64,000 bases of DNA, taken from contig NEEC01000023.1 of NCBI GenBank assembly GCA_002189035.1, forward strand, positions 248,001-312,000, written 5' to 3'. Below the pieces are notes generated by a model, which worked only from the letters and a program-made list of their open reading frames with translations, made no database searches and had not been told where the DNA came from. Shown in pieces: positions 1 through 64,000 of the stretch. Position numbers and translations under genes: made by a program. This DNA comes from Utricularia gibba (Eukaryota; Plantae; Magnoliophyta). The stretch's first letter is position 1. Each line of letters begins with the position of its first letter.

Positions 1-436
1 TTTTTGTCGTATACATATATTAAAAGACTTTCTCTAACTTTGCAGCAAAAAGTTGTGTATTTGACTGTTTTTCACCTTGGTTCATTTTTTCATATGTATT
101 TGCGCTGCCTATTCTGCCTGTTATCATATAATTAGTTGCAACCGTGCAGTGATTAGTTGGATTAAGATTTTAAAAATAGAATAAAGAATCAAAGTTTCTT
201 TTGACTAAGTTCTGCACTCTGTTTCTCTGAAACCTGTGGAATAAAGTGAAAAATGCTCTTTTAATAATGGATGTCGCATGGATACTATCTTTGGTTGCCC
301 TTTCAAAATATTTTTTTCAAAAACTTTTGAATGACAACTTACAGTCAATCCAACCTTTTCTTTATACAATATCCCTCGACTTGATTATATGTTGCAACTG
401 ATGCATGCTGATGTTTTTTCATAACGCGTGTCCTAG

Positions 437-2102
437 ATCCACTCATGCTTGAATGCGTAGAGAAGACCCTTTACTCTGGTCATGCTTCCTTCAATCTGTC
501 AATTCCGGTGAGTATGCTGCTATATTTTTCGTTATGGTTAACTACAACTTTTCCATTCATCCAAAAATAATGATGATATAAAAGAAGAAGGAAACAAAAG
601 ATATTGTAGACATGTAAGTCCACTTCATTAATGGCCCTTGAGATCTTTCTGTAGTTCTGTAGCGTGATCAATATTGCACGGAGGTAAAAACGGTAAAAAA
701 AAACGCATAGGTTTAAATGACGCATCTAACTGTTTTTATTGTTTAGGTTCTAGTAAATTTATTTGCGACTGGCGACCTTAAACTTCTGTCGTATGCACTC
801 ATTAAATGCTATTATATTTGTAGTTTTCCAAAAAAAAAAAAAATAAAGAGGAAAAAAATTGCTTTGCTGGGTTTTCCTAGCATTCTAGTTGTTTCCTGTG
901 GAACATATGGGTTGAAACTTCAGCAGAGTGGATATATGAACATCAGATTTTCTGGAATTGTTGTATCTGTAGGCATAAATATATAATAATTGTCGTGTCA
1001 GTATAATCTGTTTTCGGTGTTCAGTTGGTGGGCTCTGATTATGGTTTTAACTATGTGGAAAATGGAAGATCTGCATTTTATGATTTCTGGTTTTATATTG
1101 ATGGTCTTATATTGTATGATTTTCGGGTATGCCTCTTTATTTCCATGAAGGCTGGTTTTCTTGATCTCTGGGAGCCGGCTACCCTGTCTATTAAAAGGAG
1201 TGGCTACAGCATCAAGTCCAGTGGAACAAATGGCGGTGTTGTGTCCAAGAAGTTCTCATCATCCATGATTGTACGCCTTCCCTTTCTCATTTCACCTTTT
1301 CAAATTCAACTACTGCAGAACACAATGAAAATGTTAGGGTCAGATAAATGCCAAAAAAAAAAAAAAAATCCTGTATCTGCTGTAGGTCTCCATTTCAATA
1401 TACTTTCTGTACTTCGTAGGTATCCATTCTGCCTGAAAGCCCGACTGACTTCTCCATAATTGATCCTACCGGAGCGGAGGAAATCCTGCGGGCAGAAAAA
1501 TCAACTGACATAAGTTGGTGAGTCAAATACAACGGATCTCTCCATTTTAGCTGCCCTTCATGATTTTTTTTTATTTACATGATTATATGCAACTATCAAG
1601 TATTTTAATCTGTCTATCGCAATCCTCTTAAGCTCATGCTTCGTTATCAGTATTAGTTCCTACAAATAAAAAGTATGCCTGAACCAAATGAATAAGAATC
1701 ATGGATTTTTCTCTAGTTGTGGTGTACCTTGCGGAGCTTTTGAGTTTCTACTTCTACTATGTATACTGCTGCTGCCCTCGTTGCGAATATATACAAGCGT
1801 CTGCTTCGTACATGTTATCACAGCTATGATGTTGTTAGGACCCATGGTTCGGGTCTATTGACAAATCTGAATGTCATTTCTGCAGTTCAAGAGATACGAT
1901 TGTTCTCACCTTGAGGCTGTTCATCTTGAAGGTAAGCTCTTGCTCCAGCTCCATGCCGGATTTCTCTTGCTCTGTCGAATTCCGATGACGCCGTTTTTCG
2001 TCGAATCTTTTATGGCCTTTATGTAACTTGTGAAGTGTTGAAATTCAGGCCACTGAGAGGAAGAAGAAGAGCAAGAGGAGGAGTCTGTTCTTCAACTTTT
2101 AA
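437..2102 (+). CDS. AIR9: 3' end of AIR9-like microtubule-associated protein (5' part lies upstream of or was not traced in the window)
   Basis: GT-AG exons 437-507, 1151-1270, 1420-1517, 1886-1931 and 2049-2102 splice in frame to DPLMLECVEKTLYSGHASFNLSIPAGFLDLWEPATLSIKRSGYSIK...DISCSRDTIVLTLRLFILKATERKKKSKRRSLFFNF*. This matches my recollection of the AIR9 C-terminus. Confidence 0.75.
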
Positions 2103-2828
2103 ACAAAAGGTTAAATGCACACACATTGTATACACTTAACTCCCCCACCCTTCCCCCATATAGGCTGGCTTTCAAGCCACCTTGTTTCCTTCGTGTTCGT
2201 GGTATGCTGTTGGCTAATAATTTTCATATGCTTGTATGCGTTATAGGATTACCATCCACAATCATATGAAAATACGGATATCGAAACAAATGCCCGATTA
2301 ATATATTTGGTTATGTATATAGTCAGGGGTTTGGTTATGATATTTCGTATTTATAAACGAAGGAAAAGATGGATTTAAATAGAGTGATTTTTTTAATTTT
2401 ATATAAGAATTTTTTTAAAAAAAATGAAGAATGTAATATTATTAGAATTAAATATTTGAAACGAATAATGATGAATTGTAATAGATTATATATGTTAAAT
2501 TAAATTAGTTGAATTTTAGTTTAATATTATTGTCTATTTTAAAATCATGAATGGAATTCAATATTAAATTCAATTTTATTTTATGATTTTTTTAAAAAAA
2601 TTTGGAACTAATAATTTTTATTATAAATTATTTTTTTAAAAAAAATTTAGAAATATTAAATTGTAAATATTTATAATAAGTTTAAGGAATTCAATTTATT
2701 ATAAAAATACTCAACCCAAAATCAAGAATAATTGGTGTGATGCATTCTGCCTGGAAGGTACGTACGGTCGGAGGGCGAGGGGTGTTCGTGTTGAGCTGCA
2801 GCAGCTTCCAGGCGACTCCCGTTTGGGG

Positions 2829-4855
2829 ATGGAAAATGGCGGCGACCCCGAGAACACGGGGTTCGTAATTTCTGTGCCGTCTTACGAAGAGGTTGTCGAT
2901 AACGAGGGGAACAAATCGCTGCCGCAATCTTTCTTCAATCCTTCAACCTCCTTCTCCCAGGCCTTCAATTTCATAAAGAAATCAGAGTTCTACGAGGTTC
3001 CACCGCCTCCTCCTCCTGCTCCTCCCAGGTCCGCCTCCCCATTGATTCCTCCAGTTTCGTCCTGTACTCGGAGAATGATGTATTATCGAAAGCTTTTTCT
3101 TTATGCTACAGGAATCCTGTTCAAACCGATGATGCTCCTTCTCCTTCAGTTTCAGCACCTCCTCGTGGGAGTCGGAATTCCATTGTTGTTAGCCATAGAC
3201 AGGTGAGTTGCCGCATTTGTTGCGAGTGTATGGGTGATTTAGTTTTCTTTTCACAATATAATGCAGAAATGTCTAATCTTTGTAACAGCGGACCATTGTT
3301 CGGCCTTCTCCAATTTGCTAGTATAGTTGATGTTCACATTCGTTTATAGATTGCTCAAAGAAATCGATGGAAAGGTGATGCATTTTTTTGTTCTTTGTAT
3401 TGTAAATGCAGAAGGGGAACCCTCTACTGAAACATATACGGAATGTGCGATGGGATTTTGGTGACATTGTCGGTGACTACTTGCTGGGTCAAAATGCCTG
3501 CGCTCTTTATTTGAGGTAGAATCGTTCATCAACATATTGAATAACCTTATTGTAATCTGTGCCACCAATCGCACGTCAGCACCCTTTATGATGTGAATGA
3601 AAGTTAATGATTTCTATTTATTCCTCCAGTATTAGGTACCATCTTTTGCATCCAGATTATCTCTATTTTCGAATAAAGGAACTTCCGAAGAACTTGAAGC
3701 TTCGTGTTGTGCTGTGTCACGTTGATGTTGTAAGTTCTTTTATGGCTATCAGCTAACCCTTGTTTGTGATTTAATATTTCTTTTGGAATGTATCAGGAAG
3801 ACGTGGTTAAACCCTTACTTGAAATTACAAAGACAGCTTTACTTCATGACTGCACTCTTTTATGCGGTTGGAGGTACATTTTCTTGTCTGACCAATTGGG
3901 TCTACGCGTTTTCTGGGCGTGATAATAGTCCAAAAACTATTTGGTGGCCAATCCACAACAATGATGGTATTTTTCTGTCATTCATTTGGTTAAATTTTTT
4001 TTTACCTTCTTTTATCCATTTTCATATAGCCTAGAAGAATGTGCTCGCTACTTGGAAACAGTTAAAGTTTATGAAAATAAGCCTGCTGACCTTATTCAGG
4101 GGCAAACAGATATGGACTACCTCTCTCGGGTATATGAATGACAATTTCTTATCTGGCAAAGTTAAATTAAAGAAATAGTTGGTTGGAAGCATCTGAACAA
4201 CATGTGTTTGTTCTATAACAGCTAAATCATGCCCTCACTTCAGTGCGACATGTCAACAAGACAGATGTTGTCACTTTGGGGTCTACTTTTGGGGTATGCT
4301 GTTGCTGATCTGCATGTGCGTAGCTTTTGGCCTTCAATCATTTTATAAATCTAAACTTTGTGAACCCCAGTCTCTTGCCCATATCATGGATGCATCTATG
4401 GATGATTTGGCTCGTTGCCCTGGTATCGGAGAAAGAAAGGTACTCTTCAGCATGTAACTGCCCGTTCTAATCAGATTCTACTTACCTTCACCTTCTACCA
4501 TTTAGTAGCTGTTTGAATCCCCATTTTTTTTTACCTTTTACTTATCTTCTGCATAGGAACCTTATCAGCAATATTCACTATGTGCTGAATATTAACACAT
4601 ACTCTTTGCCTTGGTCATCTCTTGTATTTTCAGGTGAAACGACTGTATGACACCTTCCACGAACCGTTCAAACGAGCAGTCGCAAAGAATGCTGCCACCA
4701 CCGGAAAAGCTTTGGACAACCCCCCACGGCCATTGACGCCCAAGTGGAAGACAGCGTTGATGCACACAAGGAGAAGACAAGTGCAAATTAGCATGAGATC
4801 TGCTTTGAACCCAAGACACAAGTCTACAACCAAACAAGGAACAAGTGCAGATTAG
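2829..4855 (+). CDS. ERCC1: DNA excision repair protein ERCC1
   Basis: Spliced exons give [81 protein letters not shown]..HhH region [23 protein letters not shown]. All junctions are in frame. Confidence 0.95.
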
Positions 4856-5332
4856 CAGGGTATGAAGATGAGGCTATAGCAGCTGCCTGATGCTTCAGAC
4901 TGAGACCGATTCGAACGGGTCGTGTCCGATGATCCAAACCCGTGACGGGTTCATGTTTTAGACCGATCCGGTCCGATCACAATATATCACAAACATTAAA
5001 ATTTGGTAGTGTTTTTGGTTTTGACAATCCCACATCGGAGATGGAATCATTTGTTCGGAATTTTAGCCACTATAATAAACAGTAACTTCTAATTTTAAAA
5101 AAATTCACTTCCGTTAATTTGTGAGAATCAATTTTTTGAACATGACTGAAATTTGTGGGGGGTATTTTTGGGAAATATGAAAAATAAATAAATAAACAAA
5201 GCATCCACTCATCTGATTAAAACTGTTTGTCTTTTGCTTGTGGGCTAAAAACAGGAGTTGCTGCTTTTGCTTGTGCCTCTGCACTCGACGCTCAATTTCA
5301 TCAATACTAATCATCTTTCTTGGTTCTTGAAA

Positions 5333-7544
5333 ATGGCTTCTCCATCTCAAGCTAGTCTTCTATTGCAGAAACAGCTCAAGGGTACTTTTCGTAGTATTGT
5401 TTTTTTGGTATTTCGATCTATTTTCCACTGGATTAATGGGTATTTTGTATTCGTTTCTGGAGATTCGTGTTGAATTTGATAGGTGTTGATGATCTGTGTT
5501 TCGTGTATTCAGATCTGTGCAAGAATCCGGTGGATGGATTTTCGGCTGGTTTAGTGGATGAGAGTAACCTGTTTGAATGGAGTGTCACGATAATTGGGCC
5601 CCCAGATACTCTATAGTGAGTTCATGTTTTGAAATTGATTTTCCTACTGGTGGGGGACGCTTCATCCTGTCCTCATCTTTTGGGCTCTTGTGTTTATTGT
5701 TTTCCGATTGTTGTTCTTTTTCCCGTTGGTGCCGTTTTTTTTTTCCTTTGGTTTGATAGTAATTAAGCCTCTATCCTGTTTCTTATCCTAGGGATGATTG
5801 TTTGAGTCATTTGGGGTTCTGTGAAGGGTGTCTTTTGGGTATGACTCGGTTGCATAGCAAGACAGCTTGTGCCTCTCAATTTGGCACACTTTCCTAGAAT
5901 TCCCATGTTATGGACTGAATGTAGGAACTTGGTGTACACTACTTAGTCATTCGCTTTTCACTCGGCTAGATTCATGGGGTTAGAGTCTGTAGTTCTTATG
6001 CTGGAAATGACAAGCTAAGTGCTGATTGGCGGTGAGTATTACCAATTTCCAGGGTTTCGGATCCGAGAAGGCTGTTCCCTATATACATATTTCGGATTTT
6101 GTTTTCCCCGTGTTGTCATATTCTTGTTTAAAGTTTGTTACTTTGCTGGTGAATTTCGTGACAATTCATTCTTTTGATGCAGTGAAGGAGGTTTCTTTAA
6201 TGCTATCATGAGCTTTCCCTCTAATTACCCTAATAGTCCACCAACCGTGAGATTCACATCGGAGATTTGGCATCCTAATGGTTTTTCAGTCGTTTCCCTT
6301 TCATGACCCATCACATTTTTTGCCGCATTCCTTGGTGATTCTGATGATTCTCCTGAAAAATGCAGTTTACGTTGATGGAAAAGTTTGTATTTCAATTCTT
6401 CATCCACCTGGTGATGACCCCAATGGTTATGAGCTTGCAAGTGAGAGATGGTCGCCTGTCCACACTGTATGCTTCTGGGTCTTTGCTTTGACATCTTTAA
6501 CGGTGTATGAATTGTCTATTTTTCTGTTATTTATGACGGTTCTGTATCTTTAGTACTGTCGGGTGATGATGATGGTGGCCTAGTACTGTATTTGGTGTGA
6601 TTTTGCATGGATTTTTAGTTTCTTTTTTATTATATTCTAGATTAGCTGACCTCATCAAGAGGGGACTTGTGACATCGTTGACTAACATAGGGAACAACTA
6701 ACCGAATGAGCAGTCGACTCTTAGGTTTTTTTATTTCTATATGTTCAGTTTGTGGGACAAAAACTTGCGCCACTGTTGGATTCTTTATTTACCCAAGTTG
6801 GCTATCTGTAGTAACTTGTATTTATCTGGTGGGTGATAAGCGCCATGCTAAATGCTGTGACCTATGTCTGTGCTGGATGAACCAAAATGAAACAGTATTA
6901 GTAGTTTTCTGAGAGTCTCATCTGAATGCTGAAGCTCAAACAATAATAAGATTTTTTTTCCCTTATATCTGTTTCCAGTTCCATTGATCTTTTTTGCGCA
7001 TTAGGGAATTTTTCCTTCATTCTTTTTATAACACAAGGGGTTAAAGTTGCGTATACAAACCTATCTAGCTTTGCTCTGTTGCTGACGGCCATTGAATTCA
7101 TTGCACGTTTCCATGTAATCACCTTCAAAGTGAAATACACAAGGAATACTTTCATGACATATGGTAAAATATGAGAGCATTTCTACTTCAAACATGTGCT
7201 AATATTGAGAGTGTTGCTTCTCAGGTGGAAAGCATTGTTCTGAGTATCATATCAATGCTTTCAAGCCCAAATGACGAATCTCCTGCTAATGTTGAGGCTG
7301 CTGTAAGTAATGATACCTTTTGCTTTTATGAAGAGTTTCTCACTTTCTTTATTCCCTATCAAATTCAAGCCGGGGAGGCGTCTCCCATAATCCTGATTGA
7401 TAATGGTCATACAAAGTTGAATTATCACCTTCCCAACTAAAGCTGAACCTCACCTGATGGCTGCAGAAGGACTGGAGAGAACGAAGAGAGGAATTCAAGA
7501 AGAAGGTCAGTCGCTGTGTGAGAAAATCACAGGAGATGCTGTAG
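5333..7544 (+). CDS. UBC7: Ubiquitin-conjugating enzyme E2, UBC7/13/14 (UBE2G1) type
   Basis: Six exons: [128 protein letters not shown]. It has the HPN motif, the catalytic Cys and the acidic loop. Confidence 0.93.
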
Positions 7545-8137
7545 GCTCCATATACTCAGTGCTTGCAGCTGAAGAATGCGGCTTATGAACCCGTCGTCGA
7601 AACGCCATTTTATATAACGCAAAGGTGATGTTCTACCCCTTTGTTGGTGGCTTATGGAACATGCGTATTGTCTGGATAATGTTACATTTTGGGGGCTGTT
7701 GCTTGTAATTGCTGGATGTTGTTTGTTTGTTTTTTTTCTTCTTCACCTGGAAAATGTCACAGATCTCTCAGTTGGCCTCCTAATTCACTGCTTTATGCCT
7801 CTTGGTAGTCTCAGTATACACCATACGCCTTGTGTATGTACTTCACAAAGTCTGGTTCTCTTGTGGGAAGGAACCATCATCCAAATACACAGCCCCCAGT
7901 TTTCTTGTGATTTATTGATTATTAAAAATTTTGTAAATTCCCTTCCTCGTCCTCATAACATACAAAAAAATTTCGAATTATTTAATATAAAAATAAATAA
8001 AAAACACAAGATTTTTATATTTTTATTTATTTTATAGTATAAATTATCCTATTTAATATTAAATTGTTTTCAAAATGGACTCTTTATTCTATTTCAAAAT
8101 GATTGTTTAATTAAATAAGGGAGCTTTCCACCAGATT

Positions 8138-8230
8138 TGGGCCTTGGTCGAAGATAAATAGATGCCGGCCCTGTTAATGGGCCTGATGTTTTGGAGTTGT
8201 GTATATAACGTGATTTTTCATTTAGGGTTT
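8138..8230 (+). promoter_or_regulatory. Ribosomal-protein-type promoter: site II motifs, TATA box and telo-box
   Basis: TGGGCC at 8138 and 8178, TATATAA at 8202 and TAGGGTTT (telo-box) at 8223, directly upstream of RPS18. This combination is established for plant ribosomal protein genes. Confidence 0.7.
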
Positions 8231-8311
8231 CAGACGCTGCTTCTCTTGCTTTTGCCTGGGAATCTGCTTGAAGTTTGTGGCGGCGGCGGATTCGAAGTCT
8301 TGGTGCTAGCC

Positions 8312-9217
<906 letters not shown>

Positions 9218-9522
9218 GCAACCCACCAGTCACCCATCTCCTTTCTTTTCCCTTTCATGAGTTCATGACAATTCTTAATGTCTACCTTCAGTTCATCGGT
9301 TTTGTTTGAATGGTTTCTTCCGTATCCTCCCTTTTGCTTGTATGAACGGTGGTTTGAGATGAAACGGCCATTTCTGAAAGTAATCATTTCCGCCGCGCGA
9401 AGAGAAACCTGAGCCGCCCGGCGCGTTCCATCACGGCGGTTCAAAATAACTGAATAAAATATCTGGTGGGAGTTTACCCGCCGCCCAAATCTTCGCTCAA
9501 GAAAAGAAAAAATCTCTCTGAA

Positions 9523-12290
9523 ATGGCTATGGCTTCATTCGCAAGACCCACGCTATGTCCCCTGGCTCCTCTAAAGAAGACGAAGACGATACCTTCTTCT
9601 GTTCTCAGATTCAATACTTCAATCATTTGCTCGTCGACCGACACTGCTGATTCTGGAGAGCGCGATGGAGCAGACCCAGTTAAGCCTTCATTCGCCAGAG
9701 CCAACGCCTACAAGAAGGGCTCAGTACTCAATTCGTCCACTTCTGCTGTTCAGACAACAACTCCAGAATCATCATCAAGTCGCGATGAATTCCGGGATGA
9801 TGAATTGAAGATATTTGAAAGCTCTACTGGGAAGGAACCTCGAGTTGCAGCGAATACTTCTCCCGCGGATCAGAAGAAGGATGAGTTTGAATCTGATGGC
9901 GAGCCACCTTCTTCGGTTAAAATTGCTTTACAGAAAGCAAGAGAGTATAAGAAGAATAGAGGGATTGCGGGAGATGGAGCTCCAGTTTCGGGTACTGTTA
10001 GTGTGACATTGATTTAACAGGCTTCATGACTGATGCGTATTCTGTGGGTGGTATTGATGATCAATAGGTATAAGGATGGGCTTTTGACTTAGTAGAAAGT
10101 TTAAGTAGTAGATTACAGGATAAGTAGAAGATGGGTGTTGGGAACTGCTTGCTGCAGAAACAGGGGATTTACGGACAATATATGGTAACAAAACAGAAGA
10201 CTTTGAAAGATCCGAAAATTCTACTAAGATGTAGTTTTCTGATTTCAGATACTTGAGCGGTTTATCCAGTAGCACCTTTAAGTTCAGAGTGAAGTGCTTA
10301 CATTAAAACCAAAGGGTAACAATACTGAAATCGTTCCATGCGTTTGGACAGGAACTATGCCTAAGGTAAAGAAAACTCAGGAAGATGAGCAATCAAAGAA
10401 AACTGGAGGCAAGCAAGAACTATCAGTTTCAAGTTTGGATTTCCTGGGGCTCAACTTCTCTGATAAGAAGGCTTCCAGAGTATTGCCTGCTGGCTTGGTT
10501 CCACTTTCAGACAATTTTTCTGATGGGGAGTTGCCGGATGTGGAGATAATCGTTGGAGATATCAATAAATTTGGTGATGTCTCTCGATCGCCAGAGCAAT
10601 CGCCAGTCGAAGTGAATGACTCGGTTCTCTATAAGCCCAAGGTTTCTACTTGGGGAGTTTTTCCGAGGCCAAGTAACATTTCCAAGACAGTAAGTTCTGG
10701 ATTTTTCTTTCATTGGATTCAAATAGCATTGTCTGATATTTCATTTTCAAATAACATTTCTGAGTTTTTCATATGCGCTTCCTTTGTAGAGATGAATCGC
10801 TGATGCATGTGAGTGGAATTATCGTTCAAAGGTTATCTGACTTGTCATTTTATCTGTCGTCTCGTTTCACTTTTGTACAGTATGGAGGTGGGAAAAATAT
10901 AAGGCCTGGGGAGACCCTTGAAACAAAGGAAGCTAGGGATGCTAAGGATGCTCGCACAAGGCAGCTACTAGCTGATTATGGCAACAAAATTGGTGTGAAT
11001 GTTGATAAAAAGCTGAAATCTGAATGTGAAGAGGTACACTCGAATAAACTTGTCGTTTTCCTAATATTGAGAAGGTAATTTTTTTTTTCTGGTGCTGTTA
11101 TACGAAACCAGGATATTAAGTATGATTTTATGTTGGCTCCCCAATATCATCTAACAGCAACTGTGCGAGAGTAAATTTGAACAGTATATTTTGGTGCGCA
11201 TTCGTTTCCATGTTATTTTAAGTATCTTAGTCGTTACAGCCATAAGACTGAGGCTCCGAGGGAGTGAAGGGTGTACTCTTCTTTATGAGATGGCTATAGG
11301 ATCTGTGATATTTCAGTTGGTGTGTGTGTGTGTTAGTTTTCTTCTGCGTGAGTATCTCCATGATAATTAAGATCTTTCGTGGTGACGCTGGTGTCATAAT
11401 CAGGCCTTTAAACGAGGCGAGTCTCTGATGGATCTTGGAAAACTGAAGGAGGCATTAATCTTCTATGAAGAAGTCATGCAGAAGATGCCATTCAAGGTAC
11501 ATGCTATATCTTCATCAATCATATGTGATCTCCATGAACAATTTCAGGGTGTGGAATATTGTATTTTCACTAGGGAAAATCTATAAACACAATGCAAGGA
11601 GAGACTCACTGAAACGATCGTTCCTACTTGCAGACTGAGCTTCATGGATTAGCAGCTCTTCAGTGGTCAATATGTCAGGATTCACTCAGCAGGTACGCTG
11701 TTTGACATTACAATCTTCCAGTTCCACCAGTCTACCCGCTTGCAATGGTTGACTAGAACGTGGCCTAGAAAGGAAGCAGAGAAATGTTAATCGGCTAAGA
11801 AAAATGATAGCTGATACATGCTTTCTTGTCAGATAAGAAACAAAGACAAAATAGTAATGTATTTGATACTTGATAGCTCCATCTGATTTCTGGACAATTC
11901 ACTAGGCCGGATGAAGCACGAACCATGTATGACAAACTTCAGTCCCATCCTAGCTTCAAAGTGAGCAAGAGGGCAAGGCAATTCTTCTTTGGCTTCAAGG
12001 TAAATCATGCATTTGTATTCATGCATGCAAGTGGGATGAATTCCTCCTGACAAGCAGCATCATTGTGCACACAGGCCATGGATATTATGAAGGTGGGCAA
12101 TTCAGGATCCCCTAATATTGGCTATGAAAACTACTTTGATGCATTTGTTAAGGATAAGGCAAGTTATATGGAAACAAAGGAGACGGAAGTGAGCTCAGCT
12201 CCAGCCATCCCTTACATACTCTTTTTGCTCTCTCCTATTCTTTTGCTATTGCTAATGGCCAGTGCATCTAAGATGCACTTGTTTATGTAA
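9523..12290 (+). CDS. Uncharacterised plastid-targeted protein with TPR-like helical region and C-terminal TM helix
   Basis: Ser/Thr-rich transit-like N-terminus (MAMASFARPTLC..), then in-frame exons containing YKPKVSTWGVFPRPSNISKTYGGGKNIRPGE, TELHGLAALQWSICQDSLSRPDEARTMYDKLQSHP and a hydrophobic tail (AIPYILFLLSPILLLLLMA). Confidence 0.8.
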
Positions 12291-12793
12291 CAAGGATGGA
12301 TTTGCAAATCATATCATTCTGTACAGAATCTGTCTTAACTGTGAATTCATAAGTTTCGTTTATCCATTCAAAATGTGGAGAATTTTCAAGACACGATGCC
12401 TAGAAACCTCAATGGCCTGTAAGATTATCTATAGAATATGAGATGCACAATCAATACATATCCCATGCCATGTGCCTGATGCGCATGGATATGGGGATGA
12501 CCAAAGAGTAAAGGGAAAAAAACCACAAGGCTATGTCATGTAGTTATTATAATCATCATCATCAAACAGTAACAGGAAGACCAACCATCAACAATGAGTT
12601 AGCTCAGTGTATCAATTCCTCGTATTGCTGAGATGAACCAAAGAAGCACAAAACTAGGCTGTCTCCACTACCCACTTGCAAACTTCGTCTAACAGCATGC
12701 CAAAATCACTGTGTATTCTTCTTGTTTCTCTCCTGGTTGCATAGCATTGCAACTCAATGAGAACTATTTCAATGCCCTGAGATCAAACAAAAC

Positions 12794-15700
12794 TCAACCA
12801 TCCCATCCGTCTATCCTCCTACCAAACATGACTTTCCTGTCACTTAAACTCCCATACCAAACAGAGAATTTTTCCAAGCATTGGTTTCTCAACCCGAAAT
12901 GAGCATTCATGTACTTGCTGATCGCCACCCCGGACAATTTCGACGTGTCCACCACCCAGGATGGTCTAACATACTCCACAACGTTAGAAGAGCTATGGTT
13001 TGCGTACAAGTAGTTCAACAGCAGGTCTTCACAGTTGAATAGCTCGTCTACCAGTGCTCGACCTGCTGCAGCTTCCTCACTCCAGTACCTCCTGAAAGCC
13101 ATTTTGGCATCCATGAAAGCAGCACCGGTCAAGATCAAGTTGTACCCCTTGTGTTTCCTAGCATGTTTTTCTGCTTTGTACCTCAAAGGGTTCCCACTTG
13201 CGAGGCGAGGATAGAACCCGACAATGCGATCTGGATACTGTCGCCAGACATGGAACCCCCGCTCAATATCATCACAAGTCATCATGATATCATCATCCAG
13301 CTCAAGAACTGCTCGAGTTTTTATCAAAGGATCATCTATAAAACGGTTGTTTAGTGAGTTTTCCCTCTCTACTCGTATCCGTATCGGAACAGCAGAATCA
13401 AAGTTGCTGACTTGTGGAGGTGTCCCTCTGTTCCAGACAACTACAATCTCATGCACTGATGAGCAACGAGAGTAGTGTTTTATGTACATCTTCAGATTCA
13501 AGAGACGTGCATCATAGGTCATTGTAAGTAGAGTAAACTGGGAGTAATGACCTTTATAGATGTATGGTTCTTCAGCACCATTTCCACCATATATATACTT
13601 GATCCCAAAGCTTGTTAATGTAATGGCCAGCAAGATCGTCAGAACAAGGACAATGATTCCAGTGCAGGTATTGGGTCTCAGTGTAGCATGTAGAACTGAA
13701 CTTGCACGGTTTAAGCGACTGCAAAGGAGCTGCAACTTCATTGATAACCAGCTTTGCCTCTCCCACGCCAAGATTGTATCCTCTCTCTTTTCAGTGTAGC
13801 AGGCATACCACGTTAAGGGCACTAAAAATCTCACAGCCCCAAGGAAGATCCCAGCTAGTACAACCAAAGCTGCAACAGCAACCACTGATGCGGCCCCGAG
13901 AATGAAGCGCCTCGATTTATAACCAGAAAGCACACGATCCCCATCCATAACTGCAATCCAGGTACTGGAGTTGAGCTGCTGAACATCTAGATGATGGACA
14001 CGGGCCCCATTCCATGAGTTCCATCCCTTGTTTGACATGGGCACACCAAAAGGTACCTCTACTTCTTTGAACTCTTCAGTTGTCAGCACTTCAATTTTGA
14101 ATATGTGCACGCGTCTGCCATATGTATCACCACAGTCTTGACCCACACGATAGAGGTTTCCGTTGTGTACAAAAGGCCTTCCTCCATTTCGAGCTCCCCT
14201 GCTCTTGTCCGCATTATATATTGGGTTCTTCTTGTGGTGTTTCCAAGGACCAAAAGGTGAGCTGCTATACCAGATCTCAAGCTGGCCATTCTTTTCAGTG
14301 CCAATTCCTCTATGATCAGAACCAAAAATCCAGAACTTACCACCATATGGAATCATAAAGGAATCAACTAAAGGTTTTTTAATAATAACTTTTTCGAAAG
14401 CCCATTTCAAAGGGAAATCAACTGCATGATAAAGACGAAGTTCCCCTCTAGCACTTCCCTCGGGCATCATATAAATCTGGAAACAAAAAGAAAAAAGTAG
14501 AGATCACATCCTATTAGATAAATAATCAACAAGTGTAAGTTTTAATGCAAGGTAATCTTAGAATGCAGGCGATCGATTATGAATATCTAAGAAGTTCAAG
14601 GTCTTACCTTTCCTTGATACTCAAAAATATATGGGAAAGAGAGGTGCCACTCTTCATCAAGCGCAATACCCAGGTGATTCCATGTGGCTCCCTGGTCAGT
14701 ACTTTGTGAAACACCAATATCTCCTTGCATAGTCAGTGAGTTTTTTGTCTCGTAGAACAGGTAAAAAACATTATCCTGCACATTCAATAATATGCTTCAG
14801 CTCCTGTGAGCACTTAAATAGCACAAGAATGAGGAGCACATTCAGCTCCAGAAAACTTAAAGTAATACAAAAATGGGGTCCTCCAAGGCAGTAAAATAAT
14901 CATTTGACCAAGCCAAATGTTCACGTAGGATAACGTCAAGCAAAAAAGGAGTTGCTTGGATATAGAAGCAAAACTCCTCAAAAAGTGCATGAAACGTAAG
15001 ATTCATCTCAATCACCCAATGTATTCCATAAAAGGATAAATAGCTTAGTACTGCTTGAATTCACTTGAAACAATCCATGAAATGATGATATACTGCTCAG
15101 ACTGTGGTAGACTCCAACCCACGAAATAGCAACACAATTAAAGAGAGTACAGTATATGATCCGTGGTAACTAAAAACCTCTTATTATCAAGACAAGATGA
15201 TCATGTGATTGAGTCGAGACAAGCAAATAGAAAGATGCAGCTAACTAAACAATCAAATCCTGCAAAAGTTGTTCTTTGACTTTTCACATATCAACCAGCT
15301 TACTCTAATCAAAAGTTGTTCTGTTGAGCTAGCTAAATAGAAAGATGTAGCTAACTCGGGACGTTTTGAGGACAGGAGGAAATATCTGTAGTCGGCTGGG
15401 GTTGGAACAAATAAACAGTAAAAGAAAATTAATTTAATCGAAGTGCAGATAAACAACACAAAGAGAGAGAGGCCGCTTGACACAACATCCGGAGAAGTAT
15501 AGTTACCAATGTCATAATAAGACGTGAAGAGCAAATAAATTTAATCGAAGTGCCCAAGCACTAGTTCATATTAGTTCAACTATTATATGTTGCAAAGAAA
15601 TGACAGTTCACTCCATCCATCATTCACAGGTTAGAAAAGCCATAAGTGTTACCTTAACATAAAGAAACGGATCGGCAACAAAATTACTGGGAAATCCAGC

Positions 15701-16409
15701 ATCAGAAACAGAACCACATGTGAGAACCGGGTTAGCCACTGGCCAAGCGGAACTTTTATCCTCCCATACATTCATCTGCCCACAAAGTTTCTAAAGGTCA
15801 ACCAGTCTTCAAATCGAGTATTACAGTCTCAGAAAATTAGGACGGATTTGTAAAAACAATAAACCCTGAAGTGAGACACCTCGTCAAAAGGTCATCATCA
15901 ATTCACAACATCCAACAGAAAACCCCTTGCAGGATCAATTGAAAATCATGGAGACCGAAGCACAAGAAAACTTGGAAAAGTCATTTGTTCTCCATATCCA
16001 TCATCTACAGTACAACCAATTAAAAACACAAGCCGCAATAACCAAACCCTTCACGATCTCATACGCAACCCAAATTCCTGTAGAGCACGACAACAAGAGA
16101 AGAAAGGAAAGTTTACATCTTCGATGGGTTTGAGAGAAAACGGAGAATCCCCATAAAAAACACCAATAGCCCACGAACCCTCGTTGTCTTCTCGACATCC
16201 AATCGTGGTCGAGCTCAGACCTCCGCGCAGATTCGGCGGGAGTAAGAATCTCCCATAAAATCCCCAAAGGATCCCAGAACAACAAAAGAGCAGACGAAAT
16301 ACGCGAAAGTTGGCGACAAAAGACACCCATCGTGGTTAGCGTGGCTCCCGTTCTTGGTACTAAAGCCATTAGAACTCCTGGTACCGGCAAGAATCGGGCT
16401 TGAACCCAT
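12794..16409 (-). CDS. GINT1: Glycosyltransferase family 64 protein C5 / GINT1-like (apparent 1-bp frameshift in exon 1)
   Basis: Exons 16409-16117, 15775-15653, 14775-14608 and 14476-12794. Motifs: GCREDNEGSWAIGVFYGDSPFSLKPIE, PSNFVADPFLY, HLSFPYIF, NSLNNRF, LELDDDIMM, NCEDLLLNY. The frame breaks at C-run 16262-16265. Confidence 0.88.
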
Positions 16410-18224
16410 CACATGAAAATGGCTAACAAAAGACAAACAACGGCGCGGGTTTGCATGGAAAAGGAAATCTCTTCATAGATTAATAGCTGTCTCCGCCATT
16501 CCAGAAAAAGGGTAATTTCATTTCCAACACCCCTCAAAACCGATCTGTAGAACTCGTCGAGTCCGGCTCTAAAACCAGTACAGGACACGGATTCCAAAGG
16601 TAGTTGTCACTTTCCAGCACACCCCCAGCAACGTGTCTGTCTATCGAGAAGAGCAATTGTGGCCGAATGTGCGAATCTTAGGATGGCGCAGCTCGACCTC
16701 GTGCGTAAGGCATCTGGTTCGGTTCTGTGTGCGGTGCGGCGCGGCGCGGCGCGTTGTCGTCATACAAACAAATTCGTAATAATCCACACAGAAAATGATG
16801 GATTCATTACATTTGAATTTCTCCCATCAGCGATTTGTCCACGTGGCATTGATAAGACTCCAAATTACTTATAATGACATCTTATTCCTAAATAAGTCAT
16901 TCATTTAATTAAATATTAATTTTCTAAATCAGGGGCGGGCATAAAGTCAACTCATAGATCCACTTTCAGCAAAAACCAACCAACTTCATTAATTATTAAA
17001 CAAAATTATTAAATTTAAGTCGGGTCAATGCTCAGTATACCATCTTCTACCTTTTTATATATTATTATTATTATTATTAACATTTTTTTTATATTTATAT
17101 GTACTGAATTACAAATATTAAAACATATATTCATCCAAATTTGCTTATGTACACATGTAATGAGGGCTTTAAAAAATTATTTTTATTATTTTTCACACTA
17201 AATTATTATTTCTAATACCTTTGCTTTTCTAAATCAGACCAAATGAAACATTTCTATATATAGCAAAATAAATTGCTGTAAATCCCTATAAGTTCACTAT
17301 TATTACAAACATATTTAAAAAATTAGATTATTATTCAAAAGAATACAAATAATAATATTTCGAGAAATACAATACAGATCCAATTCAAACTTGGTTTCAA
17401 TTTCAGATAATTCTAATATATTGTAAACGCTAGAGTGCCACTTGTCATTTTTTATATTAATTTTTTTTGTAATTTAACACGTGATAAATAAATTGAAGAT
17501 GGGCGATTTTATAATGAATAAAAATGTAACAAAATAATGAGTAAAAATGTGGTATAATTAACACGGATACAAATAATATTGTAATGGTAACCTTGCGATA
17601 CAAGTTACGCGGATGGTCGTCAGTAGGCACGCGAGGGTAGGCGAGTATAGGGTATCAACTAACGTCGGCTTAGTTGACCCGCGACGACGTCGTTTGAATG
17701 CACACTGCACCGCCTGCCATCCAAGAAAACCCACCAGCGTCTCAACTGCAGTACAATGAACGCATTTATGGCATTTGATGAGGAGATTAGTGATGAAATC
17801 TATGATTAACAATGTGACAAAGACCTTGAAAATGGGCAGCATTAGGCACTGTGTTAGAAGGAAGATATAAGTTGATAATTTTTTAAACAAAAGTTGCCAA
17901 AGAGTAGCTGGCCTGTACTACCAAAGACAGAGACTATAGAGGGATTGGGTGCTATGTGAATGATGAAAGAAAGGGTATTGTATGAAGGCATTGCAATGGG
18001 AAACAGCATTTAGAACGCATGCCTCTGCATATGGAACACAGAACAGGGAAATGACTTTCAACTCCACACACCTGACATTTTATCATATCAGTTGTGGTTA
18101 GGCCGTGCCACCTGATCGACAGCAATAACCAATATTTGAAATGGCAATTTGCATTCAAGTAGATATAATCCAAGGCCCAGAAGAAGGGTTATTTTCATCA
18201 CCTTGTTAATCTGATTTTAAAGGC

Positions 18225-19811
18225 TTAACCAGAAGCAGGAGAATTGGGGGAGACATCGTCCTGATCAGGCTTCTTTTGACCCTTGCGTTCGTTCCATTTC
18301 ATCCAAGCCCACCTCATGACAAGAAATCCTCCAAGGGCGTACACCTGTTTCGCCATCAAAAAAATTGTAGGAGAATATCAACATACAAAGTGTTGCTTAA
18401 AAAAAAAAAAAATCAATGCGCAAGTTTGAACATCCAATAGAAACTTGAGTTTCCATGCGATTACTCTAGAGACTTGAGTATTCCTCCATAACTTGGCAGT
18501 AGCTGGAAACCGACCTCATTATTTCTAGCAATCAATCACTCGGTGTCATGTGGTTATTTATACTGCATGGTGCAAATATTCCCATAGATACACAAACATG
18601 GTAGGATCGATGGTACCACATCAAAAAACACCAACACCAGTAAACTATGCAAAGAATGTAGATTCCGGGGAGAATTACTGTGGCCACTCAATTGGTATTG
18701 TAGCAACTTTGACTCATGCTAAAAACATAGTTATTTAATGACATCTACAGTTTTTGTTCGTGTGGCTTATGATCTCTCAAATGGTATTTTAGCAACTTTG
18801 ACGTATGCTAAAAACATAGTTATTTAACGACATCTACAGTTGTTGTTCATGTGGCTTTTGAAGTACCTTTGCAGCCTATAGTTACAAAGAATGTAGCAGA
18901 TACAATACACCATGCGTGCACCAATTTTATAACCTTGAAAATGTAATTAAATATTTTTCCCAGAGGCATGGAAAGAAGATATAAGACAATTACGTACAAG
19001 AACCGTACAACACAGAAAAAATATTACTGTTCAATCATATCTTATGCTAAATGCCATCCTCTTTGACAATAAATTCGCCATTTTTAAATAACAGCCGGAG
19101 GGTTTTCAAATCATCTACAAAGATGCATCTCTGCAACCAAATCACATGGTTGGTTTTATCACCAACAATAGTTTCCCTGATCTTTCTTGTAAAAGACTAG
19201 AACGCACAGTGAAGCATTAAAAGGAATTGATGGAGAACATGATACAATAATTTGAAGGTCTAATTACCTATTCCTCAAGCGAGCCAAATCTAATCAACCG
19301 TTACCAATTGCTGTCCCAAAGACCAGCAATATTTCAGACATTTCAGAAAGCAAAAACACATATTCCATTAACTAAAATCACATAAATTAATCAAACAGTC
19401 AGCTTCATATCGTAGCCAAATGAGTATACGAATAAGAACTAGTATCCACATACGCAAAACGAAGACAGCATACAAAAAAAAAGGGCAAAAAAGAAGCAAC
19501 TGTACCTGCCATAGAAGCACTGGATTCGTACTGCGTTCCGGTCCCTCCATTTCCGTTTTAATTTTGACAGGGGCGACGGTCTGAGGAAACGACACTCTTG
19601 CAACAACATTCTTGGGCTCATCTTCCACCGCGAGGGCCGAAGTATTCTTCAAGGATTCCTCTTTATTGGCAGAAGTCGATGAAGAACTCTCAACGACAGC
19701 ATCATCACTGCCCTTCTTCTGTAGAAATGGCAGTTTGATTGCATTGAGAAGATTCGAGATGAAAATCAAGACTGGATTTTGCTCCACTTCTTCTCCCGCA
19801 GGCTCCGCCAT
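18225..19811 (-). CDS. Small acidic protein with C-terminal TM helix, resembling plastid outer-envelope OMP24 / At3g52230-like proteins
   Basis: Exons 19811-19506 and 18344-18225 splice to ...ERSTNPVLLWQ|VYALGGFLVMRWAWMKWNERKGQKK...SG* (141 aa). Family assignment is from recall. Confidence 0.75.
18693..18861. repeat. Two-copy tandem repeat, period about 89 bp, intronic
   Basis: TGGTATTGTAGCAACTTTGACTCATGCTAAAAACATAGTTATTTAATGACATCTACAG... (18693) is repeated with a few substitutions from 18782. Confidence 0.9.
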
Positions 19812-20205
19812 TTCTTCGTTGCAGTCGGTGAGCAACGAGCATCTGGCGGTAATGTACAATGCGGGCTTTGTTACGACGTCGTTTCTCCCGTTGTTTTAGA
19901 TGAGCAGGCCCAATAGATAATGAGCCATTCAACTGGCCTGCTTATCGAGAATTCTGGGCCAGTTCGTTTGATCTTTGTAGGCCAGACCCATTTTAATAGG
20001 CCCATTTATGAAAACCTTATCCGCCATGGATGTCTATCTGTTGGGGTTTGGCCCCGCAGTTGCTTGTTTTGTCTGAAGATATTTTCTGTGTTCCTTCTTT
20101 GATGATAATCCAGCAGGTGTTGATTCTATACACTGGAACGATCCACCGAACTGTTTTGATTTCTACCAAGTTTTAGGCTTTGAGTTGTAATCTTTTCGTG
20201 TTGAA
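19812..20205. promoter_or_regulatory. Bidirectional promoter with site II motifs
   Basis: 394 bp between head-to-head ATGs. GGCCCA/TGGGCC occurs at 19907, 19955 and 19999. Confidence 0.55.
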
Positions 20206-21652
20206 ATGCTTGGAAATACAGCCTGGGCGGCGGCTTCATTCACCTCGCCCTTCCCTTGCCGCTTCTGCGGTACTTTTTCGACCCGGAGCAAAAATCCTCC
20301 CGGTTCTTCCCTAGAGAATGCACTCTTGCCTCCTCTTGATGCAAGATTTTATGTTAGGAAATCAAGCTTCAATGTATTATGCGCAAATGCTGCAAGATGG
20401 TCTATAAGCCCGAATGCCTCCTTGATTGAAGCTCCTGTTTTATGGGCTGGCCGTTTATGCATCTTTTACGCACTTTTAAAAGCCGGGTTGGCTGGATCGC
20501 CATCTAATCCGCTTATTTCAGGTACCCGGAAGATGTTTTTGTTTTGTTTTTTTTTTTCAAGTGATGTATGAATGTACCGTTGTTTTTTGTTTACTCTGTA
20601 AGCCATATACATCTTTGCGTTTGATGTTAGAGATGGAAACTGGCGTTGATGACTTGGGATTCTCTAGCTGGTTCAATCAGTTAAGCAAACCAGGTTAGTG
20701 GCCTTGGTCCTGGTGTTATTTGCTTCCTCTTACACTCTTCGAGACGGAGAATGAATTTATCTTTTTGCTTATTGCAGCACTTTATTAGAGATTTGATAAT
20801 ATTTTTCTGGTGGTGGCGTTGCATACTCTTTATAAAGGTCATTCATAACTTTTTCCCATGAATGTTACGGAGTTGTGATCATTGCATCTTTTCTGTGATC
20901 TGTTGAGGTAGAAAAATATGCTCTGCTTCCTGCACTTTATTCAAATGGGAACCCATTAAAAGATGGATACATCCATAGTCTAGTGGAATTGGAGCCCAAA
21001 GTACACATGGTGTGGCTATTGAGCTGGTTGGAGTTTCTGGCTTAATGACTTCATAACTTGTGTGTATGTGAAATGGAACCTATGAAAACGTGGGTGCATT
21101 CGTAGTCTATTGGTAGTTGATACTGGGGCTCCTAAATCTTAACTTGCCTTTGGAGTTCGAAGCATCAAACTAACTCATACGAGTACTAATCCAGAAAAAG
21201 AGGCAGTTGACAGAAGGAAACTAGTGAGCAAATGGCATCCTACAACAAAAGGCACCCTCCGCCGCAACTACCGGGTGCCATCCAAGTCCAAGGGACTGAA
21301 TCTACTCAAAGCCATTGCATCCTTGTTGTCAGATGATGATCAGTTTAGAGATGCTACATCACACAAAGTAATGCTCATCACCATCTTCAACCAAGATCTC
21401 TTTCTAAAAGCTTGCTATGCTTCAGTTCTTACCTTGTTCTTCCTATTCTTTCAGGGGTGTCAGATAAGAAGGGAAAATGCTCATGGAGAAAGCGTATGCT
21501 GCAACAATGTGCGAGCCATGTTCGATGAGCTGCCGACGCCGCACCTAATTGTGGAAATCACACCATTCCCGGTTGGCCCTTTGACAGCAAATGACTATGC
21601 CAAGGCAGAGAAGATAGAAAGAGTGCTTAGGTCTGGAGGTCCTTCCGTTTGA
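20206..21652 (+). CDS. Conserved uncharacterised plant protein, probably plastid-targeted
   Basis: Four in-frame exons: transit-like N-terminus, APVLWAGRLCIFYALLKAGLAGSPSNPLIS, then SKWHPTTKGTLRRNYRVPSKS..SLLSDDDQFRDATSHKGCQIRRENAHGESVCCNNVRAMFDELPTPHLIVEITPFP..GPSV*. Confidence 0.82.
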
Positions 21653-21843
21653 ACATTCCTTGTTTTATTTGTCTGCAAATGTGAACTTGTGAAGAAGGAA
21701 GGGAACTAGCCGTTTATGCATTGCAGTTGCACTCTTTTTAATCTTTTGAAAGTATACATTTGCCCCCGAATGTTTTCAAAAGATGCAAAACTGGCCCTAA
21801 ATTTTCCAAAAGGGTTCCAGACATTTGAAGATAATTTTAAAAG

Positions 21844-23248
21844 TTACCCCAAAAGTTGTTTAAATTCTTCTCCTTCCCCACAGTTTTCCAACTCTTCCAT
21901 TTGCAGCCTGAAACCCGCAGCCACGTCTTCCTCCAAATGTATCAAAATCCTCAGGCCCTCTTCTGCCGGCAGGAAGAAGCAAGGCTCCAGGCTTCCCAGC
22001 AGGCGTCGCGACAGCGGCACCACCTCCGCCGCAGCGCCCCATCCGAAATCCACCGCCGAGTGTCCCAAGTGCCTCCAATCGGTGAACGCACTTACTCTCT
22101 TCCCGGCGTTGATTCCCTCGTCGTAGTGCATCTCTTGAAAATCGATGAATGTTGAGACGTACTCCGCCGTAACGCAGCGCTTGCTTTTCTTGATTGATTC
22201 TGCGGTTTTCCAGGTCGGCCGCTCCGCCACCTCCTGGGCGGTGTGATTGACGTACATCGGAACGCAGCCGTTTCCCCAGTAACCGGCGGGGAGAGGTGGA
22301 TCGACAATGTTTCTGATGTTGATTGAGTATGCGAAGGTTAATTTGTCTTCCTTTGGGATTTGAGACGCCCTTGCTCTGAATCAAGGTGAGAATGAGTCAA
22401 TTGATTCTTCAGTTCTTTTACTAAGGAATTTGTTACCTTGCTCGCCACAGAAATGCCCCCAGTGCTTCGAATGTTGAGAATTTTGAACCAGTTTCATTCT
22501 GCAAGAATCCTTTGAGTCTGTTGAGCGATTCCTCTTTAATATGAAACAACTCCCTTCTGATTTGTTTTCCAGAATCTGAACAAGGAACGAATTTGCAGTC
22601 CAAGTTCAGAAGTTCCTGTATCTGGAAGTCAATCCGGGGTGGTTTCCTCGGGCCTAGCAAAGCCGTCCTCTCCCACACCGGCTCTAACTTCATGTCGCTC
22701 CTCCGGCAGGCCATCCCTGCCATTGCGCTAAACAGATGAGTTGCTCCCAACCCATCACATATAGCGTGGTGTACAGCCACCCCGAGCACAAAACCCCCAC
22801 AGCGGAATCTCGTAACTTGCAAAGAAATCGGCTTGATCGGATACTGGCTCGCATCCGGATTCGGAGCCAACTTCTCAGCCAAGCTGTCGTCGACCTCAGT
22901 TTTGAGATGATTGAAGTGAACATCGATCAGGGGGCAACTGACGGCAGCATTGATCACAGGTACGCCGTCGGTTGACTTGCAACGTAGCTCAAGGCGACCG
23001 TCGGAGATGCGGCGGTGAAGTGAGCCGCAAAAAGGGTAAAATGGGACGAGGGCGGTGGAGAGCGCTTCCGTGATCACACGAAAGGGGTCAGTTTGCTGGC
23101 GTGGATTGTTGGGGTAAACGCGAAGGTACCGAAGAATGACGAGGAGATTGCGGTCTGTGTCGAGGTGGGAAAGGGAGAGTATGTGATCTTCTGCGAACGG
23201 TGGTTTGACAGGACGGATGACAGCCGTTTCTGTAACGGTGACATCCAT
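21844..23248 (-). CDS. BAHD acyltransferase (resembles the spermidine hydroxycinnamoyl transferase SDT/SCT group)
   Basis: Exons 23248-22437 and 22375-21844 (61-bp intron). Contains HXXXD (HHAICDG) and DFGWG motifs. Confidence 0.92.
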
Positions 23249-23958
23249 AGTTCCGGCAGGTGATGGAAGAAAGATGGAAAGCGAAGCACAGGTTTATGCG
23301 ACAATGAAGGTAACGTGGAGTCCGTTGGATGGTTGAATTTAGGTGGTGGAAAATGGAAGACCCGTTAAAATAAGCAATCCACCTACTGCTCACCCGTTTC
23401 ACCAAACAAGAGGCTGCCAAGTGACTATCAGTGTTTGAAATATGGTTGGTATATCGTCAAGGGCCGGTGTCCGGAATGAATTCTGATGTGGCTTTCTCAT
23501 AAAAAAACTTTATTTTGCTATGGATATGTTTTGAGTATAATACCTAAATCTTATTTATATTCCATGAAGCAAAAATGATGTTTATCCATGAATTGAGGTT
23601 GGGCGACAAGTGGGCTACGGACAGGCTGCAAGGCACTAAGAGCAGAACAGAAGGAAACAAAAGGCAAGTGGAAGGTGAAAGCCGCCACTTGTGACCATCC
23701 CATACCCATCCTTGTCACTGAGACAGATATTTCATCTTGTCCTGTTAACGCACTCCGAGATTCAAAATGCTAGTGCCCCTTTACTGCGCTTTTACACGCT
23801 TTGAGATTGCTTGTGATAGGCAGGTAGCCCACTGTCGCTTCTTCCACTTTTATTGCTTGCTGTGCGAAAAAAAAGATTTGGGGTTTTGTTTCTCATGACC
23901 TGCAGACCATAAATTCTGGGTTTTGGTTTTGGTTCCACCTTTCTCGGGTGGAGTTGGG

Positions 23959-25539
23959 ATGGGGAATTGCTGGTGTGGGTGGGAAACTTCCGGATTCAGG
24001 GAATCCTCCAGTGTCAAGTCTGGTGAGTTATCTGCATTCGAGTTTCTTGTTATGTTTCCCTTTTTGGGGTGAAATTATACATGCGAAAGATTGATTCTTG
24101 ATACATCACATTGTGTTTCATAATGAAACTACTGGAACTTGAAGAGAAACTCTCTTTTTCTTGCTTTTCCTGTTCTGCTGGATGAAGCCAGAACCACAAT
24201 TTGTTATCTGTTATCTGCTATCTGATTTGCTTTTTTGGTGACAGAGGATCATCAGCCTCCAAGACAAGTTAACAAGAATGAGAGGAAACTACCAGTAAAC
24301 CCTGCAGAAGTGGAAGATATGCGCGGGGCTGATGCAGCTAATCCCCTTGTGGCGTTCACTTTCGAAGAACTCCAGAAAATGACACAAAACTTCAACCGTG
24401 ATCTCATGTTGGGTGCTGGAGGATTCGGAAGGGTGTATAAAGGTTACATTTCTGTCGATCTACGCGAAGGACTGGAGCCAACCACGGTCGCCATTAAGGT
24501 CCATGATGGAGATAACAGCTTTCAAGGCCACAGGGAATGGATGGTGAGCACCTGCAATAGCTTTTGTTTAAATCTCTGCTTTGGTTGAAAGTTTTTTCAC
24601 CATTCCAGGCGGAGGTCATCTTTCTGGGGCAGCTTTCTCATCCAAATTTGGTGAAGCTAATAGGCTATTGCTGCGAGGATGTGCAGCGTGTTCTAGTGTA
24701 CGAGTACATGGCACGCGGGAGCGTCGAAAACAATCTGTTTTCAAGTAAGAATCTGAACTCCCTTGTCGCCATCTTTCTAGTAGCAGAACAAGACTGTTGG
24801 TTGCAGGAGTCCTGCTTCCCCTTTCATGGTCGGCAAGAATGAAGATCGCATACGGTGCAGCAAAAGGGCTTGCTTTTCTTCACGAATCAGAGAAACCAGT
24901 CATCTACAGAGACTTCAAGACATCCAACATTCTCCTAGATCAGGTGCCACTCTGTTAACCAAACATGATCTGTCTTGTCTCTGCATCTGTTAGAAACAGG
25001 AGAACCGAGCAATGTACACAGGACTACAATGTGAAACTCTCCGACTTCGGCCTGGCTAAAGACGGCCCCGTAGGAGACAATTCCACGTTTCCACTCGAAT
25101 CATGGGAACCCGCGGCTATGCCGCGCCGGAATACATAATGACAGGTAAACCTTCCATCACCGCCACTCCCTTGATTGGAGCAATGCCACATGAATTGCCA
25201 TGTATTGGCTTCACAGGCCACCTTTCGCCAAGCAGCGACGTCTACAGCTTTGGGGTGGTTCTGCTTGAGCTTCTTACAGGTAGAAAATCACTAGACAAGT
25301 CGAGGCCGGCCCGAGAACAGACTCTGACGGAATGGGCGATCCCGTTTCTGAGAGAAAAGAAGAAGGTGCTGAGCATTGTTGATCCCAGACTTGGGGGAGA
25401 TTTCCCCATGAAAGCTGCGTACAAGGCCTCTTTGCTTGCTTACCATTGCCTGAACCGCAATCCCAAAGCGAGGCCATTGATGCGGGATGTAGTAGAAACC
25501 TTGGAGCCTCTGCAGGCGTCCTCTGAAGAACTGATTTAA
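23959..25539 (+). CDS. RLCK-VII Ser/Thr kinase, PBL16-like (apparent 1-bp frameshift in exon 5)
   Basis: MGNCWC lipidation motif, [46 protein letters not shown] and RP motifs across six exons. The frame breaks at 25083-25084. Confidence 0.9.
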
Positions 25540-26035
25540 ACCCATCACTTCAACACAGGAGGTGATTGGTTTAAAATTCAGAATCTCAAAATTTTTATGA
25601 TTTTAATATTTATCAATTTATTATTATTATATCATTATCACACTGACCTTGGGGTTTTCCAGATAATTTGGAAAAAAAAATGACAAATTAGATAGGAAAA
25701 AAAGGTACCCATTTTTTAAAATAACTGGTAAAGAAGCAAATATCTAAAGCTATACTATATAATTGTTTAGAGTCTAAATAATATCAAAGTATTCAAACAA
25801 ATGAAATGTGTATTATTAAAATCATTAGAAGAATTAAAATTTATGAAATATCAATGTATTTAACTTTTTATAACAATTATATATAATTATTATTATTTAA
25901 ATTGTATAATTATTTTTAATAACAAACTTTTTTGGTAAAGAAGCGGTTTTTGAGGTCAAGCCGAGCCGTGACTGTCTGCGCACCTCTGTCACATTCCGAG
26001 CGAGGGGGGAGATACCTCTGTGAATTAGCGGTTTA

Positions 26036-29000
26036 ATGGAGGAATACCCGGAGGAGCTGCGGACGCCGCCGGTTGCTTTAGCTTGCCTCGTCGGATGCTC
26101 GGATGTTCACGGTTTGATCGCCGCGCATCTCCACTCGCAGCAGCCTCCTATAAACACCATCGCATTGCCGGATTTCTCGAAGATCTCCGTTATTCCTCCG
26201 AAGAAGCCGCCGAGGGAAATTTCCGATTCCGTCGCTGGAATCATTAAGAGGGATTGGCTTTCCAAGCACCGGACCAGGATTCCGTCTGTGGTTGCGGCGT
26301 TGTTTACCTATCAGGATGTATGTGGCGATCCTGCTCAATGGCTTCAGGTCTGCACCGATCTCGACAATCTCAAGTACGCCTCATTCTTGCCCCTTTCAAT
26401 CAATTTTTCGGAAGTCACTTCGTTTCAGTAGTGAATACCCTTTTGTCATTGTACGCTGGTAGGGCGTCGGTTCGGGGAAGAAACATCAAATTGGTTTTGG
26501 TTATTGTTACACACTCCGCTAATAGAGGTCAGTCAGCTCCTGAACCCGGTCAGCATCTAGTTTTTTTCCACTTGGTCTGAGCTTCAATCCGATGGTTTTT
26601 GGATTTATTGTTTTGATCTCTGCGTTTATCTGGGATGTTACCTAGGTTCCCGTTAACGGCATTTTGTCATTTATCCTTTATTCATAATGCACCCAAAACA
26701 TTGCAATTTATGTTTACTTGTCTTACAAGAAGCTCTACTGCAGACTACACATGTGATGATCGAGTAACTGCCTTGCGAAAACGCTCAGAGGTAGATGCGA
26801 AGAATCTTATCATTTTTGTGGCAGACGATCAAGTCGAGCTTCAACAGTCTCTTGGCAGGTACATGTGCTAGTTTGATCCTCCGTGCGCTGTTCTTCATTT
26901 GGTCTTGTCATGTTGTCATTAGAGAAAGCTAATCATCTGCACAGGGCAGGCTCTCAACATCCTTTTCAGATCTGGCAAATACTTATTACAAAGATGAAGG
27001 TCGGAGAATCAAAGTGCGTCTTGAGAGGAGAAGTTTTAACTCATTGGAACTGAATGTCCGCTACTGTTTTAAGGTGAGCTATTCGTTAATTAAGGGATCC
27101 CTCAGAAGTCACTCTTCCTCTTACGACAATGTTCCATCACCCAATTTTCAAGTTTAGCTCCTCAAAAAATCTCACTGCTCTGATGCTGTCTAAACAATTT
27201 CAACAAACAGGGTGCTGCATATTCAGAATTCCGGAGAGATTGGCCTGAAGCACTCAAGCTATATGAGGACGCATATCATACTTTACCTGAGGTACATATT
27301 CAACTAAAGCTGCCAATTATATCTTTTTTTTTATTTACTAAATTTTGTAATATACATCAGCCTTTACATCAAGAACTTATTTATGCTTATCATGCCCTTT
27401 AAAGCTATTTTATTGTTTTAATTTTTAATTAATTGTGTAGGCTTTATTACATTTGAAAGCATGGCCCTGTATTTCATATTTTGAACGTTTCTCTCCAATC
27501 AACACCCTGTTCATCACTGCATAGAGGATTTTGAGATTTTCGCATTTATGTGGAAACTTCTTACTAATGTTGCTCTTACTGTCCTTGTAAGTGTTTGGCA
27601 TTTATAATCTTGTTAATTGAATGGTCAGATGGTTATCAGTTTCATCCTGCTCTTTTTGTTTTTCTTTAATCAAATTCAATTTGCACCCCACTAGAATTGT
27701 AACTATTTTCAATGCAATTAACAGATAGTTGAGAAATCAAGTGAAAGGGCACCAATCCAACACTTTGTGGAGATAAAAACTGTTGCAGAATATTTGCATT
27801 TTAAGATATCAACACTATTGCTGCATGGTGGTAAAAATGCTGAAGCAATACTGTGGTTCCGGAAGCACACTGCAAATTATAGGAAACTCTTAGGAGCACC
27901 TGAAGTTGCCTTCTTGCACTGGGAATGGTTTAGCCGGCAATACCTAGCATTTGCTCAGGTATTAGAGACAAGCATGGTCAATGCTGCGCAGGTTTCAAAT
28001 GTGCTACCTGTGGCTACAGAGAAACCAACTGAGCGGGAACTTTGTCCTGCTTATTATTATCAGGCAATTCCTTCTTGCTTATCAATGGGAGATTCTTTAG
28101 CTATGGAATGTGTTTTATATCCTTTTTTTTTTTTTTTTGCATGCAGTTGGCAGCTTTCTACCTTCAGGAAAAAAGTAAATGTCTAGAAGCTGCTGTATCC
28201 ATGTCTGAAGCCTTTGGTGCTGCTGAAGAAGAATCGGTAGTCAGTTCTTTGTATGTTGGTCAGTTTTCCAGGCTACTCGAGCATGAGGGAGATGAGATAA
28301 TGCAGTCGTGAGTCTAAACTGCCCAACTCTCCTATTTCCCTTGAAAACCTATGTTGTATTTGAAATTTTGAATTCCTGAAGTATTAACTAGTATTTTGTT
28401 TCATAGAACTGTTGAATATCTTCATTAATTTTGGGTTGCAGCCTGACAGATGAGGAATTTGTTCGATACTCTATTGCAGAAGGCAAAAGGTTCAATGATT
28501 CCTTCGATATTATTGCACTCCTCAATAGATCATGTGAAGCGTACAGTAGCATAAAGGCTGAGAGAACTGCCACCTACGGCTCACTCCTTATGGCAAGAGA
28601 ATATTTTTCAGTAGGTGAACTGGGTAATGCTAAGAAAATATTTGACAGTGTTGCAAGTATTTATCGTCTTGAAGGATGGATATTACCACTTTGGGAGGCC
28701 TTGGGCTACTTGCGTGAGTGCTCTCGGAAAATGAACTCAGTTAAAGATTTCATGGAATACTCTCTTGAAATGGCTGCATTGCCATTGAGTAACAATGCCT
28801 CTGAGATACTTTCAAAGGGACCAGCTGGACCTGCAACTCTTTCTCAAAGACAAAGCATTTACAAGGAAGCATTTGAGGTTGCTGGCGGTGAATCTCTAGA
28901 TAAAAGTGATCTCAAAGTAAATGGTGATTATCCTCTTTATCTGGATATTGATGTGGCTAGTCCTCTGAGGGTCGTACTTCTTGCATTGGTTGCATTTCAT

Positions 29001-30975
29001 CAACCGGTTGTTAAACCAGGCTGCCCGTCTCTGATTACTATAGCAATTCAATCCCGTCTTCCTGCAGATGTTGAAATTGATCAACTGGAGGTGCAATTCA
29101 ACCAATCTGAATGTAATTTTATCATCGGAAATGGTCAGAAGCCGAACGCAGCTTCAATCTCTTCTTTACAACCTGGACGAAGAGTTGAGATAGCTCACTC
29201 CCTAGGCCTTGCTCCAAACAAATGGCTCCGACTGACATATGAGATAAAATCTGGTAATTTTTGTGTACTTCTGATGTTCTACTATCCTGAGCTAGGCCAT
29301 CATGCCCTTGATATTTATGTTTTTTGGGTTCTCTTGGAAAAACACTCATTAGGTGTATAAAAAAATTGTGTGTGAGAAAAAGCATTCACTGTAAATGTGG
29401 GTTCCTTGTCTTAAATGCACGGTTTACTTTTTATTTTAGACTGAGTTGTCATTTATGTGGACTAGTCTGTATTTCGTATAGTATAAATACTCTAACTGCT
29501 ACATAACAAGATTATGCATCGCTGCAGATCAGAGTGGAAAGCTTGAATGCATATATGTGATTGCAAGGATAGGATCACATTTGACTCTATGCTGTCGAGC
29601 TGAAAGCCCTGCCTCAGTGAATGAATCGCCAGTTTGGAAATTCGAAAGCCTCCTTCAGACTACTCCAACCAAGGATCCATGTCTTGCGTTCTCCGGACAA
29701 AAGGCCATTCAGGTTGAAGAACCAGATCCAGAAGTGGATCTGGTTTTAGGTTCCTCTGGCCCTGCGTTCGTTGGAGAAGAATTTCTCTTACCTGTGACAG
29801 TTTCGTCCAAGGGTCATGCCGTGCATTCTGGTGAGTTAAAGATAAATCTAGTAGATACTAGAGGAGGTGGCCTGCTTAGTCCCAGAGAGGAGGAGCCGAT
29901 TTCATCTGACTATCTACATGTTGAGCTTGTTGACATAACCTGCACCTCATCAGAAAATCAGTATGGGAATCCTCTAGACAGCATTCAGAAAATTCAGCCA
30001 TCTTTTGGATTGATCTCTGTTCCGTCACTGGAAATTGGGGACATGTGGTCCTGCCATCTCAAAATTCGATGGAATCGTCCGAAACCTATCATGCTTTTTG
30101 TATCTTTGGGATATTGCCCTGAGAGTGGTCAGAAAGTGCATGTTCATAAAAGCTTGCAGATTGAAGGGAAGCCTGCTGTTGCAATAAGCCATCGCTTTTT
30201 GCTTCCATTTCAGCGTCACCCTTTGCTGCTGTCCAAGATCAAGTCAGTCCCTGAACCGGATCAGGTGCCGCCAATGGCATTGAATGAATCAACAGTGCTC
30301 GTGGTTACTGTTAAGAATTGTTCTGAGGTTCCGTTGAAGTTACTGTCTATGTATGTCGAGGCAGAAGATAATAATGAGGCATGCAGCTTCCATCCAAGAA
30401 GCGTGGATTTCAGAGAACCTGTCATTCACATGCCAGGCGAAGATTTCAAGCAGATTTTCATCGTTGTCCCCCTGATGAATGCTGATAAATTGAAGATCGG
30501 AGTTGTCAATCTCCGGTGGCAGAGGGACTCCAGAAATGGAGACAAATCGCAGATCCCCAGCTCCACCTCTCAAGTCACCAAATACAGACTTCCTGAAGTG
30601 AGTGTTGAAGTGCCTCCTCTGGTTGTCAGCTTCGACTCCCCACCTCATGCCATTCTGGGAGTTTCCTTCATCCATTCTGTCAGAATCTTGAACAAAACAG
30701 AGCTGATCCAGGAGATGAAGTTCTCCCTCACTGATTCCCCCGGCTTCGTGTCGTCTGGACCACACAGCGACACCATATTCATCCTTCCTGGCTCCGCACA
30801 TGTCCTCAGATTCATGCTCGTGCCCCTTGGTGTTGGCCCTCTGCAGCTCCCCCGCGTCACTCTGACCTCTGTGCGGTACTCGGCAGGCTTCCAGCCCACT
30901 GCCACATCTACCAGTATCTTTGTGTATCCTTCGCAGCCTGGCTTCAAGCTGAATGATGCTCAAGAGACTCGATGA
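26036..30975 (+). CDS. TRAPPC11: Trafficking protein particle complex subunit 11
   Basis: MEEYPEELRTPP..GIIKRDWLSKHRTRIPSV, LANTYYKDEGRRIK..RYCFK, AEYLHFKIS..WFRKH..HWEWFSRQYLAF, and large exons 28440-29252 and ~29529-30975. Junctions are in frame, and one intron is GC-AG. Confidence 0.92.
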
Positions 30976-31525
30976 CCCTCAGGATGCTTGTGTCAATCTC
31001 TACAGTGCACTCCTCTGCAAAGCATTGGTACAACATGCCTATGATAAGAAAGTAAACGATATAGCTGCTTCGTTCCTTTAGTGTCGCGGTTGGCACCTTT
31101 ATGATGATGGTTCCGAGTGATTGCTTGCTGGTGCTACCAGAGATTTTCCCATTTTTCGATCTATTTTTAAAATGGTTTATTATTCATTTTCATATTTAGG
31201 TTATATGTTTTGTCCCGTTTCAATTAAGTGATTAATTGTGAATTTGTTTAATGGAAATTTTGAAAAACTTGTATCAAAATCAATGCAATCCTTAACAATT
31301 AGCAATGATTTGGCCTGCGGGATTCTCGTTCGTGTAAATATCAACTTGAGGGTTTTTTTTTTTTTTTTTTGATGGTTATCACATTTCAGTTGACGACGAA
31401 CTGAGGAAGAAGAGACAGTGGTGTGGTTCTCGATTTCCTTGTTTTGGGTTTGCTTGCAGTGCATTGGATTTCAATTATCCTTCAGGTTTCCCTTTCGTCG
31501 ATTCCAGAAATACACTCTGTTTCCA

Positions 31526-33413
31526 ATGGACGCGGACAGGTGGGTGAATATCCCAGAAATTTACGGGAGTTTTTCAGTGTTTATGGGTTTTTGCTGGAAC
31601 GAAGCTTTTTTGTGACATGGGTTTGTTGGAGGCGGATTTCTTAGTTGCCGCCAATTTTTTAATGGCTTCTATGACGTGCCACATTTGTGCATTCGGGTCT
31701 TTCGGTTGTAAGGTGCTTCGCTTTGATATCCCAGGCTGAATTCCCGGATACTTCGGCAGTTTTGATTGAGCTTCTAGGCCATCACCTTCAGTTTTCACAG
31801 GTAGTTTTACTTGATCAGTCGGAGATTGGAAGATTTTGCTTCCTTTACTTCAACGAACTTGGTGTTTCAAAGTTCAAGATGCAAAAAGTAGACTTTGGAA
31901 GTAATTGGCAGGGATCGTAAGTGTTTGGAAGGGGTTGAGAGTTCTAAAATTTCGTGTAGACCTCCTTACTCGCGTGATTGATTTTGGTATATCTTTAGGC
32001 TTTTCATACTACGGTTGAAAGCACTGCAAAACCCTACCTAAATACTTCCACTTTAGATTGATTTTCAATGATAAGGAAAGAATGCTGCCTATGACTCAAG
32101 AGGATCCGAAATTAGCTTTCAACAACCTTTACAGGATCCAAACTCAAAGCACTTGGGGACAACTGTTTGGGATGCATCAATGGTGCTTGCCAAATTTATG
32201 GTAATCTTGAATCTTTTTAGTATTGATTCTCCTACATATGTTAAATGAGTTACCGTGAATTCCTTTGTAGGAGAAGAACTGTAGAAAGGGGAAGTATTCA
32301 TCATCTAAACTAAAGGGTAAACGAGTGATAGAGCTTGGAGCAGGCTGTGGACTAGCTGGATTTAGTAAGTTTCTAATAGTGTACCAAAGTATTAAGTGAA
32401 CTGTCGGTAAATTTCATTCAGAAGGATTGAATGCATGTCTTCAGGCATGGCCATGCTTGGCTGCGATGTCATTTCAACTGATCAAACAGAAGTTTTACCC
32501 TTGCTTATGAGAAACATTGAACGAAATACTTCTAGAGTTCAGTTGACAAATGATTCAGGTATGCTTCATGAAACGATCTACTGATGCAGAATGGCAGAAC
32601 ATTTTCCTTCTCTTCCTAAGTCATAAATTCCCCTTTGTAGATGCATTTGGTTCAATCCAGGTCTCTGAGCTTGACTGGGGCAATTTGGATCATATAAAGG
32701 CTGTTGATCCACCTTTTGACTTTATAATTGGCACCGACATTGTGAGTTGCAGACATTGCAGAGCACCTACTATTTGGGGCTGTCTCATATTTTGTGTAGG
32801 TTTATGCAGAACATTTACTAGAGCCTCTGCTGCAGACATTGCTTATGCTATCCGGCCCAAGAACCACCATTATGGTATTGTATTTTTCCACCCTTTTCAT
32901 AAACAAGACTACTAGTACTCCTCTTCACTAACGAATCATTTGCAGTTGGGGTATGAGCTTCGTTCCACCGATGTACACGATAAAATGCTCGATTTATGGA
33001 AGAGAAATTTCGTGGTTAAAAGCATTCCTAGAGCCAAGGTAATAAATTTGCAGTTGCTCCATTTATTTCTCAGGTCCCAAACGCGTCCTCCCTTACTCTT
33101 CTTGCAGATGCACTCTGAGTATCAGCATCCAAGCATCCAGCTATTCATCATGAGCCTACGACCTTCAGATGGTCGGATTAACGATGCATATCCTGAGTTC
33201 AAAAGTTCAAGGTCTGAGGAAAACAAAGAGGACCCAGAGGAGAATGTTGGCTTAAACAGTGATCCTGAAGAAGCTGATGACTCCAACTCCTCTCAAACAG
33301 ATGAAAAAGCTGGAAACCCTGTGCCCCTGCCCGGCCAAAAACTCAGTGATTGGGAAGCAAGGAGGTATGGGGCTATGGCTGCTCGGTTTCTTCGTGATTT
33401 TAATATAACATAG
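31526..33413 (+). CDS. METTL21-like protein N-lysine methyltransferase (apparent 1-bp frameshift in exon 2)
   Basis: Nine exons: DPNSKHLGTTVWDASMV, KGKRVIELGAGCG, ELDWGN, IIGTDIVY, LGYELRS. The frame breaks at 31743-31745. Confidence 0.88.
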
Positions 33414-33805
33414 CTCTGTCAAGATCGTTTTTTTTTTTCATCAAATGGATTTAAACGACTTCCAAGCTACTCGTTAGGCAGTCTTTTTAGCACCTGTTTG
33501 CTTATCACTTAGTTGTCTTCCTGGCGGCACCATTGCTGTGTCATAGGGGTGACAAAAAACCGAAGCCTGAGTATTATTCGAATTTCAGCTCAAAAGTGAT
33601 CAAACTCATAACTGGAATCCATTGGGAACCACAAGGGTGTGGTGTAAAAATCAAGATTTACTAGTGACTGCATTTCATTGTCATGAGTTTGAGTAGTGAA
33701 TTGCATTGCAAGGAGCCAAAATCTACTTGTAAGGTGTTAGTGCCTCTACCCTTCATTAGGAGCTCTACCTACACTCTGAAGAATGTACAACAAGTCAGGA
33801 AGCCG

Positions 33806-34083
33806 CTACATCATCGGAGACGGCGGGGGATTGACCGCCGGGGAGCACCCCAACGGCTCATAATTCACAAAGCGGCTGGGAGCGGAGGACCGGCGCAGTC
33901 CCTTGGGCATGCAGTTCTTCACGTCCCCGCCATGGAAGAACCGTTGGATCAACGGCTTCAAAATGGTGTAACTGACGCCGGCCGTCGACGGAGCGCTTTG
34001 CGGGATCGGTAGTGGCGTGCGGCGGCCGTCGGAGACAGCAGAAGAAGAAAAGCTGCGACGAGAATCAGAGGAGAAGACGACAT
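33806..34083 (-). CDS. Putative small secreted peptide precursor (about 92 aa after a 1-bp correction)
   Basis: ATG 34083 gives a signal peptide MSSSPLILVAAFLLLLSPTAAAR. Adding one base at GG 34014-34015 joins it to PLPIPQSAP..FFHGGDVKNCMPKGLRRSSAPSRFVNYEPLGCSPAVNPPPSPMM*. A TATA box lies 48 bp upstream. Confidence 0.7.
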
Positions 34084-34130
34084 CGCTCGCTGTTCGAAGT
34101 AATGGGCAGGAGGAGTCGGTTGGGAAGCCC

Positions 34131-34138
34131 TTTATATA
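34131..34138 (-). promoter_or_regulatory. TATA box of the peptide gene
   Basis: TATATAAA on the minus strand, 48 bp upstream of ATG 34083. Confidence 0.65.
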
Positions 34139-34348
34139 GCCATCCGCAGGCACATAATTTGTTTTTTTTTAAATAAAATTATTAATTATCCACTGGCAAT
34201 TTTTACCCTGAAGGGTGAATCTCATGACCACTTACGATAGCCGGTCACATGACGTGTTCTTACCGGCTACGACAGTTAAATCCTTTTACTCCTTTGGAAT
34301 TATCCCCATCATTAAAAATCACCACTGAAAATTAACTGCGCGTCTAGT

Positions 34349-34382
34349 GGGTCGGGTCGGGTCGGGTCGGGTCGGTCGGGTC
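34349..34382. repeat. (GGGTC)n microsatellite
   Basis: About seven units of gggtc, one of them imperfect. Confidence 0.9.
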
Positions 34383-36422
34383 AGCCTGAGCCCGGCTACA
34401 AAAAGAAGGTGGGTACGGCCACTAAAGCGGTACGGCGGGACTTCACTTCACATAACTAACTTTACTGGTTACTTTTACGTACATAGTGTTTTTTTTTCCC
34501 ACATGCTTTTGCTCTGGCATCCACATTATTGAATATAAAATAATGTATGGTTTCTATTAATTAATGCCTCTCTTAGACACACTCTCTATAAATTTATTGA
34601 AATTTGAATCTTATGTAGATGATTGGTTTTTACTTCTTCTATATTTAGATTTCAAATTTTAAAATTATTTTACCATCTTAGGTCGTGTTGGATAGTATCA
34701 TTTAATTAATAATGTTTTCAACTTATTCGTATTTCGATAAACATGTATTATATGATTAATATTAAAATTTGTTTGGTACATAAGTTTTGTTTAGGAGAAT
34801 TCTACATCGATTATGTATGAAGTAGATGAATAGTTTATATCAAATTACATTCTATAATTTTGCATGATACATTTTTTCTCGAAAAGAAAAAATATGAAAT
34901 CATAAAGATTGGATATTTTAAGCTTATAACATAATGTAAAAATATGGTAAAAGTGTTTTATAGTTATTTTGAAAAATATTAATGTATTATTAAATTAATC
35001 TATCAAAGATAAGTTATTACTAATATTATATTTAGAAGATTTTGTCCTTTTTTAGTTATTTAGAATCATAATTCGTGTATTTTTAATAAAAAAATAGTAA
35101 TAGTAACACGATGCGGCTGGTGCGGTGCACCCTGCAATAACAACACACGCGTGAGGCGGGTGTGGTAAATAAAGCGCCAAGTGTGGATATAAAGAGGCAT
35201 TTATACAAACACCTGCATGCCATTAATGAGAAGATGCTAAGCTTGCAATTTCCGCCTCTCCCGATTGCGCGCTTCAATGGCGGCAAGCGTATTTCTCTTC
35301 GCCTTCATTTATTTCTTCGCCCCATTGATAAATACGGTTCCGCTGTTGTGTTTCTGAACCCCTTTATTATCCGGGGGAATTAAAAATGGGTGGGGGGAAG
35401 ATTGAAGACAGTGTCCGGCCGTTTTCATGCTTCCTATGTTATCGCTTTTCGTAGTTGGGGTAATTGCTCGGATGAATTGTGGGTTCTCTGGGTGGTTTAT
35501 GGGTAGTAACTAGGGTGGCTTTTTGGTTGATGGCAGTATATGTTGGTGTCATAAGTTTGAATTTAATTCTGTATCGATGGGAATGTCGCTTGTCTTTCAA
35601 TATTTATTTTCATGTGTTTAATTCTGAGAGTTGGGTTTTTTTTTATGGTGAGCATTTTATTCAACCGTGCAAAGGACAAGAACGTATTGGCGGCTGTAAT
35701 TGCAGGGCATCAACCTCAGTTTTTAGAAATGGAATAACCGGATGATTAACTGTCTTGCTACTGCAATTCCTGTTTGCATGTACTTAGCTGCTGCTTCATT
35801 GGGCTTGATGTTGCTTTTATATTTTTGAACTGGCTACCTGAATCACAATATATAGTCTCTATGTCTATGCACGAGAAGCTGCAGTTTAAGTTTTTGTTTT
35901 TTTTTTGTAGTGGTTCAATATATCAGTTGAAACACAAGGAATAAGTTGATAAGAATCTGAGTTTTTCATTAAAACTTCTTCTCATGTTACTGCAACATCT
36001 GTTGCAGGTTGCTAGCTGTTAGTTTTGATCAGGCTTTGTTGTTTGCACATTCTTGAATTGAATACATAACCTACACCTGCAGTCTTTTAGTTTTAGCGTA
36101 TGCATTGAACTGAGCGACGTAAAGGTCTAGAATGCAGTTGCAGCTGCAATTTTGTGTTGAATCACTCAGTTGAATAAGTTGATGGAAAGTGAGTTTTATG
36201 GGAGTTATTGTTACGCTGGTGCTTCATTTGATGATCTCCACTAGCTTCTTAAGTTTCATAAAGCTTTTGTCTTTTGAAATAGCTACCGCCACCTACAGAT
36301 TCTCTAGTTTTATTGGCATCATTAGTATGCTTAGAATATCTGATTCCTTAACTTCATTCTGTTTACCGTGCCTCTACACCCACTTTTCTCTGCATTCTTT
36401 TTGCTGCACTTGTAATTCACGA

Positions 36423-37178
36423 ATGCAACACTACATCTCTCCAAAATGTTATAACTTGCAACCCCTTAAATCCCACAGTTCTCCAAAATGCTGCATCCAA
36501 GAATACTGTCAAGTTGCAAAGTCGAGGTATGATACGGCCATCGGGTGCTTTGCCAGAAACTGCAGCCTCTGTTGCAGCTGCTGCAACAGTTTTTGGTGTG
36601 GCTATGACGTTCCTTATCCAAAGGACTAAAAGTCCTGAAGTTGATGAGGTATATAAAGTTTTACCAATTCAGTCAATGCAAAGCTTTTAAAAGATCATGG
36701 ACTATGATGACGTGCTGTTTTGAATAACCTCATGGAAATTTTCTGTCATGCTATTTTAAAAATGTCCTCAAACGTTCTCATGAAATAGATAGGAACCCAA
36801 AAGAGTCTGTGAGGACTGTGGAGGTTCAGGTACATGCTCTGAGTGCAATGGAGAAGGATTTGTCCTCAAGAAATTGTCAGATGAAAGTGCAGAAAGAGCA
36901 CGGCTGGTGGCAAAGAACATGGCAACCAGATACACTGCAGGGTAAATATTTCAAACTCACAATTTTTTTCATCTACATATGCACAATGATACTCTGAAGG
37001 GTTCAATCTTGAGAGGTAGACTAGTGAACATGTGAAAGCAGATGCACATTTTACGCAAGCGTTTTTTTGTTTATGAAATGACAGCCTTCCGAAGAAATGG
37101 AGCTACTGCACGAAATGTTCATCAGCACGACTGTGCAGTACATGCGGAGGAAGTGGTATATCAACCCGCCGGAACTGA
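36423..37178 (+). CDS. DnaJ-type cysteine-rich Zn-finger thylakoid protein, FIP (FtsH5-interacting protein)-like; start codon unresolved
   Basis: Exons ending 36648, 36793-36941 and 37085-37178 give LPETAASVAAAATVFG..VCEDCGGSGTCSECNGEGFVLKKLSDESAERARLVAKNMATRYTAGLPKKWSYCTKCSSARLCSTCGGSG. ATG 36423 is out of frame with this. The only in-frame ATG is 36529. Confidence 0.8.
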
Positions 37179-37516
37179 CTGACTGAAGAATCAGGTAAGA
37201 AATGTACACGATCTGGAAACTGCATATGGGGAAGATGAGGTACTCATTGAAGTTTGGTTATAACTCCTCGCTGCCTGTTTTTTGTGCAATTTTACACTGT
37301 GGATCCGGGGGCATTGCCTTTTCTTCATGGGATTTGTGCATTTCAAAGTTGCTACAAGGTTATGAACAACCACCGTTTCAGCAAATGCCACATCTTATGC
37401 AATACAAAATATATATATATATATATGTACAGTACAATGCACACACTTCCATGTTCAAGCAACTGTGAATATTCTATAAAACCATCTTCAAAGCCAAAAA
37501 CGCAGCTACAGGAGAG

Positions 37517-39872
37517 TTAAGCAGCAGAGCTTCCGCGGGGCTGACTGGCACTGATCGTGCTGGAGCTCAATGGAATCGGATTGCTGGTCACATCTCGATG
37601 TGCACGATGGTGGTGCCAGCATCTCAAAAATAGTACCACCAACGAAGCTCCGATCATGGCGACACCAAACCCACAGAATGCTGATACAAGCACGGAAGCA
37701 ACAGCCTTCACACGAACCTACAATGACCAAACCACATTCAAAGCTTTAACTTAACTGATAGTCACTGGATCGGCTTTCAGTTTCTTGGTGTGTATTGAAA
37801 GGGAGATCTTGATGAAGCTGCAAAGATTCACTTACTGCGTCGTAGAATATATGAGCGAAAAGAACGACGAGGCCGAACTGAAGTGCAGCATAGAACCAGA
37901 CATACTGCCGGGTGACTGAAAAAGGGTATGCACAGAAACAACAGAGAACATGTCAAAACCTGTTCTTTTGCTTATTGAAGTGATCAGTGGAAGTAAAAAT
38001 ATGGTTTCAGCAGAGATGTACCCATGGTTGAAGCTGCTATAGATGAAAGAAGGCCAAGCAAACATGAAAAAGGAAGCGAGATCACTATTGCGCGTGCCCC
38101 CATATTCCGAATCTGCAGGTAAGAAAACAAATTAGTAGCTAGCCACAGTTGTTCCATTCACAAAAAGCATTAGCTCACCAAAAGCTGTTCAAGAAAGCAA
38201 AAGTAGGCAAGCATGCTAACAATGGCGAGAATCGGCAGCTCATGCCAAGTCCTGTAACAGAGATACAGAAGAACATTGTGATAGAGCAGAGAGTGGCAAC
38301 ACTTCCAACAGAAGAAGGTGCTATTACAGGTTTTTGAGAGCTCTTCCTTCAGAAATTTGGAATTGTGTTGGGAGCTGACCTGTTTCCAACTTGTGTGATT
38401 CTTCCAAAATCGCTTCCAGGAATGGGGCGAGTTGCAGTGCTTTGAATACGCAGAAGAGTGACAGGAAGATTTTGAACTTCTTGTTTACAGACATCACAAG
38501 TCCTGTTTCCTTTAATAGAAAACCACTTGATTGCACAGTCTTCATGAGCCAGTGCAAGTTCACCCTTGCAGTTACACTCCAACTTGAGAGTCTTTCCACC
38601 TTCGCATAGTTCAACAAGGCAAATTCGGCAAACAGCATCTTCTTCTGGAATATCTTCACCAGTGGCTTCAGTGTCGGCTACAACACCACAAGAAAACATA
38701 CATACATCAATGAAAATAACGCCTTTATTCAGATGTGGATGAACAGGAGAGCAAGTAAAGATCTCAAAGCAGCACAGAGAGAAGCCAACTGGAAATCTCA
38801 TAAAAAACACACCACTATCTCCTGGCCCTGTTTGTTGCACTTCTGAGGCATCAGCCATTGGTCTAGGTGTTGACACAATCACACGATAGAAAGAATTTGA
38901 TCGCCGTATGGCATTTTCCTTCTTAACCACAGGTGCAGAAAGTGATCGAGACATATGTAAAGCTTCTGCTGTCTGCAAGAGGAACAATGCAAACTCAAAA
39001 CCTCAGCATGATTCTTGCTTCAAAAGTTGCTGATCATGGATTAGCTACACTACAACTAGATGCAGAATGAGGACTTACATGGCCAGTAAGAGTGCTGCCT
39101 GTACTTCCAGCATTAGCATCCTCGGAATTCGAATTTACCCTTACATTTGTGGGAAAAGAAGATGTCCTCTTCATTCTAGGAGTAAAAAGTTTAGAGAAGG
39201 ACCATGATCTGGAGACTGAAGACTTATCCCTTTCAACCAAGAGTGAAGAATCTGCATCACTGCCATCCCCCTTCTCAATATCCGAACTTGAGCCTCGATT
39301 CTTGAAGCTTCGCTTTGGCAACAGGCTCTTGATAGATGATATCCCTTTGGCTGAAGATGCATGTGGCTCAGAATCCGGAGTGCTTGGTTTCGTTGCGAAG
39401 TTCACTCTTCTCGGGGTTGGAGTTGGTGCCTGTGCAACGTTGCCTTGGACAAAATCTTGAGCATATATATCGTCATCAAATGTTCTACTTGGTACATTCA
39501 AGACAAGGTTCTGCTTTCTCCATTGAATCCTTTGTGAAGATTCTTCATTTGGTCCCCTGAGATTCTCAACCTATAACCGAAACTCAAAATATCACTTCTT
39601 TTTTCACACCCAACAACCAGCTTATAGGAAAATATAACACAACAACGCAATCCTGGGTTGAAGGAACCATAGAAATTGATGACGATTTTAGTCACCAGAA
39701 CAAGGCTAACAACAGCATGCAGGAGAAACTCAAGCACCACTGAACCCATCTCACCAACAAGAAACAGTGGTGTTCCATTAAGGGAAAGACTAACTCTGGC
39801 AAACAACTATGTTTCCTAAAAAGGTAACTTCCTTCTGAACGAAATAAATGTACTGAGAATTACCTCGGACAT
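37517..39872 (-). CDS. RING-CH (RINGv, C4HC3) membrane E3 ubiquitin ligase
   Basis: Exons 39570-39079, 38972-38816, 38677-38380, 38251-38179, 38112-38022, 37915-37836 and 37717-37517 are in frame. Contains [35 protein letters not shown] and C-terminal TM helices. The first coding exon (MSE, 39872-39864) is tentative. Confidence 0.88.
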
Positions 39873-40799
39873 GCTAAAGGCAGATTGCTTTCTCCAAAAT
39901 CACTTTCCCCAGAATCCTTCCAAATCTGAAGCTGAAGGCGAAAGATCCTTTTGAAGAGAAGTGCCAGCAAGATCCAGAGTAATAGATCCGATGATGCCAG
40001 TCGCAGTTCGAAGCCAAAGGATTAATGGGAAAGTGAAGTGTTCTGGGAAGAATAAAAGGAATAAAAGGTGGAGGGGCCTTTTGCGTCTCCTCCAATATCA
40101 ATCGTGCCCACTTTTCTCCAGAGTTGATTCCAGCTCTCTAAGGCATAGTGCCTGCTGACTTGGTGGCTGCAAAGGCAGGGAACTGTGATCAAGATCATTA
40201 CAAGCCATAAAGATAAAGTTACCATTATTTATTACATGGAATATTTCTTGTCCGAGTGTGCTTTGTCACCACCAAATTGCACGATAGTTCTCAAATTTGG
40301 TGATAAGTGACAAACTCACCATCCGTCATCAAAGAGAAGTCTTCTAGCATTCTATTAGATCCTCACCCGGAGTCCTATGAACCCATTTTTTCCGACAGCA
40401 CACAACGTGGCTAAGTTTCAAACCGAAGCTAGAACAAGGTTTGCTGCTCTCAGGCAAATGGTTTGGTTGCACCAGGTTCTTGTGGATTGGATCGCATCAA
40501 GGACGTGGTAAGAGGAAGGCCAAAGTTTCTCATGATGTAGTATGGGTGAAGAATTCCGTTCTGGTGGAGGATATTTTCCTAAGAATCTATATCCATCACC
40601 CTGAATGTTCATTGTTCGATATTCTCTGATCTTATATTCTCCTACAGAGACATGAAAAACTTGGAAATGGAAGCAAGATCCAAACTTGAAAAGATGAAAT
40701 CCTCGTTCTGGGTCGTATTGGTTTAGTAATGAGAAAAATGAGCAGTTCCATCAAGTGTAATGCCATTCATATATACAGATAACAAAGTCTCTTGGCATT

Positions 40800-43433
40800 T
40801 CACCTGCTTGTCAGTTTCACTTTCCTCACTGGAGGCTCTGCTGCGACCGCATCCTCTCCCCTGAATCTCTTCATTTGTGTAGGTAGACTTTTCGAGAGGA
40901 AACTGCATGTGTTGAACCAATTCCCTGATCCTAAATACAGTAGACAGCATCTATAAATTCCACAGGATTTGTGAAGCACATATGCACAATGAGAGTTTGA
41001 AGGCTAAAGGCTACTCCAATCGCACCTGGATCTGTTTCACTTGTCTTCTTTCTCTTCACAAAGCCTTTATCTTCATCCTGGAAACTTCTCTTGAAACCCC
41101 TACCATTCCCTGTCGTCCCACCTGAAAATCCACGATGAAATCAGAGAAGCCTGAGTCTACACACAGCAACTCATATCTTCTAATCCGACACGATCTTTAG
41201 AACCCTGCATTAGACGTGCCATTGAAAACTAAAGATTGCTCCGATCACTCTCACCTGGATCTGTTTCAGTAATCTTGCTTCTCTTCATATAACTTTTATC
41301 TTCATCCTGCAACCGTCTCTTCAAAACGAAACCTGAAGTCAATATTGTTTTTCCTTCGGCTCCTCTCTTCCCTTCCTCTTCCTGTTGGTTTCCCCCACGT
41401 AGATTGAGAAATTGATTGCTTTTGCTTTCGTGGGTATTTTCATGTTGCTGATGCTGGTCAGTGTTGAAGCTGTCGATTTCCGTACAGTTTTTTAAAGGAT
41501 ACGGTTCCGGCGCTCAGGGGTGGTGGGAGAATTGCTCCCGAGGATGAACAGTGGGGTGAAAGGTGGTGCAACTAGGGTTTCGATTCCGAGCAGTGTCAAG
41601 AAGACGATCGAGGATATCAAGGAGATTACGAGCAAAAACCACAGTGAAGATGACATTTACGCAATGCTTAAGGAATGTGCAATGGATCCAAATGAAACTA
41701 CACAGAGGCTTCTACTTCTAGGTCAATATTCTGTTCCTTTTCTCACTGCTGACTGCAGGGACGTAATGCTTTTTTGATGATTCGTCTGGGTATTCGTGGA
41801 TCTGTACTGGCCACAACATTATTTCATTCACTGTTGTATACCCGAGAGTGTTTTAGTTTTTTTTTTTTTTTTTCCTAGAATAGGCAAAGAGTTGTTCTTC
41901 TCTTCTTCTGGAAGCTCTTTTCATTTGCTGTTTTAGGAGTTTTTACTTATAGGAATATGTTAGCAATTTTTTTTATCTTGTTGTGCAGACACATTTCATG
42001 AAGTCAAGCGGAGGCGTGATCGTAAAAAAGAGGTATGCGTCACGTTTCCATTTCATCTTCGGTTATTTCTGGTTTTTTTAATACAAAAGTTAGGATCTTG
42101 GAGGATGGTAGGTCAATTCAAATACATTCGGAATACTTTTGTGCCCTTGGAATCCCTAGGATCCTTCATATTGATGGACGGGGTTTGACTGATGCAGTGC
42201 ATCTATTTTTCTTTATGATTAAATTTTTACAAATGATAGTAGAGAATATTCTTTTTGTTGTTTCAGAATCAGACTAAAGAGCCAGAGGACCAGAAATGGA
42301 AGCCTGGTACTCAATCCCGGTCAAATAGGGTTGGACGTGGGAACTATATCAATCGACATGCATCTCAAGGTAACCCAAACTAATTACGTCCTGTGTGATT
42401 TCCTGAATTGAAGTATTTAGGTTATGATGCTTTGTAGTGCTTCATATTTATTTATGGCCCCCTTTCATTGTCATTTCTTACCTTCATCATGGCTTGCTTT
42501 TGTAAATGTTGTCAAACCTGCTCTAAGAATGAACGGTGTTCCAGGGAGTGAAAAAAGAAGCATCTTTACCTAGAAGCTCTAATTTTGAACTGTCATGACC
42601 ACATCCGCTCTTTCATCCTTTTTCCTAAATACCAGATGCTGATGGTGGAAGAAGTGAGTCTATCATCAAAGAGAATGCTCCCAGTTTTTCTGGTGAGACA
42701 GTCAATACAGATCTCCCTTTAACTTTTTGACTGGTAATGTGTCTCAATATTGTTGCAAACAAAGTGAACGAACTATACGGAAAACACACAGACCCAAGTC
42801 ATTTTCCACCCCAATACCCCACAAAACTAGACCACCATCAACCGGTTATACGTCCAATAATACCTGAAGCATCTTCGAGAAGACAGGGGAGCCCAAGACG
42901 CAGTCTTTTGGTCTTACCACTATCACATTCTCCCGTCTCAACATGTCCTAACGAAATGGAAAAATTTCATCCATCATAGTCGCACAGGAATCCAAGATTT
43001 CTACACCAGGGGAAGTTAAACCACGCTTCAACTGAACGTAAGTTGATCTGGTTTAACCATAGTTGATCCTCCCCCTCCCACACCAATAAGAAATCAAAAA
43101 AAAATGAAGGGAAACAAAACTACTTTTTGGGCTAATCTTGGAAAGCTTGCCATCGACAAGGAGGGGATCGGAATCACTGCCACCGGTGGAGAGATAGCGA
43201 GCGGCGAAGAATCCCATAAGGGATTTCCAGGTAACCGAAGTGGCTATCAGGTCGATTCCCCTGCTTATGAAGTGGCCATTCAGCTTCACGGTATTTGGGT
43301 CAAGCCCAAAAGCCCGAGATATTGAACCTATGTCGATTTTCTGGTTTTCCGGCGCCGTTATCTGCAGTAATTTAGACGCCGACGAGCAGAACAACTTTAT
43401 TCTTCTAAACCCTCCTTCCCCTCCTCCCTCCAT
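40800..43433 (-). CDS. Uncharacterised protein (232 aa; resembles At3g07150 family) with basic NLS-like C-terminal repeats
   Basis: Exons 43433-43124, 42947-42864, 41332-41255, 41121-41026 and 40930-40800 total 699 nt in frame: RRIKLFCSS..FGLDPNTVKLNGHFISRGIDLIATSVTWKSL..DGKLSKISPKR..TQMKRFRGEDAVAAEPPVRKVKLTSR*. Confidence 0.8.
41339..42754. repeat. 11-bp direct repeat TCAATATTGTT (41339-41349 and 42744-42754) flanking the inserted duplicate; TSD-like
   Basis: Both copies are read directly from the sequence. Removing the interval restores a short U-rich intron on the minus strand. Confidence 0.8.
41349..42706 (+). pseudogene. Truncated duplicate of the GIP1-like gene 5' end (5'UTR, exons 1-4 partial, introns) nested antisense in an intron
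   Basis: Matches 59607-60965 with only three homopolymer-length differences that I could see. ATG 41544 reads into flanking filler and stops at 42730. Confidence 0.92.
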
Positions 43434-43837
43434 AGCTCTCCACTGTTCACTGTTCTGGTTGTTCGCTGCGAACCGCCGGGAGGTTCTGTCTCCACCCTTC
43501 CACGAGAATTCTCGATGTCTAAAAAAACTGTTTCATTTTTTTCAAACAAAATATTAAATATTTTCTAAAAACTATCTAATTTTTAAATAAAAACACAGAA
43601 ATTAATATATTAGAAATAATTAAAATTGCAGGAAAATTCGGGAAATTAATTTAATAAAAAAATAAAAGGCGAATTTTATTATATTCTATTTTAAATTTAT
43701 TTAATTTGTAGTAATATAAGAAGCAAAGAGGCAACTACGCCACCCACCTCGTCGTCCACACTTGACAAAAACCAGATCCGAATAACTTTCCTCCATTAAT
43801 GGCTTCCCGCTTTCTCGATCTTCATTTCCCATGAAAC

Positions 43838-45565
43838 ATGACCCAGATCAACTTCTTTTCCCACCGCCCTATCGCCGCCGCGCCGTCGTGCATCGCCGTT
43901 TTACTCTTCCTCCTCCTAGTTCTTCTCTTTTACTCCTCCACCATCCTGCTCACTGAAACCTCCAGGCCCGTTTGCCCGCAACTCCGCACTGCCGCTCAAG
44001 TTTCCAATTTTAGCTCTCCGGAAAACAACCCGCCGCCGACAACGCCACCGGACAAAAAGGTGTGTTCTCCGCCCGGACACTATGGATAACTTTTACGTTG
44101 GATTCTTTTTTTTTAATACACACGGTGTGTTTTCATGTTGTGTGTAAAATGTCAAGATTGAAGATCTCAGGCTACAGCACATCGTGTTCGGGGTGGCCGC
44201 CTCCGCTGGATTATGGCCACGGCGGAAGGAATACGTGAAGCTGTGGTGGCGGCCTGGCGTCACCCGTGGCGTGGTGTGGATGGATAAACCGGTAACCATC
44301 TCTCTGGACGAAAGAATGGCGCTACCCCAGATTCGAATCTCCGACGAGACTTCTGGTTTCGAGTATAAAAACCAGAACGGCGATCGGTCGGCGTTGAGGA
44401 TCTCTCGGGTAGTCTCGGAAACTTTCCGCCTCCGGCTACCGGATGTGCGGTGGTTCGTGATGGGGACGATGACACTGTCTTCATGGTGGAGAATATCCTC
44501 AGAGTGCTTTCCAAGTACGACCATAACCAGTTTTACTACATCGGTAGCTCGTCGGAGAGCCATATTCAGAACATATACTTCTCCTACGGCATGGCGTTCG
44601 GTGGTGGAGGGTTCGCGATCAGCTACCCCCTCGCCGCCGCCCTCGAGAAAATGCAAGATCGGTGTATTCACCGGTACCCCAGTCTGTACGGCAGCGACGA
44701 CAGGATCCAGGCGTGCATGGCGGAGCTCGGAGTTCCCCTCACCAGGGAACGTGGTTTTCATCAGGTTGATTTTAATTCTAAAATATTTTGAAAAAAAAAC
44801 TACAGTAAATAAAAAACGCTCCTCCTCTTCTCGGCGGCTCTGCATGCAGTACGACGTGTACGGCGATCTTCTGGGTCTTCTGGGAGCCCACCCGGTGACG
44901 CCACTGCTCTCCCTCCACCACCTCGACGTCGTGGATCCGATCTTCCCGGGGCTGAGCCAGCGTGACGGCCTGAAACGGCTATTCCAATCGGCGAAGCAGG
45001 ATTCCGGCAGCCTGATCCAGCAATCCATATGCTACCATCAGAATCGCTACTGGTCCATCTCCGTCTCCTGGGGGTACGTCGTGCAGGTAATGCGAGGCGT
45101 CATCTCCCCCGCGAGCTCGAGATCCCAACCCGAACCTTCCTCAACTGGTACAAGCGCGCCGACTACACCGCCTACGCCTTCAACACCAGGCCGGTGGCGA
45201 GGCACCCCTGCCAGAAGCCCTTCTTGTTCTACTTGAGCTCGGTGACCTTCGATGACAAGAGGAAGCTCATCATCGGAGCCTACAACAGACACCGAGAGCC
45301 CCGCCCGGTGTGCAGGTGGAAGGCGGTTTCGCCGGATAAACTCGACTCGATCCTCGTCTTCAAGAAACCCGATGCCGATCGATGGAAAAAGGTTGGTTTT
45401 CCGATCCGTTTCCGGTGACGCTGTCGAGAGGCTAACGTCTCTTTGATGTGTCGTGATTTGCAGTCGCCGAGAAGAGACTGCTGCAGGGTTATGCCGTCGA
45501 GGCGTGATCGAGTGATGTACTTGTGGGTAGGCAACTGCCGGCAAGGAGAAATTGTTGAATACTGA
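43838..45565 (+). CDS. DUF604 / Fringe-like glycosyltransferase, type II membrane (two apparent 1-bp frameshifts)
   Basis: TM anchor, then HIVFGVAASAGLW..YVKLWW, WFVMGDDDT (split), YYIGSSSESH, AFGGGGFAISYPLA, YGSDDRIQAC, GFHQYDVYG, LSLHHLD, SPRRDCCRV. The frame breaks at 44462-44465 and 45106-45110. Confidence 0.88.
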
Positions 45566-46211
45566 TCTCTGGATTTTTTTTTTTTTCATATCCAAGGAAA
45601 AAAAACAATTCAAAAGTTTATGTCCATGTCTGTATGTATCATGTTAGGACAAAATATGATATATTTATTTTAAAAATTATCAATTTATATCTAATATTTC
45701 TTTAAATTTTTAAGTTTCTCATATTCAAATCATTTTTATTTGAGATAGAATGATAAAAGTTGGATATAGTTTTTTTTTTTAAAAAAGTACCATTTTATCT
45801 TGGGACATATGAAATAAATTCAATTTTATTAGAATAACACAATCTTAAAAATTGAAAAATAAATAATGAAATATATAAAAAAAATTGTAAATTATAAGTA
45901 ATTTATTAAATCCAATATTTTTTAATATATTTATTTGAAAATTGTATATAATTCATTATATTCTTAATTTTATCAGATTTACAATTTAAATATTTTTTAA
46001 AAAGGTAATTATATTATTGAACATTTGTGTGAATAAGGACTATTAGGATATATTTATATGTCAATACTTGTGACACTTTTTGTGCGTGGGGTCCGTTTGG
46101 ATGGTTCGGGTCGTGTGTGTGGTCTCGGGTCAGCTACTAGAACCCTAAACCCCCTGGGGGATGGAGATTTGGGAGTAACGGTCACCGGAGTCGAGGACTG
46201 GGTATAATTCG

Positions 46212-49200
46212 ATGTTCGCTCCGCCGGCCAAGAAACCCCTTCTAAGTGCTCGTAAAAATGTGGCGGCCGAATTTGAGGGCAGTTCAACTCCCGTTTCCCA
46301 GAACCGAAAGCCGCTGATTGAAGGCCCTTCAGCCTCCAAACGCCCTGCCACCGGAACTCCTGCTCATTGGGCATCTCGACTATCCGCCATTCCAAGGTTG
46401 TATCAATTGGTTTCTGAAGCCGGCTTTTTTTTTTTTGTAGTGGCGTCCCATGTTCCTTTATTGAGTTTCTTGAAGTGGATTGTCTGTTAACAATGATTTT
46501 TACGCTTCTGAAAATGCGGTTAGGTTTCCGCCGGCTAAGACAAGTGACAAAGGGAATGAAGTGGATGCCGTGAGGCCGGTATGTGTTGGAGAGTTGCCAC
46601 AATTAGTACGTGATGCTCAACTCCTTTCCCGACAGAACCGCACTCTCGGTTGGTTTTGAAGACCTCTAATAATATTTTGTGTTTTTTGGCCTTATTTCAA
46701 CCACTCATTAACCCATTTTGGCAGCCGATGCATATACCTCTGGTGGGTTGGACGAGGAAACATCTTTGGCGTGGATTGTCCATGGCAAAAGTGTCTTTAT
46801 CTGGAACTACTTGTCAGCAGCCGGTTCTAGGAAATGTACTGTTCTTGACCTTCCTACCACTTCAGATGATGGAAATGTTGGTAGAAGCTCTTTTCACACT
46901 AAACGCTGGCTGGGTTGCATTGTCAGTTGGGACAGATCTAAGAAAACTAGCCACAGAGGTTTCCAATCGGCAGCTCTTTTACTTTGCAGTGGAAAGGATG
47001 GCAATCTTATTTTTTGGCCTGATATCTATAATGGGGGAAGCATTTCTCCTGTGGTTTTTGTTGCTTCCACTGAGTTAAAAACTTTAAATTTCTGTTCTGT
47101 CAACTCGTTGATTGCATCATCTGTTCCTAATGCCACCGACTGCTGTATTGCATTTGCTTGTAGTTCTGGTGGTGTGCTTTGGAAAATCTACTGCAGCCCT
47201 TCGGGTATTGAATGTCACCAGATGCTAAATTTTTTTAGCCATGGATATGATCACCGCCCAATGGTCCTTGAGAACTACCCAAGGTCACTCGTTTGGTACT
47301 CTTGTTTTCCATCAGATAAACCTGAAAGGCAGTTTCTTCTACTTACTGAACATGAGATTCAATGCTATGAAGTTAAGCTTTCTTCTAATTTTTCCCTTGT
47401 CAAGCTCTGGTCCCATGAAATTATTAGCGTTGATAATGATCTTGGTTTGGAAATGAACTCTTCGAATCAGGATGGAATTTATCCCCTTGCCGTAGATGTT
47501 GATGGTAGGAACACAATAAGTACCCTTATTGGTATCTTTTGCAAGGACCAGGTCGCTGGTTCACACTATACTCAGTATTCTCTTATGAATATGCAGTACA
47601 AAAGTGGAGGTGATGTTAAAAAAGCAAGAGGAAATATGTTGGAGAAAAAGGAACCTGTGCAAGTGATCATTCCTAAAGCACACATGGATGGGGAGGAGGT
47701 GTTATTTTCAATGAGGTTAAATCTAGGTGGTAAACCATCTGGTTCCACTATCATACTCTCTGGAGATGGTACTGCAACAGTGTCCCATTACTCCAGGAGC
47801 TCTTTACTACTGTACCAGTTGGAGCTACCTAATGATGCAGGAAAGGTTCTTAATGCTTCTGTGTTGCCAATTTTGGACAACGATGAAGGTGGTGATTGGG
47901 TTGTACTTACAGAAAAAGCTGGAATCTGGGTGGTACCTGAGAGGGCAGTATTGCTTGGTGGAGTGTTATCACCAGAACATAGATCATCACGCATGGGAGA
48001 TAATGATATCCCCTTGCGTGATGAGAAAAGGGGCTATTCTCTTAGTGGAAGTAACGTATCTCGAAGATCCAGTTTAGATGCATGGGGTGTAGGTGATAAG
48101 CAAACGCCCGGAATAAATGAATTTCCATGTCAGAGCTCTCAGGATGAGGAATCAGAAGCCTTACTCAATCAGCTTTTCAACGATTTTCTGGCGCATGGGC
48201 AGGTAGATAATGCACTTGCTAAATTGAGAAATTCTGGAGCATTTGATAAAGAAGGGGAATTTAACTCATTTTCCAGGACGAGCAAATCAATCGTTGACAC
48301 TTTAGCTAAGCATTGGACAGCAGCCAGGGGCCCCGAGATTCTGTTGTCCCTAGTTGGCACACTGCTCGTAGAGAAGCAGCTGAAGCATAAAAAGTTTCTT
48401 CAGTTTCTTGCGCTGTCAAGGTGCCATGAAGAATTGTGTTCTAAGCAAAGTATGATTGATTTATGTTCCGGCCATTATTATTATACAATTTATTTATTTT
48501 CTGCCTTTAGAGAAGTATTTCTTGCATTCTTATATTTCAAAATTATGAAAAGTGAAAATTATTTAAAAATAATTTTCGTTGCTGCTTACCTAGCAGAATG
48601 TTTTATGTTTTGTTATTGTGGTAACTAGATTCTGCTGCACCAACTTTATCTGAGAAGCACTGATTTTATACTTTCTACATCAGGGATGCCTTTGCAAACT
48701 ATATTAGAACATGGCGAAAAGATTGCTGGAATCATCCAAATTAAGGATCTGCAGAACAGGACTAGCCATTCTACTGCTTCTGGGCATATCTCCAGTGACA
48801 CTTCAAATTCTATAAGTTCTGGAGCTCTCTGGAATATTGTACAGTTGGCTGGTGAAAGGAGCCGGCGCAGCTCAATTCTCTTGATGGACAGGAACAATAC
48901 AGAAGTATTCTACACTAAAGTTTCAGATCTTGAGGAATTTTTTTTGTGTTTGGATAGGCATCTAGACCATGTCATCAGCAGAGATGCATCCATTCTCGTC
49001 CAGTGCAGGAGTGCTTGTGAACTCTCAAATGCGTGTGTCATGATTTTACATGGTGTCTCTCTATACAGGAGTGAGCATCACTTGTGGTATCCTCCTCCTG
49101 AGGGCCTGGTGCCATGGTATGCCAAAACTGTTGTTTGCCATGGACTATCCAGTGTTGCATTGCTCTTGCTTCAGTTGTTTAACGAAACAAGTCAACTGGA

Positions 49201-51602
49201 TGATTTCCTGCTCTCTGAGCTCTACTCTAATCTGGAACAATTATCAGCAGTGTTGCTAGAGTCATATTCTATTGCTATCACTGCCAAAGATGAACTTAAG
49301 GAAGAACATGAATCTCTGTTGGAGGAATACAAGAAACTAAGGGATGACATTCTTCAGTGCCTCTATGAACAAGCAAAGAAGTTGGCCAAAGCAAAACAAC
49401 AGGTTTTATGATAGTTTTTTTGTTGGGTAGGGCCAGGTTCAGCAGAAGCTTCTCATTCATCTGCTGTAGCCTTTTCAAAGATTTGGAAATAGTTAATTGA
49501 TGAATTTTTTTCGCTGAAGTTATTACATTGATTTCTATTTAGAAAAACCTGATTTTATAATTAGTTGGGCAGCATGCATTAGTTCAAAGAAATAGTTAAC
49601 TTGACCGTCGATAGATGCTGATTCCATGATAAAAATGTGAAGCATTGCAATGTCTTGAATGTGCATTCTGGTGGATATCTATTTTAAAGGCGTAAAGCAT
49701 TGCTTAAGATGATGACCGTTAAGATGTATTTCAGCATATCGAGTGGTTTGCGAGGAGTATTGCTATTTGTAGTAATATGCAACTTGTTGCATGATAGCAT
49801 ATGTTGAATTTGCCTCTTTGTTTCATATTTCTTCGAATGTGTTTTCCTAATGGAAGATTTTCTTGGACTTTGACTTTGCAGATAAAGCTGGATGATATGC
49901 ATATTTTGATGATTTTCTCTTGTTTTCCAGGAATCAACTGAAGAAAACCAGGACATTCTGATGACGCTTTTCTCAAATATATTATCTGTTGCAAACAAGC
50001 ATGAAGCCTATCAAACCATGTGGAGCATATGCAACGATCTTAATGATTCTGAGCTTCTTCATAGCTTGATGGTATGAATTTACATTACATGTTTTGTAAC
50101 TGAATGAGCAGAATCAATGGATTGGTGAATGGTGCTAGATTTTACCTTTTTCATCAAAAAACAGTTTCTGCAGTTATGCAATGCTAGCTTTTTGTTAAAC
50201 TTTAAATTCTAGAAAACTCTCTTCTGGTGTTCGGCACACTTCCTTTCCATAAATTGCAGAAAAGTTGTCATCTTATCATCTGTAGCTAATAATAATGAGA
50301 TGTTCTCTTTGTGTAGCTTGGAAGTACGGGGCCAAAAGATGGCTTTTGTTGCTTTGTATTCGAGCAACTATATGCATCCAAACAATACTCTAAGCTCATG
50401 AGACCGGGGGAAGATTTTCACAATGAACTCACGTCATTCCTAAAGCTGCATCCAGATCTTCTTTGGCATCATGAAATCTTTCTCCATCAATTTTCTTCAG
50501 CCTCTGAAACTTTGCATGCAGTATCTCTGTCGAAGGGTGACACATCACCAGCATCTGCCGAGGAGGTTGAGTCCACTGGCAGGGGAGGTGTTTGAATTTG
50601 AGACAGAGAAGACATCTTCTGAATCTTGCAAAGATAGCAGCGTTTGCAGGTAAATATTCCATCTAGACCGAGCAGCAGCCATTTAATGTTAATGAAAGGA
50701 AGTTGTAATAATGATATGTAGGAATTCTGTGAAGTTCTGGTTTTTGCACCAAAGCTTGTCAAAACACATAGTACTGTGCTCTCCTTCGTTTTCATTCCCC
50801 ATGTTATGGTGCTGATCCGAGTAAGTGTTTCAGGGAGAGATGTTGAATGGGAACATAAAGCTAAGCGCATTGAAGCAGATCTCAACATTTTGCTATTACA
50901 GGTACGAAAATTTCTAAATTTCTCTCATCCTTCTCGATAGATTTTTCCAGTTTTGAGGGGGGTTTGCAGCTGGAATGATCACCTTCTTTCTTGCTTCGGA
51001 TGGTTTCTAGAGAAGGGCTCTCTTGAAAGCTAGAACTGAGACATGTTTCAAACTCTAAACAACCTTCTGTTCTTCTGTTCATCCAGGAAGAGATTTTGAG
51101 ATATATGCCTGATGAAGAAAAGCTGAAGGTTGGACAGAATCTTCTTTCCCCAGTGGAGCTAATTGAATCCTGCCTGGAGTCCCGAAATCGGCAACTCTCA
51201 TTGCGAGCATTCGATGTTTTCTCATGCACTAGCCTGTCCTTCCTCCAAAGCAACTTCTCTCTATTGGAAGACTGTTGGATGAATGCTGCGGATCAAGACG
51301 ACTGGCCCAAGCTGATGTCCTTAATCGAGGAAGGTCACATTGAAGGTTCCATGGATCTCAAAATGCTCAAAGACACCGTGATCTACCAAGCTTCCAGCAG
51401 ATGCTACGGCCCCGAGTCGGAATCATCCTATGCTCGATTCCATGAAGTGATCCCCTTGACGCCGGCCATCAACAGAAGCATAAAAACGGACGACGATGAC
51501 GCGACGCAGTCGCTGGAGGCCGTCCTGATGAAGCACAGAGACTATCACTCCGCAGGCAAGCTGATGCGCACGGCAGCTCATCTGGGGCTCAGCATGGAGT
51601 GA
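46212..51602 (+). CDS. NUP133: Nuclear pore complex protein NUP133 (two apparent 1-bp frameshifts)
   Basis: MFAPPAKK..RPATGTPAHWASRLS, large beta-propeller exon, SKSIVDTLAKHWT..GPEI..QLVEKQ-like helix, EHGEKIAG, AFDVF..LLEDCWMNAADQDDW. The frame breaks at 46551-46555 and 50582-50585. Confidence 0.9.
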
Positions 51603-52967
51603 ACTCCATGGATGAAGATGAGCAGCTTCTCTGATCCAGCTATTCAAAGGCTTCCCTGGCGGGAAAATGCAACCCTGATTTCACAGCTTTGATGCTGCAA
51701 TAGAACAGTAAAAAAAGCTTCAAAATTGAACAGAAATTGACAATTGTTTAGATGCTTTAGGGTTGATTTCCAGAATATTTTATTCGGTAATGAGTATTTA
51801 ATAATAAGTTTTTAATTAAAAATAAATTTAATTTGAAAATAATAGGAAAATATGTTAGATTTTTAAATAAAGAACAAAAAATGAAATGAAAGATAAAAGG
51901 ATTTTTGTGAAATGCCAAAAAAAGACGCATCTAGCAATGTAATTAATTAATTAATTAATTATAATAAATGGGTAAATAATTATTGTAAATAAAAAGGTTA
52001 GTAGATGATGCTCCTGATCATAAATAAAAGATGAATAATGTTTCGTATTTCACTTTTTTATTTTGTTTTTCACTCTGCTGTTGCTTGTCCTGTTGATTCT
52101 TCTTCGATTTTTTCGCCGGCCGGAATATTCTGCTGCCGTGGTCGGGTGGTCTTTGCTTCTTGATTGATTTTCATTTCTCTGGGGGAAGAGAGTTGCAGCG
52201 AACAAAGACGGCATGGAAACGACGAGTCTGCTGCTTTGTTTTAGCTTGTTCGAGCGCAACCCGATTTAGCATTTAGGGTTTTTTTCAGCTGGTTAGAGAG
52301 GACCTGGAATTTGAGTGTTTCTCTCCAAGTGGTTGAATTTCTCAAGGGTTTTTTTGTTCTTGTTTTCTCTCCAATTCATTTCGGATTTAGCATTAAAGGG
52401 TTTGATCAGATCTGTTGCGGATTTTTGAAGATCGGAAACTTGATGTTGCACTGAGTCGTTAATCTTGCTAAGGTTATTCCTTGTACCCTTCCCCTAATAG
52501 TTTGCTGAGTATCGAGCTCATATTGAGTGATGAAATTCCTTTTTAGAAAATAAAAGAAACTCGGGTGACCTTTTGATCAGATCTTTGACTGTTACTATTA
52601 CAATGATGAAATTTGGACGATCTGTCAGTTGAAGACCTTCCATGGATGCTTTTTGAGATTTGTTTGACTTGGTTTGAATTCCGTTGGAAGAGTACTGGAA
52701 TGTTATCGAAGTGTATTTTTTTCCTGCGGATCTTCTGCTTCATTCATTTTTCATGGCTAGCAGTATTGGCATACATATCCTGTGATGAAAATAATGATCG
52801 ATTTGTACGATTATTTTCGTTTCTAATGAAACATTTATTTTGTAGATCTTTTGCAGGCAGCTGGCAAGTCGCATGTTTTGCCGCTATTAGTTCAATCTTC
52901 GTCACATGTGCTTCTGACTTTATAGGGTAGATCAGTCTCTGAGGTTGACCTAAATCTGAGGCTTGAG

Positions 52968-54986
52968 ATGGATTCCCGGAGAGATGAAGCCGTTAGAGCT
53001 AAAACACATGCTGAGAAGCATTTTGTCGAAAAAAACTTTCAGGGAGCCAAAAAATATGCTCTCAAGGCCCAAAAGTTGTACCCTGAACTGGAGGGTATAT
53101 CTCAAATGGTGGCAACATTTGGTGTGTATGCAGCTTCAGAGGTGAAATTCAATGGTGAGCTGGATTTCTATTCTATTCTCGGGGTGGATCCATTTGTAGA
53201 CGAGTCCAAGTTAAAAAAGCAATCTAAGAAGCTTGCGCTTCTGCTGCACCCTGATAAGAACAGAACAGTCGGAGCTGATGGGGCATTCAAACTCGTTTCT
53301 GAAGCGTGGAGTCTTTTATCTGACAGTTCAAAACGAAGCGCATATGATCAACGGAGAAACTGGTATTTGGGGAATGCTGCTGGGGCTGGTGGTTATGAAG
53401 AGGGCTACAAGGTTCCATCTTCTCATGCAAGGCTTCATACTTTCTGGACCGTCTGTACTTCTTGCCATGTTCAGTATGAATATCTTAGGAAATATGTAAA
53501 CAAGCGACTTTCTTGTAAGAATTGCCGGGGAGTCTTCGTTGCTGTTGAGACTGGGATGTCCCCATATACCAACTACTCTCATGTTGCGGAAAATGGATTC
53601 GGAAGTCATGGCTATGGAAGTTATATCCGCCCAACAGCTGGATATCATGCATCAAATGGATCTTCTGCACATCACAATGGAAATAGATCTGATTATGTCT
53701 CAAACATATCATTCCAGCATAACTTATCTGGAAACTCTCATGGTGTTCTAGAGCCCAGTGGATTATCTGTATCTTCGTTCACATCTCATCCATCCAGCGG
53801 AGATGAGAACAACAGAAATGTGAATGGATTTTACCAAGCTCCAAAGGCTAAAGATAATGTCACCTGTAATGGTTGTGATGGTATTAATGAATCATCAAAA
53901 CCCAGGCGTGGTAGGGCTTCCAAGAAAAGACGAGTAGAGTTTGCATCATCCTCAAGTGTTCATGGAGAAGAAGAAACAGGCCTCAAAACTGCTTCTGAAC
54001 CAAAAGCTGTGAAGCTTCCCTCATCATCTGATACTCCAACAAGGCGTTGGGTTGCTACTGCTCCAGCAATCGATGGCCGCCAGTTGTTAATTGAAAAGGC
54101 AAGATCTGAAATCTGTAGAAAGATTGAAGAGTTTAAGTTGGCTTCGGAAGCAGCAGCAGCAGAGGTTCTGAAGAGAAATTTATCAAATGATAAACAAACA
54201 GAACTGAAAAGAAGTGCTTCTATGGCAATAAGTGTTCCAGACTCTGACTTCCATGATTTTGATGAAGGCAGAACTGAAGAATGCTTCAAAGCCAGACAGG
54301 TATGGGCACTATACGACGAAGAAGATGGAATGCCTCGTTTGTATTGCCAAATTCGTGAAATCATTTCCCTGAATCCATTTAAGATACATATCAGCTACTT
54401 GGCCTCCAAATCTGATACTGAATTTGGATCAGTTAGTTGGATTGACTCCGGTTTTACAAAATCTTGTGGAAGCTTCAGGGCGTTTCACTCTGAAACCGTG
54501 GATCAAGTCAACATATTCTCTCACCTTCTAACTCAGACAAAAGTCGGTAGGGGAGGTTGTGTGAGAATCTACCCAAGAAGTGGAGAAGTTTGGGCTATAT
54601 ACCGGAATTGGTCCCTAGATTGGGACATCAGCACTCCACAGGAAATCAGGCATCAGTATGAAATGGTTGAAGTGCTTGATGACTATTCAGAAGACATTGG
54701 TGTTTGGATTGCCCCTCTAGTAAAACTAGAAGGATACAAGACAGTATACCAAAGAGCTAATGGTAGAGAATCTGTGCGTTGCATTCCTAGACAAGAAATG
54801 CTCCGATTTTCGCATCAAGTTCCAGCATGCTCACTCAAAGTTGACGGAACAAATTTGCCTGAAGGCTGCTGGGATCTTGATCCAGCAGCAACTCCAGATG
54901 AACTTCTTCAACGGGAAACTGATCCTCAGTGTAGCAGTATAGACCCTGGCCAGACTCAAGCTGATAGAACCCTGGAGCCTAGTTGA
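52968..54986 (+). CDS. DnaJ domain + Zn ribbon + DUF3444 protein, single exon, 672 aa
   Basis: J domain with HPDKN, TFWTVCTSCHVQYEY..CKNC, and DUF3444 (DSDFHDFD..WALYDEEDGMPRLY..IYPRSGEVWAIYRNW..WDLDPAA). Confidence 0.92.
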   Translation: MDSRRDEAVRAKTHAEKHFVEKNFQGAKKYALKAQKLYPELEGISQMVATFGVYAASEVKFNGELDFYSILGVDPFVDESKLKKQSKKLALLLHPDKNRTVGADGAFKLVSEAWSLLSDSSKRSAYDQRRNWYLGNAAGAGGYEEGYKVPSSHARLHTFWTVCTSCHVQYEYLRKYVNKRLSCKNCRGVFVAVETGMSPYTNYSHVAENGFGSHGYGSYIRPTAGYHASNGSSAHHNGNRSDYVSNISFQHNLSGNSHGVLEPSGLSVSSFTSHPSSGDENNRNVNGFYQAPKAKDNVTCNGCDGINESSKPRRGRASKKRRVEFASSSSVHGEEETGLKTASEPKAVKLPSSSDTPTRRWVATAPAIDGRQLLIEKARSEICRKIEEFKLASEAAAAEVLKRNLSNDKQTELKRSASMAISVPDSDFHDFDEGRTEECFKARQVWALYDEEDGMPRLYCQIREIISLNPFKIHISYLASKSDTEFGSVSWIDSGFTKSCGSFRAFHSETVDQVNIFSHLLTQTKVGRGGCVRIYPRSGEVWAIYRNWSLDWDISTPQEIRHQYEMVEVLDDYSEDIGVWIAPLVKLEGYKTVYQRANGRESVRCIPRQEMLRFSHQVPACSLKVDGTNLPEGCWDLDPAATPDELLQRETDPQCSSIDPGQTQADRTLEPS

Positions 54987-55415
54987 AATTCAGGATCCAT
55001 AAACACACGATTATTTTCAGGGTGGTTCAAAACCAGAGATGTCAACACTTTCATAGTGCAAGCAGAACACTCATTTGCGACTCTCTCAGGGAACACCTTG
55101 ATAGAAGCTGCTGGAGTGATGAGGAACCAAAAGCACTGAGCAATAAGCTTGATGCACATTCCTCAAGGAATGCCAGGGATGGAAGTCTGAAGTTCAAAAA
55201 CCACCATTCAGATCAGAAGGATGCACTACTGTGGAGAGCCTACAACTTTTCAGGATGAGCACCTGTAAATCCCTCTTGTATTAATTAAATCTCCTAACAA
55301 TTCATCAGAGCACTCTTTCTTGATCTGCGAGATGTGCCTGCCTGCCCTCCCTACACAATGACGGTGCAGAACTTGCATTTCAGCTCAAGTGAAGGAAAAT
55401 GAAGAGAAAAAAGAA

Positions 55416-55418
55416 AAA

Positions 55419-55480
<62 letters not shown>
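55416..55480. repeat. Compound (AAAT)n(TA)n microsatellite
   Basis: AAAT units from about 55416 to 55450, followed by (TA)15 at 55451-55480. Confidence 0.92.
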
Positions 55481-55486
<6 letters not shown>

Positions 55487-55786
55487 GGCCGAAATACTCT
55501 GTTAGAGGCCGAAATATTTTTGGGCTTCTGTAGATGGGCTCGATGCCCTTGTAATTGGACTTTTACCCGACACTTTCCGAAAGGCGTTTGTTTTCTTTTT
55601 GGGCCTTTTTAGGAGTAGAGAAATTCCGTGAATCAGCAGCCAAGTGGGCTACCTGTCAGCAAATTCGTAGCAACTGACGATGATTTTTTGTAGTTGCTTA
55701 TCATCTTTGCATCAACTGTGACTGTCGTTGGTCGTGCTGTGCGTTCAACTTCAATTTCTCTTTGCATTGTCTCCTCTTCTGTAGGG

Positions 55787-58700
55787 ATGCGCTACGGGGC
55801 TCTGTTTTTCATCTTTACCTTGATTATTTTGAGTAAGCAATGATTCCGTTTGATGTGTTGTTTTTGCACCTTGGTTCTAACCTGTGATGGGTTTTCTGCA
55901 GTCTCTGCCGAGTTTGCATTTTGCCAACAAGGGTTTTGCTCCTCGACATCAATCTTGAATGAACAACCACTTTATTGGAAAGCCACACATCCTACTCTTG
56001 CGCCATCTCATCTTGAAGGTTGTTTAGCAGTTAGATATGTAGATTGATGCCTCGGATTCGCATTTTCATGTGCTTATTTAAAACCACACGACAACCCAAA
56101 ATCCAAAAACAAAGTGATTGTTTCTAATTCTATGATTTTTTTTACTCTTTTTTTTAGCGAGTTAGTTGAGTAAGCAGAAGTGACAATTGAAAAAAAAAGT
56201 GTGGCTCGTTTTAAGTTTTTTTGTTTTAAATAGCAGGGACTCGTTGTAAGTATTTCTGTATTCCTGTTGTCTTACTTGTTTTTTTTTTTTAAGCAGACTT
56301 ACCTGGTTTCACTCGTAGCGTTTACAAGGTAGACCATGCTCTAATAACTCCTGAAAGTCATGTCTTCAGCCCTTTGCCCAATTGGTATGCCCATTTAAAT
56401 TTTTTTTTCAAATCATGGTATTCTATTTTTTACTTATCGCCATGTTTGTGGTTTTGTCAGGAACAACACACTGGGTGCTTATCTAATCACACCATCAATG
56501 GGATCTCATTTTGTTATGTACTTAGTCAAGATGCAAGGTGTGATTTCGAAATTGCCGTGCTTTTAGGTTAATCTAAGATCTGACGTGTATAACACCACAT
56601 AGACTTTGGCTTTGATCCATCTTCCCTCCCTAAAATGTTTTTTCTGCATCACCGATGAAAAAATTAGATTTCCTAAGGATGGAATATGCCATCACATTTT
56701 CATCATTTTTTATTAAGTTCTTGAAGTATTCTATGTAGCTAATCTTAAGTTTAATGCTTCATCATTGTTTCAGAAACTTCCGAATCAGGACTACCACCAG
56801 TTGATGTTGAGAGGTCCATGAGTTTTACCACTACTACTGCCACTAGTATCTGTAATAACAACTTCAACCAAATTGATCTCTTAGGAAGACTCTGAGAGGA
56901 CATCCGAACTTGTTTTGTGTGCTTAAATTTTATCATTTCTATTCTCATGCTACTTCCTATTTCATGGAGTTATCCAAGATGTGGCTCCTTTTTCCTGAAT
57001 CTGTGGTATATGGTTTCAAACATGGGAGTCTGAATTTTATGAAATGATAAGTAGCTATAATCACTTAAAGAATGATACCCTTTTTTTCCAAACCGCCAGG
57101 TTTATGTTTATGCTTCAGGGTGTAGTAACACTTAGTGACATATCTGGAAACAAGCACAAGTTGGAGGTAAGGAAAAGATGCTTACATTGGTTTTGTTTTT
57201 TGCTTCACCTTTTCACATTTTCAGTGTTCTTTATCGCCCCTTTTCATATTTCACAAGCAATCTATTGTTGATTTGCTGTGTCGCTATATATTTAGCCAAT
57301 TTGACAGCTACCGACAACTCAAACAACTGAGTTAAATTTTTTGATGTTACCTAATTTTGTTTGGTATCAAAATATTGACTACGAAAAGCCAAATCTGAGA
57401 GCAAGATTACTGTCCAGTTTGAAGAATCATATGGCGTGTGCCTCTCTACTTCTTGCCTTAAATTTCATAAGGGCGATGACTACTCTGAATTTGATTAAGT
57501 TCAGGTGGATTCATATGCTTACATTCCTCCAAACTTGGAACACACCATGAAGTCCGATTTTTCTGCTATCTTTGTCGTGTTCGAGAAAAGGTTATAATTT
57601 CCTATTATGTCAAGGGCATAGCTATCATTTATTCTATACTATTCGTTGGGACATTTTCTAATTATCAACAAGAATCCGTCTCCAAGTTAACTTCACAACT
57701 AGTCCACAGGTTGAAGACTCAAGTTTTTGTGTTTCATTTGATCTCAGGTATGAACTGCTTGCAAGCCATCCCAAGGATCTGATTATTGACTCAACAAATA
57801 AGCAACCTCTCTTAGAAACTCCAGGGGAGGTGATTTTTATCACATTAATTTTTTCTATTGACATTGGATTCTCATTTTAGACGAAGGAAATGGCTGGCCC
57901 TTATCTATTTATTTCTTGCCTGGAAGGTTTTTGCGCTGAGAAAGCTTCTGCCGACTTCATTGGAGTTCGATTTTAACATTCATGTAAGGATGCTATACTC
58001 CTAAAGTGGAGACGCGTTTCTCATTTTAGCACTTCATATATGCAACTGTTCGCCTCTATGTTATTTGCCACTGTGGTGAAAATAGAGTATTGAAGAGATT
58101 TTTGCTTGGCAGGTCATGGATTTTCAACCTGGTGAATTCCTGAATGTAAAGGTACAGTTTTTCTAGCGCTTATTGAATTTTCATGTAATAAAGTTAGATG
58201 ATAATAAAAAAAAATGCAGTCTTCCAATATAGAACCACCATTTGTAGTAACCTCCTGTTAATCCAAGCATGAACCAGACTGATTTTCGACTATTGAAAAT
58301 TGAGTATAGGAAGTTCACTATAACCAGCATGGGCTGTTACTTTTGGAAGGGCGAGGCATCTACAGATTGGGTGATAGCTGGTAAGATTCGACATTTGTGA
58401 CTTGCATTCCAAAGGTGGTTCCAGGGACTGTACCTCTAGACTTGGTATGCGTTTTCTGCACAGGTATCCGGTCCAAGCAGGCGATGTAATCTGGATGGCG
58501 CCATTCGTTCCCCAATGGTGAGACTAGAAAAGGACCTATTTTTTCGTGCTGATAAAAAACCATCCACTGTTAAGTGTCTTACCACTGCAAGGCATCTTCA
58601 TGTTTTCAGGTATGCAGCACTTGGAAGCACAAAGACCCGCTATTTGCTGTACAAGGATGTAAACAGGAACCCCCTCACTGCACCAACTTCCCGGCCTTGA
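55787..58700 (+). CDS. UGLYAH: (S)-ureidoglycine aminohydrolase
   Basis: 13 in-frame exons: signal peptide, PLYWKATHPTL, LPGFTRSVYK.DHALITPESHV, QPLLETPGEVF.LRKLLP, MDFQPGEFLNVKEVHYNQHGLLLLEG.GIYRLG..WYPVQAGDVIWMAPFVPQWYAALG..RYLLYKDVNRNPL. Confidence 0.95.
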
Positions 58701-58857
58701 AGCTCTTGTGATTTTCCGATCATTCAAAGAACTCGCACCAGACCCACTGCATACTATATGTATTATCTGAATGCATTGGTAATGAGTTCGTTACCAGTTA
58801 ATAACATTGTTCATTGAGGGGTTACAGTAAGATGCTGCTCTGAACAATGGCTTCTCT

Positions 58858-59202
58858 CTGAAGAAGCGCATCAGGTGCTGCCTGCAGCTGGACCAAGATC
58901 CCAGCAACCTTCAGGCAAGTTTGAGCCTTCCAATTTGAGAGAGCCTCCCAGAACTTGATGCAAAAATGGGAGCATCAGGACACAGGCTCTCTGTTCCCTT
59001 TGGTCTCTGGTATACTGTCTAGTGAGCAATCCAGACACCACTCTTCTGTCCTATGGAGTTGTTCCCTCCCAGTCTGGAGACCAGTTGTGGTCTGTGGCCC
59101 AAACCTCTCCATTTCCTGGGTAGACTCAGACACAACCTCCCTCCTGCCAACTTTTGTCTGAATCTGAAGATGAGAGAAAATGCCCTGGAACTTACTGCAA
59201 GC
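58858..59202 (-). pseudogene. Inverted, degraded fragment of the DnaJ-DUF3444 gene 3' region (homologous to 54462-54910)
   Basis: The minus strand reads ..FSHLQIQTKVGR.. and MLPFLHQVLGGSLKLEGSNLPEGCWDLGPAA, versus FSHLLTQTKVGR and MLRFSHQVPACSLKVDGTNLPEGCWDLDPAA in the parent. It carries frameshifts, stops and internal deletions. Confidence 0.85.
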
Positions 59203-59800
59203 TGCTCTTTGTGAGTGAAATGCATTTTTTAAAAAATACTTTTTCAGAATTACAATCAAATCAGGTTTGCTTGATATAGTTTTTATTTATAAAAAAATAA
59301 TTATTGTATTTCATGGTACATATTGTATATAAATATTTAATTCATGGTATTAAATATTATTATTTACGTATTTAATATAAATAATATTTTATATTCTAGA
59401 AAAATTTGAGTCCGACCCGTGTGTCAAGCTTATCGCAATTGGGTGGGTCCGCGTTAAGGCCGGGTCACTGTAATAAAATATCCTGATGGTCTGCCAGCTT
59501 TTTTTTTATTAATTTAAATTTTTCTTCAAGGCGAAGTTCTTGCTATCAAAAACAAAAAAAAGGAAAAAAAAAAAGACCCGTCGATTTTTTTTTTTTTTTG
59601 GTGATATTTTCCTTCGGCTCCTCTCTTCCCTTCCTCTTCCTGTTGGTTTCCCCCACGTAGATTGAGAAATTGATTGCTTTTGCTTTCGTGGGTATTTTCA
59701 TGTTGCTGATGCTGGTCAGTGTTGAAGCTGTCGATTTCCGTACAGTTTTTTAAAGGATACGGTTCCGGCGCTCAGGGGTGGTGGAGAATTGCTCCCGAGG

Positions 59801-62800
59801 ATGAACAGTGGGGTGAAAGGTGGTGCAACTAGGGTTTCGATTCCGAGCAGTGTCAAGAAGACGATCGAGGATATCAAGGAGATTACGAGCAAAAACCACA
59901 GTGAAGATGACATTTACGCAATGCTTAAGGAATGTGCAATGGATCCAAATGAAACTACACAGAGGCTTCTACTTCTAGGTCAATATTCTGTTCCTTTTTC
60001 TCACTGCTGACTGCAGGGACGTAATGCTTTTTTGATGATTCGTCTGGGTATTCGTGGATCTGTACTGGCCACAACATTATTTCATTCACTGTTGTATACC
60101 CGAGAGTGTTTTAGTTTTTTTTTTTTTTTTTTCCTAGAATAGGCAAAGAGTTGTTCTTCTCTTCTTCTGGAAGCTCTTTTCATTTGCTGTTTTAGGAGTT
60201 TTTACTTATAGGAATATGTTAGCAATTTTTTTTATCTTGTTGTGCAGACACATTTCATGAAGTCAAGCGGAGGCGTGATCGTAAAAAAGAGGTATGCGTC
60301 ACGTTTCCATTTCATCTTCGGTTATTTCTGGTTTTTTTAATACAAAAGTTAGGATCTTGGAGGATGGTAGGTCAATTCAAATACATTCGGAATACTTTTG
60401 TGCCCTTGGAATCCCTAGGATCCTTCATATTGATGGACGGGGTTTGACTGATGCAGTGCATCTATTTTTCTTTATGATTAAATTTTTACAAATGATAGTA
60501 GAGAATATTCTTTTTGTTGTTTCAGAATCAGACTAAAGAGCCAGAGGACCAGAAATGGAAGCCTGGTACTCAATCCCGGTCAAATAGGGTTGGACGTGGG
60601 AACTATATCAATCGACATGCATCTCAAGGTAACCCAAACTAATTACGTCCTGTGTGATTTCCTGAATTGAAGTATTTAGGTTATGATGCTTTGTAGTGCT
60701 TCATATTTATTTATGGCCCCCTTTCATTGTCATTTCTTACCTTCATCATGGCTTGCTTTTGTAAATGTTGTCAAACCTGCTCTAAGAATGAACGGTGTTC
60801 CAGGGAGTGAAAAAAGAAGCATCTTTACCTAGAAGCTCTAATTTTGAACTGTCATGACCACATCCGCTCTTTCATCCTTTTTCCTAAATACCAGATGCTG
60901 ATGGTGGAAGAAGTGAGTCTATCATCAAAGAGAATGCTCCCAGTTTTTCTGGTGAGACAGTCAATGCTAAGGTCTTTCGAGCTGCCTCACTAGAGATTAA
61001 AAAGAATGGGTCTTCTCCTAATGAAAGGTGCATTTACCGGTTTCAATTGTCACACCGGATTCACCATTTTGCACTTGCAACTGTGTGCTGTGTATTTTTC
61101 CATGAAAATTTGTTTCTCATGTTTTCAGCCAAACTGGTTCATTATCCAACGACCACCCTTCTGATAGGGCATCCCTTATAGTGGTTACTATGAATGAAAT
61201 ACTTACTCTTTCTGACGGAGAACTTCACCCTTGTGATGAAAATTCCTGCAGTGGAAAGCCAAATGAACCACTCCCAGCTTCATCTCTGGATGGCTCGTCC
61301 AATAATTCTGGCTCTTTGGATACAAAGAATACAACGGCAAATGAGCTGCTGCAGCTTGGAAATAGTGGGGATGAACTTTTTTCTTCTGCTTCAGGATCTT
61401 ATCTCTCATCTTCAGGCTCCCAAGATTCATCCACTGTTACTTTACAGTCTGAACAGGGAATAAAACATGCTACTTTGCAACTTCCAGATGATAATATGCC
61501 AGGGAGAAAATCAACACCCAGCAACACTTGTAAGCTAGTCGTACCTATTGCAAATACTTTCTCTTACTGGATTTAGGAAATGAATCACTGGACTGCTGTT
61601 TTTATCAGCTCCTACCAAGATTAAGATTTTCAAATTGCCGCATGAAATGCCTAACTATACACTTGGTATTGGAGAGTCTCGGCAATTAGAATCACTTCCT
61701 GCAGTTGGTAGACCATCTTCAAATTATAATGATCGGTCTCAAGTGATTGGCCAGCAAAAAGGTATGCATAGCATATCCAGGTGTTTTCTCTTGTGTAACA
61801 TATGGTTGACTTTTCTGTATTTCTTATCAAATTATATATTCATTTCTAATAACTTTCTGGGCACTGAGATATTTTTATTGCGTTGTTCAATGAAATACAA
61901 TTATAATCATTCATGAAATTGTATAGCTGCAATTTTCCCATTCGAAAGCATTGTTGTTTGATCTGAGTATGTGCTTGAAATATTAAATCTTGTTGTCTTT
62001 GAATGTATCCTTTCGAAGAGTGGAAGCCTAAGTCTTCTCACTCCAATACCGCTGTCAGTGCGGTGTCAGTTGAACCACAGCCAGAATTAAAAACAACCCC
62101 CAGCAATTGCTTCAGAAGACTCAACACTAGAATTGGAGAAAAAATTGAAGGATACAAACTTGTCAGAGAGAAAGCATGTGGTTATTCCTAATCATTTGCA
62201 AGTTCCAGAAGTTAAAAAGCTTGGGTTTTGCTTTGGAAGCTTTGATGCTGGCTTCGAGTTGCACATGAGTGAAGGCGTTGTCAAAGGAGATTTTGGTAAG
62301 ACGTCAGTGCTTTCACAGCCTTCAATTCCCAATGATGAGCCGCTGAAGGAGCTGACGTTCAGGTACCCATGGGATCCTTGCCTTGTGAAATACCACTGCT
62401 CTTATGTTGGATTGTTTCATGACCTTCTTTGATGCATATTTATTAATCTGAGGTTCATCGATCAGGAAATATGGTCATCTTAAGTTATGCTTTTCATTTA
62501 TTTTTATAACTGAGGATGTGCCTGTCACTACTTTCGATGTTACAGAAGTGAAAGCACGAAGCTAGAAGTTGAGGATACTGATAAAGAGTATTCTGATCAC
62601 CCAGAGACCACGGTCAAACCACCCTCAACCAACTTTGAACGGAACGAACCCTTATTGGAGGCAGCTCAAGAAAGCCACCAGCATGCATCGCATCATATTC
62701 CCTCAAGTTACAATATTGGGTTACCGCCAATTGTAAGCAGCCAAGTTTCACCTTTGGAAAGTTCGGAATCTCAAGCTCGTGATGCCACTCGTGTTCCAGG

Positions 62801-63861
62801 ATTTATTGTGAGTTTTCACTTACACCTAAACTGTTTAATTAAAAAAATTTTGGTATGCGCTACATAAGTTGCATGTTTTTGGTGTAATATTTTCTATTGA
62901 TGTTTGTCAAAATAGCCGGGCCATGATTAAACAGATACTTTGTTCTACGTACAGATGCAGCAACCTTTTGATCCAGCAAGCTATTATGCACAGTTTTATC
63001 GGTCTGGGCTTCTGGACAATGATGGACGAATTTCTCCCATTCTCCCTGCAGGAGCTGTGAACAATTATAATGGTAATAACACTGCTATCCCGTCACAGAC
63101 TTCTCAGACTCATCCAGAGGTAGTCTCCTTTTCTTTTTTAGTTGATTATGCACGATAGGATATCTGTATTTCCTTAAGGAATATCATGATAACTGCAACA
63201 ATGACATTCGGCTAGAACAGAGCCCTTTCCTGTTAGGTGCAGTCAACATAAAATCTCTTTGGTTAAATGACTACTATGCAAAGTCGGGTTATGTCATGTG
63301 GCTCTTTTTATTATTTGGCTGTGAAGTTCCCTTGATGCATATTACCCTGTTATTGGCCTTTGGAATGCATTTCAATCTGTTTAAATGATTCAGTTGCAGG
63401 GCAATGAACAGCTGGTGACCCAAGCTGCTGGTGTTATGCGTAGCTCAATACCTGCAACACAACAAAATCTACCCATTTTTCGACATCCATCTGGTGTTCA
63501 TCTTCCTCATTATCCTCCTAATTTTATACCATATGGTCCCTATTTTTCCCCATTTTATGTCCCGCCACCGGCAATTCATCAGTTCTTGGGCAATGGCATG
63601 TTTCCGCCACAGCCTCAGTCAGGAAGCTTGTATCCTTCTGCACCTGGAACGTCTTCCAAGTATTCTGTTGCACAGTTTAAGCAAGGATCAGTTACTGGAA
63701 ACTCAACTCAAGTTGGTCTTCCTGGAAGTTTTGGGACATATGGTCTTTCCATGGCAGGCTTTTCTTCAACTTCCCCATCACCAACTGTAACGTCAAGTTC
63801 TAGTGACAATGTTGCTGCACCTTATATCAAGGAGAACAATGCCTATATTGGTGTCCAACAG
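59801..63861 (+). CDS. GBF-interacting protein 1-like (DUF1296, UBA-like N-terminus), 3'-incomplete; one apparent frameshift
   Basis: RVSIPSSVKKTIEDIKEIT..HSEDDIYAMLKECAMDPNETTQRLLLLDTFHEVKRRRDRKKE, EWKPK, HVVIPNHLQVPE..GFCFGSFDA, QQPFDPASYYAQFYR, HYPPNFIPYGPYFSPFYVPP. The gene continues beyond the window. The frame breaks at 62097-62101. Confidence 0.88.
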
Positions 63862-64000
63862 GTTGGCTTACTTCCATGTGCTAATTATTCATTTAAAAAA
63901 GGATTGGTGGTTATCGATCTCCTCACCACATCTTGAAATTAAGCATTGCCAACAGCCCCTGTAGCAGGGAAAATGTGTAGTTGGGGGTTATCATCATTTT

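Follow-up and report, generated by a model that had tools for sequence, protein, structure and literature searches.

The window analyzed here, i.e., the whole 64,000-nucleotide stretch of Utricularia gibba contig NEEC01000023.1 between positions 248,001 and 312,000 (assembly GCA_002189035.1), carries two genes that share a segment of DNA. The first, on the minus strand at positions 40800 to 43433, consists of five exons and encodes a conserved uncharacterized plant protein. The second is a GIP1-like gene on the plus strand, the 5′ part of which (positions 59607 to 60965) is present again within intron 2 of the first gene. We refer to the two genes as the host and the donor, respectively. Between them, at positions 46718 to 48628, there is an unbroken open frame of 636 aa whose predicted product has an N-terminal Nup133 domain (E = 4.4e-23), so that at least two genes separate the acceptor from the donor.

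Host and donor genes

The host exons map to positions 43433-43124, 42947-42864, 41332-41255, 41121-41026, and 40930-40800 of the minus strand. They form an uninterrupted frame of 232 codons, with GT-AG introns of 176, 1531, 133, and 95 nt; the exons were joined by script for this frame check alone, and all searches and alignments were run with the separate exons. Homologues of host exon 1 occur in many flowering plants, all of them unnamed proteins of ~190 to 220 aa. A word-index protein search retrieved the best matches from Lamiales, with up to 76% identity, and detected no identical copy of the exon (best match, the same 76%). Exons 1, 3, 4, and 5 were located by tblastn with four homologues. 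No Pfam family was assigned to the host protein, and in the Atlas it falls into land-plant clusters that are labeled only “hypothetical protein.”

Exons 3 (78 nt) and 4 (96 nt) of the host are tandem duplicates that both keep the frame, with 80% identity over 100 nt. The underlying duplication spans positions 40997-41096 and 41222-41325 on the minus strand, with a period of 229 bp and 80 to 81% identity, and covers exons 4 and 3 together with adjoining intron sequence, resulting in two in-frame cassette exons. Both of these encode a KR..EDK..KR.K..ETDP motif that is single in the other Lamiales homologues.

The donor gene, as read from the sequence, has its ATG at position 59801, followed by exons at 59801-59978, 60248-60291, 60526-60628, and 60895-61027. 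Its further exons, which encode GIP1-type C-terminal sequence, extend to at least ~63900, indicating that the donor gene is intact. The donor segment is not flanked by the 11-mer that brackets its copy in the host (see below). Directly upstream of the donor breakpoint, positions 59505 to 59606 comprise an A-rich stretch and a run of ~14 T's (59586-59599). This T run ends 7 nt from the point where the copy starts, and the copied leader opens with a CT-rich tract. Either the A-rich/T-run sequence or the CT-rich tract may have influenced the point at which copying started or stopped.

The copied segment

Local alignment and a repeat finder both paired positions 41349 to 42706 with positions 59607 to 60965, on the same strand and 18,258 bp apart, and the repeat finder reported this as the only copy of the donor segment within the window. 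The initial annotation had described the two stretches as essentially identical from the 5′ UTR to mid-exon 4 with introns retained, and this is borne out by the alignment: the copy (1358 bp) and the donor segment (1359 bp) differ by 0 substitutions and three 1-base indels, every one of which lies inside a base run. These are G3 in the copy versus G2 in the donor near position 41525, T4 versus T5 near 41737/59995, and T17 versus T18 at 41857/60115. Run-length differences of this kind resemble consensus noise, and both copies may thus in truth be identical.

The homology formally begins at position 41349, i.e., with a 1-nt overlap with the left direct repeat, so that the copied GIP1-like fragment proper occupies 41350 to 42706. 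The copied segment extends from 194 bp upstream of the donor ATG to 71 nt into the 133-nt exon 4 and keeps all three intervening introns. In the copy, the ATG is at position 41544, exon 1 runs to 41721, exons 2 and 3 are at 41989-42032 and 42267-42369, and the partial exon 4 is at 42636-42706. The coding sequence of exon 1 is identical between copy and donor, and the copied exon 1 open reading frame matches the GIP1_N family (Pfam PF06972; E = 4.5e-21, 75 bits against a cutoff of 26.4). The start of the copy, 194 bp before the ATG, is at a plausible distance for a site near the transcription start of the donor, judging from the sequence.

Because the 1358 bp hold no substitutions, the insertion must be very young, provided that the two copies have not been homogenized by gene conversion. 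The Arabidopsis mutation rate is 7e-9 per site per generation. Applied by script to 1358 bp without a substitution, this rate would place the insertion at less than about 1.6e5 generations ago (95% upper bound), barring gene conversion between the copies.

The junctions

An exact 11-bp direct repeat, TCAATATTGTT, flanks the insert at positions 41339-41349 (left) and 42744-42754 (right), which we interpret as a target-site duplication (TSD). The bracket, already described in the initial annotation, withstood closer scrutiny: the 11-mer is found at these two sites only in the whole window on either strand, two 11-mers lying 1 to 2 kb apart in the window are identical at a measured rate of 1.1e-6, and from this rate the chance of encountering an 11-bp bracket within 60 nt of the homology end is ~7e-5. 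Between the perfect repeats there are 1395 bp of inserted DNA. When positions 41350 to 42754 are deleted, a GT-AG intron of 126 nt remains, close to the ordinary intron of ~125 bp that had been predicted for the empty site. The insertion point is 17 nt upstream of host exon 3, and intron 2 (41333-42863 on the minus strand, with GT and AG borders) has grown from 126 to 1531 nt, with the donor sequence lying antisense to the host. A search of metagenome contigs (JGI) with exact patterns for the left flank and for host exon 2 returned no match for the insertion site.

Of the five T's at the left junction, the repeat supplies two and the donor template four, with one T shared between them. The donor homology starts with the final T of the repeat, which leaves no space for an element terminus on this side.

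At the right junction, 37 bp of filler (42707-42743) begin directly after the end of the homology at 42706. The filler had been described as unrelated sequence, a description that agrees with our searches, in which nothing in the window matched it better than chance would allow. Exact k-mers gave no such match on either strand of the window, gapped local alignment against the 200 bp surrounding each of the four junction regions gave no excess over shuffled sequences, and blastn-short against the whole window, also compared with shuffles, gave nothing above chance (p ~0.2). Two candidate sources were considered and rejected: a garbled second copy of the last 30 nt of the donor, a likeness seen by eye that was not significant, and an inverted match of 20 nt (75%) to positions 42309-42328, which is at noise level.

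The end of the copy was also found to resemble the target. The terminal AGTCAAT plus the first filler base, A (42699-42707), is identical to the target sequence at 41336-41343 (AGTCAATA). The last five bases of the copy, TCAAT, are the first 5 nt of the 11-bp repeat, and the match comes to 7 to 8 nt if the flanking bases are included. In any one fixed register, a match of 5 nt has a chance of 1.4e-3, and one of 7 nt has a chance of 1e-4. This correspondence between the copy end and the start of the repeat is new relative to the initial annotation.

Transposon features

No terminal inverted repeats (TIRs) pairing the first and last 60 nt of the insert were detected, and inspection of the junction sequences revealed no long terminal repeat, poly(A), or Helitron ends at the insert. 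The inverted-repeat test and the reading of the junctions therefore agree with the earlier impression that no TIRs, long terminal repeats, or poly(A) tail are visible. “Transposon-free” is, in this sense, a statement on the present sequence.

Each class of gene-capturing element was compared with the insert by its defining features. The exact 11-bp TSD is within the 9 to 11 bp expected of Pack-MULEs, and the flanking TIRs are absent. Helitrons are recognized by a 5′-TC, a 3′-CTRR with a 3′ hairpin, insertion between A and T, and no TSD; the insert begins with TTTCC, ends with GTGTC, is flanked by T on both sides, and has a TSD. A LINE-mediated retrocopy is a spliced, intronless copy ending in poly(A); here, three introns are retained and the 3′ end lies mid-exon, followed by filler that is not A. 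The Pack-MULE, Helitron, and retrocopy readings each fail because in each a defining feature is absent. For an excision footprint, the observations are that both TSD copies are perfect, that no transposon remnant is seen, and that the filler matches nothing in the window.

The initial annotation had left two modes of capture side by side, templated break repair and a Pack-MULE-like event without TIRs. The first is supported by these data, while the second does not pass the defining test of TIRs, and we know of no mechanism for a TIR-less Pack-MULE. Its broader reading, a very recent local capture of the 5′ part of a neighboring gene into an intron, devoid of transposon ends, gains support from the sequence identity, the retained introns, the intact donor, the bracket, and the filler.

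Repair-mediated duplication as the likely origin

We consider it likely that the insert is a repair-mediated duplication, in which a staggered double-strand break was mended by copying a template elsewhere on this chromosome, with microhomology as the primer. Three features by which such duplications are recognized are found here: an intact donor in cis, microhomology with filler and a TSD, and neither transposon termini nor poly(A). The 5- to 8-nt match between the copy end and the start of the repeat also fits templated break repair.

The proposed course of events is as follows. Host intron 2 would have suffered a double-strand break with an 11-nt stagger, the 11 nt being kept on both ends and giving rise to the direct repeat upon fill-in. 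One 3′ end would then have primed synthesis, via a 1-nt microhomology, on the 5′ region of the GIP1-like gene 18 kb away in cis, and ~1.36 kb of genomic DNA would have been copied, introns included, with the donor left unchanged. Synthesis would have halted when the nascent strand ended in TCAAT and was able to anneal to the terminus of the second end. The 37-nt filler would have followed before the ends were closed, probably through at least one additional switch of template. With overhangs in the form of 3′ tails, the position of the left junction, the bases at the copy end, and the length of the 11-bp repeat would all be accounted for. The staggered break, the direction and enzymology of the reaction (synthesis-dependent strand annealing [SDSA] or polymerase-theta-type end joining), and the order of the steps are what we infer from these traces. 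A microhomology of 1 nt at the left is poor for priming, which counts against the repair reading. The final joint, moreover, was not made at TCAAT, since the filler separates this motif from the right repeat.

Alternative explanations

Among the alternatives, the one that survives best, though we regard it as unlikely, is that the break was left by the excision of a Mutator-like element, with both TSD copies staying in place and the gap being patched from the neighboring gene and with filler. The 11-bp duplication is inside the Mutator range (9 to 11 bp), excisions in rice leave two TSD copies, usually with filler or deletions (PMC4423477), and the staggered ends would be explained without invoking an unknown nuclease. 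Yet there is no remnant of such an element, the ends of the insert are not inverted repeats, and the bases beside the repeat differ from the GAG/CTC termini of Mutator elements. Perfect TSD pairs are, in addition, rare in rice (8/94), with fillers of 1 to 123 bp versus the 1.4 kb seen here (PMC4423477), and the match between the copy end and the start of the repeat is equally well explained without a transposon.

Considerably less probable is that the template was the nascent unspliced transcript of the donor or the displaced strand of an R-loop, copied from the transcription start to the position of the polymerase. This would account for a copy that starts at a plausible transcription start 194 bp before the ATG, ends arbitrarily in mid-exon, keeps its introns, and lacks poly(A), and TCAAT would permit the right-hand 3′ end to prime toward the 5′ end of the template. 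However, all three introns would have to be unspliced, even the two that lie >400 nt behind the end point, and priming from TCAAT at the right end predicts that no filler separates the repeat from the copy, whereas filler is present. DNA-templated copying is also far commoner.

We attach marginally less weight still to an assembly artifact, i.e., an apparent insertion produced by chimeric reads or misjoined repeats. In its favor, the copies differ in nothing other than 1-base run lengths, and such changes resemble long-read consensus noise more than real mutations. An artifact would not, however, make an exact 11-bp target duplication, return to the site, and add 37 bp of unique filler. The 1.4-kb insert is shorter than ordinary long reads (the mean subread in U. 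gibba was 10.4 kb [PMC5793159], if that is the source of the assembly), and the copies must have been assembled separately because they differ at three positions.

A transposase-driven move (by a TIR-less Pack-MULE, a Helitron, or LINE-mediated retrocopying) is the least probable of all, given that the 11-bp TSD would be compatible with Mutator- or LINE-type integration but the homology starts at the last base of the repeat and so leaves no space for a left terminus, no TIRs, 5′-TC/3′-CTRR ends, A/T insertion site, or poly(A) is seen, introns are kept, and there is one copy in the window.

Comparison with known systems

Repair-mediated duplication was described in primates, where such events show microhomologies of 2 to 9 nt, TSDs of 4 to 21 nt, and fillers of 1 to 68 nt (Pace et al. 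2009; PMC2671141). Their donors are overwhelmingly in cis, they carry no poly(A) or transposon ends, and exons, UTRs, and splice sites are all among the sequences copied (PMC2671141). The U. gibba insert resembles them in its unique donor on the same chromosome and in belonging to the class that combines microhomology, a TSD, and filler. It differs in that the proximal events of the vertebrate study involve up to 619 bp within 5 kb (PMC2671141), whereas here the organism is a plant, the segment is 1358 bp long, and the distance is 18 kb. In both size and distance, the insert thus exceeds most of the proximal cases on record, a further point against the repair reading.

In plants, the copying of filler DNA from ectopic sites at breaks is established (PMC2686159; PMC4423477). 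Work on ectopic SDSA and filler, as cited or summarized in PMC2671141, PMC3445842, and PMC2686159, includes that of Gorbunova & Levy 1997, Salomon & Puchta 1998, and Wicker, Buchmann & Keller 2010. In those cases, as is proposed here, a foreign and often nearby segment is copied into a break with which it shares no homology, and filler in such repair can be composite. The insert is also akin to the gene-fragment “patches” of plant genomes, in which pieces of genes are moved outside any transposon. In the model of Wicker and colleagues, as summarized in PMC3445842, the patch and an inserted transposon share one TSD; no transposon, in contrast, is present at this site. Excision footprints (Roffler & Wicker 2015; PMC4423477) likewise consist of two TSD copies with foreign filler between them, but the fillers are 1 to 123 bp long and perfect TSD pairs are rare, unlike the 1395 bp between perfect repeats found here. 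With Pack-MULEs, the insert shares a host gene fragment with its introns and a target duplication in the 9- to 11-bp range. Those elements are defined by long TIRs enclosing the captured fragment and are mostly found in families; the insert shows neither feature.

Intron gain of the Daphnia type is modeled as the entry of DNA into staggered breaks, which leaves short direct repeats on its flanks. The present insert is similar in that a short exact direct repeat (7 to 11 bp in that type) brackets it without transposon features, and it is dissimilar in that it entered an existing intron and its source is identifiable.

Possible effects and significance

The likely consequence of the insertion is on the host rather than on the donor. 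At positions −45 to −4 of the intron 2 acceptor, pyrimidines make up 21% of the present sequence, against 64% in the reconstructed empty intron and 57 to 62% in the other introns of the host. With this drop from 64% to 21%, the acceptor of exon 3 has probably been weakened by the insert, as far as its base composition can indicate. Because exon 3 duplicates exon 4 in frame, its skipping would preserve both the frame and the motif, and this redundancy may be a reason why the insertion was tolerated. Over 1.36 kb, the host pre-mRNA would run antisense to the 5′ part of the GIP1-like gene and could pair with the donor transcript. The filler, read in the frame of the copied exon 4, gives 7 codons and then a stop at 42728-42730. 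The copy, if transcribed on its own, would accordingly be predicted to encode a GIP1_N-only protein of 139 aa that ends in the filler at this stop.

The insert is a clean example of an already known process, repair-mediated duplication, and does not by itself alter what is known of it. Its value lies in indicating that break repair alone can copy more than 1 kb of a neighboring gene into another gene, with no transposon involved, and in the essentially undecayed record of the event, in which both junctions, the filler, the target duplication, and the microhomology are still readable. In a genome known for shedding DNA, it reveals the opposite process at work.

Whether the event reflects a repair habit of this compact genome is a more speculative matter. 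We think it improbable that staggered breaks are generally patched here from gene starts that are promoter-proximal, open, or R-loop prone and located ~20 kb away in cis, with direct repeats of 7 to 11 bp left behind. If true, such a habit would also create “gained introns” bounded by direct repeats, and a mechanism of intron gain and gene fragment shuffling would become directly countable in one species.

Other features of the window

No Rfam match for a structured RNA was found in the region from 38 to 46 kb. At positions 44093 to 45236, where a DUF604 gene is situated, a long open reading frame of 311 aa on the minus strand overlaps one of 350 aa on the plus strand. The plus-strand frame matches Pfam DUF604 (E = 2.6e-38), and the 311-aa minus-strand frame is probably a by-product of composition. 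Farther to the left, at positions 18687 to 18861, two copies of an 86- to 89-bp unit are arranged head to tail with 91% identity.
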